The notes under the pieces are model-generated. The model saw only the letters and a program-made list of their open reading frames with translations. It did not search any database and was not told where the DNA came from. Positions 1-49,562 of a stretch of 49,562 bases of DNA are shown here, in pieces. The position numbers and the translations under genes are program-made. Each line of letters begins with the position of its first letter. The stretch's first letter is position 1. Origin of the DNA: Candidatus Sericytochromatia bacterium (GTDB lineage Bacteria > Cyanobacteriota > Sericytochromatia > S15B-MN24 > UBA4093); NCBI GenBank assembly GCA_036676495.1, contig JAKFCT010000007.1, positions 1 through 49,562 on the forward strand. Reading direction: 5' to 3'.

Positions 1-375
1 ATGAGCCAGATGGGCAAGATGACCCAGGGCGTCCTGAGCGCGATGGAGCTGATCAACAAGACTCCGTTCGCGGCGAAGATCCCGGGCATCGCGGGCCTGA
101 TCGGCGGCGTGGCCGGCGTCGTGTCGGACATCGGCAGCATGAAGGACGGCGCCTCGCCCTCCGAGATCGTCTCGCTGATCGGCAACGTCTCGGGGACCAT
201 GGCCAACGCGTTGACAGTGATGGCCCCGGCGACCGGCGGCACCAGCCTGGCGGTGGCGGCGGGCCTCAAGGGGGTCTCGCTGGCCATGGACGGGGTGGGC
301 TTCGTCATCAACAACAGCGAGAAAATCGAGGATTGGGGTAAGAAGGCTTGGAACTGGGTTACCGGAAAGGGTTAG
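1..375 (+). CDS. Hypothetical protein, C-terminal part (probably truncated by the window edge); Gly/Ala-rich hydrophobic helices and a Trp-rich tail
   Basis: Open frame from base 1 to TAG at 373-375 with strong GC3 codon bias; no family motif recognised. Confidence 0.7.
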   Translation: MSQMGKMTQGVLSAMELINKTPFAAKIPGIAGLIGGVAGVVSDIGSMKDGASPSEIVSLIGNVSGTMANALTVMAPATGGTSLAVAAGLKGVSLAMDGVGFVINNSEKIEDWGKKAWNWVTGKG

Positions 376-485
376 CGCCTGCGGCTAGTGATTGAGGCTG
401 CGAGCGTTGGCCGTGATGCAGGGCCGCGACGGGAAGCCATCAGGCTCGCAGCCCTGCCGAAACGACGTTAGCTAGAGGAAGGACC

Positions 486-752
486 ATGGCCAAGATTACC
501 TACGATGCCCTGCTCGAGCAGTTCAGCAAGCGAGCGGGCAAGGATGAAGCCAAGAAGCTGCTGAACCTGTCATTGATGCGCCTGGGCCTGTCGCCCGAGT
601 CGGCGTACACGACCGAGGAGGCGCTTCAGATCAATGCCTTGATCCTGGCGGATGCCGCCGAGGAGATGGCCCAGGGGTACATGGGCATGCTGCCGGCGCT
701 GCAGCGCGCCATCGAGGCGGGAATCGACCTCACGCCCGAGGACGACAAGTAA
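486..752 (+). CDS. Small acidic helical hypothetical protein (88 aa)
   Basis: RBS GAGGAAGGA before the ATG, typical codon bias, followed by a strong hairpin. Confidence 0.75.
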   Translation: MAKITYDALLEQFSKRAGKDEAKKLLNLSLMRLGLSPESAYTTEEALQINALILADAAEEMAQGYMGMLPALQRAIEAGIDLTPEDDK

Positions 753-761
753 TCGGATCGC

Positions 762-797
762 GCGAGGCCCCGAAGGCGAGTGCCTTCGGGGCCTCGC
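762..797 (+). terminator. Terminator-like hairpin
   Basis: Perfect 16-bp inverted repeat GCGAGGCCCCGAAGGC-gagt-GCCTTCGGGGCCTCGC just after the stop codon. Confidence 0.7.
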
Positions 798-818
798 CGT
801 CTTGGTCGGCAGGGCGAC

Positions 819-847
819 TTGACAGCCCGTGAATCCTTCGGTAGGAT
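819..847 (+). promoter_or_regulatory. Sigma70-type promoter for the riboswitch/Tim44 transcript
   Basis: TTGACA (819-824), 17 bp spacer, TAGGAT (842-847). Confidence 0.8.
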
Positions 848-867
848 GAGGTCGTGATCGAAAGGTC

Positions 868-990
868 ACGGAGGGGAGTAGCCGCTGCCGCGGGTTTCGG
901 ATCGAAACCGGTGAGACAGCCCAGAGAATCGTCAGTACGGCCAAAAGCCCGGTTCTCTGACCCGAAGACTTCGGGGGGCAAGACCTTGTT
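868..990 (+). ncRNA. yybP-ykoY manganese riboswitch aptamer
   Basis: Hallmarks in the expected order: GGGGAGTAGC, P2 hairpin GGTTTCG/CGAAACC, P3 CAGAGAA-TCGTCAGTAC-GGC..GCC-CGG-TTCTCTG, P4 CCCGAA/TTCGGG, 3' GCAAGACCTT; forms a four-way junction. Confidence 0.85.
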
Positions 991-1038
991 GTAGGATGAG
1001 CAGCGCTCGTTCTCCGAGGTCTTGCCCTCTTTGTTTTT
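975..1038 (+). terminator. Riboswitch expression-platform intrinsic terminator (ON-switch logic)
   Basis: GGGCAAGACCT (3' strand of the aptamer) pairs with AGGTCTTGCCC near 1017-1027, followed by TCTTTGTTTTT. Confidence 0.75.
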
Positions 1039-1076
1039 GGCAACTCGGCGGCGGCTGCACTAGAGGAGGAAACTGA

Positions 1077-2075
1077 TTGAAGTACCGTAAACTCGTGGCA
1101 ATCGCCACCCTGAGCCTGATGATGGGCGGGGTCGCTGGGTCCTTGATGGCCGATCCGGCCGATGCCCGGGCGGGCCGGCGAGGAGGAAGCTTCGGTGGCT
1201 CTTCGTCCTACAAGTCGATGGGCGATCGCGGAAACCGGACCTTCGACCAGGGTCAGCAAAATAAGATGCAAGGCATCACGCAGACCCGTCAGAACGCGAC
1301 CAAGCCGGCCGCGGCGGCGGGCGCCCAGAAGCAGAGCTGGTTCCAGCGTAACCCCCTGATGGCGGGTCTCGTCGGAGCCCTGGCGGGCACGGCCATCGGC
1401 GCCATGCTCTTCAACATGCTCGGCGGCATGGGCGGTCTCGGCGGCATGATGGGCATCCTGGGCTTGCTGCTCCTCGTGGGGCTGGCGTTCATGGCCTTCC
1501 GGATGTTCCGCGCGTCGCGGCAGCCCCAGGCCCAGTTCTCGGGCATGGGCGGCAACGTGACCCCGTTCCAGCGCCCCGACGCTCCGATGGCGGCGACCGC
1601 GACGGCCCCGGCGGCCGGCGGCTATCATCAGACCAAGGAGCAGGGCCTGGCGGCGATCGCCCTCGCCAATCCCAGCTTCCGGACCGAGAACGCCGTCGAT
1701 GAGCTGACCGGCATCTTCTTCCGGGTGCAGGAAGCCTGGAGCGCCAACGACAAGGCGGGCATCCAGGCCGTCACCACCGACGAGATGGCGGACTACTTCG
1801 CGCAGGACCTGGACCTCATGGTCATGAAGGGCGAGCGGAACGTCATCAAGAACATCGTGATCCGCGCCTTCGAGATCGACGAGGCGTGGCAGGAAGCGGA
1901 GTCGGAGTACATCACCGCCAAGATCCAGGCGCGCCTGATCGACTACGTCGAGCGCAACGGCCAGGTCGTGGAGGGAGATCCCCAGCAGCCCACCGACTTC
2001 GCGGAGTTCTGGACCTTCAAGCGCCCGCGCGGCGGCAACGTCTGGAAGCTCTCGGCGGTCAACCAGATCTCCTAA
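1077..2075 (+). CDS. Tim44-like domain membrane protein (TimA/COG4395-like)
   Basis: Signal peptide with ADARAGRRGGSFGG, Gly-rich TM segments, C-terminal Tim44 motifs (FFRVQEAW, FAEFWTFKR..WKLSAVNQ); TTG start with RBS GAGGAGG. Confidence 0.88.
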   Translation: MKYRKLVAIATLSLMMGGVAGSLMADPADARAGRRGGSFGGSSSYKSMGDRGNRTFDQGQQNKMQGITQTRQNATKPAAAAGAQKQSWFQRNPLMAGLVGALAGTAIGAMLFNMLGGMGGLGGMMGILGLLLLVGLAFMAFRMFRASRQPQAQFSGMGGNVTPFQRPDAPMAATATAPAAGGYHQTKEQGLAAIALANPSFRTENAVDELTGIFFRVQEAWSANDKAGIQAVTTDEMADYFAQDLDLMVMKGERNVIKNIVIRAFEIDEAWQEAESEYITAKIQARLIDYVERNGQVVEGDPQQPTDFAEFWTFKRPRGGNVWKLSAVNQIS

Positions 2076-2112
2076 ACGGCTATCGGCGTGGAGCTTGGGT
2101 CCGCGCCGCAAC

Positions 2113-2147
2113 GAGGGGAGGCCCCATGGGGCCTCCCCTCGCCCTTT
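2113..2147 (+). terminator. Terminator-like hairpin after the Tim44 gene
   Basis: GAGGGGAGGCCCC-AT-GGGGCCTCCCCTC followed by a short T run. Confidence 0.6.
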
Positions 2148-2279
2148 TGGGGGATGGGGTCATGTCGGCCAAGGAGTTTCGACATGGCCGACGATGACGC
2201 GGGAGCGCGCAGGCGCTAACGTGGTGGCAAGCAACCTGTCGCAAGCCCCTCGTCCCCTTCATCGTCCAGGAGATGTGCC

Positions 2280-2783
2280 ATGTTTCGTCGATGGTTCCTG
2301 CTCGGATCCCTGATCCTCGTCGTGGGGGGGCTCGTCAAGGCGGAGATCCTCCAGCTCGCCTGGCCACCGCTGTCCTTTCAGGCTCCCGCGAGCGCGGAAT
2401 CCGCCGAGGCGGAGTCCGCCGAGGTGGTCTTCATCACGGCCGAGGCGCTCAAGAAGCGCCTGGATCTGGGCGAGGAGATCCTGGTGGGCGACGTCCGGCG
2501 CAAGGCGTCCTACGACAAGCTTCACCTGCCCGGGGCGCTGTCGCTGCCCATGGACGACCATCCCCGCTGGGCTCCCACGCTCTCCAAGGACGTGCCCTTG
2601 GTTCTCTACTGCGCCTGCGAGGGAGACGAAAGTAGCGCGCGGGCCGCGCGGGAGATCCGCAAGCGTTACCGCCATGAGCGGGTCATGGTCCTCCAAGGGG
2701 GGCTGGGCAGCTGGGTGGACGCCGGTTACCCCATCTTCGAGAAGAAGCCTCCGGCGAGCCTTCCCAAGGTGCGACTCCAGTAA
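2280..2783 (+). CDS. Exported/membrane-anchored rhodanese-like domain protein
   Basis: N-terminal hydrophobic segment; DVR..SY...HLPGALSLP, VLYCAC, VLQGGLGSW..AGYP motifs. Confidence 0.85.
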   Translation: MFRRWFLLGSLILVVGGLVKAEILQLAWPPLSFQAPASAESAEAESAEVVFITAEALKKRLDLGEEILVGDVRRKASYDKLHLPGALSLPMDDHPRWAPTLSKDVPLVLYCACEGDESSARAAREIRKRYRHERVMVLQGGLGSWVDAGYPIFEKKPPASLPKVRLQ

Positions 2784-2784
2784 G

Positions 2785-2840
2785 CCCCTTCAAGCAAGCA
2801 GCCCGCCTCCCTGGGGAGGCGGGCTGCTTGCTTGAAGGGG
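2785..2840. terminator. Long perfect inverted repeat between convergent genes (probable bidirectional terminator)
   Basis: 27-nt arms CCCCTTCAAGCAAGCAGCCCGCCTCCC / GGGAGGCGGGCTGCTTGCTTGAAGGGG separated by TG. Confidence 0.7.
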
Positions 2841-2872
2841 TCAGGACCGAGTCCTGACGCAACGAGCGTTGC

Positions 2873-3604
2873 TTAGAAGGCGTGCTCGAGGTAGAGCGGC
2901 ATCATGCGACGCCAGGTGGTCCAGTCGTGGCGCATGTCGTGGCCCCAGAGGTCGAGGTTGTGGGGGATGCCCTTCTGGCTCAAGAGCCAGGAGAGGTGCT
3001 TGGACTGGCCGGGGGCCTCGTAGTCGCCCTGGCCGGTGAGGATGTGGATGTGCCGCTTGGAGCGCAGCCGATCCAGGTACCAGGGATCGTTGAGGTTCTT
3101 GAGGTAGGCGAAGGGCGAGTTGAAGTAGACGTTCTCGTCCATGTAGTCGCCGACCCAGGGACGCAGGTCGTAGGCGCCGCTCATCGCGATGGTGCCGTCG
3201 AAGAGGTCGGGGTGCTTGAGCAGGAAGTTCATCGCGTGGTAGGCACCCATCGAGGCGCCCGTCGTGATGATGCCCTGGCGGCTGCGCTGGTGGTTCCAGA
3301 TGAAGGGGACGACTTCCCGGGTGACGTAGGAGTCGTAGAAGCCGTGCTTGTAGGCGCGGTCGCCGGGGTGGGCCCGGTTGTTCATCCAGGTGTGGGCGTT
3401 GACCGAGTCGATCGAGTAGACCTTGACCTTGCCGGCGTCGATCCAGGGCCGCATCACGCTCAGCAGGTAGAAGCGCTCGTACTCCTCGAAGTCCGCCGCG
3501 GCGGTCGGGAACATGAGCAGGGGGAAGCCGTAATGCCCGTAGACGGCAATCGGCATCGTCTTGCCAATGCTGGGGCTATACCAGGAATGAACTTCTTTTT
3601 TCAT
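2873..3604 (-). CDS. Alpha/beta-hydrolase esterase family protein (COG4947-like)
   Basis: GASMGAYHA nucleophile elbow, YGHYG..LLMFPT, C-terminal WGHD..HDW..WR motif. Confidence 0.85.
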   Translation of the reverse strand: MKKEVHSWYSPSIGKTMPIAVYGHYGFPLLMFPTAAADFEEYERFYLLSVMRPWIDAGKVKVYSIDSVNAHTWMNNRAHPGDRAYKHGFYDSYVTREVVPFIWNHQRSRQGIITTGASMGAYHAMNFLLKHPDLFDGTIAMSGAYDLRPWVGDYMDENVYFNSPFAYLKNLNDPWYLDRLRSKRHIHILTGQGDYEAPGQSKHLSWLLSQKGIPHNLDLWGHDMRHDWTTWRRMMPLYLEHAF

Positions 3605-3843
3605 GACCTTCCGTTCTCGCTACGACGGTGGTGACGCTACGCGGGCCGGCTTCACATGACACAGAGGCGACCCATCGCTTAAGGCTATTTTAACCACAAA
3701 GCCATGGATTTGTCGCCCCTGGATCTCGGGCTTAAGACCAAGGAGGCAGGCGCTCGATTCCCCTAGATTAGCATTGGAGGGGCGTTCTGGCGAGGCGTTG
3801 GGGCCAATTGGGAGGCCGTGGCTCGTCTCCGGCCGGTATCGCT

Positions 3844-3852
3844 TGCTATAAT
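3844..3852 (+). promoter_or_regulatory. Extended -10 promoter upstream of the exonuclease
   Basis: TGcTATAAT about 85 bp upstream of the ATG at 3937. Confidence 0.55.
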
Positions 3853-3936
3853 GACCTCGTCGCGCCGTCCCCGCTGCCGGCCCGAGAGGGGCCGCGAACG
3901 CGTCCCGGCCTTCCCCTTCGAGCCCCAGGAGTAGCC

Positions 3937-4512
3937 ATGAGCACGCCCACCAAGTTCTTCGTCTTCGACTTCGAGACCACCGGCACGGATCCGAGCAAGC
4001 ACGCCCCGATCGAGATCGCGGCCATCGTCCTCGACATGGCGACCCTCAAGGAGGTCGACCGCTTCGAGACCCTGATGAAGCCCTTCGAGGGGGCCGCGAT
4101 CGAAAAGGAAGCCATGGCGGTCAACGGGATCACCCCGGAGCAGCTCAAGACCGCCCCCGAGCCGGAGGTCGCCTTCCGGAACCTCAAGGCCTTCGCCGAG
4201 CGCCACGGCATGATGTACGCGGTGGCTCATAACATCGACTTCGACTGGGACTTCCTCAAGGCCGCCGAGGTGCGCCACAAGATCTGGGCGGTTCCCCTGG
4301 AGAAGTGCAAGATCGACACGCAGGCCCTGGCCATCTGGACCCTGGGACGCCCCGGCCAGCTGAAGACCTTCGGCCTGAAGAGCTTGCTCAACCACTTCAA
4401 CCTGGACAAGGCGGGCCATCACCGCGCGATGTTCGACGTCGAGCAGCTCTGCGAGGTCATGCGCAAGCTCGCGGACTTCAAGCCCGCCATGCAGATGGGG
4501 CTCTTCGGCTAA
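3937..4512 (+). CDS. DEDDh 3'-5' exonuclease (DnaQ/epsilon-like)
   Basis: ExoI DFETTG, ExoII AHNIDFD, ExoIII HRAMFDV; RBS AGGAG; C-terminal QMGLF. Confidence 0.88.
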   Translation: MSTPTKFFVFDFETTGTDPSKHAPIEIAAIVLDMATLKEVDRFETLMKPFEGAAIEKEAMAVNGITPEQLKTAPEPEVAFRNLKAFAERHGMMYAVAHNIDFDWDFLKAAEVRHKIWAVPLEKCKIDTQALAIWTLGRPGQLKTFGLKSLLNHFNLDKAGHHRAMFDVEQLCEVMRKLADFKPAMQMGLFG

Positions 4513-4889
4513 TGGCGGCCCTCGACGACTTCAAGGCTCGCCTGGAGGCCCAGGGCGGGCGGCTCGGGGCGGAGGACGCGGATTTGGCGATCGCCGTCCT
4601 GCGCGACTACCTCGAGGCCGGCGCCCCCCAGGGCCGGGGCCTGCGGTCGCTCACGCGCCAGTTCCGGCCCGCCGACGCGATCGGGGTCGACCTCAGCTAC
4701 CTCTTCGTGATCGTGGTGGACGCCGCCAACCACGCGGGCCGCAACCAGCCGGTCGTCGACTTCGCGCATTCCGACTCGCCCCTGGCCTCCCAGGTCCAGG
4801 GCCTTGCGGAGATCCTGACCTCGGAAGCCTATGCCGAGAAGGTGGGCTGGCGGCCGGCCCGCCGCGGAGACAAGCCCCCCCAGGCCTGA
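4512..4889 (+). CDS. Hypothetical protein (125 aa), translationally coupled to the exonuclease
   Basis: TAATG stop/start overlap, good codon bias; the ORF-track start at 4305 is an upstream extension. Confidence 0.7.
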   Translation: MAALDDFKARLEAQGGRLGAEDADLAIAVLRDYLEAGAPQGRGLRSLTRQFRPADAIGVDLSYLFVIVVDAANHAGRNQPVVDFAHSDSPLASQVQGLAEILTSEAYAEKVGWRPARRGDKPPQA

Positions 4890-4986
4890 TTGCCCCTTTT
4901 TCGAATCGTCCAGGAGGCCCCTTGCGCGTCGGCGCGAGGGGCCTTAGGCTGTCGCCAAGGGCATCCCGCGGGGAGAGGAGGTCTCC

Positions 4987-7900
4987 ATGCCGATCGCCCA
5001 CCGGCCCTTCTCACTGGTCGTCTTCGACTGGGACGGCACCGCCGTGGCCGACCGCCGGGAGGACGCCACCGAACTCCGCGAGCGTCTCCTGGCCCTCCTG
5101 AACCACGGGGTGGCTCTCGTCATCGTCACGGGCACGAACATCCGCCACATCACCTCCCAGCTCGCCCTGGAGGGCCAACGCCTGCCTCGCGGCCGCCTCT
5201 ACGCCGCGACCAACCGCGGCTCCGAGGTCTACGCCTTCTTGCCCGACGGCCGCCCCGAGGCCCTCGTCACGCGGCAGGCCACCCTTGCGGAGAATGACGC
5301 CCTCGATCGCATCGCCACGCGCCTCCAGCACGCGCTGCGCGCCCGCAGCGGCCTCGACATCACAGTCGTCTTCGATCGCCTCAACCGCCGCAAGGTCGAT
5401 CTCATCCCCCTGCCCGAGTGGCGCGATCCTCCCAAGGCCCGGATCGACGAGCTGCTCGAGGCCGTCACCCGCCGCTTCCGGGAGGCCGGGATGCCCGACG
5501 GCCTCCGCGTCGCGATCGCCGAGGCCGCGCGCATCGCCCGCGAGGAAGGCCTGCCCGACGCCCGGATCACCAGCGACGTCAAGCACGTCGAGATCGGCCT
5601 CACGGACAAGGGGGACTCCATGGCCTGGGTCCTGCGTGAGCTCGCCCCCGCCATGGGCCTTCCGACCGAGGCCATCTTGGTGGGAGGAGACGAGTTCGGC
5701 CCCCTCGCGGGCTTCCTCGGCAGCGATTCGCAGATGCGCCTTCCGGAGGCCTCTGGAGCGACCTTCGTCTCGGTCGGAAGAGAGCCCAACGGCGTGCCGC
5801 CGGGCGTCATCCACCTGGGAGGCGGGCCCGTCCGCTTCAAGGCTCTCCTGGAGGACCTGGCGAAACACAAGCTCCCGGCCCTTCCCACGATCTTCATCCC
5901 TACCCTGGATCGGTGCTGGCACCTGCGTGAGGACGGCTTCCTGCCGCAGTCCGAGCACGAGGTGGAGTCGCGCTTCGCGCTATCCAACGGCTACTCCGGC
6001 ACCCGGGGCTCGCTCATGGAGGAAGGGCCCTTCTCGCGCGCCGGAAGCTTCCTCGCCGGCGTCTTCGACCCCGGCCGAGCCGGCTTTCCCGAGCTCGTGC
6101 TCGCCCCCTTCTGGCCGGCCCTCCGGGTCGAGGTCGGAGGAGAGCCCCTCCGGCTCGATGCCGGCGAGATCCTCGCTCAAAGGCGCACGCTCGACATGCG
6201 CCGAGGCATGCTCATGAGGGCCTGGCGGCACCGCAGCCCCGAAGGCCGGATCACCCGCGTCCACGAGGTCCGCTGGGCCTCCTTGGCCGATCGGCATGCC
6301 TTCTTCCAGGAAGTCTGGCTCGTCCCCGAAAACTACTCAGGCCCGCTGCTCCTAACGGGAGCGCTCGACGGAGTGATCCGCGACCTCGAGGGAGAGGTTC
6401 ATCTCGAGCCCGTGAGCGCCGACGCCTCCCCGCTGCTGGTGCTTCAGACCCGCCATTCCGGGGTCAAGCTGGCGTTCGCCGGAGCTTTCGAGAGCGTTCC
6501 GCCGCGCGAGCCCGAGCCGCGGATCCAGGGGGCGCGCGTGGAACAGCGCTGGAACCACCTGGGAGGCGTGGACGATCCCTTCCTCCTCAGGCGGGCCGCC
6601 GTGGCCTACACCAACCGGGACGGGCTCGACCCCGCCGCCTCCGCGCGCGCGCATGCCGACGATCTCCGGCCCCTCGACATGGAGGGGCGCGCCGCCGATC
6701 ATGAGGCGACATGGAGCGCGGCCTGGGAAGACGCGGATGTGCGGATCGCGGGCGATCCGGAAGCCCAGCGGGCCCTTCGCTTCGCCCTGTTTCACCTGAT
6801 CGGGGCCGCCAATCCGGACGATCCCCGGGTCTCCATCGGAGCGCGGGCCCTGTCGGGCGAGGGCTACAAGGGCCATGTCTTCTGGGATACCGAGCTCTAC
6901 ATGCTGCCCTTCTACATTCACACCCAGCCCCATGCCGCCCGGGCCCTCCTCATGTATCGCTACGTCACCCTCGACGGAGCGCGCCGGCGAGCCCAGGAAT
7001 GGGGTTACCGGGGAGCGCTCTATGCCTGGGAATCGACCGATACCGGGGAAGAGGCCTCCCCGGAGATGGTGATCGGCTTCGACGGGCTGCCGATCCCGAT
7101 CATGACCGGGAAGATGGCGCATCACGTCAATGCCGCGGTGGTCTTCGCCATCTGGAAGTACTGGGAGGCCACGCAGGACCAGGACTTCATGGTGGAGGCG
7201 GGAACCGAGATCGTCCTGGAGGTCGCGCGCTTCTGGGAAAGCCGGGTCGAATCCGACGCCCGCGGCGCGTACCATATCCGGCACGTGGTGGGCCCCGACG
7301 AGTACCACGAGGACGTCGACGACAACGCCTACACCAACGAGATGGCCCGGTTTTGCCTGGAGCTGGGCGTCCGCTTCGCCAGGTCGCTGGTGCTGCGGCT
7401 GCCGGCGGTCTGGGCGGCCCTCGCGGAGCGCCTGGAGGTGAGCGAGGCCTCCGTGTCGGCGTGGCAGGAAATCGCCCGCCGCCTGGTCACGGGCTTCGAC
7501 CCCGCGCGCGGGATGCACGAGCAATTCGCGGGCTACTTCGGCTTGAAGGACGTGGACCTCACCTCCTACGCCTCCCGCACGATTCCCATGGACGTGATCC
7601 TGGGCCGCGCCATCCGGGAGACGCAGGTCATCAAGCAGGCGGACGTCATCATGCTCATGCGGTTGCTCTGGGACCGCTTTCCGCCGGCGGTTCGCGAGGC
7701 GAACTTCCGTTACTACGAGCCCCGGACGGGGCATGGGAGCTCGCTTTCTCCGGGAGTGCACGCGCTGGTCGCCGCCCGCCTGGGAGACGCGGCCCTCGCG
7801 ATGCGCTACTTCCGCTTCGCTGCGGCGATCGACCTCAGCAACCGCATGGGCAACGCCTCGGAAGGCATTCATGCCGCAGCCCTCGGCTGCCTCTGGCAGG

Positions 7901-8175
7901 CGGTCGTCTTCGGCTTCGCGGGGATTTACCTTCAGGAGGAGGCTTTGGCGCTGGATCCCACGTTGCCTTCGGAATGGAGCGCGCTGGAGTTCCCCTTCCA
8001 GTACCGTGGCCAGCGCCTACGCGTCGCGCTGACGCCCAAGGAGCTCGTGATCGACAGCCCCGGGCCGGTCCCCGTGCGGTTGGGGACGGAGGGAATCCGG
8101 GAGTTGGCGCCTGGCAGCCACCGGGCGCGCTGCGAAGGAGGATCATGGAAATGGCTGACCGATTCGTCCCCCTAG
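4987..8175 (+). CDS. HAD-family hydrolase fused to a GH65 disaccharide phosphorylase (trehalose/kojibiose/maltose phosphorylase-like)
   Basis: N-terminal FDWDGT, VTGT, DKGD and GDEF HAD motifs; GH65 motifs SNGYSGTRG, GYKGHVFWDTE, GPDEYHEDVDDNAYTN, KQADV, HGSSLS. Confidence 0.9.
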   Translation: MPIAHRPFSLVVFDWDGTAVADRREDATELRERLLALLNHGVALVIVTGTNIRHITSQLALEGQRLPRGRLYAATNRGSEVYAFLPDGRPEALVTRQATLAENDALDRIATRLQHALRARSGLDITVVFDRLNRRKVDLIPLPEWRDPPKARIDELLEAVTRRFREAGMPDGLRVAIAEAARIAREEGLPDARITSDVKHVEIGLTDKGDSMAWVLRELAPAMGLPTEAILVGGDEFGPLAGFLGSDSQMRLPEASGATFVSVGREPNGVPPGVIHLGGGPVRFKALLEDLAKHKLPALPTIFIPTLDRCWHLREDGFLPQSEHEVESRFALSNGYSGTRGSLMEEGPFSRAGSFLAGVFDPGRAGFPELVLAPFWPALRVEVGGEPLRLDAGEILAQRRTLDMRRGMLMRAWRHRSPEGRITRVHEVRWASLADRHAFFQEVWLVPENYSGPLLLTGALDGVIRDLEGEVHLEPVSADASPLLVLQTRHSGVKLAFAGAFESVPPREPEPRIQGARVEQRWNHLGGVDDPFLLRRAAVAYTNRDGLDPAASARAHADDLRPLDMEGRAADHEATWSAAWEDADVRIAGDPEAQRALRFALFHLIGAANPDDPRVSIGARALSGEGYKGHVFWDTELYMLPFYIHTQPHAARALLMYRYVTLDGARRRAQEWGYRGALYAWESTDTGEEASPEMVIGFDGLPIPIMTGKMAHHVNAAVVFAIWKYWEATQDQDFMVEAGTEIVLEVARFWESRVESDARGAYHIRHVVGPDEYHEDVDDNAYTNEMARFCLELGVRFARSLVLRLPAVWAALAERLEVSEASVSAWQEIARRLVTGFDPARGMHEQFAGYFGLKDVDLTSYASRTIPMDVILGRAIRETQVIKQADVIMLMRLLWDRFPPAVREANFRYYEPRTGHGSSLSPGVHALVAARLGDAALAMRYFRFAAAIDLSNRMGNASEGIHAAALGCLWQAVVFGFAGIYLQEEALALDPTLPSEWSALEFPFQYRGQRLRVALTPKELVIDSPGPVPVRLGTEGIRELAPGSHRARCEGGSWKWLTDSSP

Positions 8176-8984
8176 CCGAAGGCCCGATCCTCGTCGCGCT
8201 GAGCGAGCCGCGCCATGCCCGTTCGGCGCTGGCCGTCGCGAGGACGCTCTGCGCGCAGGTGGATCGAAGCGTCATCCTGCTTCATGCCAGCATCCCGGCG
8301 ATACCCTCGGAGGAACTGCTGGAGCATCTCGGCCTGACCTCCCAGGAGCTGATGGGCTTCGTCATCGAGCCGCTCGAAGGGCCGCCTGAATCGGTGATCC
8401 CGGAGTATGCGCGCGCGCGCCATGCCAGCCTGCTGATCCTCGGGCTGGGGGCGGAGGGCGCGGAGCCGGGGAGGGTCGTGCGGCGGCTGCTGACCGAGGC
8501 ACCCTGTCCAATTCTTTTCGTGCCCCCCGAGCTGCGCGACCACTGGGGGGAAGACGGCAAGGTCCTCTTGCCCCTCGACGGCACCCCGAGCACCTCGGCG
8601 GTGGCGCCCCTGGCCATCGACATGGCCGTCCGGAGCGGCGCCGAGCTCGAGATCCTCTACGTGGGGATGGCCTTCCCCCCCAGCGAGCCCGGCTCCATGG
8701 CCCTTCCCTCGTTCATCGATCAGCCCCAGTACGAGTGGGCCCGCTGGAAGCGGGAGTTTCTCTATCGCTTCGGCGAATGCCACTGGGGCGGAAAGCTGCC
8801 CGTCGATACCCAGCTCGTCCTCGACACGGGAAATCCGGGCGACGCCATCCTCGAACTGGCCGAGCGCCATGGCCCCGATCTCATCGTGATCGGCTGGCAT
8901 GGCGAGCTATCGCACTCCCACGCGCGCACCTTGAGGACCTTGCTCGCCAAGGCGCACTGGGTGCTCCTGGTCGCCCGGGTCTAG
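8151..8984 (+). CDS. Tandem universal stress protein (UspA-like)
   Basis: Two USP repeats (ILVAL..APCPILFVP; VLLPLDG..GNPGDAIL..DLIVIG); overlaps the GH65 stop; RBS GAAGGAGG; alternative ATG at 8145. Confidence 0.82.
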   Translation: MADRFVPLAEGPILVALSEPRHARSALAVARTLCAQVDRSVILLHASIPAIPSEELLEHLGLTSQELMGFVIEPLEGPPESVIPEYARARHASLLILGLGAEGAEPGRVVRRLLTEAPCPILFVPPELRDHWGEDGKVLLPLDGTPSTSAVAPLAIDMAVRSGAELEILYVGMAFPPSEPGSMALPSFIDQPQYEWARWKREFLYRFGECHWGGKLPVDTQLVLDTGNPGDAILELAERHGPDLIVIGWHGELSHSHARTLRTLLAKAHWVLLVARV

Positions 8985-9109
8985 TGGGGTGCCCGATCTC
9001 CGACGTGAACGTCAGCATGCAACGTGACAACCCTTGGCCTGGTGCATTTAGGATGGGGCGGTACGGCAAATCCCCAACTTGCCTGCCAAGGCTACAGGGA
9101 GGAACTCGC

Positions 9110-10321
9110 ATGGGCTTCAACCCTTTGACCGAGCGTGGAATTCCCCTCGAGAAGCAGCTGAGGAACTGGTCTCAGCTGAACGTTCAGCCTTACGACACGC
9201 AGACGGTCGACCCCTACACCCGCTGTCGCATCATCACGATGAACGGGATCGAGGTGGAATCGATCCTGAACTCTCACCAGTTCGCGCGCCATACGGACAA
9301 CCCGGAGGTGAAGGCGAAGCTGGCCTTCGTCCGGAGAATCGAGCAGCAGCAGCAGAAGGCCGTGAACTGGCTCTTGCCGGGGACCGAGTCCACCTTGGAG
9401 GTGACCCTCGGCTACGAGCAGGTCGCCATCGACCTGACCGCCTTCCTGGCGCGCAACGAGCCGGATCCCTACATCAAGCAGACGCTCGATTTCGGCCTGC
9501 TCGAGGACTTCGACCACCTCTACCGCTACGCCAACCTCGCGGACCTGATCGAGGGGAAGAAGGCCGACCGCATCACTCGGAACTACACCGAGATCATGCC
9601 GGGCCGCCCCACGGTCGTCGAGCATCGCCACCCCTACGACGACGTTCGCTGCCATTACGACGCCCACACGGCCGATCCCTTGACCAAGCTCCATGCCTTG
9701 ACCATCACGGCGGCCGAGCAGCAGACCATGAACTTCTACATGAACGTCGGCGCCCAGTACCAAGAGCCCATCGCGCGGGCCCTGTACCAGGAGATCGCCA
9801 TGATCGAGGAGCAGCACGTCACCCAGTACGAGTCGCTGCTCGATCCGATGGAGACCTGGTTCCAGCGCGAGGTCTTCCATCACTACAACGAATGCTACCT
9901 CTATTACTCGTTCATGCAGACCGAGATCGATCCCCGGATCAAGGACCTCTGGGAGCTTCACCTGAACCAGGAGATCGAGCACCTGCGGATCGCCGGCGAG
10001 ATGCTCAAGAAGTTCGAGGGCATGGACCCGGCCGAGATCCTGCCCAAGGAGCTTCCCGAGCCGACCAAGTTCGAACAAAACAAAGACTACGTCCGCCAGG
10101 TGCTCGCGACCCAGATCGACCTGCGCACTGTGGGCCCCACCTTCGTTCCGGTGGATCAGCTCCCCGAGGACGCCCTCTTCTGGCAGTACCAGGAGGCCGT
10201 CAACTCCGGTGGCTTCGTGCCCAGCGAACAGGTCATCAAGGACCTGCAGGAGAAGTCGGGCTATCGGATCGCGTTCATGACGGAGGGGGCGCATCCGGTC
10301 GAAGCCATGCGCGAGAAGTAG
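9110..10321 (+). CDS. Conserved hypothetical protein, ferritin-like superfamily (probably two four-helix bundles)
   Basis: RBS GGGAGG; repeated ExxH-like motifs EDFDH, EEQH, EIEH plus EQQ helices. Confidence 0.75.
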   Translation: MGFNPLTERGIPLEKQLRNWSQLNVQPYDTQTVDPYTRCRIITMNGIEVESILNSHQFARHTDNPEVKAKLAFVRRIEQQQQKAVNWLLPGTESTLEVTLGYEQVAIDLTAFLARNEPDPYIKQTLDFGLLEDFDHLYRYANLADLIEGKKADRITRNYTEIMPGRPTVVEHRHPYDDVRCHYDAHTADPLTKLHALTITAAEQQTMNFYMNVGAQYQEPIARALYQEIAMIEEQHVTQYESLLDPMETWFQREVFHHYNECYLYYSFMQTEIDPRIKDLWELHLNQEIEHLRIAGEMLKKFEGMDPAEILPKELPEPTKFEQNKDYVRQVLATQIDLRTVGPTFVPVDQLPEDALFWQYQEAVNSGGFVPSEQVIKDLQEKSGYRIAFMTEGAHPVEAMREK

Positions 10322-10343
10322 CGCCAAAGAGAGGAGGACGGTC

Positions 10344-10976
10344 ATGCCTACCTTATTCGCGACCAAGGAGACGGGCGCCAAGACGCTTCCGACCTTGATG
10401 ACGATCGCCGCCCCCGAGCAGCAAGCCTCGGTGGAAAAGCTCCAGGAGCTGGGAGCTAAAGCGGGCCTCAACGGCTTGCTCTTCGCCAACCTCCTGAGCG
10501 GCTTCGCGCAGCTGGAACGCGATGCCGTCCACCTCTATCGGGTCGTGGCCGAGAAGACGAAGTTCGAGGAGTGGCGCTCCCGCTACGAGGCCTTCGGCAA
10601 GGAGTCCGAGGATCATATCCGGATCTACGAGGAGCTCATCACGCGGCTGGGCGGAGATCCCCAGTACGTGAGCCCGAACGCCCGCATGTGCGAGTTTCGC
10701 GATTCCAAGCTCCTGGAGCCGCTGCTGTTTTCAGGTTCGGTGGACGAGCTCACGCTCGAACTGACCAACCTCGAAGCGGTCATCGCGGCCGAGACCCAGT
10801 GCCACGCCAACTGGGAGCTGTTGAGCGCCCTCGCCGATCGGGTCAGCGATCCCACCGCCAAGGGAGCGATCCAGGACGCGGTGAAGCAGGTCATGCCCCA
10901 GGAGGACGAGCACCTGAGATGGGCCAAGACGACCTGGCAGGAAACCCTGCTCGGCACCCTGTCGAAATCGGCGTAG
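10344..10976 (+). CDS. Ferritin-like domain protein (DUF892/YciF-like)
   Basis: RBS GAGGAGG; helices with ERDAVHLY, ESEDH, ETQCHANWELL, EDEHLRW. Confidence 0.78.
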   Translation: MPTLFATKETGAKTLPTLMTIAAPEQQASVEKLQELGAKAGLNGLLFANLLSGFAQLERDAVHLYRVVAEKTKFEEWRSRYEAFGKESEDHIRIYEELITRLGGDPQYVSPNARMCEFRDSKLLEPLLFSGSVDELTLELTNLEAVIAAETQCHANWELLSALADRVSDPTAKGAIQDAVKQVMPQEDEHLRWAKTTWQETLLGTLSKSA

Positions 10977-10978
10977 GC

Positions 10979-11007
10979 AACGAGGGAGGGCCCGGCCCTC
11001 CCTCGTT
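10979..11007 (+). terminator. Terminator-like hairpin
   Basis: AACGAGGGAGGGCC / GGCCCTCCCTCGTT inverted repeat directly after the stop. Confidence 0.6.
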
Positions 11008-11024
11008 CAATCGGAGGAACGCCC

Positions 11025-12362
11025 ATGGCGCGTCTTTCGAGTTTGGCCGTGACGGCCCTCGTCGTGCTTGGCTGCGGCCTCGACGCGAGGGCCCAGCACG
11101 AGCACCCGCCCGCCCCTTCAGCATCCGAGGGAGAGCTGCTGCCGTCGCTCGCGCCCTCATTTGGCGGCCTCCAAGCAGATCCGATGGGCGTCATGATGCG
11201 CCGCATGGCAATCCAGGGATCGGGAACCAGCCTCCAGCCCGAGTCGTCGCCGATGTGGATGGCGATGCGGCAGGCGGGACCTTGGCTTTGGCGGCTCCAT
11301 GGCAATGCGATGCTCTCCTGGAACGGGGCCACGGGGCCGCGGGGATACGGGGAGCTCTCGCTTCCGAACTGGGCAATGGTCATGGGCTCTCGCGTCCTGG
11401 GAGCGGGCCTTCTCGATCTGAGGCTCATGGGCAGTCTCGATCCCTACACGACGCCTCCCGGCGGGACGGCCCAGCTCTTCCAGACGGGCGAGACGTTCGG
11501 CGGGGTACCCTTGGTCGATCGCCAGCACCCGCACGACCTGTTCATGGAGCTCGCGGGGCAGTATACCTTGCCTCTGGGGGCCGGGACGTCGCTCTTCCTC
11601 TACGGAGGCCCAGTCGGAGAGCCTGCCCTGGGCCCCAATGCCTACATGCACCGGGCGTCGGCTGCTGATAATGCGATGGCCCCGCTTTCCCACCACCTTC
11701 AGGATTCGACGCACATCGCCATGGGAGTCTTGACGGCCGGCGTCCAGTGGCGCCGCTGGCAACTCGAAGGCTCGTGGTTCCGGGGCAAGGAGCCTGACGA
11801 GAACCGCACGAAAATCGACTTCGGACCGTTAGACTCGTACTCCGGCCGCCTCAGCTACGCTCCCACGCGGAACTGGACCATGCAGGTCTCCTCGGGGTAC
11901 CTGACCCACCCCGAGGTGCAGGAGCCCGGGAACCTGATCCGCAGCACGGCTTCGTTGCATTACAACCGCCCCTTGCCGTCCGGAAACTGGGCGAGCGCAC
12001 TGGTCTGGGGACAGAACCAGGCGCTGGTCGAAAGCCCATCCCCCATCAAGACCGGCCTCCTTCTCGAATCGGCCCTGGACTGGGCGGAGCAGAACCACCT
12101 CTACGGCCGCTATGAGCGGGTGGACAAGGAGGGGCTGGTCGTCGGGATTCCCGGGGAGATCGGCCCAATCTCCCGGATCCACGCCCTGACCCTCGGCGTG
12201 ATCCGGGACTTGAGCCTGGAGCCCGTCGTGCTCGGGATCGGCGGGGATGTCACCCTCTATCGTCAGCCAAGGGAGTTGGACGCGGTCTACGGGACGATGC
12301 CGCTCTCTATTCGGGTCTTCGTGAGGATCCGGCCGCCCCGAATGACCCATCGGATGCCTTGA
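11025..12362 (+). CDS. Putative outer-membrane beta-barrel protein with His/Met-rich N-terminus (heavy-metal-cluster associated)
   Basis: Signal peptide, QHEH and MGVMMRRM, GSGTSLQP, DRQHPHDLFMEL, YMHR, HHLQDSTHI; amphipathic beta-strands. Confidence 0.72.
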   Translation: MARLSSLAVTALVVLGCGLDARAQHEHPPAPSASEGELLPSLAPSFGGLQADPMGVMMRRMAIQGSGTSLQPESSPMWMAMRQAGPWLWRLHGNAMLSWNGATGPRGYGELSLPNWAMVMGSRVLGAGLLDLRLMGSLDPYTTPPGGTAQLFQTGETFGGVPLVDRQHPHDLFMELAGQYTLPLGAGTSLFLYGGPVGEPALGPNAYMHRASAADNAMAPLSHHLQDSTHIAMGVLTAGVQWRRWQLEGSWFRGKEPDENRTKIDFGPLDSYSGRLSYAPTRNWTMQVSSGYLTHPEVQEPGNLIRSTASLHYNRPLPSGNWASALVWGQNQALVESPSPIKTGLLLESALDWAEQNHLYGRYERVDKEGLVVGIPGEIGPISRIHALTLGVIRDLSLEPVVLGIGGDVTLYRQPRELDAVYGTMPLSIRVFVRIRPPRMTHRMP

Positions 12363-12452
12363 TGCGCTCCGCGGGGAGAGGCGATGGCCGAGCCGCATCC
12401 TTGTTGTGCTCCGCACCTAACCGCGAGAGCATGCGGGGAGGAGGGGCGGGTC

Positions 12453-12704
12453 ATGCATGAGTGGATGTGGGGCTATGGGCCCAGCGGCTGGGGATGGCTG
12501 ATGATGGTATTGGGGAGCCTTTTCTGGATTGCCTTGCTGGCGCTGATCGTGGTGGCGATCATGCGGCTTTGGCCGGGCGCCGGCACGTTCCAGTCATCGG
12601 CTCCCCGGGAGGACGAGGCGCTGTCGATCCTGAGGCAACGCTACGCTCGAGGGGAGATCGACCACGAGGAGTTCGAGCGGAAGCGGCGCGACCTCCTCGG
12701 CTAG
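12453..12704 (+). CDS. SHOCT-domain small membrane protein
   Basis: Met/Trp/Gly-rich N-terminus, one TM helix, ALSILRQRYARGEIDHEEFE SHOCT motif; RBS GGAGG. Confidence 0.88.
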   Translation: MHEWMWGYGPSGWGWLMMVLGSLFWIALLALIVVAIMRLWPGAGTFQSSAPREDEALSILRQRYARGEIDHEEFERKRRDLLG

Positions 12705-12728
12705 GCCACCAAGTGGAAGTTCACGGTC

Positions 12729-14741
<2,013 letters not shown>

Positions 14742-14908
14742 GCGGGCCTCCCCGATCGCCGCTCAGCGGTCGTCAACCTCGGGTTCAGCGAGCCCCGGAG
14801 GACCTCCGCGACCCGCCCCCTCGCGCTTAGAGCATCTAACAAAACCAGGCATGTTACGGCCGATGGCCGCCAGCGGGCGGCTTGAAGAAACAGGTTTGTT
14901 AGTCGTTC

Positions 14909-15313
14909 TTACTGGGCCTGGATGTTGAAGGTGGCTTGCTGGGGACCCGCCTGATCCTGGAAGGTCACCGTGGTCTGCCAGGTGCCCTTCATCGACAGGT
15001 CCACGCGCCCCTCGAAGACCCCGGGCTCGCCCGTGGGCTTGAGCGGGGTCTCCGCGCTCATCGCCGCCATGGTCGCCATGGGCGGCATGAAGAACCGGAT
15101 GCTCTGCGCCTGGACGTCTGCGGGCTGTCCGCCCTCCTCGAAGGAAACCCGCAGGTCATTCTCGCCCGAGACGAGCTTGCCGCCAGGAGCCAGGAGCACG
15201 ATCGTCTTGCCGGCCGCCTCTGTGCTCGTCACCGGCTGAAGTCCCCCGCCACATGCCGAGAGGCCCAGCGCCAAGACGGTGCTCACGCTTGCGGCTGTCC
15301 ACGAACGCATCAC
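14909..15313 (-). CDS. FixH/YtkA-like lipoprotein with Met-rich loop
   Basis: Lipobox LSAC; FFMPPMATMAAM..G.F.G..DLSMKGTW pattern; RBS GGAGG. Confidence 0.8.
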   Translation of the reverse strand: MMRSWTAASVSTVLALGLSACGGGLQPVTSTEAAGKTIVLLAPGGKLVSGENDLRVSFEEGGQPADVQAQSIRFFMPPMATMAAMSAETPLKPTGEPGVFEGRVDLSMKGTWQTTVTFQDQAGPQQATFNIQAQ

Positions 15314-15409
15314 GCTTTACCTCCTTGCTCGAAAGAGCCAGGCCTTGCAGGAGCATGGTACTGCTTCCGCAAGGCCGGTCAGGGGGCAATCTCGCCTGGG
15401 TTTTATCGT

Positions 15410-15637
15410 CTAGAGCGGCTTGGCTTCGTAGCCGGCCTCGCCCACCACGCTCACGATCTGCGAAACCGCGATCCGGCCGGGGTCGAAGGTTGCCACCAGG
15501 CGCTTCTCAGCCACTTCCAGCACCGGCTCGACCTCGGGGAGGCTGGCTCGGAGCGCTTTCTCAATCGTGCTGGCACAATGCCCGCAGGTCATGCCGTCGA
15601 TCTGGAAGCGGGTGGTCACTTTTTCCGAGGGGGTCAT
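15410..15637 (-). CDS. copZ: Copper chaperone CopZ (HMA domain)
   Basis: IDGMTCGHC and EAGY motifs; RBS AAGGAG before the ATG at 15637. Confidence 0.88.
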   Translation of the reverse strand: MTPSEKVTTRFQIDGMTCGHCASTIEKALRASLPEVEPVLEVAEKRLVATFDPGRIAVSQIVSVVGEAGYEAKPL

Positions 15638-15686
15638 GGCAAACTCCTTTTCTGGATGACGCGAGATGCTCTCGGCATCTGCCTCC

Positions 15687-15718
15687 ATCTTGCTCCTTCC
15701 CGTCGACGGGAAGGTCAA
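15687..15718 (-). promoter_or_regulatory. MerR-type operator/promoter for copZ-fixH
   Basis: TTGACC, 20-bp spacer, CAAGAT; contains the perfect palindrome CCTTCCCGTCGACGGGAAGG. Confidence 0.8.
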
Positions 15719-15723
15719 GCAGT

Positions 15724-15749
15724 GAGGGGGAAGGCCCGCCTTCCCCCTC
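15724..15749 (-). terminator. Hairpin at the end of the cus operon
   Basis: GAGGGGGAAGGC-CC-GCCTTCCCCCTC. Confidence 0.55.
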
Positions 15750-15758
15750 GAGGTGAAC

Positions 15759-16076
15759 TTACTTCTTGGCCTTGCTCAGGTGCATCTTGCACTCGGGGCA
15801 GCGGCCGGGCTTGTCCGAGGTCACCTCGGGATGCATCGAGCAGTAGTAGTCCGCCGTCACCTTCGAGAGGTGCATCTTGCACTCGGGGCAGCGGCCGGCC
15901 TTGTCCGAGACCACCTCCGCGTGCATCGGGCAGACGTAGATCGCCTTGGCGGCCTTGTGGTTATGCTGATGCGCCGGCTTGGCCGGGGCCGCATCGGCCG
16001 GCTGGACGGCGAGTCCCCCCAGGAGGAGCGCTCCGGCGAGCACGGGCAAGGTCAGGAAACGGGGCTTCATGGTCAT
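15759..16076 (-). CDS. Exported protein with two heavy-metal-binding domains (HMBD)
   Basis: Signal peptide, HQHNH, then 2x Y.C.MH.EV.SDK.GRCPECKMHL; RBS GAAAGGA. Confidence 0.85.
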   Translation of the reverse strand: MTMKPRFLTLPVLAGALLLGGLAVQPADAAPAKPAHQHNHKAAKAIYVCPMHAEVVSDKAGRCPECKMHLSKVTADYYCSMHPEVTSDKPGRCPECKMHLSKAKK

Positions 16077-16138
16077 GAATATCCTTTCATCAGAGGGCCA
16101 CGCAAACAGCGTTCGAGCCGTGAGGGGGTTACCGGGAA

Positions 16139-19100
16139 CTAGCCATGGGTGCTTTCGGAGGGGACCAAAGTCCCGCGCCGCAGCTCCCAGTTCTTCCAGA
16201 GGCTGAAGAGCACCGGAAGCACGATCAGCACCAAGAGGGTCGAGGTGAAGAGTCCGCCGATCATCGGGGCCGTGAGGGGGCGCATCATGTCGGCGCCGGT
16301 TCCCTGGCTCCACATGATGGGCATCAGGCCGAGGAAGTCGACCGCGACGGTCATCAGCTTCGGCCTGAGGCGGAAGACCGCCCCCTCCATCGTCGCCGCG
16401 TGGATCAGCTCCGGCGTGACGGGGCCGCTGGCGAGCATCTTGTCGAGCGATTCGTTGAGGTAGACGAGCATGACGACGCCCGTCTCCACCGCGACGCCCG
16501 CCAGCGCGATGTAGCCCACCCAGACCGCGACGCTGAAGTTGTACCCCAGCAGCTTCTGCAAGAGCAGGCCGCCGATCAGGGCGAAGGGAATGGAGAGCAC
16601 GACCAGCGCCGAGGCCTTCAGATCCTTGAACGTCATGTACAGGAAGAAGAGCACGATGACGAGGACGATCGGCACGACCACGCGCAGCCGCTCGGCGGCC
16701 CGCATCTGGTTCTCGTACTGGCCGCTCCAGGCGATGTAGCTGCCGCCGGGCAGCTCCAGCTCCTGCGAGAGCCGCTGCTTGGCCTCGTCGACGAACGAGC
16801 CCATGTCGCGTCCCCGCACGTTGAGGAAGACGATCGAGCGCAACAGGCCGTTCTCGGAGTTGATCATGGGGGCGCCGGTGGTCACCGCGACATCGGCGAG
16901 CTGCCCCAGGGGGATCTGAGCGCCGGACATGGTGGGCACCAGCAGCTGCCGCAGGCTCTCGGCGTCTCCTCTCAGCTCGCGGGCGTAGCGCATCCGGACG
17001 GAGTAGCGCTCGCGGCCCTCGACCGAGGTGGAGAGGGGCATGCCGCCGATGGCGGTCTCGATGACGTCCTGGACGTCGCCGACCTGCAGGCCGTAGCGGG
17101 CGATCGCCTCCCTTTTCGGGGTGATGTCCAGGAAGCGCCCCCCCACGATCCGCTCGGCGAACACGTCCTGCGCGCCGGGAATCGTCTTGAGGATGCCCTC
17201 GGCCTTCACGGCCAGCCGCTCCAGTTCCTGCAGGTCCGAGCCGTAGACCTTCAGGCCCAGGTCGGTGCGCACACCGGTGGCGAGCATGTTGATCCGGTTG
17301 ATGATCGGTTGGGTCCAGCCGTTGGTGACGCCGGGAATTTGCAAGGCGGCATCCAGCTCGCCGATCAGGGTGTTCTTGGGCTTGCGCGGATCCGGCCACT
17401 CCGAGCGCGGCTTGAGGTTGATGATCGTCTCGATCATGCTGACCGGCGCGGGGTCCGTGGAGGTCTCCGCACGGCCGACCTTGCCCAGCACCGAGTCGAC
17501 CTCGGGGAAGGTCATCAGGATCTTGTCCTGGACCTGCATGATGCGCTTGGCCTCGGTGATGTTCACGTCGGGAAGCGTGGTCGGCATGAAGAGCAAACTG
17601 CCCTCGTCCAGGTCCGGCATGAACTCGTTGCCGATGCTCTGGTAGACCGGGATGCAGGCCAGGATGCTGAGGATCGCGATCCCCACCGTGGTCTTCTTGA
17701 AGCGCAGCGCCGTGGTGAGGACCGGCTTGTAGAGCCGGATGAAGAACCGCGAGACCGGGTTCTCCTCCTCGGGGCGGATCTTGCCGCGCAAGAGGAAGCT
17801 CATCAGCACCGGCACCGCCGTGATGGCCAGGATGGCCGCGCCCGCGATGGCGAACGACTTGGTGAAGGCCAGGGGATGGAACATCTTGCCTTCCTGGCCT
17901 TCGAGCATGAAGACCGGCGCGAAGGACAAGAGCACGATGAGGAGCGAGAAGAAGATGGGACGCCCCACCTGCTTGGCGGAGGTGATGACCGTCGCGAGGT
18001 AGTCGGGCTCCTCTCCGCGCTCGCGCTGCTCGGCGAGGTGGCGGTAGGCGTTCTCGACCATGACGATGGCGGCGTCCACCAGCACGCCGATGGCGATCGC
18101 CACGCCGCCCAGGCTCATGATGTTGCTGGTGATGCCGAACTGCCGCATGAGGATGAAGCTGATCAGCACCGCGATGGGCACCGAGAGGATGATGATCAGG
18201 GCCGCGCGGATGTGGAACAGGAAGACCAGGACCACCAGGCTGACGATGATGGCTTCCTCGGTGAGGGCCGTCGTGAGGGTCGCGACCGAGCGCTCGATGA
18301 GGTCGCTGCGGTCGTAGGCCGCATGCACGGTGACCCCGTCGGGCAGCCCCTTCTCCAGCTCGGCGAGCTTGTCCTTGACCCGGTCGATCACGGCCTTGGC
18401 ATTCTCTCCATGGCGCATGACCACGATGCCGCCCACGACCTCGCCTTCGCCGTTCTTGTCGAGCACGCCGCGGCGCGTCTCCGCGCCCAGCTGGACCGTG
18501 CCGACCTGGGCGACCGTGACCGGGATGCCGCCGGGGGCCGTCTTGACGACGATCTTTTCCAGATCGGCGGCCGACTGGATGTAGCCGCGACCCCGCACGG
18601 AGTACTCGGCGGCATTCTCTTCGACCAGGCCGCCACCGACCTCGTTGTTGCTCATCTTGATGGCCTGGGCCACCTCCTGGAGCTTGACGCCGTAGGTGTA
18701 AAGCTTGGCCGGATCGAGCTCAATCTGGTACTGCCGCACGAAGCCACCGATGGAGGCCACCTCGGCGACGCCCGGCACGCTCTGCAACTGCAGCCGCAGG
18801 TACCAGTCCTGCAAGCTGCGCAGCTTCGCGAGATCATGGCCCTTCCCCTCGACCGTATACCAGAAGACATGGCCCACTCCGGTGCCGTCAGGCCCCAGCG
18901 CGGGGACGACTCCTGAAGGTAGGCTGCCCTGCACGGAGGCGAGGCGCTCGAGGACCCGGGTCCGGGCGAAGTAGGGATCCGTGGCGTCGTCGAAGATCAC
19001 GTAGATCATCGTGAAGCCGTAGGCCGAGGAGGCGCGCACGGCCTTGACGTTCGGCAGGCCTTGCAGGCTCGACGCCAAGGGATAGGTGACCTGATCCTCG

Positions 19101-19282
19101 ATGACCTGGGGGCTGCGTCCCTCCCAGTCGGCGTAGACGATGACCTGGTTGTCACTGAGGTCGGGGATGGCGTCCAGCGGGGTGCGCGTGACGGACCAGG
19201 CGCCCCAGAGCATCGTGGCGATCAGGGCGATGACGACGATGAAGCGGTTGCGTACCGACCATTCGATAATTCGTTCAATCAT
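16139..19282 (-). CDS. cusA: CusA/CzcA-family heavy-metal RND efflux pump (Cu/Ag type)
   Basis: DAIPDLSDNQVIV, GPDGTGVG, GVLVDAAIVMVEN, EFMP.LDEG, PVSMIET, RINML.TG, RLRPKLMT; Met-based site typical of CusA. Confidence 0.95.
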   Translation of the reverse strand: MIERIIEWSVRNRFIVVIALIATMLWGAWSVTRTPLDAIPDLSDNQVIVYADWEGRSPQVIEDQVTYPLASSLQGLPNVKAVRASSAYGFTMIYVIFDDATDPYFARTRVLERLASVQGSLPSGVVPALGPDGTGVGHVFWYTVEGKGHDLAKLRSLQDWYLRLQLQSVPGVAEVASIGGFVRQYQIELDPAKLYTYGVKLQEVAQAIKMSNNEVGGGLVEENAAEYSVRGRGYIQSAADLEKIVVKTAPGGIPVTVAQVGTVQLGAETRRGVLDKNGEGEVVGGIVVMRHGENAKAVIDRVKDKLAELEKGLPDGVTVHAAYDRSDLIERSVATLTTALTEEAIIVSLVVLVFLFHIRAALIIILSVPIAVLISFILMRQFGITSNIMSLGGVAIAIGVLVDAAIVMVENAYRHLAEQRERGEEPDYLATVITSAKQVGRPIFFSLLIVLLSFAPVFMLEGQEGKMFHPLAFTKSFAIAGAAILAITAVPVLMSFLLRGKIRPEEENPVSRFFIRLYKPVLTTALRFKKTTVGIAILSILACIPVYQSIGNEFMPDLDEGSLLFMPTTLPDVNITEAKRIMQVQDKILMTFPEVDSVLGKVGRAETSTDPAPVSMIETIINLKPRSEWPDPRKPKNTLIGELDAALQIPGVTNGWTQPIINRINMLATGVRTDLGLKVYGSDLQELERLAVKAEGILKTIPGAQDVFAERIVGGRFLDITPKREAIARYGLQVGDVQDVIETAIGGMPLSTSVEGRERYSVRMRYARELRGDAESLRQLLVPTMSGAQIPLGQLADVAVTTGAPMINSENGLLRSIVFLNVRGRDMGSFVDEAKQRLSQELELPGGSYIAWSGQYENQMRAAERLRVVVPIVLVIVLFFLYMTFKDLKASALVVLSIPFALIGGLLLQKLLGYNFSVAVWVGYIALAGVAVETGVVMLVYLNESLDKMLASGPVTPELIHAATMEGAVFRLRPKLMTVAVDFLGLMPIMWSQGTGADMMRPLTAPMIGGLFTSTLLVLIVLPVLFSLWKNWELRRGTLVPSESTHG

Positions 19283-19337
19283 GCCGTCAGGCCCTCACCC
19301 AAAGGATTTCGCCGCAGGCGCTCATCTTTTCGATCAT

Positions 19338-20783
19338 TTAGTGGCCCTCGTGTCCCGAGGTGACGGGTTCACTCGCCTCGACCCCGAAGCCGGCCTGGAT
19401 CTGGGAGTTGGCGTCGATCAGGAAGCCGCCGGAGGTGGCGACCTTCTCGCCCTGCTTCAAGCCGGAGAGCACGGGGAAATGATCCATGGCCTTGCCGCCC
19501 AGCGAGACCTCGCGAGGCTGGAAGGTGCCCGGAGCGGTTTGCACGTAGACGATCTGGCGCTTGCCGGTGTCGAGGACGGCCGATGCGGGCACGGCCAGGA
19601 CCTGGCTGCCGGGCGCCTGAAGCTGGGCGGTGACGAACATGTCGGGCTTCAAGAGGCCGTCCCGGTTGGAGAGCTCCACGCGCACCTTCATGCTGCGGGT
19701 CTCGGGGTTCAGGAAGGGATAGATGAAGCTGACCTTGCCCACGAACGTCTTGCCGGGGTAGGACGGGCTCGTGATGGTGGCCCGATGCCCGACCTTCACG
19801 TCCTTCATCTGCGCCTCGAAGACGTCGGCCTCGGCCCAGACCTGCGAGAGATCCGCGACTTCATAGAGCACGTCCCCGGTCTTCACGTACTGACCCGGCT
19901 GTACCAGCTTCTTCAGCACCACCCCCGAGGAGGGAGCGTTGATGCTGAGTGCCAGGGTCGGCTTCTGCGTCCGCTCCAGCTGTGCGATCTGGGAGTCGGT
20001 GATGCCCCAGAGCTTGAGGCGCTGGCGAGAGGCGTCGAGCAGACTCTTGGATCCCTCGGCGAGGTCCGGGTAGTCGCTGTTGCGCATCTGCTTGTACGAG
20101 CGCTGGGCCACCAGGTACTCCTGCATGGTGGCGACCGCCTCGGGGCTGTAAAGCGTCCCGATGGGCTGCCCCTTGGAGACGCGATCGCCGGTGGCATTCA
20201 CGTGGAGCGTCTCGATGCGGCCGTCGATCCAGGCGGTAATTTGCGAGAGCCGGGTCTCGTCATAGGTGATCTTGGTCGGAGCCGTGATCGCCGCGCTCAG
20301 CATGCGAGGCTGGATCGCTTCGGTCTTCACGTTGGCCAGGACGAGCTGCTCCGGCGAGAGCACGACCTCCTCGAGGCCGGCCGGCATCTCCGTGGTCGCT
20401 CCATGCGCGCCATGCGCCGAGGGCTTCGCCTTGGAGGCCACCAGGTCCATGCCGCAGATCGGGCATTCGCCTGGCTTATCCGATTTGATCTGAGGGTGCA
20501 TCGGGCAGGTGTACTCGGTTTCAGCCGCCTGCACACCTTGAGAGCGCTCGGAAGCCGCTGGCTTGGGGGCCGCCGCCACCAGGTCCATGCCGCAGATCGG
20601 ACATTCGCTCGGCTTGTCCGACTTGATCTGAGGGTGCATGGGGCAGATGTACTCGGCGGCATGCGTATGCTCCGCGTGGGAGTCGCGCGCCTGGACCTGC
20701 GTATAGGTGAAGACGCCGCCGCCGACCAGCAAGAGGGACCCCACGAGGGCGCCGATAATCTGTAACTTCTTGGGGTTTTCCAT
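19338..20783 (-). CDS. cusB: CusB-family RND periplasmic adaptor with two N-terminal HMBD repeats
   Basis: 2x Y.CPMHPQIKSDKP.ECPICGMDLV; LYSPE, ADLSQVW, LKPDMF, FLIDANSQ; alternative start 20792. Confidence 0.92.
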   Translation of the reverse strand: MENPKKLQIIGALVGSLLLVGGGVFTYTQVQARDSHAEHTHAAEYICPMHPQIKSDKPSECPICGMDLVAAAPKPAASERSQGVQAAETEYTCPMHPQIKSDKPGECPICGMDLVASKAKPSAHGAHGATTEMPAGLEEVVLSPEQLVLANVKTEAIQPRMLSAAITAPTKITYDETRLSQITAWIDGRIETLHVNATGDRVSKGQPIGTLYSPEAVATMQEYLVAQRSYKQMRNSDYPDLAEGSKSLLDASRQRLKLWGITDSQIAQLERTQKPTLALSINAPSSGVVLKKLVQPGQYVKTGDVLYEVADLSQVWAEADVFEAQMKDVKVGHRATITSPSYPGKTFVGKVSFIYPFLNPETRSMKVRVELSNRDGLLKPDMFVTAQLQAPGSQVLAVPASAVLDTGKRQIVYVQTAPGTFQPREVSLGGKAMDHFPVLSGLKQGEKVATSGGFLIDANSQIQAGFGVEASEPVTSGHEGH

Positions 20784-20794
20784 GATGATCATCC

Positions 20795-22105
20795 TTACTT
20801 CGCGGACGGGGCGCTGATCGTCGCGCCAACCAGGGCTTCGAGCTTCGCCAGGGTCTGGTGGTAGTCCGCCTTGGCCCGGGCCTCATCCGTTTGCGCCTGG
20901 TAGACGGCAGTCTGGCTCTCCAGAACGGTGTCGAAGTCGACCTTGTTCACCTGATACGCCGCGAGGGCGGCCTTCAATGCCTGGGTCGACTGGGGCAGGA
21001 TCCCTTGCTTGTAAAGCCGTACCTGGCGCTCCTGGCGCGAGAGCTCCGCGAGCACCCGGTGGATTTCGCCCCGCAGGCGGTTGCGCTCCGCCTGATAAGA
21101 GGCGTTCGCCGCATCGAGGCCCGTCGCGGCCTCCCGGATGCGCGCCTCGTACCGGCCCGCCGAAAGCCACGGCAGGTTGAACCCGACCATGCCCCCGATG
21201 TACGTCATGTCCCCCGGCATGCTGCGGCCGGCTTCCACCCCGACCTCGAAGTCGGGCGTCCCCTTCTCCTGCTGCGACAGCCTCAACGCCGCTTCTTGGG
21301 CCTTCACTTGGGCTTGAACGGCCCGAAGGGCGGGACTCTTGGCGTCGGCTTCGGCGAGAAGGGCCTCAGTCTTTGGCATGGGGGGGAGGGCCGGCAGGTC
21401 CTTCGGCACCTGCACCGCCGCCTTCGCCGGCCGGTTCGCCAACGTGTTGATCCACGCCCGCGAGGCGTCCAGCTCGGCGTCGAGTTTCAGGCCCTTCTCC
21501 AGCAACATGGAGAGCTCCCGCTGGGCGCGGATCGGCTCCTGCTGCAGGCCGGAGCCGACGGCGTACTTGGCGTCGGCGATTTTACGAAGGTTGCGGACTT
21601 GCTCCAGGGTCTGCTGGTAGATGGCCTGTGCGCGGTTCAAGTAGACATGCTCGGTGTAGGCCTGGCGGAGGTCGCGGGCGACGGCGAGCCGCTGCTGGGC
21701 GAACTCGGCTTCCGCCACGACGGCGTCGCGATCGGCGGCTTCGGTCATGAGCGCCCGCTTGGAGCCTCCCGGAATCATCTGCGTGATCGCGACGCTCGGT
21801 CCCCCCAGGGTCAGGACGTCCATGAGCGAGGCCTGGACGCGCGGGGCGTCGAGGGCGCCGGCGTAGCCGGCCTTCGCCTTGGCGGCTTCCCAGCGGAGAC
21901 GCGCCGCTTCCAGGTCGGGATTCTGAGCGTCAGCCCGCTCCAGGAGGGCGGAAAGTCCGAGCGGAGCGAGTTCCGCCGCTGGATCCGCCGCCCATGCCGG
22001 GGCCATGGCGCCCAAGGGGCCGGTTCCAACCATGAGCGCCGCCACTCCCACCCCGAGAACCGGGCGGAAGAGACGGCGGAGAGAGCATCGCGAGGGCTTG
22101 GCCAT
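20795..22105 (-). CDS. TolC/CusC-family outer-membrane efflux protein
   Basis: Signal peptide, NPDL, ITQMIP, KYAVG, NLPW, AAYQVNKVDF..VL OEP repeats; first gene of cusCBA; alternative start 22129. Confidence 0.88.
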   Translation of the reverse strand: MAKPSRCSLRRLFRPVLGVGVAALMVGTGPLGAMAPAWAADPAAELAPLGLSALLERADAQNPDLEAARLRWEAAKAKAGYAGALDAPRVQASLMDVLTLGGPSVAITQMIPGGSKRALMTEAADRDAVVAEAEFAQQRLAVARDLRQAYTEHVYLNRAQAIYQQTLEQVRNLRKIADAKYAVGSGLQQEPIRAQRELSMLLEKGLKLDAELDASRAWINTLANRPAKAAVQVPKDLPALPPMPKTEALLAEADAKSPALRAVQAQVKAQEAALRLSQQEKGTPDFEVGVEAGRSMPGDMTYIGGMVGFNLPWLSAGRYEARIREAATGLDAANASYQAERNRLRGEIHRVLAELSRQERQVRLYKQGILPQSTQALKAALAAYQVNKVDFDTVLESQTAVYQAQTDEARAKADYHQTLAKLEALVGATISAPSAK

Positions 22106-22137
22106 GGAGCTTCCTTCTGTGACGACCATGCGGAATC

Positions 22138-22176
22138 TACTAACCTGATTAGTATACTAACCCGCTTAGTATACCA
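22138..22176 (-). promoter_or_regulatory. cus operon promoter overlapped by two tandem palindromic operators
   Basis: TACTAA-N5-TTAGTA at 22138-22154 and 22155-22171; extended -10 TGgTATACT on the minus strand at 22176-22168. Confidence 0.7.
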
Positions 22177-22227
22177 GGAATGCCGAGGGCTGAAACTGCG
22201 GGAAAACCCCGATCTCGGAAAAGGCGG

Positions 22228-22686
22228 CTAATGCGTCCCGGTGAAGGGGCCTTGGTCGGGAAGTTCGGCGTTCCACTCCCCGCTGAGCGCGCCGGCGATA
22301 TGCCGGCACGGCGTGTTCGGGGAGGGAGGGCGGGAATCCACGTCCTGCTTGTAGGCGCGGAGATGGTCCCGGAAGGCGCTCATCTCGGCGATTCGCCGAT
22401 CCAGATCGCCGATCTTGGCTTCCAGGAGGCTCGAGACGTGGCCGCAGGGGGAATCCCCCTGGTTCCAGGCTTCCAGGATGTCCTTGATCTCGTTCAAGGA
22501 CAGGCCCAGCGCCTTGCCGCCCTTGATGAAGCTCAGGCGCTCGAGATCCGCTTCCGAGTAGAGGCGATAGCCCGACTCCGTCCGCTCCGGCTCGGAAAGC
22601 AAGCCCAGCCCCTCGTAGTAGCGGATGGTCTTGGGGTTCATGCCGACCTGCTTCGCGGCCTCACCGATGTAAGCTCCCTTGGGCAT
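22228..22686 (-). CDS. MerR-family heavy-metal-responsive transcriptional regulator
   Basis: IGEAAKQVG..TIRYYE..GLL..R.ESGYRLY HTH, SPCGH at the start of the dimerisation helix, PCRH near the C-terminus; RBS AAGGAG. Confidence 0.92.
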   Translation of the reverse strand: MPKGAYIGEAAKQVGMNPKTIRYYEGLGLLSEPERTESGYRLYSEADLERLSFIKGGKALGLSLNEIKDILEAWNQGDSPCGHVSSLLEAKIGDLDRRIAEMSAFRDHLRAYKQDVDSRPPSPNTPCRHIAGALSGEWNAELPDQGPFTGTH

Positions 22687-22714
22687 GGGCGTTCTCCTTT
22701 CCGTGGCAGCCTCC

Positions 22715-22746
22715 ATGCTAAACCTTACCGCCGGGTGGAAGGTCAA
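22715..22746 (-). promoter_or_regulatory. MerR-type operator/promoter of the merR-family gene
   Basis: Minus strand TTGACC-ttccacccggcggtaaggtt (20 bp)-TAGCAT. Confidence 0.8.
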
Positions 22747-22782
22747 GGGATGCGGAGTTTTTGCGGGAATCGCTTTCGTCGC

Positions 22783-22814
22783 TTGACTTTCCATTGCGCT
22801 GGAAGGTTTAGACT
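22783..22814 (+). promoter_or_regulatory. MerR-type operator/promoter of copA
   Basis: TTGACT-ttccattgcgctggaaggtt (20 bp)-TAGACT; dyad ACTTTCC-N8-GGAAGGT. Confidence 0.85.
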
Positions 22815-22843
22815 ACCATCAGCAGCACGAAAGGAGTGCCCCC

Positions 22844-25372
22844 ATGAGTCAGTCAATTAGGCCGAACGGCCGTTCAGGTGGACTCTCCGGCGCCGAAGGC
22901 GCGATGATTCCCCTCGACACCGTCACCCCTCCGCCAGCCCCCGCCGCCCGCCTCTCGCTGGGCATTTCCGGAATGAGCTGCGCCTCATGCGCGAGCCGGA
23001 TTGAGAAAGCCCTCGACGCGTTGCCGGGAGTCTCGGAGGCCACGGTCAACTTCGCCTCGGAGAGCGCGACGGTGGCCTATGACCCCAGCCGGGTGACGCC
23101 CGAGGCGATCGCCCACGCCGTGGTCGACCAGGGCTACGAGGCGACCCTGCCGCCGGCCCCCACCACCGTGGACCTCGTCCTGGGAGGCATGTCCTGCGCG
23201 GCCTGCGCCAACCGCATCGAAAAAGCCCTCAAGGCCGTGCCGGGGGTCTCGAACGCCGCGGTCAACTTCGCCGCCGAGCGCGCCACGGTCATGCTGCGTC
23301 CCGACGCGCTGCGTCCCGACGCGGCTGGAGTCGAGGCGGCGCTGGTCGCTGCCGTCCAGGAGGCCGGCTACGAGGCCTCACTGGTCTCCGCCGAAGCTCC
23401 CGCCGAGGAAATGGTCACCCTTCAAGAGGAAGCCAAGGACCGCGAGCTCACGACCCTGCGCCGCCGCCTGATCGTGGCGGGCGCCTTCACCCTTCCGGTC
23501 TTCCTGATTTCCATGATTCCGGCCCTGCAGTTCAACGGGATGGGCTGGGTGCTCCTGGCGCTCACCGCCCCGGTTCAGTTCTGGGCGGGTGCCCCCTTCA
23601 TGCGCAATGCATGGAAGGCCCTGAGCCATCGCTCCGCCAACATGGACGTGCTCGTCAGCCTGGGGACCCTGGCCGCCTTCTTCTTCAGCGTGGCGCAGCT
23701 CTTCGACCCCCATGCCCACGGCCATTACTACTTCGAGACCGCGGCCGTCATCATCACCCTGATCCTCCTGGGCAAGTACCTGGAGGCCCGCGCCAAGGGC
23801 AACGCGTCGACCGCGATCAAGAAGCTGATGGGCCTGCGCGCCAAGACCGCCCGCGTGATCCGCGCCGGGGTCGAGGTGGACGTCCCGGTGGAGACGGTCG
23901 CCATCGGCGATCAGGTCCTGGTGCGCCCCGGCGAGAAGGTGCCGGTCGACGGCGTCATCCTCAGCGGCGACTCGTCGCTGGACGAATCCATGCTCACCGG
24001 CGAGAGCCTCCCGGTCTCCAAGGGACCCGGGGACGCCGTCATCGGGGCCACCTTGAACCGGACCGGCTCCTTCGTCATGGAGGCGCGCAAGGTCGGTTCC
24101 GAGACGGCGCTGGCGCAGATCATCCGGCTGGTCCAGGAAGCCCAGGGGGGCAAGGCTCCGATTCAGCGGCTGGCGGATCAGGTTTCGGGGATCTTCGTGC
24201 CCATCGTGGTGGCGATCGCCCTCGTGACCTTCCTCGCGTGGTTCTTCGGAGTCGCTCCCGGGGACTGGGGCGCCGCTCTGACCGCCACCGTCGCGGTGCT
24301 GGTCATCGCCTGCCCCTGCGCGATGGGGCTCGCCACGCCCATGGCCATCATGGTGGGCACCGGCAAGGGGGCCGAGCACGGCATCCTCATCAAGGGCGGG
24401 GAAGTGCTGGAGCGGGCCCGCGAGCTGACCACGGTGATCTTCGACAAGACCGGGACGCTCACCGAGGGCAAGCCCTCGTTGACCGACGTCATCGCGGCCG
24501 GGGGGCAGGACGCTGACCGCCTCTTGCGGCTCGTGGCGAGCGCCGAGCGCCACTCCGAGCATCCGTTGGCGGAGGCCATCGTCGCGGGCTCCAAGGACAA
24601 GGGGCTTGCGCTGGGGGAGGCGACGGGATTCGGGGCGATCGCCGGGGGCGGCATCCGCGCCACGGTGGATGGCCATGACGTGCTCGTCGGGACCCGCCGC
24701 CTGATGGACGCCCAGGGGATTACGGGGGCTGGCGCGCTGGAAGCGGAGGCGCTGCGGCTCGAATCGGAGGGGAAGACCACGATGTTCGTGGCGCTCGACG
24801 GGGTCTTCGCGGGCCTCGTGGCGGTGGCCGATCGGATCAAGCCGCATGCCGCCGAGGCGGTGGCCGCCTTGCAGCGCGAAGGCCTGGAAGTCGTGATGAT
24901 CACGGGGGACAACCCGCGCACGGCGGAAGCCATCGCACGTCAGGCCGGGATCGAGCGGGTCGTGGCCGAGGTCCTTCCGGAGCACAAGGCCGACTGGGTC
25001 AAGCGCTTCCAGGGGGAGGGCAAGAAGGTCGCCATGGTGGGCGACGGGATCAACGACGCGCCGGCCTTGGCGCAGGCCGACGTGGGGATCGCGATCGGCA
25101 CCGGCACCGACGTGGCGATGGAAGCCTCGGATCTGACGCTGGTCTCGGGGGACGTGCGGGGCGTGGAGCGAGCGATCCACCTCTCGCGGGCCACCCTGAA
25201 GACCATCAAGCAGAACCTGTTCTGGGCCTTCTTCTACAACGTGATCGGCATCCCGATCGCGGCGGTGGGCCTCTTGAACCCGATGATCGCCGCCGCGGCC
25301 ATGGCCTTCAGCTCGATCTTCGTGGTCACGAACTCCTTGAGGCTGCGCGCGTTCGGCAAGTTCGTGGCATAG
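22844..25372 (+). CDS. copA: Cu(I)-translocating P1B-1 ATPase with two HMA domains
   Basis: GMSCASC and GMSCAAC, YFETAA, TGES, CPCAMGL, DKTGT, SEHP, GDGIND, FYN, MAFSS. Confidence 0.95.
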
Positions 25373-25399
25373 CCGCGGGCGCTGGTCTAGCTGGCCAGA

Positions 25400-25591
25400 T
25401 TAGGGCGCGTCCTCGTCCTTGGAGCGATCCCAGCGCTCCTGGTGCGATTCGAGCTCATCCGGGGAAAGCGGAGGCGAGGTGGCGGAGAATTCCGGCTCCT
25501 CGCCTTTTTCCTCCATGATCACCCGCGCCAGCATCACGGCGAGGACGAGGCCCGCGATCACCCCGAAGAGCACCGTCCAGAACGTCTCCAT
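25400..25591 (-). CDS. Small single-TM hypothetical protein (63 aa)
   Basis: RBS AGGAAGG, METFW..hydrophobic helix, acidic tail. Confidence 0.55.
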   Translation of the reverse strand: METFWTVLFGVIAGLVLAVMLARVIMEEKGEEPEFSATSPPLSPDELESHQERWDRSKDEDAP

Positions 25592-25609
25592 CGCCTTCCT
25601 CCCGACTCT

Positions 25610-25647
25610 CCCGGGCCGCCCCGGCCGTCCCGGCCGTCCCGGCCGCC
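25610..25647. repeat. 9-bp tandem repeat (CCCGGCCGY) x4
   Basis: cccggccgc cccggccgt cccggccgt cccggccgc in the intergenic region. Confidence 0.8.
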
Positions 25648-25863
25648 CATGCGCGATCCCAGCGTCCCGGCCCCTCCCCACCCATGCTAACGCCGCGGGG
25701 CCCGCCCGGGATCGGCAGGGGAGGCAAGCTTCGGGGCGTTTTTCGTCACGCGGGGACAAGACCGCCGTCCCACGGCGGCAGCGACTCTGGTACGATGGTA
25801 GCGACAGTGGTCCTGGCGCAAGGCACCCACTTGCTCTGCGGCCTTCCACCCACGGAGATCAGC

Positions 25864-26469
25864 ATGACCCCCAACACCGACGCAACCTCCCCCAATCCTC
25901 GCCTCTGGCGCTGGCTGGCCCTCGGCATCGTGGCCCTCGCCCTCGCCGTCGCAGGCCTCACGATTTACGCCAAGCTGCCGAAGCCCCTCGCCGACCTCCC
26001 CATGGTCGATCACCAGGGCAAATCCGTCCGCCTCTCGGATTACCGCGGCAAGTGGCTCATCGTCTACTTCGGCTACACCGGCTGCCCGGATGCCTGCCCC
26101 ACCGGACTCGGCGAAATCGCCAAGGCCCTCGAGGACATGGGCCCCGATCGCTCCGTGATCCAGCCCATCTTCGTCTCGCTCGATCCCAAGAATGACACCC
26201 CCGAGCGACTTGCCAAGTACCTGCCGTACTTCGATTCCGCCTTCATCGGTCTTCGCACCGAGGAGCCCACCCTGGGCCAACTGGCCAAGCAGTTCGGGGT
26301 CACGTACGTCACCGCGGAATCCCCCAAGTACGGCACCCTCATCGATCACTCGCTCTACGCCTACCTGATCGACCCCAAGGGAGTGATGCGCGACTCCTTC
26401 GCCACCACCTTCCCCCCGGATTTCCTGCGCAAGCGCCTCACCCAGCACGGGTGGAAAGGAGCCTCCTAG
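25864..26469 (+). CDS. SCO1/SenC copper chaperone
   Basis: N-terminal TM, YFGYTGCPDACP (CxxxC), DPKNDTPE, IDHS..YLIDP.G. Confidence 0.92.
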   Translation: MTPNTDATSPNPRLWRWLALGIVALALAVAGLTIYAKLPKPLADLPMVDHQGKSVRLSDYRGKWLIVYFGYTGCPDACPTGLGEIAKALEDMGPDRSVIQPIFVSLDPKNDTPERLAKYLPYFDSAFIGLRTEEPTLGQLAKQFGVTYVTAESPKYGTLIDHSLYAYLIDPKGVMRDSFATTFPPDFLRKRLTQHGWKGAS

Positions 26470-26997
26470 ATGAACCGCGGTATCCCCCTCCTGCTGGCGG
26501 GAGGCCTCCTGCTCGGAACGGCTACTGCCCCCAGCGCCTTCGCCATGGGCGAGACGCCCAAGACGCAGAGCGCCAAGATGCAGAGCGCCAAGGCCCAGAC
26601 CCCCAAGACCCAAGACGCCCTCGCGATCGAGGCTCCCTGGGTCCGCGAGGCCCCTCCGGGCGCCCGGGTCGTCGGCGCCTACATGACCCTGGTCAACGGC
26701 TCGGAGCGTGCCGATCGCCTGCTCTCGGCCACCTCGCCGCTGGCCGGGGAGATCGAGATCCACCGGATGACGGTCACGAACGGGATGATGGACATGGAAG
26801 CCATTCCCTTCCTGACGGTCCCAGCCCGCGGACAGGTCAAGCTCCAGCCCGGCGGCAACCACCTGATGATCTACGGCCTGAAGCGCGACCTCAAGGAGGG
26901 CGACCTCTTGCCGCTCGAGCTGAAGTTCGAGCACGCGGGCGTCAGGACGATCGACGCTCCGGTCCGCAAGGTCATCGGGAAGTCCCACCAGCATTGA
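26470..26997 (+). CDS. PCu(A)C copper chaperone
   Basis: Signal peptide, PWVR..GAYM, EIH..(x)..MMDM, LQPGGNHLMI; abuts the SCO stop. Confidence 0.92.
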   Translation: MNRGIPLLLAGGLLLGTATAPSAFAMGETPKTQSAKMQSAKAQTPKTQDALAIEAPWVREAPPGARVVGAYMTLVNGSERADRLLSATSPLAGEIEIHRMTVTNGMMDMEAIPFLTVPARGQVKLQPGGNHLMIYGLKRDLKEGDLLPLELKFEHAGVRTIDAPVRKVIGKSHQH

Positions 26998-28270
26998 TCG
27001 GAAGCAGGTTCATCTCCTCGATCCCGGTCCGGGTGAGGTAGAAGAGTCGCGCACCGTCCGGTGACGGTGTCAGGGATTCGAAGACCTCGTCGCTATGGTG
27101 CCCCGCTTGGAAGCCGGGTGCCGTGACGACGGGGTCTTCGAGGCTTTTTGAGCGGATCTGCGGCCCGTAGCCGTAGATCAGGCGCTTGCCGTCATGGCTG
27201 AACGCGTGGGTGTAGTACGAGTAGAAATGCGCCTTGTGAAGCCCGCCCGCGGCGTCGGGATCGCCCGGGTCGCGCAGCACGTAGATGCCGTCCTTGCCCA
27301 GGGTGAAGCCCCCGCGCTCGAGTTGGCAGGTCATGGGAGCATGGAACATGAGCCCTTCCGGCCGCCATTCGAGTGGGCTGAACATCAAGCCGTAGGTGCC
27401 ATCCCAGATGCCCCGGAGATTCAAGCGATCCAGCAGCTCCATGATCGTCACGGGCGCTCCCCCGGCGAGGCGGAGGCGCATGAGCTGCGGGCTCCGGCTG
27501 CTCGCTTCGTAGCGCACGTAAGCCACTTGCGTCTCATCCGGGGAGAGGACGGGCGAGAAGAGGCCGTCTGCTCCAGAGGGAACGAGCTCCTGCGCTCCCG
27601 CGGCGCTCAGGAGCGTGACGGAGGCCGAAGCGGCCTCGCCGGAGGCGGGCCAGGCCCGCAGCAAGAAGCCGCGACTCCCCCAGTCCACCCAGTCCGCCTG
27701 GAGTCCGCCGGGTAAGCGAACCTCCTCCCGAAGCCCCGTCCCGTCGAGCGCCACGCTCCGGACCGCGCCAGCCTGGATGAAGCCCAGGCGTTTGCCGTCG
27801 GGGGAGAGGGTGAGGTTGGTGAGGAAGGGGGACTGGATGGGGACCATGCCCCCGAACTCGGGGTCTTCGGCTTCCTTGAGGCGGCTCGCGTCGTAGATCT
27901 CGTCGAGGGCGACGAGCTCGCGGTGGTTGCGCAGCGTCAAGGGCTTCAGGCTGGAGCCCGGAGCGACCGTCACCGCTTCCAGCGTGGCGGGGAAGTAGCG
28001 GTCATGCGTGGCGCTCAAGGTGTAGGTGCCGCGGGGGATCTCTTGGAAGGCGAAGTTGCCCTTGGAGTCGGTCCGGGTGACGTGGCGGCCGCCCGGTCCC
28101 GTGAGATGCAGCTCGATGGATGCTTGATCGGTGTAGACGCCCTCGAGGCGGGCCCTTCCGCTGAGTGAGCCCGTCGGGCCCGGCGCGTCGAGCGGGGTCT
28201 GGGAGCAGCCCGCGAGAAGGGCGATCGCCGTCGCCAGGATCCAGGGTCGGGGCATGCGGCCTGCGCGCAA
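26972..28270 (-). CDS. Lipoprotein with carboxypeptidase-regulatory-like domain and TolB/PD40-like beta-propeller
   Basis: Lipobox LAGC; TDSKGNFAF..IPRGTYTL; repeated SPDG/SPDE/SHDG blades; TTG start with GGAGG. Confidence 0.75.
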   Translation of the reverse strand: MRAGRMPRPWILATAIALLAGCSQTPLDAPGPTGSLSGRARLEGVYTDQASIELHLTGPGGRHVTRTDSKGNFAFQEIPRGTYTLSATHDRYFPATLEAVTVAPGSSLKPLTLRNHRELVALDEIYDASRLKEAEDPEFGGMVPIQSPFLTNLTLSPDGKRLGFIQAGAVRSVALDGTGLREEVRLPGGLQADWVDWGSRGFLLRAWPASGEAASASVTLLSAAGAQELVPSGADGLFSPVLSPDETQVAYVRYEASSRSPQLMRLRLAGGAPVTIMELLDRLNLRGIWDGTYGLMFSPLEWRPEGLMFHAPMTCQLERGGFTLGKDGIYVLRDPGDPDAAGGLHKAHFYSYYTHAFSHDGKRLIYGYGPQIRSKSLEDPVVTAPGFQAGHHSDEVFESLTPSPDGARLFYLTRTGIEEMNLLPINAGGTSR

Positions 28271-28447
28271 CGCGAACCTCCGTCGTCCGGGTGGGTCTTA
28301 GGGCGCCCCATCCGGCGCCCTCCCGAGGTCATGCTCTCCCATGCCCCGGCGGCTCCGGGCGAAACGCGTTCCGCCAAAGCTTCATCTTGGGGAAATGCTT
28401 TTCCCACCTCTCGAGGGGTACAGTGCCTCGAGAGGAGGGGGTGCTTG

Positions 28448-29872
28448 ATGCGTCGCGGATTGCTCTTGTCGATTGCCGCCGCCATGCTGCTGAGCGGCTG
28501 TGGCACGGGCTTCTTTCAGCCTCCCCTGGGCGAGCCGCGCTCCGAACTGCGGGTCGAGGCCGGGGCCGCCCAATGGACTCCCCTGGCCCTTCCGGATCTC
28601 GCGGCCTTTCCGGTCGATCCTCCCCCCGCTCCGGGCTCGACCCGGTTCCGGGAGGAGCTCGACGAGCTCGTCATCCTGCAAGCCCAGCGGACTGAGGCGG
28701 ATCAGGCGGAAATCGCGACTTGGAACGCGCTTGCCGCGCCCCTTCCGTGGAGCGCGCTGACCGATAAGATGCTGATCGAGGCCGGGACGGCCCCTCCGCG
28801 CGCCGCCCGCGCGCTCGCCATCGTGCATGCCGCCATGTTCGACGCGACCGTCGCGGCCTGGAAGGCCAAGGGCCGCTACGCGCGCGCCCTTCCCAAGGCC
28901 TATGAGGCCCGCCTCGTTCCGCTGGCCGGTGACGAGGGCATCCCCAGCTATCCCTCCGAGCATGCGGCCGTTGCGGGAGCCGCCGCTGCCGCCCTCGCGG
29001 GGCTCTTTCCGGAGCAGGCCGAGGAGCTGAGGCAGAAGGCCCGCACGGCCGCCGAGTCCCGCCTCAAGGCCGGCGCCAACGTCCGCAGCGACATCGAGGC
29101 GGGCCTGAAGCTGGGAGAGGCCGTGGCCCGCCAGATCCTCGCGCAGGTGGCGACGGACGGCTCCGAGCAGCCGCGGACCGGTAGCTTACCGGCCACTGCC
29201 GAGCAATGGGGCCATGCGAAGGCCATGGAGCCGCATGCCGGCTCATGGAAGACCTGGCTTCTCGACTCGGGAAGCCAGTTTCGCCTCGGCGCTCCCGCGA
29301 GCGCCGGCAGCGCCGCGCTGCAAGCCGAGCTCGCCGAGGTCCAGCGCGAGGTCGCGAGCCTTTCTCAGTATCCCTGGAAGCTCGAGCAGGCGCGCTACTG
29401 GAACTTCGACGTCCCCGCCATCATCTGGAGCAAGCGCGCCCAGAAGCTCAGCAAGCTCTATCGCCTGAGCACCCCGCAGACGGCGCGGGTTCTCGCCGTC
29501 TTGGCCGCCATCGAGGCCGACACCTTCATCGCCTGCTGGGATTCCAAGTACGTGATCCGGCGTCCCCGCCCCTCCGACCTCGATGCCTCGCTGCCGCTGG
29601 GAACGGCAGACCGTCCCGCCATGCCCTTCCCCACGCCGCCGCATCCGTCCTATCCCTCGGGTCATTCGGCCGCTTCCATGGCCGCGGCCACCTACTTGCA
29701 GCATGTCTTCCCGGAGGAGGCCATGGACCTGGCGGATGATGCCAACCAGGCTGCCATGAGCCGCCTCTACGCGGGCATCCATTTCCGCAGCGACAACGCC
29801 GACGGCATGACGCTCGGCAAGCGGTGCGCGGAGTTCATGATCGGCAAGCTGAAAGCCCGTGGCACGCTCTAG
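28448..29872 (+). CDS. PAP2/vanadium-dependent haloperoxidase-like lipoprotein with two tandem PAP2 repeats
   Basis: Lipobox LSGC; C-repeat has K-x6-RP, PSYPSGHS and SRLYAGIHFRSD; N-repeat is degenerate (PSEH, SRLKAGANVRSD). Confidence 0.85.
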   Translation: MRRGLLLSIAAAMLLSGCGTGFFQPPLGEPRSELRVEAGAAQWTPLALPDLAAFPVDPPPAPGSTRFREELDELVILQAQRTEADQAEIATWNALAAPLPWSALTDKMLIEAGTAPPRAARALAIVHAAMFDATVAAWKAKGRYARALPKAYEARLVPLAGDEGIPSYPSEHAAVAGAAAAALAGLFPEQAEELRQKARTAAESRLKAGANVRSDIEAGLKLGEAVARQILAQVATDGSEQPRTGSLPATAEQWGHAKAMEPHAGSWKTWLLDSGSQFRLGAPASAGSAALQAELAEVQREVASLSQYPWKLEQARYWNFDVPAIIWSKRAQKLSKLYRLSTPQTARVLAVLAAIEADTFIACWDSKYVIRRPRPSDLDASLPLGTADRPAMPFPTPPHPSYPSGHSAASMAAATYLQHVFPEEAMDLADDANQAAMSRLYAGIHFRSDNADGMTLGKRCAEFMIGKLKARGTL

Positions 29873-30518
29873 GCGCGTCGGGGCGATCGCCATGGCGGCG
29901 GCGATCGCCCTTGCGGGCTGCCACGCCCCACCACAGACCTCGGATCCCGTGCCCTCGCCGACTCCCCGGCCGACTCCCGACGCCTGGCAAGCCGTCAATC
30001 CCGACGGCCCCGACCAGGTCGTCCTGGGCCGCGTGCTCTTCTGGGAGGACTTCGAGACGGATCTCTCGCGCTGGACGATCGACGGCTCAGCCGGCGGGGC
30101 GCGCTGGCTGCGCCTGGAGGGAAACTTCTGCGGCGGGGCCTTCACCATGCTCTTCGGCTTGCCCGAGCGCGCGGAGTTCGCGACCGGCTCGGGGCAGTCC
30201 ACGCTGACCCTCGCGGATCCGATCGATCTTTCGGAGGCGCGCCGCCCGCAGTTGAAGTACGACGTGAGGGGGATCAGCTACCCGCAGGACGGGGTCATGG
30301 TGCAGCCGGAGGCGCGCCGGCCCGGGGGCGATTGGGATCCCGTGGGGCCGGTCACCGTCTCGCGTTACCCCTCCGACATGGGCTACCGCGCCGCGGATCT
30401 CAGTTCCTACGCAGGCGGGGAGGTGGAGATTCGCTTCAAGGCTTACCTCTCCCCGCTGGAGCGCCCGACCCGCGGCATGATGCTCGACGACGTGAAGATC
30501 CTGGAGCCAGCGAGCTAG
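29859..30518 (+). CDS. Hypothetical lipoprotein with a beta-sandwich (MAM/cleaved-adhesin-like) domain
   Basis: Lipobox LAGC, Pro/Thr linker, LFWEDFE..W, IDLS, DLSSYAG..VEIRF, G..LDDVKI. Confidence 0.7.
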   Translation: MARSRRVGAIAMAAAIALAGCHAPPQTSDPVPSPTPRPTPDAWQAVNPDGPDQVVLGRVLFWEDFETDLSRWTIDGSAGGARWLRLEGNFCGGAFTMLFGLPERAEFATGSGQSTLTLADPIDLSEARRPQLKYDVRGISYPQDGVMVQPEARRPGGDWDPVGPVTVSRYPSDMGYRAADLSSYAGGEVEIRFKAYLSPLERPTRGMMLDDVKILEPAS

Positions 30519-31163
30519 CTACCAGCGGTAGCCGACGATGAAGCCGTTGAAATCCCGGACGGCCGAGCCGAAGCTGGTCGCGCCGCTGCCGAGGCCCTGG
30601 GGAATGGCCCAGGATTCGAGGCCGAGCACGAGCACGCCGTTGGTGGGAAGCCGGAAGGTGAGGCCTGCCCCGTAGGAGCGAAGGGCGGTTCCCACCGGCG
30701 AGAAGCTGTTTCCTTGGGCGGCGGCCAGCAGCAGCTGGTGGTGGAAGCCGAACGCGTAGAGGCCGAAGGGAGCCAGGGGACTGTCGTACCCGGCGATCGC
30801 GCTGAAGGGCAGCACGGCGCTGAGGCCGAGTTCGATGCCCCCGGTGTGATCCAGCGCGGACTCCCCGTAGAAGGCCCAGAGGTGGCGGTAACCCAGGAGC
30901 CCGTTCAGGGAGAGGGGGCTGTCGAGGAGCGGTGCGGGCAGGCGCAGGGCGGCTTGAAGGAGTTGCATCTGACCGCTTCCGGGGCGATCGAGCACCGGAG
31001 CGTAGTCGATCTGAAGCACGCCTGACGGAATGCCGGCCTGGAGATTGCCGGACGAACCAGGGATGGGCTGGTAGTAGAGCCCGCTCTCGGGGACGGCCTC
31101 GGCCGGAGCGATCCGGAGCAGCGAGGTCGCGAGGAGGGCGAGCATCAGGCCAAGTCGGCGCAT
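30519..31163 (-). CDS. Hypothetical outer-membrane beta-barrel protein
   Basis: Signal peptide (AEA), alternating beta-strands, C-terminal GYRW; RBS GAAAGGA. Confidence 0.65.
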   Translation of the reverse strand: MRRLGLMLALLATSLLRIAPAEAVPESGLYYQPIPGSSGNLQAGIPSGVLQIDYAPVLDRPGSGQMQLLQAALRLPAPLLDSPLSLNGLLGYRHLWAFYGESALDHTGGIELGLSAVLPFSAIAGYDSPLAPFGLYAFGFHHQLLLAAAQGNSFSPVGTALRSYGAGLTFRLPTNGVLVLGLESWAIPQGLGSGATSFGSAVRDFNGFIVGYRW

Positions 31164-31303
31164 GCGGACGTCCTTTCGGTGATCGGCTCACGGGGGACGG
31201 GGGCGCGGGCTCCAGGATGCCATGAGAGGGGGCGCGCGGGAGTCGCCGGGATCGCGTTGCGGCTGTGACCTGCCTTACGGCTGCTTGCTCGGCAACACGG
31301 CGA

Positions 31304-31336
31304 AGGGCCCGCCGGAGTCTGACTCCGGCGGGCCCT
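31304..31336 (-). terminator. acnB terminator hairpin
   Basis: AGGGCCCGCCGGAGTC-T-GACTCCGGCGGGCCCT just past the acnB stop. Confidence 0.65.
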
Positions 31337-31351
31337 CGACCGTGGGATGGG

Positions 31352-33946
31352 TTAGACCGAGACGGTCTCGGCCACGTCCCGGAACTCCGGAATCTGATCG
31401 AAGTTCATGTAGCGGTAGATCTCGGAGGCCTTGGCGTTGACGGCCTGGACCTTGTCGAGGTACTCGCTCGGGGTGGGGATCTTGCCCATCAGGGCGCAGA
31501 CGGCCGCGAGCTCCGCCGAGCCGAGGTAGACCCGGGTCTCGATCCCGAGACGGTTCGGGAAGTTGCGGGTCGAGGTCGACATGGCGGTGCTGCCCCGCTT
31601 GATCTGCGCCTGGTTGCCCATGCACAGCGAGCAGCCGGGCATCTCCATGCGGGCGCCGGACTTACCGAGGACGGAGTAGTAGCCTTCCTCGTTGAGGATC
31701 ATGGCGTCCATCTTGGTGGGGGGCGCGATCCAGAGGCGGGTGGGGATGTCGGACTTGCCGTCGAGGACCTTGCCGGCGGCGCGGAAGTGACCGATGTTGG
31801 TCATGCACGAGCCGATGAAGACCTCGTCGATCGTGTCGCCCGCGACGTCCGACAGCAGCTTGACGTCGTCCGGATCGTTGGGGCAGGCGACGATGGGCTC
31901 GGTGATCTCGTTCATGTCGATCTCGATCACGGCGGCGTACTCGGCGTTCTTGTCGGCGCGCAGGAGCTTGGGATCGGCGATCCAGTCCTCCATGGCCTTG
32001 ATGCGGCGGCGCAGGGTGCGCTCCTCTTCGTAGCCGTTGGCGATCATCCACTTCATGAGGGTGATGTTCGAGCGCATGTACTCGATGATGGGCTCGGGGT
32101 TGAGGTCGACCACGCAGGCGGCGGCGGAGCGCTCGGCCGAGGCGTCGGTGAGCTCGAAGGCCTGCTCCACCTTGAGGTCGGGGAGTCCCTCGATCTCGAG
32201 GATGCGGCCCGAGAAGATGTTGAGCTTGCCCTTCTTCTCGACGGTCAGGAGGCCCTGCTTGATGGCGTAGAAGGGGATGGCGTTGACCAGATCCCGCAGG
32301 GTGACGCCGGGCTGCAGCTTGCCCTTGAAGCGGACGAGCACGGACTCGGGCATGTCGAGCGGCATGACGCCGGTGGCGGCGGCGAAGGCGACGAGGCCCG
32401 AGCCGGCCGGGAAGGAGATGCCGATGGGGAAGCGGGTGTGCGAGTCGCCGCCGGTGCCCACGGTGTCAGGCAGCAGCAGGCGGTTCAGCCACGAATGGAT
32501 GACGCCGTCGCCGGGCCGCAGCGAGACGCCGCCGCGGGTGGTGATGAAGTCGGGCAGCTCGCGGTGCATCTTCACGTCCACCAGCTTGGGGTAAGCCGCG
32601 GTGTGGCAGAAGGACTGCATGACCATGTCGGCGGAGAAGCCGAGGCAGGCCAGATCCTTGAGCTCGTCGCGGGTCATGGGGCCGGTGGTGTCCTGCGAGC
32701 CGACGGTGGTCATCTTGGGCTCGCAGTAGGTGCCGGGGCGGACGCCCTGGCCCTCGGGAAGACCGACGGCGCGGCCGACCATCTTCTGCGCCAGGGTGTA
32801 GCCCTTGCCGGAATCCGAGGGGATCTGCGGCAGGCGGAAGAGGGTGGAGGGCGCCAGGCCAAGCGCCTCGCGGGCCTTGGCGGTGAGGCCGCGGCCGATG
32901 ATCAGCGAGATGCGGCCGCCGGCGCGAACCTCGTCGAGGATCACGGGCGTCTTGAGCTGGGACTCGGCAATGACTTTGCCGTTCTTAAGGGCGGTGACCT
33001 TGGCGGTCGCGTGATCGACGCGCAGCTCGATCGATTCGCCCATGTCCATCTGCGAGACGTCGAGCTCGATGGGCAGTGCGCCGGCATCTTCCATGGTGTT
33101 GAAGAAGATGGGAGCGATCTTGCCGCCGAGGCAGACGCCGCCGAAGCGCTTGTTGGGCACGAAGGGGACGTCCTCGCCGGTGAACCAAAGCACCGAGTTG
33201 GTGGCGGACTTGCGGCTGCTGCCGGTGCCGACCACGTCGCCGACGTAGGCCACGAGGTGGCCCTTGGCCTTCAGGTCTTCGAGGAACTTGACGGGGCCGC
33301 GGACGCCAGCCTCTTCGGGCTCGATGCCCGGCCGGGGGTTCTTGAGCATGGCCAGCGCGTGCAGCGGGATGTCAGGGCGCGACCAGGCATCAGGAGCGGG
33401 CGAGAGGTCGTCGGTGTTGGTCTCGCCGGTGACCTTGAAGACGGTCAGGACCTGCGACGCGGGGACCTCGGGGCGCGAGGTGAACCACTCGGCGTCGGCC
33501 CAGGACTGCATCACGGCCTTGGCATGGGGGTTGCCCTTGTCGGCCAGCTCCTTGACGTCGTGGAAGTAGTCGAAGACCAGCAGGGTCTTCTTCAGGGCTT
33601 CCGCGGCGGTTTCGCCGTGGGGGCCTTCGAGGGCCTCGATCAGCGGTACGACGTTGAAGCCGCCCAGCATGGTGCCCAGCAGCTCGATGGCCTTCTCGCG
33701 GGAGATCAGCTTGCAGGTGACGTCGCCGGCGGCAAGGGCGGCCAGGAAGGAGGCCTTGACCTTGGCGGCATCGTCGACACCCGCGGGAACGCGGTAGGTC
33801 AGAAGCTCGACGAGGAAGTTCTCCTCGCCGGCGGGCGGATTCTGGAGCAGCTCGACCAGCGCGCTGGTCTGCTGAGCGGTCAGGGGCAGCGGGGGAATTC
33901 CCAGTGCGGCACGTTCGGCGACGTGCTGACGGTAAGCTTCGAGCAT
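31352..33946 (-). CDS. acnB: Aconitate hydratase B / 2-methylisocitrate dehydratase
   Basis: [69 protein letters not shown]. Confidence 0.97.
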
Positions 33947-34118
33947 GTAGCGTCCTCTCGACGTTTTGGGGTTGAGACGAGGTTGGTGACTTCCTCTCCG
34001 ACGCGGGAGACGGGTCACGTCTTCTCTATTATAGGCCTTTTCACCGTCTTCCGCGCGCTCTCCCCCTCTTTCGCTCGGGGAGGCTCTTCCCGTATCATGG
34101 GTCAGAGCCGTCATTTTT

Positions 34119-34154
34119 AGCCTTCAGGCCGCAATGGTGAGCCTTCAGGCCGCA
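34119..34154. repeat. 15-bp direct repeat with 21-bp period upstream of nagA
   Basis: AGCCTTCAGGCCGCA at 34119-34133 and 34140-34154. Confidence 0.75.
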
Positions 34155-34193
34155 GGTGCCAGCAGCGCCCCGTCTTCACGAAAGGATCCCAGG

Positions 34194-35357
34194 TTGAACC
34201 CGACGCTCCTCAAGCACGGTAAGGTCGTCACGCCGACCGGCATCATGGAGGCCGACCTCCTGATGCGTGACGGTCGGATCGCGGCCATCGGCCAGGAACT
34301 GGCCGCGCCGGCCGGGACCGAGACGTTCGACGCGCGCGGGAACTGGGTGCTGCCGGGCTTCATCGACACCCACGTGCACGGCGGGCTCGACGCCGACACC
34401 ATGCAAGCGACCCTGGAAGCCTTCGACACCCTCTCGCGCCACCTCGCGCGCCACGGGGTGACCTCCTGGGTCCCCACCCTCTTCGCCTGCACCGCCGAAC
34501 AGCTCGAGGACGTCCTGATCGCCATCCGCGCCGCCATGCGCGCTCCCCTCGGAGGCGCCAGCATCCTGGGCGCTCACCTCGAGAGCAGCTTCATCGCCCC
34601 CAGGTTCAAAGGGGCGCAACCTCCCGAGGCCCTGCGCCCGGTCGCGGACCCGGCGCTGCGGGACGTGATCCGCCGGCATGCCGAGGTCATCCGGATCGTC
34701 ACCCTGGCGCCCGAACTCGAGGGCGCCGCGGAGCTGATCGCGGAGCTGATCGGGCACGGCATCCGGGTCTCCATCGGCCACACGGACGCCACGTACGAGC
34801 AGGCCGTCGCGGGCGCCGCGGCCGGCGCCACCCGGGTGACGCATCTCTGCAACGCGATGCGCCCCTTCCATCACCGCGAGCCCGGCACGTTGGGCGCGGC
34901 CCTGGTGGCTGACGGCCTGGACGCCGAGCTGATCGCGGATCTGGTGCACGTTCACCCGGCGGGAATCCAGGTGGCCTACCGCTGCAAGGGAGCCGACCGG
35001 CTCATGCTGGTCTCCGACGCCCTGATGGGAGCCGGTCTGCCTCCGGGGACTCATACGCTGGGCGGCCGCGAGATTCACATCGGCCCCGACGTCGCCAAGC
35101 TGCCGGATGGGACCATCGCGGGGTCGATCATCACGCTGGATCGGGCGCTGCGCAACGTGGTCGAAGTGGCGGGCATCCCGCTCGTGGATGCCGCGAGGAT
35201 GGCCTCCACGACGCCGGCGCGCAGCCTGGGGCTGGCCGATCGCGGCGCGCTCGAGGTCGGGATGCGGGCGGACGTGGCGTTGCTGGATGCCGCCTTCCAT
35301 TGTCAGGGCACCTGGGTCGCCGGGGAGCGTGTCTTCGCGCCCGGCGCGGATACCTAG
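34194..35357 (+). CDS. nagA: N-acetylglucosamine-6-phosphate deacetylase
   Basis: PGFIDTHVHG, HLE, KGAQ, TLAPE, IGHT, THLCNAM, DLVHVHP, VSDA, IAGS; TTG start with AAAGGA. Confidence 0.92.
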   Translation: MNPTLLKHGKVVTPTGIMEADLLMRDGRIAAIGQELAAPAGTETFDARGNWVLPGFIDTHVHGGLDADTMQATLEAFDTLSRHLARHGVTSWVPTLFACTAEQLEDVLIAIRAAMRAPLGGASILGAHLESSFIAPRFKGAQPPEALRPVADPALRDVIRRHAEVIRIVTLAPELEGAAELIAELIGHGIRVSIGHTDATYEQAVAGAAAGATRVTHLCNAMRPFHHREPGTLGAALVADGLDAELIADLVHVHPAGIQVAYRCKGADRLMLVSDALMGAGLPPGTHTLGGREIHIGPDVAKLPDGTIAGSIITLDRALRNVVEVAGIPLVDAARMASTTPARSLGLADRGALEVGMRADVALLDAAFHCQGTWVAGERVFAPGADT

Positions 35358-35378
35358 GCCGAAAGAGAGGACGCGTCG

Positions 35379-35804
35379 ATGCCGGACCTGCAGGTCGCCC
35401 CAGGAATCGTGATCCCGGAAGCGGCGATCGCCTTCAGCGCCACCCGCTCCTCGGGGCCCGGAGGCCAGAATGTCAACAAGGTCTCCAGCAAGGTCGAGCT
35501 GCGGGTGGAAGTCGCCCAGATTCGCGGCCTCAGCCCCGAGGCCCAGGAGCGCCTGCGGCTCGTCGCGGGCAAGCGCTGGATCGAGGGCGGCTTCCTGCTG
35601 GTCACGGCCTCCGAGACCCGCAACCAGCCCGATAACCGCTTGCTCGCCGAGGAGAAGCTGGTCGCCCTGGTCAAGCAGGCGCTCTTCGTTCCCAAGAAGC
35701 GCAAGGCCACCAAGCCGACCAAGGGCTCCCAGGAGCGCCGGGTGGCCAGCAAGAAGGCCCGCTCAGAGACCAAGAAGGGCCGCTCGTTTCGCGGGGACGA
35801 CTGA
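35379..35804 (+). CDS. arfB: Alternative ribosome-rescue peptidyl-tRNA hydrolase ArfB
   Basis: RSSGPGGQNVNKV and basic tail PKKRKATKPTKGSQERR..KK..K. Confidence 0.95.
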   Translation: MPDLQVAPGIVIPEAAIAFSATRSSGPGGQNVNKVSSKVELRVEVAQIRGLSPEAQERLRLVAGKRWIEGGFLLVTASETRNQPDNRLLAEEKLVALVKQALFVPKKRKATKPTKGSQERRVASKKARSETKKGRSFRGDD

Positions 35805-35807
35805 GCC

Positions 35808-35834
35808 TCAAGCTCGCTTGCTTCGGGCCGATAC
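35808..35834 (+). promoter_or_regulatory. Sigma28 (FliA)-type promoter
   Basis: TCAAG-N14-GCCGATAC, about 30 bp upstream of the ATG at 35864. Confidence 0.7.
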
Positions 35835-35863
35835 TCAAGGAAGAATGCTTGAGGAGGGCCACC

Positions 35864-36511
35864 ATGCCGATCACGTCACAGACCCGCGTTGCCACTTACC
35901 CCGTCCTCTCCGCGGCTCAGCCCGCTCCGGCTTCCCAGCCGCCGGCCGCCGCGAGCGCGGCGACCTTCGCTCAGGCCCTGGCCCAGGCGAGCGCTAACGC
36001 CTCCGAGCCCGCCGCGACCCCGACGCCGATCGCGCGCAAGCTGGCCGGCTCGCTCTTCGGGGATGCCGCGGCGGACGGCATCATCACCGGCGACGAGATG
36101 CGCGCGGCGCGAGACGAGGCGAAAGCCGCGTACCAGCGGCGCTTCGGCGCGGCGATCGCCGCCCAGGCCATCGACACCTCCGTGCCCTTGAAACTGCAAT
36201 CCGATGCCTTGGGGCGGGTCGTCGTGGTCGGGGACCATCCCGACAAGGCCCGGATCGAGCAGCTCTTCGCGGAAGACGGGGAGCTGAACAACGCCTTCAA
36301 GAAGGCGTCCTCCCTGGCTCGCATGGTGGCCGCGTTCGAGGAGGTGCTTCCCTTCCACGAGGCCTACGCCAAGGATCCCAAGGCCGCGGTCGCGCAGTAC
36401 GCTTACCTCTTCAACAGCTCGTCCCAGATCACCACGGAGCATCGCTGGGGACCCGACGGCCTGGACGTCCTTTTCAACTCGGAGCGCGTCTGGCGCTCGG
36501 CATGGGGCTAG
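35864..36511 (+). CDS. Hypothetical protein (215 aa) with disordered N-terminus, probably in the sigma28 regulon
   Basis: RBS GAGGAGG; Ala/Pro-rich N-terminus with TFAQAL; no Sec signal. Confidence 0.72.
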   Translation: MPITSQTRVATYPVLSAAQPAPASQPPAAASAATFAQALAQASANASEPAATPTPIARKLAGSLFGDAAADGIITGDEMRAARDEAKAAYQRRFGAAIAAQAIDTSVPLKLQSDALGRVVVVGDHPDKARIEQLFAEDGELNNAFKKASSLARMVAAFEEVLPFHEAYAKDPKAAVAQYAYLFNSSSQITTEHRWGPDGLDVLFNSERVWRSAWG

Positions 36512-36527
36512 GCGAAAAGCCCGGGAA

Positions 36528-36556
36528 TTGACATCTGTTCTACGTAGAACTAATAT
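36528..36556 (+). promoter_or_regulatory. Sigma70 promoter with a palindromic operator in the spacer
   Basis: TTGACA-N17-TAATAT; perfect palindrome GTTCTACGTAGAAC at 36537-36550. Confidence 0.75.
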
Positions 36557-36589
36557 CGAGGAGCGCGTCCCCTTGATATGGAGGTTCTC

Positions 36590-37234
36590 ATGAAGCCGGT
36601 CATCCACGGTCTTCCGACCAACGTCGTCGCCCTCGAAGGCGATCCCTCGGCTCCTTTGGTCGTGGGGATGCACGGCATCGGCTCCAACGAGGACGACCTT
36701 CCCGGCGCCTTCACCTGGCTCGAAGGCCGCGCGGCGCTCGCCTTCCCGCGCAGCCCGCTATCCCATCCACCCGGTTACGCTTGGTACCGGCTGGTTCGAA
36801 TCGGCGTTCCCGACCCCGCGTCCTTCGAGCAAGCGCTCGAGTCTCTGGATGCCTTCATCGATGACCTCCGGAAGGTCGAGGACTTCGCCTCCCGGCCCCT
36901 GATCCTGACGGGCTTCAGCCAGGGAGCCATCATGTCCCTCTCCTACGCCCTGCGCCACCCGGAGAAGGTCGCGGGCGTCATGGCCTTCAGCGGCTACGTT
37001 CCCGATTTCGTCGTGAACGAGCTCCCCGCTCCTACCCCGAACGCTCCTCAGCCCCGGGTCTTCCTCACGCTGGGCCGCCGGGACTCCTTGTTCCCCTTCT
37101 CGCGCCTTGAAGAGGCGGCTAACGTGCTGTCTGCCCGGGGAATTCAGCCTGAGCTCTTCGCGCATGACGGCGGCCACGAGATCCCCCGCGAGGCGATCGC
37201 CGCCGCGAAGGCCTGGTACGACCGCGCCTTCTAG
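36590..37234 (+). CDS. Phospholipase/carboxylesterase (YpfH/MhqD-like alpha/beta hydrolase)
   Basis: HGIGSNE, GYAWY, GFSQGA, GRRD, GGHEI; RBS GGAGG. Confidence 0.88.
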   Translation: MKPVIHGLPTNVVALEGDPSAPLVVGMHGIGSNEDDLPGAFTWLEGRAALAFPRSPLSHPPGYAWYRLVRIGVPDPASFEQALESLDAFIDDLRKVEDFASRPLILTGFSQGAIMSLSYALRHPEKVAGVMAFSGYVPDFVVNELPAPTPNAPQPRVFLTLGRRDSLFPFSRLEEAANVLSARGIQPELFAHDGGHEIPREAIAAAKAWYDRAF

Positions 37235-37262
37235 TGCCCGCGGCCGTTTCGTCAGGAGCCGG

Positions 37263-39443
37263 CTAGAACTCGGGCGTCTGGAGGCGCTGGGCGAGGCGGG
37301 TGTAGCGGGCGTTGCCCTCGACGTTGCGCAGGGCCATGGCGATCGCCTTCTTGGTCCCCACGATCACGACCCGCTTCTTGGCCCGTGTGAGCCCGGTGTA
37401 CAGGAGGTTGCGCTGCAGCATGGGGTAATGCTGCATGGTCAGCGGCATGACCACCACTGGGTACTCGCTGCCCTGGCTCTTGTGGACGGTGATGGCGTAA
37501 GCGAGGGCCAGCTCGTTGAGCTCGTGGAACTCGTAGCGCACCGATTGGTCCCAGAAGCTGACCATCAGCTCCTGCTCCTCCAGGTCGATGGAGGAGACGA
37601 TCCCCGTGTCCCCGTTGAAGGCGCCCTTGTCGTAGTTGTTGCGCAGCTGGATGACCTTGTCGCCCGCCCGGAAGGAGCGACCGCCGGACTGCGCCACCGC
37701 GTCACCCGGCTTGAGGGGGTTGAGAGCATCCTGCAGGACCCCGTTGAGGTGGTTGGCGCCGGGAATGCCGCGGTTCATCGGGCAGAGCACCTGGATGTCC
37801 TCGCGCGGATGGTAGCCCAGGCGCTTTGCGAGCGACCTGGAGACGATCTGGGCGATCTTGCCCGGGACCTCCTCGGGCTCGTCCACTGGCACGAAGTAGG
37901 AATCGCTCTTTTGCTTGCCGTCCGGGATCACCAGCTCGGGCATGAGGCCCCGGTTGATCCGGTGGGCGTTGGCTACCAGCTGAGAGCCCTCGGCCTGCCG
38001 GAAGACCTCGGTGAGGCGCGCCTGCGGCACGACGCCCGACTCCAGCATGTCCTGCAGCACTCGCCCGGCGCCCACGCTCGGCAGCTGATCGGCGTCTCCC
38101 ACGAACAACAGCTGCGCGCTGTCCGGCACGGCCTTGAGCAAGCTGTTGGTGAGCGTGAGGTCGATCATCGAGGCCTCGTCCACGATGATCACGTCGCCCG
38201 CCAGCGGGTTGTCGGCGTTGCGTGAGAAGGCCATCTTCTCGGGGGTGAACTCCAGCAGCCGGTGCAGGGTCTTGGCCTCGCCTCCGGTGACCTCGCTGAG
38301 GCGCTTGGCCGCGCGCCCGGTGGGACTGGCCAGCAGAACCCGCTTGCCCAGCCGCTCGAAGAGCTTGAGGATGGCGCGGGTGGTGGTGGTCTTGCCGGTG
38401 CCGGGGCCTCCGGTCAGGATGAAGCAGCGGTTCTTCACGGCTTCGAGGACGGCGGCGCGCTGCTGCGCGGCAAGAGTCAGGTCCTCCGTGGCCTCCAGCT
38501 CCGAGAGCTGCTCGGCGAGCTCGGTCGCATCCATGGGCAGCGGGTTGGACGACAGCGCCCGCAAGCGGTTGGCGACGCCGATCTCGCAGTAGTACAGAGG
38601 AGGCAGGTAGATCGCCGTTTCCTCGGCCATGAGGGCCTTGTCCTCGATCATGGGCGCGATGACGGCTTCCAGGCGCTCGGGCTCGATCTTCAGGACCTCG
38701 GCGGCTTCTGCGATCAGCTCCTCGCGCGGCAGGTAGACATGGCCCGAGTCGGAGGCCTGGCCCAGCACGTAGAGGAGGCCGGCGCGTAGGCGGCCGATGG
38801 AGTCCGGGGCGACTCCGAGGGCCTGGGCGATCTTGTCCGCGGTGATGAAGCCGATGCCCCAGATCTCCTCGGCGAGCCGGTAGGGGTTCTCGGTGACGAC
38901 CGAGATGGAGTCGTCCCCGTAGGCCTTGTAGATCTTGACGGCGTAGGTGGTGGAGACGCCGTGGCCCTGCAGGAAGACCATGACCTCCTTGATGGCCTTC
39001 TGCTCGATCCAGGCCTTGGCGATGAGCTTGACCCGCTTGGGGCCGACGCCGGGGACCTCGTTGAGGCGCGCGGGCTCCTTGTCGATGATTTCCAGGATGT
39101 CCACGCCGAAGTGCTTGACCATGCGCCGGGCCGTGACGGGCCCGACGCCCTTGATCAGGCCGGAGCCCAGGTACTTCTCGAGGCCGACGACGGTGGCGGG
39201 GGCGAGGACGTCCGAGAAGAGGGCCTTGAACTGGGAGCCGTGCTTGGGGTGGTTGGCCCAGTGGCCGCGCAGACGCAGCGATTCGCCCGCGCTGATCTGG
39301 GCGAAGGTGCCGACCACCGTCACCAGGTCCAGCTCGCGCGGAGCCTTGAGCTTGGCGACGGTATAGCCGTTCTCGGGGTTGTGGTAGGTCACGCGCTCCA
39401 CGATCCCGGTGAGGGTCTGGAGCGGAGTTTGATTGTCGCTCAT
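37263..39443 (-). CDS. recD2: ATP-dependent RecD-like DNA helicase RecD2
   Basis: YLGSGLIKGVG HhH, NPYRL..IWGIGF..AD, GGPGTGKT, DEASM, GDADQLPSVG, FRQ, HKSQGSEY, LLYTGLTRAK. Confidence 0.95.
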   Translation of the reverse strand: MSDNQTPLQTLTGIVERVTYHNPENGYTVAKLKAPRELDLVTVVGTFAQISAGESLRLRGHWANHPKHGSQFKALFSDVLAPATVVGLEKYLGSGLIKGVGPVTARRMVKHFGVDILEIIDKEPARLNEVPGVGPKRVKLIAKAWIEQKAIKEVMVFLQGHGVSTTYAVKIYKAYGDDSISVVTENPYRLAEEIWGIGFITADKIAQALGVAPDSIGRLRAGLLYVLGQASDSGHVYLPREELIAEAAEVLKIEPERLEAVIAPMIEDKALMAEETAIYLPPLYYCEIGVANRLRALSSNPLPMDATELAEQLSELEATEDLTLAAQQRAAVLEAVKNRCFILTGGPGTGKTTTTRAILKLFERLGKRVLLASPTGRAAKRLSEVTGGEAKTLHRLLEFTPEKMAFSRNADNPLAGDVIIVDEASMIDLTLTNSLLKAVPDSAQLLFVGDADQLPSVGAGRVLQDMLESGVVPQARLTEVFRQAEGSQLVANAHRINRGLMPELVIPDGKQKSDSYFVPVDEPEEVPGKIAQIVSRSLAKRLGYHPREDIQVLCPMNRGIPGANHLNGVLQDALNPLKPGDAVAQSGGRSFRAGDKVIQLRNNYDKGAFNGDTGIVSSIDLEEQELMVSFWDQSVRYEFHELNELALAYAITVHKSQGSEYPVVVMPLTMQHYPMLQRNLLYTGLTRAKKRVVIVGTKKAIAMALRNVEGNARYTRLAQRLQTPEF

Positions 39444-39499
39444 ACGTTCGATTATCCCGCGAAATCCCTACCCTCGCAAGGGTGCCGACTCTCGCTCAG

Positions 39500-39556
39500 C
39501 CGTCATTCCCGCGAAAGCGGGAATCCACTGGACTCCCGCTTTCGCGGGAGTGACGG
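39500..39556. repeat. REP/dRS3-like palindromic element (two inverted units)
   Basis: CCGTCATTCCCGCGAAAGCGGGAATCCA-C-TGGACTCCCGCTTTCGCGGGAGTGACGG; ATTCCC-N8-GGGAAT core. Confidence 0.8.
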
Positions 39557-39583
39557 GTGGGGGCGTCATCCCTGTTCCGGAGG

Positions 39584-41092
39584 CTAGATCCCCTCGAAGA
39601 GGTATGCGCGCAGCGCCGCCATGTCCGTGCTGGTCAGCGGATAAGGAGGCATCTCGGTATCCGGCAGGTAATCCTGGGGGTGCTGGATCCAGCGGTCGGC
39701 CCAGGGCACCTGGAGGCGATCCGGGGTGTGCCCGAGGTCCGGTGCGAAGCGCCGCGACGCGCTAAGGTCGAGGCCCTTCGGGACCGGGCTCAGGATCGGC
39801 GCGTTGGCGCCCTTGACCTGGTGGCACCATCCGCAGTTCAGCTCCGTGAAGAGCTTCCGGCCCGCCGCCACCTGCTCCTTGGTCCCCCCGACGGTGACCT
39901 CGGCAGGCTGGGGGTAATTCTGCTCGGCGATCCCCTGGAAGTAAGCCAGCAAGGACTCGATCTCGGTGGGCTTCAACGGGAAGCTGGGCATGCGCCCCGG
40001 GTGATCCGGCCGCAGCTCGCGGGGACCGGCCAGGAAGTGCGAGAGCCAACCCTCCCTCACGCGCAGTCCCTCGATGTCCAGGACCGGAGCGAACTTCTCC
40101 CCGCGGCCCTCGATGACGTGGCATCCCCGGCAATTGTACTTGTTGACGATCCGGCGCCCCTCCGCGAGCACGCGGTCCTCGGGCCTCTGGGCCATGGAGT
40201 CCCGGGTCTTGGCGGCCTTCATCGACGGAAGTGCCAGCAGGGCCAGGGCAATCCGGGTGTCCTCCTCGAGCTCCCAGCCATACGTCATGGTCGCGGTGAG
40301 CCGCGGGTGAAGCACGGCGTTGAGATCGCCCTGTCCCGCCAGGACCGACGCGAGCCCCTTGCGAAGCTCGGGTGAAATGGTCTCGATTGCGCGCTTGGGA
40401 GGCGTGCTCAGGCCCGGCATCGTATGGCAGCTGGTGCAGGTCTTCGTCTCGGCGAGCAAGCGGCCCTTTGCCTTGGAGCCGCCCTGGAAGGGAACGTCGT
40501 TGGGAAGGACCGTCCTGTCCAGCAGATAAGCCGTCATGTCCTGGGTTTCGGCTTCCGTCAGGCGGAAGCTCGGCATGACGATGCCCGAATGGTAGTCCTG
40601 CGGCTTCGCGAGGTAGGTGCTCAGCCAGTCCGGACGCACCTTGTGACCCAGGTTGGTGAGGTCGGGAGAGAAATCTCCGCCGTAGTGGCAAGCCAGACAT
40701 TCAAGGGTCTCAAAGAGCTTCTTCCCCTTGGCTGTGTCGCCGATCTTGACGGGTTGTGCGGGGGGAGGGTCTCCCAGCACGAAGGCCGCCAGGTCCTGGA
40801 TCTCCTGGGGAGCCAGGGCGATGCGCGGCATGTTGAGGGAGGTTTCGAGCGCCTCGGGGCTGTGCAGATAGCTCGTGAGCCAGTCGGGCTTCAGCTTGCG
40901 GTTGACGAGCGTCAGGCTGGGAGAGGTTCGGTAGTGCGGATCGGTGCCCGGAATGGTGTGGCAGGCGATGCACTGCTTCTGCTCCATCGCCCGGAAACCG
41001 GGCGTATCCTCGCTGCCGGCTTCGGCTCGGGTGAGGGTGACCCCCAGTAGGCCAGCCAGACCCAGCATGATGCCGATAAACGCTCGCTTCAT
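39584..41092 (-). CDS. Exported pentaheme c-type cytochrome built from tandem class I-like domains
   Basis: Signal peptide; CIACH, CLACH, CTSCH, CRGCH, CGWCH; repeated P.L...W...P...MP pattern; RBS GGAGG. Confidence 0.87.
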   Translation of the reverse strand: MKRAFIGIMLGLAGLLGVTLTRAEAGSEDTPGFRAMEQKQCIACHTIPGTDPHYRTSPSLTLVNRKLKPDWLTSYLHSPEALETSLNMPRIALAPQEIQDLAAFVLGDPPPAQPVKIGDTAKGKKLFETLECLACHYGGDFSPDLTNLGHKVRPDWLSTYLAKPQDYHSGIVMPSFRLTEAETQDMTAYLLDRTVLPNDVPFQGGSKAKGRLLAETKTCTSCHTMPGLSTPPKRAIETISPELRKGLASVLAGQGDLNAVLHPRLTATMTYGWELEEDTRIALALLALPSMKAAKTRDSMAQRPEDRVLAEGRRIVNKYNCRGCHVIEGRGEKFAPVLDIEGLRVREGWLSHFLAGPRELRPDHPGRMPSFPLKPTEIESLLAYFQGIAEQNYPQPAEVTVGGTKEQVAAGRKLFTELNCGWCHQVKGANAPILSPVPKGLDLSASRRFAPDLGHTPDRLQVPWADRWIQHPQDYLPDTEMPPYPLTSTDMAALRAYLFEGI

Positions 41093-41254
41093 TTCATTCC
41101 TCCAGAGGTCGATAGGGCCTCGGCCCCCCATTCCCGTATACCCGGTCTGCTCTTGCTCGGTTGCTGCCGGAAGGTTACAGAGTGTTTCCGCATCTTCGGC
41201 CGAACGCTCGCTCGCGTGCAAAACGAAGCCTCGTTGGGCATAAGATCAGGAATC

Positions 41255-43327
41255 ATGCTGCGCCGACTCACGCTCCTCGCTATGTTAGTGATGCTGCCTC
41301 GCCCGGCCCTGGCTGCCGAGGCGATGGATGGCGAGCAGCTGGATCTCGAGGCGCTGCTCAGCCCTCAGGTCGAGGTCGCCACCAAGCGCCGCCAGGCCCT
41401 GAGCGAAGCCCCCGCCGTCATCGAGGTCCTCACCGCCGAGGACATGCGCGTGCGCGGCTACCAGTCGGTCGCCGAGGCCCTGCGTGCCGTTCCCGGCTTC
41501 TACGTGGCCGACGACCACTTCCTCCCCAGCGTCGGCGTGCGCGGCATTCCCAGCGGCCAGCGGGCCTGGAGCCGGATCGTCAAGGTGATGATCGACGGCA
41601 ACCCCGTTTCCTTCCGCCCTGACGCCTCCAACTTCCTCGGCCCCGAGCTGATTCCCGTCGAGCTGATCAAGCGGATCGAGATCGTGCGCGGCCCCGGCTC
41701 GGCGCTGTACGGCGCGGACGCCTTCCTCGGCGTCATCAACGTCGTCACCCTCTCGGGAGAGGACCTCGCCGGCCGCCACCTGACCACCCAGGCCGGCAAC
41801 TTCGGCCGGAACCCCCAGGCCCTCGCCTCGCTGGCACTCGGTGAACCCCTCCCCTGGGGCAACGCCGAACTGGCACTGGGTGGCATGATGGGCGTCACCG
41901 AGCGCTCGGGAATGGGCCTCGCCGCCACCAGCCCCGCCATCAGCACGCTATCGAGCCTGCAGACGGCCAACGATCGCTCGCTGCCCCGGACCCTCTTCGG
42001 GCGCCTGGGACGCCTGGGGACCCCCGTCGGAGAAGTCTCGCTCGACGGCGGCTACCAGCGCGTGGACGCCTCCGGCGAGTTCCAGGACTGGCGCCCCTTC
42101 ACCCACCAGAGCCGACTGGGCCTGGAGAACCGCTTCGGCCGCGCCACCCTGCGCGGTGGACTCGGCGAGGCCGTCGACACCACCCTCAGCATGGGCTACG
42201 CCCAGGGCAACCCCACCCCCGAGGACCGCCTCGGCATCGGCCGCGACGATTACCTGATCCGCCGCGACATGGCCTCCGAGGCCTGGGACGCCGCCGCCGA
42301 GGCCATGGTCAGCCTGAACGCCCGCGACAGCCTCACGCTTGGCGCCGACTGGTCCCAGACCGACCACCAGCTGCCCACCTACTACGACGTCTTCACCCCC
42401 GCCAGCCCCCGCGCCGGCACGGAGATCCAGGACGGACCCGCCGGGATCTCCCGGCACTTCACCAACCTGGGGCTCTACAGTCAGGGAATCGTCCACCTCG
42501 GCCAATCTCTGGGTGTCACGCTGGGTTTGAGAAGCGATAGCCACTCGATTTACGGCAATGTGCTGAATTCGAGGCTCGGCCTCGTCTCGCCTCTGGCCGA
42601 GGGCGTGACCGGAAAGATCCTCTACGGCACCTCCTTCAAGGCGCCGTCACCCCAGCAGCTCTTCGGGCGCCCCCTGGTCTTTGGAGACATCATCGGGAAC
42701 GAGGCCCTCAGGCCCGAGCGCGCCCAGACCGTCGAGGCCGCGGTCAACTATCAGCCCGTCCACGGCTGGGATCTGGTGGCCAGCACCTACTACACCCACG
42801 TGACCGACAAGGTTGGCTTCGTCACCCAGCGCGGCAACCCCAAGGCCATCAACCAGAACCAGCTCGACTCCGTGGGCGTCGAGGGCGGCCTCAAGTGGAC
42901 GCATCGCGGCCTCTTCGGCATGCTCAACCTCTCGGCCCAGCAGACCGTCTCGCAGGCCCTGGCCCTCGACGAGATCTCGGACTCCGAGGGCCTCGCCGAG
43001 GCTTATCCCGCCCTCATGGCCAACGCGGGCCTGGGAGTGCCGCTGGGAGACTTCACGGCCTACCTCGAGGCGCGCCACGTAGGCGGGGTGCCCGCCACCC
43101 AGTCGAACTTCGCCAATAACGGGCATGTGGCCTACACCCTACCGGCTGCCACGATCTGCGACCTGACCCTGTCGAGCCGGGAGTGGTCGCTGGCCCAGGG
43201 ATCGCTGCGGGGCAGCCTGAAACTTTACAATCTCTTCGACGCGCCGTCGGCCACTCCGGGCTTCGGGGGAGTCGACTACCCGGGCCCGGGACGCATGGTT
43301 CTCTTGAGGATGCAGTATGGCTGGTAG
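41255..43327 (+). CDS. TonB-dependent receptor
   Basis: Signal peptide; plug motifs LEALL..V..ATK....EAPA, RAVPG, IKRIEIVRGPGSALYG..A..GVINVV; barrel KAPS..L, LRPE, NLFD; C-terminal YGW. Confidence 0.9.
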   Translation: MLRRLTLLAMLVMLPRPALAAEAMDGEQLDLEALLSPQVEVATKRRQALSEAPAVIEVLTAEDMRVRGYQSVAEALRAVPGFYVADDHFLPSVGVRGIPSGQRAWSRIVKVMIDGNPVSFRPDASNFLGPELIPVELIKRIEIVRGPGSALYGADAFLGVINVVTLSGEDLAGRHLTTQAGNFGRNPQALASLALGEPLPWGNAELALGGMMGVTERSGMGLAATSPAISTLSSLQTANDRSLPRTLFGRLGRLGTPVGEVSLDGGYQRVDASGEFQDWRPFTHQSRLGLENRFGRATLRGGLGEAVDTTLSMGYAQGNPTPEDRLGIGRDDYLIRRDMASEAWDAAAEAMVSLNARDSLTLGADWSQTDHQLPTYYDVFTPASPRAGTEIQDGPAGISRHFTNLGLYSQGIVHLGQSLGVTLGLRSDSHSIYGNVLNSRLGLVSPLAEGVTGKILYGTSFKAPSPQQLFGRPLVFGDIIGNEALRPERAQTVEAAVNYQPVHGWDLVASTYYTHVTDKVGFVTQRGNPKAINQNQLDSVGVEGGLKWTHRGLFGMLNLSAQQTVSQALALDEISDSEGLAEAYPALMANAGLGVPLGDFTAYLEARHVGGVPATQSNFANNGHVAYTLPAATICDLTLSSREWSLAQGSLRGSLKLYNLFDAPSATPGFGGVDYPGPGRMVLLRMQYGW

Positions 43328-44555
43328 AACGCTTCTGGGACTGCTCGCGCTGACACTCGCCGGTTGCGCGCTGCTGCCGACGACGAGCGCACAGCGCACC
43401 GACACCCTGCGCATCGGAGCCCTGGCGCCGGCCTCCGGCACGAACGCCGAGAAGGGCGATTCGGTCTACAACGGCGTCCGGCTGGCCGTGGCACAGGCCA
43501 ACGCGGCGGGCGGCATCCTGGGCAAGCGCGTGGAGTTGGTCACGGGCGATGACCAGTCGAGCAAGACCGTCGCGCCCAACGTGGCGGCCAACCTGATCGC
43601 CAAGGGCGTGCTGGGCATCGTCGGCAACGTGCAGAGCAGCCTCACGCAGGAGGTCCTCCTGAAGCAGACCCAGCCCAACGGCGTGGTGCTGATCTCTCCG
43701 GCCTCGACCTCTCCGATCTTCAGCGACCCGACGCAAATCGACCACGGCGGCTGGTTCTTCCGGACGATCGCCAACGACGCCCTCCAGGGCAAGGCGCTCT
43801 CGGCCAAGGCCAGAGCGCTCGGCTACCAGAAGCTGGCCGTCCTCTACGTCAACAACACCTACGGTACGGGCCTGGCCTCGGTGCTAAAGCGGGACTTCGA
43901 GGGTGCGGGGCACGCCGCGACGCTGATCCCCTACCCCGAGACCAGCCAGCCGCTTCCCTCCTACGCCGATATCCTCGCTCCCGCCCTGGCCCAGTCGCCG
44001 GACGCCGTCGTGCTGATCGGCTACCCCGGCGAGGGCTCGGTCATCCTGCGGGACTGGATCGTGGGCGGACAGCTGCCAGGACTCAAGTGGCTCTTCAGCG
44101 AGGCGCTGAGGGCCGAGTCATTCGTGGACAACGTCAGCGACAAGACGCGCCTCGAAGGATCCGTGGGCACGGCGCCTCACCTCGAAGGAGCCGCCTACGA
44201 GCGCTTCGCGCAGGCTTACCGCTCGCGCTTCGGCGAGGCGCCCTCTCTCTACGCGGCCAACGCCTACGACGCCGCCATGCTGATGTTCCTGGCCCTCGAA
44301 AGGGGCAAGGAGGCGTCTCGCATTGCACTCAAGGAGAACCTGCATGCGGTCTCGGACGGCTCCGGAGAGGCGGTTCATGCCGGCGAGCTGGAGAAGGCCC
44401 TGGAGGTGGTTCGCGCCGACCGGAAGATCAACTACGAGGGGGCCTCGGGGCCGGTGGACTTCGACGAGCGTGGGGACATCAAGTCCGGGACGTACGTGGT
44501 CTGGCAGATTCGCGACGGCAAGATCGTCAACACGCCCGAAACCTTGACCCCGTGA
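43317..44555 (+). CDS. Branched-chain amino-acid-type (PBP1) substrate-binding lipoprotein; no permease genes nearby
   Basis: Lipobox LAGC; IGAL.P.SG, NAAGGILG, DDQS, SPASTS, FFRT..D..QG, YDAA, YEGASG..DFD..GD; overlaps the TBDR stop. Confidence 0.9.
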   Translation: MAGRTLLGLLALTLAGCALLPTTSAQRTDTLRIGALAPASGTNAEKGDSVYNGVRLAVAQANAAGGILGKRVELVTGDDQSSKTVAPNVAANLIAKGVLGIVGNVQSSLTQEVLLKQTQPNGVVLISPASTSPIFSDPTQIDHGGWFFRTIANDALQGKALSAKARALGYQKLAVLYVNNTYGTGLASVLKRDFEGAGHAATLIPYPETSQPLPSYADILAPALAQSPDAVVLIGYPGEGSVILRDWIVGGQLPGLKWLFSEALRAESFVDNVSDKTRLEGSVGTAPHLEGAAYERFAQAYRSRFGEAPSLYAANAYDAAMLMFLALERGKEASRIALKENLHAVSDGSGEAVHAGELEKALEVVRADRKINYEGASGPVDFDERGDIKSGTYVVWQIRDGKIVNTPETLTP

Positions 44556-44574
44556 GGATGACATGATTCGCCGG

Positions 44575-44583
44575 TGGTATAAT
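44575..44583 (+). promoter_or_regulatory. Extended -10 promoter upstream of the PP2C gene
   Basis: TGgTATAAT about 45 bp upstream of the ATG at 44628. Confidence 0.55.
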
Positions 44584-44627
44584 CCCCTTGCAACCAGCTG
44601 TTTGCAAGGGGGCCAGAGGGGGGAGCC

Positions 44628-46964
44628 ATGAGCCGCCAGCCATTCGGGGACGACATCCGGCGGACCCTGCTGATCTTCTTCACGGTCTTCGCGGTGCTGC
44701 CGGTGCTGGTGGCGATCGCCTTCATGACCCGCACCGCCGACCAGGCCATCTCGCGGACCGCCGAGCAGCTGACGCAGGTGGGCTCGCAGACCCTGCGCGA
44801 GTCCGCGGGCAAGGTCGCCTCCACTGGCCAGGAGCGCCTGGACCGCTCCGGCGAGGCCCTGCAGCGGATCGCCCGGAAGTCGCTGGAGGACACCTCCGGC
44901 ACGCTCATCTCCACCAGCCGCGACAAGCTCTCGGGCGCCAGCAGTCAGCTCATCGCCCAGGGCTCCGAGACCAACCGCCAGCTCAGCGAGCGCCTCATCG
45001 CCCTCAGCCAGGCCGAGTCCACCCAGCTGAGCGCCCAGCTGATCGCCGATAGCCAGGCGGCCAACGCCGAGCTGGGCAAGACCAACGAGAAACTCGCCGA
45101 GCGCGCCCTGGTCGAGACCACGGACCAGCTCGTCGCGCGCACGCAGGTGCTGACCAACGCCATCAGCGACCACCTGATCGGCCTGAACCAGAAGTCGGCC
45201 CGTGAGCTCTCGGATGCCATCCTGGCGGACGTCGAGAAGGAGCCGGTGGTCAACTTCAAGACGCTGGCGACCATCTTCGCGCAGGGCATCGCCGGCGGCA
45301 AGGTGCTGCCGATCCAGGAAGGCTACCTGGCGGTGGTGGACGGCCGCGGCCGGGTCCTCGCCAGCACCAAGCACCGCAAGGGCGCCTCGTTGCGCCACCT
45401 CGACGTCGTCTCCAAGGCCCTGGACGCCGGCTCTCCCAATGACGAGCTGATCGTCTTCCAGGATGGCAAAGAGACCTACCTGGGCGTCTTCGCCCGGCGC
45501 GAGGAGGGCGGAGCCGTGGTCTTCGCCTACCTGGCCGACAAGGCACGGATGGACACGGAGCGGATGAAGGCCGACGTCCAGGGGGCGATCGCCGCCATGG
45601 GCCAGACCTCCTCGGGCTACGTGCGCGAGGCGCTGGCCTCGAACGTCCCGGCCATCCGCCGGGAGGCCACGGCGCTCTCCGAGAAGGCGATCGCCGAGAT
45701 CACGGCGGAAAGCCGCGCGTCCACCGAGCGCACCGCCAAGCAGATGGGCGAGCGTGCAGAAGCCACCGTGGCCCGGGCACGCGAGCGCATGGCCGCCCAG
45801 AGCGAGTCCATCGCGGTTTCCAGCCTGTCGCGGATGGAGGAGCGGTCGCGGGAGATCTCCTCGCGGGCGATCGCCGAGATGGAGCCCATCGCCCAGCAGT
45901 CCGTGGCGAGCGCGATCGTGGCGATGCAGCAGCAGGCCGAGCGCTCGGTCGACGAGACGGCCGCCGAGCTCAAGAGTGAGGTCGAGGCCTCGGGTGCCAG
46001 GGCCGTCGAGCGCATGCCGCCCGCAGCCGAGCGGATCGCCCATGAGGCGCGCATGCAGTCCCTGATGATCGCGGTGATTTTGCTGGTGCTCGAGGTCGGC
46101 CTCGCCTTGCTCTTGAGCATGGTGCTGTCTGGCCGGATCGCCGCTCCCATCCTGACCGAGCGCCAGAAGTCACGCGAGGAGCAGGAGCGCCTGAAGCGCG
46201 AGCTGGAAATTGCCAGCCAGATTCAGCTCTCGATGCTGCCCCAGGCTCCGCCGGTCATCCCTGGCGTCGACATCGCCTTCTACTTCCAGCCGGTCGACGA
46301 GGTCGGCGGGGACTATTACGATCTCATCCGGGTGGGCAACCAGCTGGCGATCGCTGTCGGCGACGTCAACGGCCATGGCCTGGGCGCCGCCCTGCTGATG
46401 GCCATGGCCAAGAGCGCCTTCCACACGCAGGCGGGCCGGGACCCCGACGTCTCGGCCGTCATGACCGGCCTCAACGAGATGGTCTTCGGAGCCACCCAGG
46501 AAAGGCGCTTCATGACCTTCTTCTACGCCCTGATCGACCTCGACACCCGCCGGATGGTCTACTCCAACGCCGGCCACCACTACCCCTACCAGCTGGAGTC
46601 CACGTTGGGCCGGCTCACCTCCCTGCAACCCTCGGCCTACCCGCTGGGCGTGCGCCAGAACACCAAGTTCCCGGTGCGTACGGCCACCATCTCCGAGGGG
46701 GACCTGCTGGTATTCTACTCGGACGGCATCATCGAGGCGCGCAACCCCGAGGGCGAGGAGTTCGGCTTCGAGCGCTTCGAGCAGGCCATCTGGCTGCACC
46801 AGAAGCACTCTGCCGACACGATCAAGACCTCGATCCTGGCGGAACTGTCGGCCTTCCAGCAGGGGATCCGGCAGGACGACGACATCACCCTGGTGGTGGT
46901 GCAGTTCAACCCCGAGATCCAGAAGGCGGTCCCGGCCGTGCCGGCTGCCCAGGTGACGGCGTAG
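44628..46964 (+). CDS. Membrane-bound SpoIIE/RsbU-like PP2C phosphatase with a very long periplasmic helical region and a Cache-like domain
   Basis: TM1 (aa 14-33) and TM2 (~aa 479-500); ELEIA..IQ..LP, VGGDYYD, GDVNGHG..AAL, NAGH, YSDGIIE, DDIT; central YLAVVDGRGRVLA PAS/Cache-like fold. Confidence 0.9.
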   Translation: MSRQPFGDDIRRTLLIFFTVFAVLPVLVAIAFMTRTADQAISRTAEQLTQVGSQTLRESAGKVASTGQERLDRSGEALQRIARKSLEDTSGTLISTSRDKLSGASSQLIAQGSETNRQLSERLIALSQAESTQLSAQLIADSQAANAELGKTNEKLAERALVETTDQLVARTQVLTNAISDHLIGLNQKSARELSDAILADVEKEPVVNFKTLATIFAQGIAGGKVLPIQEGYLAVVDGRGRVLASTKHRKGASLRHLDVVSKALDAGSPNDELIVFQDGKETYLGVFARREEGGAVVFAYLADKARMDTERMKADVQGAIAAMGQTSSGYVREALASNVPAIRREATALSEKAIAEITAESRASTERTAKQMGERAEATVARARERMAAQSESIAVSSLSRMEERSREISSRAIAEMEPIAQQSVASAIVAMQQQAERSVDETAAELKSEVEASGARAVERMPPAAERIAHEARMQSLMIAVILLVLEVGLALLLSMVLSGRIAAPILTERQKSREEQERLKRELEIASQIQLSMLPQAPPVIPGVDIAFYFQPVDEVGGDYYDLIRVGNQLAIAVGDVNGHGLGAALLMAMAKSAFHTQAGRDPDVSAVMTGLNEMVFGATQERRFMTFFYALIDLDTRRMVYSNAGHHYPYQLESTLGRLTSLQPSAYPLGVRQNTKFPVRTATISEGDLLVFYSDGIIEARNPEGEEFGFERFEQAIWLHQKHSADTIKTSILAELSAFQQGIRQDDDITLVVVQFNPEIQKAVPAVPAAQVTA

Positions 46965-48600
46965 CAGGAGCGCCGGCCCGTGCGGGCGTCGAGATGGGCA
47001 GGAAGACCGTGAAGGTGCTTCCGCGACCCGGGTGGCTGACCAGGGCCACCCGGCCGCCGTGGAGTTCGGTCAGCTTCTTGACCATGCTGAGCCCGAGGCC
47101 AAGTCCCCCTTTTCGCTGGGAATCTCCGATCTCCAGCTGGGTGAAGGCCTGCCAGATTCGTCCGAACTCTGACTCGGGGATCCCGGGTCCCGTGTCCCAG
47201 ACGTCGATGCGGACCTCCTCACCGGACGGCCCGATCCGGATGCCGACCTGGCCTCCGGCGGGAGTGAACTTCTCGGCATTCTCCACGAGCTTGAGGAGCA
47301 CCTGGGAGATCCGGCGGAAATCGCCGGTGATGGCGGGAGTCGCGGGATCGAGGTCGAGCGTCAGCGCCAGCCCATGCGCGCGCATCCCGGCCGCCACGAA
47401 CTGGACGACGTGCCGTGCGACCTCCTCAAGGCTGATCTCGCTCGGGTAGAGCGGAAGCGTCCTGCTGAGGACGGCGCTGTACTCGAGCAAGTTGGTGATG
47501 TGCTCGTTCAGCCTCTGGGTTCCTTCCAGCATCCCCTTCAGCAACTCATCGTCGGGATACTATTCCTCCAAAAGCTCCGCGTACCCGCAGATGAGCGAGA
47601 GTGGGGTCTTGATCTCATGGGAGAGTGTGGAGAGGAAGTGGTCCTTGAGCTGGTTGAGTTCCTTGGCTTTTTGGAGTTCGGCCGTGCGGCGGGCCATCTC
47701 GGTCTGCACGCGGCGGAACTCGGTGAGGTCCCTCACGATGGCCGTCAGGCTCAGGATACGCCCCTGGTCGTCGCGGACGGCGAAGAGGCTAATCCAGACG
47801 TCGAGACGTCGGCCGTCCTTGGCGACTCTCACGCTTTCGAAGGGCTCGAGCGCCTCTCCGCTCAGAATCCGCTTGAGATTCTGACGCGTTTCCTCCAGGC
47901 GGTCGGGCGGCACCACGAAGCCGAAAGGATTGCCGATGGCTTCTTCCGCGGAGTAGCCGAAGAGCCGCTCGGCGCCGGGGTTCCAATACTGGATGGTCAG
48001 ATTATGGGGGTTTATGCTGACGATGGCGTCGAGGGAGGCCGTGACGATGGCCGCCAGTCGCCTCCGGCTCGCGTCCTCGCGAAACTGCTCGGTGATGTCG
48101 TTGAGGATGGCGATGATGCCGCGGGGCGTCCCGTTCGGGGACCAGAAGGGAAAGCGTACCGCGGAGAAGACGTGCTCCTTGCCGTCGGCCGCCACCAAGT
48201 GCTCCTCGAACTTCTGCGGGCCATTCGATTGGAGGACGACGCGATCGTGGGCTAGAACGCACTCGGCGGCTTCCGCGCCGAGGATCTCGCGATCGGTTTT
48301 GCCGATGAGGTCGCTCGGGTGCGAACCCAGCAGCGCGGCTCCAGCCGGGCTGATGGCCTGAATGCGGCCGTCGAGATCCTTGATGATGATGGTGTCCACG
48401 GTGCTTGTCAGGGCGCTATGCAGCAGGGCCTCGGAGGCTTCCAGGGGATGGAAGTCGGTTTCCAGCAAGGCGCGGGCGAGCGGGCGGCGGGATAGGGCTG
48501 CGACCCAGATGAGGCCGAGGCCCGCGGCAAGGAGCATGCCGCTCAGCAAGCTGCCGATCAGCTCGGGGCGGTGCGATCGGGTTTCCAAGTGCTCGCCCAT
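46906..48600 (-). pseudogene. PAS-PAS sensor histidine kinase interrupted by a single in-frame TAG
   Basis: One frame across both ORFs: ..LSHEIKTPL..AELLEE*YPDDELLKGML..; TAG at 47562-47560; downstream HATPase has N box (LVENAEKFT), DTGPGI and GLGLGL. Confidence 0.8.
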
Positions 48601-48715
48601 GGCGTTACCTCGGTCGTAGCCCGCGGGTTCCGATGGCCGTAGTATATCTCACCTCGAAGGGGGGCGGCGTTTTTCTGCCATAGGCCGAAACCGTTCACCG
48701 TACCGCAGATGCCGA

Positions 48716-48754
48716 CGAGCCCCACTCCAGGCTGGAATGCCGGGGTGGGGCTCG
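48716..48754 (-). terminator. Hairpin after the KamA-family gene
   Basis: CGAGCCCCACTCC ... GGGGTGGGGCTCG imperfect inverted repeat. Confidence 0.5.
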
Positions 48755-48774
48755 CTTGATGCGGGGAGGGGGCG

Positions 48775-49562
<788 letters not shown>

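What the first reader, a model, noticed from the sequence alone, without database searches (positions are those of the whole stretch)
44757..46046. Sensor phosphatase with a pentadecad coiled-coil 'periscope' that could span the periplasm
Seen: after TM1, aa 44-203 read as ~10.5 uninterrupted 15-residue repeats (TAEQLTQVGSQTLRE / SAGKVASTGQERLDR / SGEALQRIARKSLED / TSGTLISTSRDKLSG / ASSQLIAQGSETNRQ / LSERLIALSQAESTQ / LSAQLIADSQAANAE ...), with small residues at positions 2 and 9 and mostly Leu at 5. A Cache/PAS-like domain follows (aa ~204-305). Then come 11 more 15-residue repeats (aa 309-473: AIAEITAESRASTER / TAKQMGERAEATVAR / ARERMAAQSESIAVS / SLSRMEERSREISSR / AIAEMEPIAQQSVAS ...), mostly Met/Ile at position 5, running into TM2 and a PP2C domain with no HAMP. 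Known: 15/4 periodicity gives right-handed coiled coils, and ~160 residues at 1.5 A each is ~24 nm, similar to periplasm width. Inference: the equal-length outgoing and returning helices form an antiparallel stalk that lifts the sensor through the peptidoglycan towards the outer membrane. It could act as a ligand relay or as a ruler/mechanosensor of envelope width. I do not recognise this architecture from characterised sensors.
Basis: partly seen in the sequence, partly recalled or inferred. Interest (0 to 1): 0.85.

Follow-up and report, generated by a model that had tools for sequence, protein, structure and literature searches.

The report
Cache sensor phosphatase on long stalk
A membrane protein phosphatase from an uncultured relative of cyanobacteria seems to hold its small sensor domain about 25 nm out from the inner membrane, on a very regular two-helix stalk not described for bacterial sensors in the papers searched.

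Summary
ORF 44628-46964(+) encodes a 778-aa protein: TM1, a 171-aa helix, a ~105-aa Cache-fold domain, a 169-aa helix, TM2, a 39-aa helical linker without HAMP, then a PP2C/SpoIIE phosphatase. Both helices show a 3.75-residue (15/4) hydrophobic periodicity. Its phase stays constant over each whole arm, and heptad power is near zero.

Across 28 relatives the arms are the most divergent part in sequence (35-38% identity) but hardly vary in length: 171 in 26/26 complete records; 169 in 24/28, 168 in 4/28. One natural short paralogue lacks the Cache domain plus about 75 residues from each arm. It leaves a 92 + 94-residue hairpin joined by a Gly-Pro turn.

An in-register antiparallel stalk (~25 nm if straight) with a distal Cache domain is therefore well supported. 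That it spans the periplasm or acts as a ruler is untested. The main hint is gene linkage: a TonB-dependent receptor gene lies nearby in 7/13 loci and a lipoprotein binding-protein gene in 6/13.

The family is tiny and was found only in Sericytochromatia-type genomes. The window's own copy carries a swapped-in PP2C domain. I found no published precedent.

The parts
41153..43327 (+). TonB-dependent receptor gene (plug + barrel, no N-terminal signalling domain detected). It is the first gene of the likely operon; the real start is probably the Met at aa 35.
   Evidence: Pfam Plug E 8e-20 and TonB_dep_Rec_b-barrel E 4e-27, no other family at E<=0.1. Homologues at 35-51% identity lie next to the sensor gene in 7 of 13 loci.
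43317..44555 (+). LivJ/K-type periplasmic binding protein with a lipoprotein signal (LAGC, +2 Ala). It overlaps the receptor gene by 11 nt. No ABC permease or ATPase gene was found among the ORFs scanned between 31265 and 41221.
   Evidence: Peripla_BP_6 E 4e-39. PDB relatives are Leu/Ile/Val-binding proteins. Lipobox present in 7 of 7 homologues read. Neighbours scanned.
44628..46964 (+). Sensor phosphatase gene (778 aa, P0001)
44664..44726 (+). TM1 (aa 13-33). The N-terminus is cytoplasmic; homologues have Lys/Arg-rich N-terminal tails.
   Evidence: Direct reading of the sequence; alignment
44727..45239 (+). Arm 1 (aa 34-204, 171 residues): outgoing helix of about 11 pentadecads. Core positions are 1, 2, 5, 6, 9, 12 and 13 in the register starting at aa 44.
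45240..45554 (+). Single Cache/PDC-fold domain (aa 205-309), the best conserved extracytoplasmic part (58% mean identity)
45555..46061 (+). Arm 2 (aa 310-478, 169 residues): returning helix of about 11 pentadecads, Ala-rich with Met at the large core position. Conserved prolines lie near aa 340, 420 and 465.
46062..46130 (+). TM2 (aa 479-501)
   Evidence: Direct reading; AF2 helix 464-500
46131..46247 (+). 39-residue helical linker, no HAMP. It contains the apparent recombination point (about aa 521-540, nt 46188-46247). Beyond that point the window's protein follows a different PP2C lineage.
46248..46907 (+). PP2C/SpoIIE phosphatase domain (aa 541-760). It is 66% identical to a HAMP-containing paralogue of the same genome (G000:C8) and only 7-44% identical per 20-residue window to the rest of the family.

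Best explanation
The gene encodes a two-pass inner-membrane PP2C phosphatase.

Structure. Its 445-residue extracytoplasmic part is an in-register antiparallel helical hairpin: a 171-residue arm out and a 169-residue arm back. Both arms are built from uninterrupted 15-residue (15/4) repeats. A single Cache/PDC-type domain sits at the distal tip. If the arms are straight helices (1.5 A per residue, established value), the tip lies about 25 nm from the inner membrane. The broad seams of small and large residues suggest that two hairpins pack into a four-helix bundle (inferred).

Mechanism (inferred). Binding of a small ligand or of a partner protein at the Cache tip is passed down the paired helices by a register or rotation change. 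It crosses the membrane through TM2 and a continuous 39-residue helix and switches the phosphatase.

Likely input. This is probably connected with the co-located TonB-dependent receptor and lipoprotein binding protein, which have no ABC transporter of their own next to them.

Output. The output substrate is unknown. In 6 of 13 loci a GGDEF/HD-GYP gene lies directly upstream, which points to c-di-GMP control in those relatives.

Status of the steps. Domain order, periodicity, length invariance, Cache fold and synteny are shown. The pairing register is supported by several indirect lines. Oligomer state, straightness, handedness, ligand and signalling mode are inferred.
For: Periodicity and continuity:
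- 3.75 periodicity beyond all shuffles in both arms.
- The peak lies at 3.74-3.76 in 15 of 15 relatives for arm 1 and 13 of 15 for arm 2.
- Constant phase in 10 of 10 windows per arm, so there are no stutters and no loop-like breaks.
- No family-wide conserved Gly or Pro in arm 1.

Length:
- Arm 1 is 171 aa in 26 of 26 complete records. Arm 2 is 169 in 24 of 28 and 168 in 4 of 28.
- The arms have 0 and 1 gapped alignment columns, against 35 in the PP2C domain. Yet they are the least conserved part in sequence (0.38 and 0.35 mean identity, against 0.58 for Cache and 0.57 for PP2C).
- Eight further loci that cover the sensor fully span 1428 or 1437 nt. The 9-nt difference is a Cache-loop insertion.
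- Coiled coils that diverge in sequence but keep their length are read as spacers (PMC5082667, passages read).

Short paralogue G023:C469 (543 aa):
- It aligns to P0001 aa 7 to about 130 and aa 385 to the end.
- Its 190 extracytoplasmic residues are split 92 + 94 by the only Gly-Pro, in 'EHGP'.
- It is sister to a full-length paralogue of the same genome (SH-aLRT 99) inside the family clade. A matched loss is therefore the most economical reading.

Register: the ends give i+j = 512 (34+478) and 514 (204+310), and the short-form junction gives 513. Registers with i+j = 5 mod 15 bring the most core-to-core pairs together (67 at 515) and show large-on-small complementarity (r = -0.37 to -0.51).

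Models:
- AF2 draws helices 10-204 and 310-444.
- The arm part of the model aligns only to antiparallel coiled-coil arms: cohesin elbow, Smc5/6, Rad50, PrgA (Z 8.9-10.7).
- Residues 207-307 match CitA, DcuS and DctB at Z 10-11, rmsd 2.6-2.8 A. The top 17 rows for the separate domain model are Cache/PDC-type extracellular sensor domains.

Phosphatase: SpoIIE E 1.3e-48. D562, D579, D699, D751 and D752 are invariant in 14 sequences.

Synteny: a receptor homologue lies nearby in 7 of 13 loci and a binding-protein homologue in 6 of 13.
Against: - The full-length AF2 model is of low confidence (mean pLDDT 56.9, pTM 0.27; arms 39-70). No coordinates could be inspected.
- The coiled-coil structure matches have rmsd 11-79 A and Z below the roughly 13 that the tool says long helices reach by common arrangement alone.
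- AF2 breaks arm 2 at 445-463, and conserved prolines near 340, 420 and 465 could kink it.
- Across-sequence covariation between proposed partner positions is nil (|r| <= 0.12). The periodic pattern fixes the register only modulo 15.
- The matched truncation is a single sequence from one metagenome-assembled genome, with no second example in 5.8 billion clusters. Its arm 1 has lost the clean 3.75 peak.
- Pfam and Foldseek do not reach significance for Cache: no Pfam hit, best Foldseek E 1.3e-3.
- No receptor or binding-protein homologue lies near the gene in 6 of 13 loci, some on short contigs.
- No STAS partner is in the window; the own genome's 4 STAS matches are on other contigs.
Confidence: 0.55

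Rival explanations
1. The hairpin exists but is not an extended perpendicular stalk. It folds back at an elbow, or lies along the membrane or within the peptidoglycan, so the Cache domain sits much closer to the inner membrane. The length then serves something other than reach, for example signal gain or partner scaffolding.
For: - The best coiled-coil match of the AF2 model is the folded elbow of cohesin (7ogt_A: Z 10.7, 249 residues aligned).
- AF2 breaks arm 2 at 445-463 and confidence there is below 50.
- Conserved prolines lie in arm 2.
- Nothing measures orientation.
Against: - The phase of the seam never shifts along either arm, which a conserved elbow usually requires.
- Arm 1 has no conserved helix breaker.
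- The arm-2 prolines recur at one outward repeat position (P is 22% at position 1). They are 30, 45 or 15 residues apart, so they keep register.
- The cohesin match has rmsd 11 A.
Confidence: 0.2
2. The stalk is chiefly a ruler or mechanosensor of envelope width. The tip abuts the outer membrane or peptidoglycan, and compression or stretching of the envelope, rather than a chemical ligand, changes helix register and phosphatase activity.
For: - Strict length conservation with free sequence drift is what is described for spacer coiled coils (PMC5082667, passages).
- Envelope signalling can depend on the inner-to-outer-membrane distance (PMC5736177, passages).
- The organism has SLH-type outer-membrane proteins with a coiled-coil tether.
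Against: - The Cache domain is the best conserved extracytoplasmic part, with many invariant residues. That fits specific binding better than a passive bumper.
- The short paralogue works with half the stalk in the same genome as two full-length copies, so one fixed envelope width cannot explain both.
- No envelope-biogenesis genes are conserved next to it.
Confidence: 0.1
3. The periodic arms are not a coiled coil at all. They would be amphipathic or low-complexity helices that bind lipid or polysaccharide or are partly disordered, and the equal lengths are a historical accident of duplication.
For: - pLDDT in the arms is only 39-70.
- The arms are rich in Ala, Ser, Gln and Glu.
- No solved homologue exists for the arms (one search finds only PP2C relatives).
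Against: - The seams are made of alternating small (Ala/Ser/Gly) and large (Leu/Ile/Met) residues, not broad hydrophobic faces flanked by Lys.
- There is zero length variation over about 340 residues at 15-38% identity.
- The truncation is matched in both arms.
- No DNA-level repeats are present.
Confidence: 0.05

Closest known systems
CitA / DcuS / DctB-type PDC (single Cache) periplasmic sensor domains of histidine kinases
   Same: The fold of aa 207-307 (Z 10-11, rmsd 2.6-2.8 A over 95-99 residues). The domain is inserted between TM1 and TM2, entered by an N-terminal helix and left by a C-terminal helix.
   Different: Those domains sit directly on the membrane (recalled). Here about 170 helical residues are interposed on each side. 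The output is PP2C, not a kinase. Pfam Cache models do not detect it.
Membrane PP2C phosphatases with periplasmic sensor domains: Chlamydia trachomatis RsbU (6mab) and Pseudomonas aeruginosa SiaA (6k4e)
   Same: A two-TM phosphatase with an extracytoplasmic sensor. The RsbU periplasmic domain matches the Cache model at Z 7.2. The SiaA PP2C matches at Z 10.1, and NCBIfam SiaA hits at E 8e-15, far below its cut-off. A link to a diguanylate cyclase gene in 6 of 13 loci recalls SiaA-SiaD (recalled).
   Different: Neither has a stalk. SiaA has a HAMP (recalled); this protein has none. The substrates known for those proteins are not encoded nearby.
Cytoplasmic signalling domain of methyl-accepting chemotaxis proteins
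   Same: A long antiparallel hairpin whose two arms stay equal and change length by matched insertions or deletions; it dimerises into a four-helix bundle and carries signals over about 20 nm (recalled: Alexander and Zhulin 2007, not read here).
   Different: Heptad-based, cytoplasmic, with the tip binding CheA/CheW. Here the repeat is 15/4, the hairpin is extracytoplasmic and the tip carries a Cache domain. No sequence similarity was found.
SMC / Rad50 / MukB arms and Enterococcus PrgA
   Same: An intramolecular antiparallel coiled coil with a globular domain at the far end. These are the only structural matches to the arm region (Z 8.9-10.7).
   Different: Unrelated functions and cellular locations. 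The matches have very high rmsd (11-79 A) and are not evidence of homology.
Pentadecad (15/4) right-handed coiled coils, e.g. stalks of trimeric autotransporter adhesins such as YadA
   Same: A 15-residue repeat with 3.75 periodicity.
   Different: Those are parallel trimers on the cell surface (recalled; the papers were seen only as a search listing). Here two antiparallel arms of one chain lie in the periplasm, and handedness is untested.
Trans-envelope signalling and spacer systems: FecA-FecR, RcsF-IgaA, Lpp, Omp-alpha, SlpA
   Same: A protein element whose length matches an envelope distance, or an inner-membrane regulator that reads an outer-membrane transporter (PMC5736177, PMC5082667 and PMC9388160, passages read; FecA-FecR recalled).
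   Different: The TonB-dependent receptor here lacks the N-terminal signalling domain of transducers: no Pfam STN hit. The regulator is a PP2C phosphatase with a Cache tip, not an anti-sigma factor. No contact has been shown.

Membership tests
PP2C / SpoIIE phosphatase (PF07228) | Match to the family profile above the curated cut-off | tested here: met
   166 bits against a cut-off of 25, E 1.3e-48, aa 571-760. PDB sequence relatives: Rv1364c RsbU domain E 6e-18, plus RssB, SiaA and SpoIIE.
PP2C / SpoIIE phosphatase (PF07228) | Conserved acidic metal-binding residues (their role is recalled, not tested) | tested here: met
   D562, D579, D699, D751 and D752 are invariant in 14 aligned sequences.
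Cache superfamily (single Cache / PDC fold) | PAS-like alpha/beta fold in an extracytoplasmic position between two TM helices | tested here: met
   CitA 1p0z Z 11.1 (rmsd 2.8 A, 97 residues); DcuS 3by8 Z 10.8. Domain-only model: 9hvj dCache Z 10.2, with the top 17 rows all Cache/PDC-type extracellular sensor domains. Topology from direct reading.
Cache superfamily (single Cache / PDC fold) | Match to a Pfam Cache profile | tested here: not met
   No Cache family at E<=0.1. Best Foldseek E 1.3e-3. Atlas feature scores 0.89-0.91 to Cache clusters are only a lead. I therefore file it as Cache-fold, not as a member of a named Cache family.
15/4 (pentadecad) coiled coil | Hydrophobic periodicity of 3.75 sustained in phase | tested here: met
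15/4 (pentadecad) coiled coil | Knobs-into-holes packing and right-handed supercoil | not testable with these tools
   No coordinates of a confident model were available; needs a structure.
HAMP-linked transmembrane receptors | HAMP domain after TM2 | tested here: not met
   No HAMP hit at E<=0.1. Only 39 residues, one helix, lie between TM2 and PP2C. The paralogue that shares the PP2C domain does have a HAMP (E 5.5e-6).
Hairpin receptors with matched arm indels (MCP-like logic) | Length changes occur symmetrically in both arms | tested here: met
   There is one case only. The short paralogue lacks 75-79 residues of arm 1 and 75 of arm 2, leaving 92 + 94. All other relatives show no arm indel beyond a single residue.
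TonB-dependent transducer / FecR-type trans-envelope signalling | N-terminal signalling (STN) domain on the receptor | tested here: not met
   Only Plug and barrel were found at E<=0.1. About 25 residues lie between the signal peptide and the plug.

The most novel reading that the evidence does not exclude
The stalk is a true periplasm-crossing probe. It would carry the Cache domain through the peptidoglycan to the inner face of the outer membrane. There it would read the state of an outer-membrane-tethered lipoprotein binding protein, loaded by the adjacent TonB-dependent receptor. Nutrient arrival at the outer membrane would then be reported straight to a cytoplasmic PP2C phosphatase through about 25 nm of right-handed coiled coil. 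That would be a third kind of trans-envelope signalling, beside FecA-FecR and RcsF-IgaA, built from a portable input module.

The module looks portable for two reasons. A matched half-length version without Cache exists. In the window's own copy it has been recombined onto a foreign PP2C domain.
Probability: 0.22. Interest if true: 0.85.

Novelty: new variant of a known kind. Interest (0 to 1): 0.68.

Why it matters
Extracytoplasmic Cache/PDC sensor domains, as I recall them, sit on the membrane surface. A sensor that holds its binding domain about 25 nm away on a strictly length-conserved stalk would show that bacteria can sample the outer part of the periplasm directly from an inner-membrane enzyme.

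It would also give structural biology a rare natural example: a long, perfectly regular antiparallel 15/4 coiled coil of two arms, about 11 repeats each, without a single stutter.

It would be a clean system for asking how a binding signal travels along tens of nanometres of coiled coil. The natural half-length paralogue and the natural output-domain swap already mark where the module can be cut.

Finally, the conserved link to a TonB-dependent receptor and an orphan lipoprotein binding protein suggests a new way of coupling outer-membrane import to cytoplasmic signalling in the non-photosynthetic sister lineage of cyanobacteria.

Tried and rejected
Homodimer prediction. I sent the ectodomain (aa 30-505, two copies, alignment A3) to complex prediction. 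Scores were 0.41, 0.37 and 0.46 against a mark of 0.42, and controls scored 0.00. The tool's verdict is 'no answer', so I draw nothing from it either way.

Conservation cross-correlation between arm 1 and reversed arm 2. It only reproduced the 15-residue period, for antiparallel and parallel pairings alike, so it is uninformative on orientation.

Across-sequence volume covariation at proposed partner positions. No signal (|r| <= 0.12 at every register), using 23 of the 28 sequences. I dropped 2 N-truncated records and 3 with the one-residue deletion.

Pfam and NCBIfam gave nothing for the arms or the Cache domain.

Foldseek with the domain model gave no match at E <= 0.001.

ESM Atlas gave Cache clusters at 0.89-0.91 only. 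It holds no structure for this protein and showed no long-stalk look-alike.

Search for other arm lengths or other output domains:
- Single-sequence search of 1.84 billion representatives: 6 hits.
- Word-indexed searches: 14 and 27 hits, all the same architecture.
- Search with the short paralogue: only itself.
- Genome-collection scan: 11 loci. One, in Phenylobacterium, is a chance match in an alternative frame of another gene.
- Metagenome scan: 4 loci.
Both collection scans used Cache-motif patterns, so Cache-less forms like the short paralogue could not be found that way.

Own-genome scan for other 3.75-periodic proteins. With 120-residue windows the sensor was only 6th of 8210 ORFs and many top ORFs were antisense frames. 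With 165-residue windows it was 2nd, behind an antisense frame of an unrelated Lys/Glu/Ala-rich protein on C14.

Partner search. STAS_2 proteins (4 matches) and SpoIIE phosphatases (9 matches) of the own genome lie on other contigs. The closest GGDEF/HD-GYP relative in the own genome is only 37% identical and lies elsewhere.

The context of the short paralogue is different: a CotH-like lipoprotein and an unassigned exported protein, with no receptor or binding-protein homologue.

The promoter/terminator scan of 40900-47700 found nothing above shuffles.

Literature. Searches found no description of a Cache or PP2C sensor on a long periplasmic coiled coil or of pentadecad repeats in a sensor. 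Two searches looked for envelope dimensions of this lineage and found none.


Full report
THE GENE
The finding's coordinates (44757-46046) are aa 44-473 of ORF 44628-46964(+), a 778-aa protein kept as P0001. Pfam recognises only a C-terminal SpoIIE/PP2C domain (aa 571-760, E 1.3e-48). At E<=0.1 it finds nothing in the first 570 residues: no HAMP and no Cache. NCBIfam gives only weak PP2C-level hits. Reading the sequence shows two hydrophobic segments, aa 13-33 and 479-501. Homologues have Lys/Arg-rich N-terminal tails. So the N-terminus and the PP2C domain are cytoplasmic and aa 34-478 are extracytoplasmic.

THE REPEATS ARE REAL
The hydrophobicity spectrum of each arm peaks at 3.75 residues. 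Powers are 144 and 152. The per-shuffle maxima of 300 shuffles averaged about 49 (sd 12) and never exceeded 121 and 104. Self-similarity at lags 15, 30 and 45 gives z = 3.9-7.8, with 0 of 500 shuffles reaching it; the PP2C domain used as control shows none.

The same peak (3.74-3.76) is present in 15 of 15 relatives for arm 1 and 13 of 15 for arm 2. The other two have a one-residue deletion and peak at 3.71. Power at the heptad value of 3.5 is 0-7 throughout.

The phase of the wave does not move along either arm: 55-69 degrees in 10 of 10 windows of arm 1, and 172 to -161 degrees in 10 of 10 windows of arm 2. Each arm therefore carries one uninterrupted seam over about 170 residues, without stutters.

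The seam alternates small and large residues:
- Arm 1: Ser/Ala/Gly at positions 2, 9 and 12; Leu/Ile/Val at 5, 6 and 13.
- Arm 2: Ala/Ser at 3, 7 and 10; Met at 14.

There is no DNA repeat of period 45. The periodicity is thus a protein-level constraint and not a recent duplication. In the organism's own genome this is the only one of 8210 ORFs of 200 aa or more with two such 165-residue stretches.

THE MIDDLE DOMAIN
AF2 on the 14-sequence alignment gave a poor overall model (pLDDT 56.9, pTM 0.27). It shows one helix for 10-204, an alpha/beta domain for 205-309 (pLDDT 72-86) and one helix for 310-444.

Residues 207-307 superpose on the periplasmic domains of CitA, DcuS and DctB and on many dCache chemoreceptor domains at Z 10-11, rmsd 2.6-2.8 A, over 95-99 residues. 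A separate model of aa 192-322 (pLDDT 70) gave Z up to 10.2. Its top 17 rows are all Cache/PDC-type extracellular sensor domains, and the periplasmic domain of Chlamydia RsbU appears at Z 7.2.

Foldseek alone stayed just short of significance (best E 1.3e-3). Atlas feature look-alikes are Cache clusters at about 0.9. I call it a Cache/PDC-fold domain that no current profile recognises.

A TINY FAMILY WITH FROZEN ARM LENGTHS
The family is very small:
- The word-indexed search found 13 relatives.
- The exhaustive search of 1.84 billion representatives found 6.
- A profile of the Cache domain searched against longer proteins found 27, all of the same architecture.
- Among genomes, 11 of 47 of the same class have it and 0 of 14 from other classes of the phylum.
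- A scan of 185,579 species genomes found 10 real loci. All are in assemblies labelled Sericytochromatia, 'Cyanobacteria bacterium' or filamentous cyanobacteria. One further match was a chance hit in a wrong frame.
- A metagenome scan found 4 more loci.

In an alignment of 28 proteins, arm 1 has 171 residues in all 26 records that contain it whole. Arm 2 has 169 in 24 and 168 in 4. The arms show 0 and 1 gapped columns, against 35 in the PP2C domain. Yet they are the most divergent parts in sequence: mean identity 0.38 and 0.35 (minimum 0.15), against 0.58 for Cache and 0.57 for PP2C.

Length conserved while sequence drifts is the signature that a review of coiled coils assigns to molecular spacers (PMC5082667, passages read).

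THE NATURAL EXPERIMENT
The profile search of the class turned up a third paralogue in genome G023 (contig C469). One 543-aa frame matches the start of arm 1 and, two codons later, the end of arm 2.

Against the family HMM it aligns to P0001 aa 7 to about 130 and aa 385 to the end; the two alignment envelopes overlap by five residues. It therefore lacks 75-79 residues of arm 1, the whole Cache domain and 75 residues of arm 2. That is five repeats from each arm.

Independently of any alignment, its 190 extracytoplasmic residues are divided 92 + 94 by its only Gly-Pro, in 'EHGP'.

On a tree of the TM2-to-PP2C region it is sister to a full-length paralogue of the same genome (SH-aLRT 99), inside the family clade (SH-aLRT 100). 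A deletion from a full-length ancestor is the simplest history. If a deletion spanning the Cache domain ended at random in each arm, equal remainders within one or two residues would be expected in only a few per cent of cases (my estimate).

It is a single sequence, though, with no second example in the database, and its arm 1 has a degraded periodicity.

THE PAIRING REGISTER
The pairing register implied by this junction is i+j = 513. The register given by the membrane ends is 34+478 = 512, and by the Cache junctions 204+310 = 514. Registers equal to 5 modulo 15, which include 515, bring the most core positions face to face (67 pairs at 515). They pair large with small side chains (r = -0.37 to -0.51).

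Together with the topology, this supports an in-register antiparallel hairpin. At 1.5 A per residue it would be about 25 nm long.

The arm part of the AF2 model aligns only to antiparallel coiled-coil arms (cohesin elbow, Smc5/6, Rad50, PrgA; Z 8.9-10.7). The rmsd is very large, and the scores are below what the tool says long helices reach by common arrangement. I count that as weak.

WHAT IS NOT SHOWN
- Straightness, orientation, handedness, oligomer state and reach to the outer membrane are all untested.
- AF2 breaks arm 2 at 445-463, and conserved prolines lie near 340, 420 and 465. They recur at one repeat position, which fits kinks in a continuing helix rather than loops.
- No envelope dimensions for this uncultured lineage were found.
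- The organism is a diderm with a cyanobacterial-type envelope. It has TonB-dependent receptors and SLH-domain outer-membrane proteins with a coiled-coil tether of roughly 50 residues by my reading. This tether type is described for deep-branching diderms (PMC9388160, passages).

GENE CONTEXT
In the window the sensor gene follows a TonB-dependent receptor gene and, overlapping it by 11 nt, a LivJ/K-type binding-protein gene. No ABC permease or ATPase was found among the ten ORFs I scanned (nine between 31265 and 41221, one at 48775-49560), and the next gene upstream is a divergent multihaem cytochrome c.

Homologues of this same receptor (35-51% identity) lie near the sensor gene in 7 of 13 loci examined. 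Homologues of the binding protein (33-54%) lie near it in 6 of 13, in varying order and orientation. Several of the negative loci are short contigs.

All 7 binding-protein homologues read have a lipobox, with a +2 residue that is never Asp. By the E. coli sorting rule (recalled) that would send them to the outer membrane. Whether that rule holds here is unknown.

The receptor has no N-terminal signalling domain. In 6 of 13 loci a GGDEF/HD-GYP gene lies directly upstream of the sensor gene. No STAS-type partner is in the window.

AN UNEXPECTED TWIST IN THE WINDOW'S OWN COPY
On the tree, the PP2C domain of P0001 groups not with the family but with another phosphatase of the same genome.

P0001 aa 509-760 is 66% identical (168 of 253, E 4e-126) to that 543-aa protein on contig C8. 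The C8 protein has a short periplasmic domain and a HAMP.

Sliding identity crosses over at about aa 521-540. Before that point P0001 follows the family (0.49-0.57, against 0.25-0.45 to C8). After it, P0001 follows C8 (0.55-0.95 up to aa 730, against 0.07-0.44 to the family).

The stalk-sensor, TM2 and linker helix thus behave as a portable input module that has been recombined onto a different catalytic domain. At 66% identity this is evolutionary and not an assembly artefact.

VERDICT
The structural half of the interpretation, an equal-armed antiparallel pentadecad stalk with a distal Cache domain and no HAMP, is well supported by independent sequence-level evidence. The functional half (periplasm-spanning relay, ruler or mechanosensor) remains a hypothesis. 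The receptor and lipoprotein synteny makes it more attractive but does not test it.

All parts are known kinds; the arrangement is not described in the papers I could search. I rate it a new variant of a known kind and of fairly high interest.

Noticed in passing
window 46906-48600 (-), stop at 47560-47562: A PAS-PAS-HisKA-HATPase histidine kinase gene convergent with the sensor gene is interrupted by a single in-frame TAG ('...AELLEE*YPDDELL...'). Both halves are otherwise intact and in one frame. It could be a nonsense mutation, an assembly error or read-through.
   Followed up: partly
window 46188-46907 (aa 521-760 of P0001) and L049:3453-5087 (-) = G000:C8: The window's PP2C domain is 66% identical to a HAMP-containing paralogue elsewhere in the genome and unlike the rest of the stalk-sensor family. 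This is a natural output-domain swap at the linker/PP2C boundary.
   Followed up: yes
L046:1081-2712 (+) = G023:C469: A 543-aa paralogue has half-length arms (92 + 94 residues), a Gly-Pro turn and no Cache domain. It is a singleton in the databases. It lies downstream of a CotH-like lipoprotein gene and an unassigned exported-protein gene.
   Followed up: yes
L017:5733-7427, L019, L020, L021, L022, L023: A GGDEF + HD-GYP (HD_5) gene lies immediately upstream of the sensor gene in 6 of 13 loci, a few bases apart in L005/L021. This suggests a link to c-di-GMP turnover. The window's own locus lacks it.
   Followed up: partly
L023/L041/L044 = G010:C209 8093-9059: The homologue in this genome is split between two frames near the contig end (matches to query residues 2-240 and 266-345). 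It may be a frameshift or an assembly problem.
   Followed up: no
window 31265-34120 (+) and 31352-34114 (-): Two overlapping ORFs of more than 900 aa lie on opposite strands. The + strand product has no Pfam family at E<=0.001. Which one is real was not settled.
   Followed up: no
window 39584-41221 (-): A multihaem cytochrome c gene (Cytochrom_C, CBB3-type and CXXCH motifs) is divergent from the receptor/binding-protein/sensor genes.
   Followed up: no
L014:9310-11880 (-) = G002:C117: Two tandem paralogous lipoprotein binding-protein genes precede the receptor and sensor genes in this same-genus genome, so the module can carry more than one binding protein.
   Followed up: no
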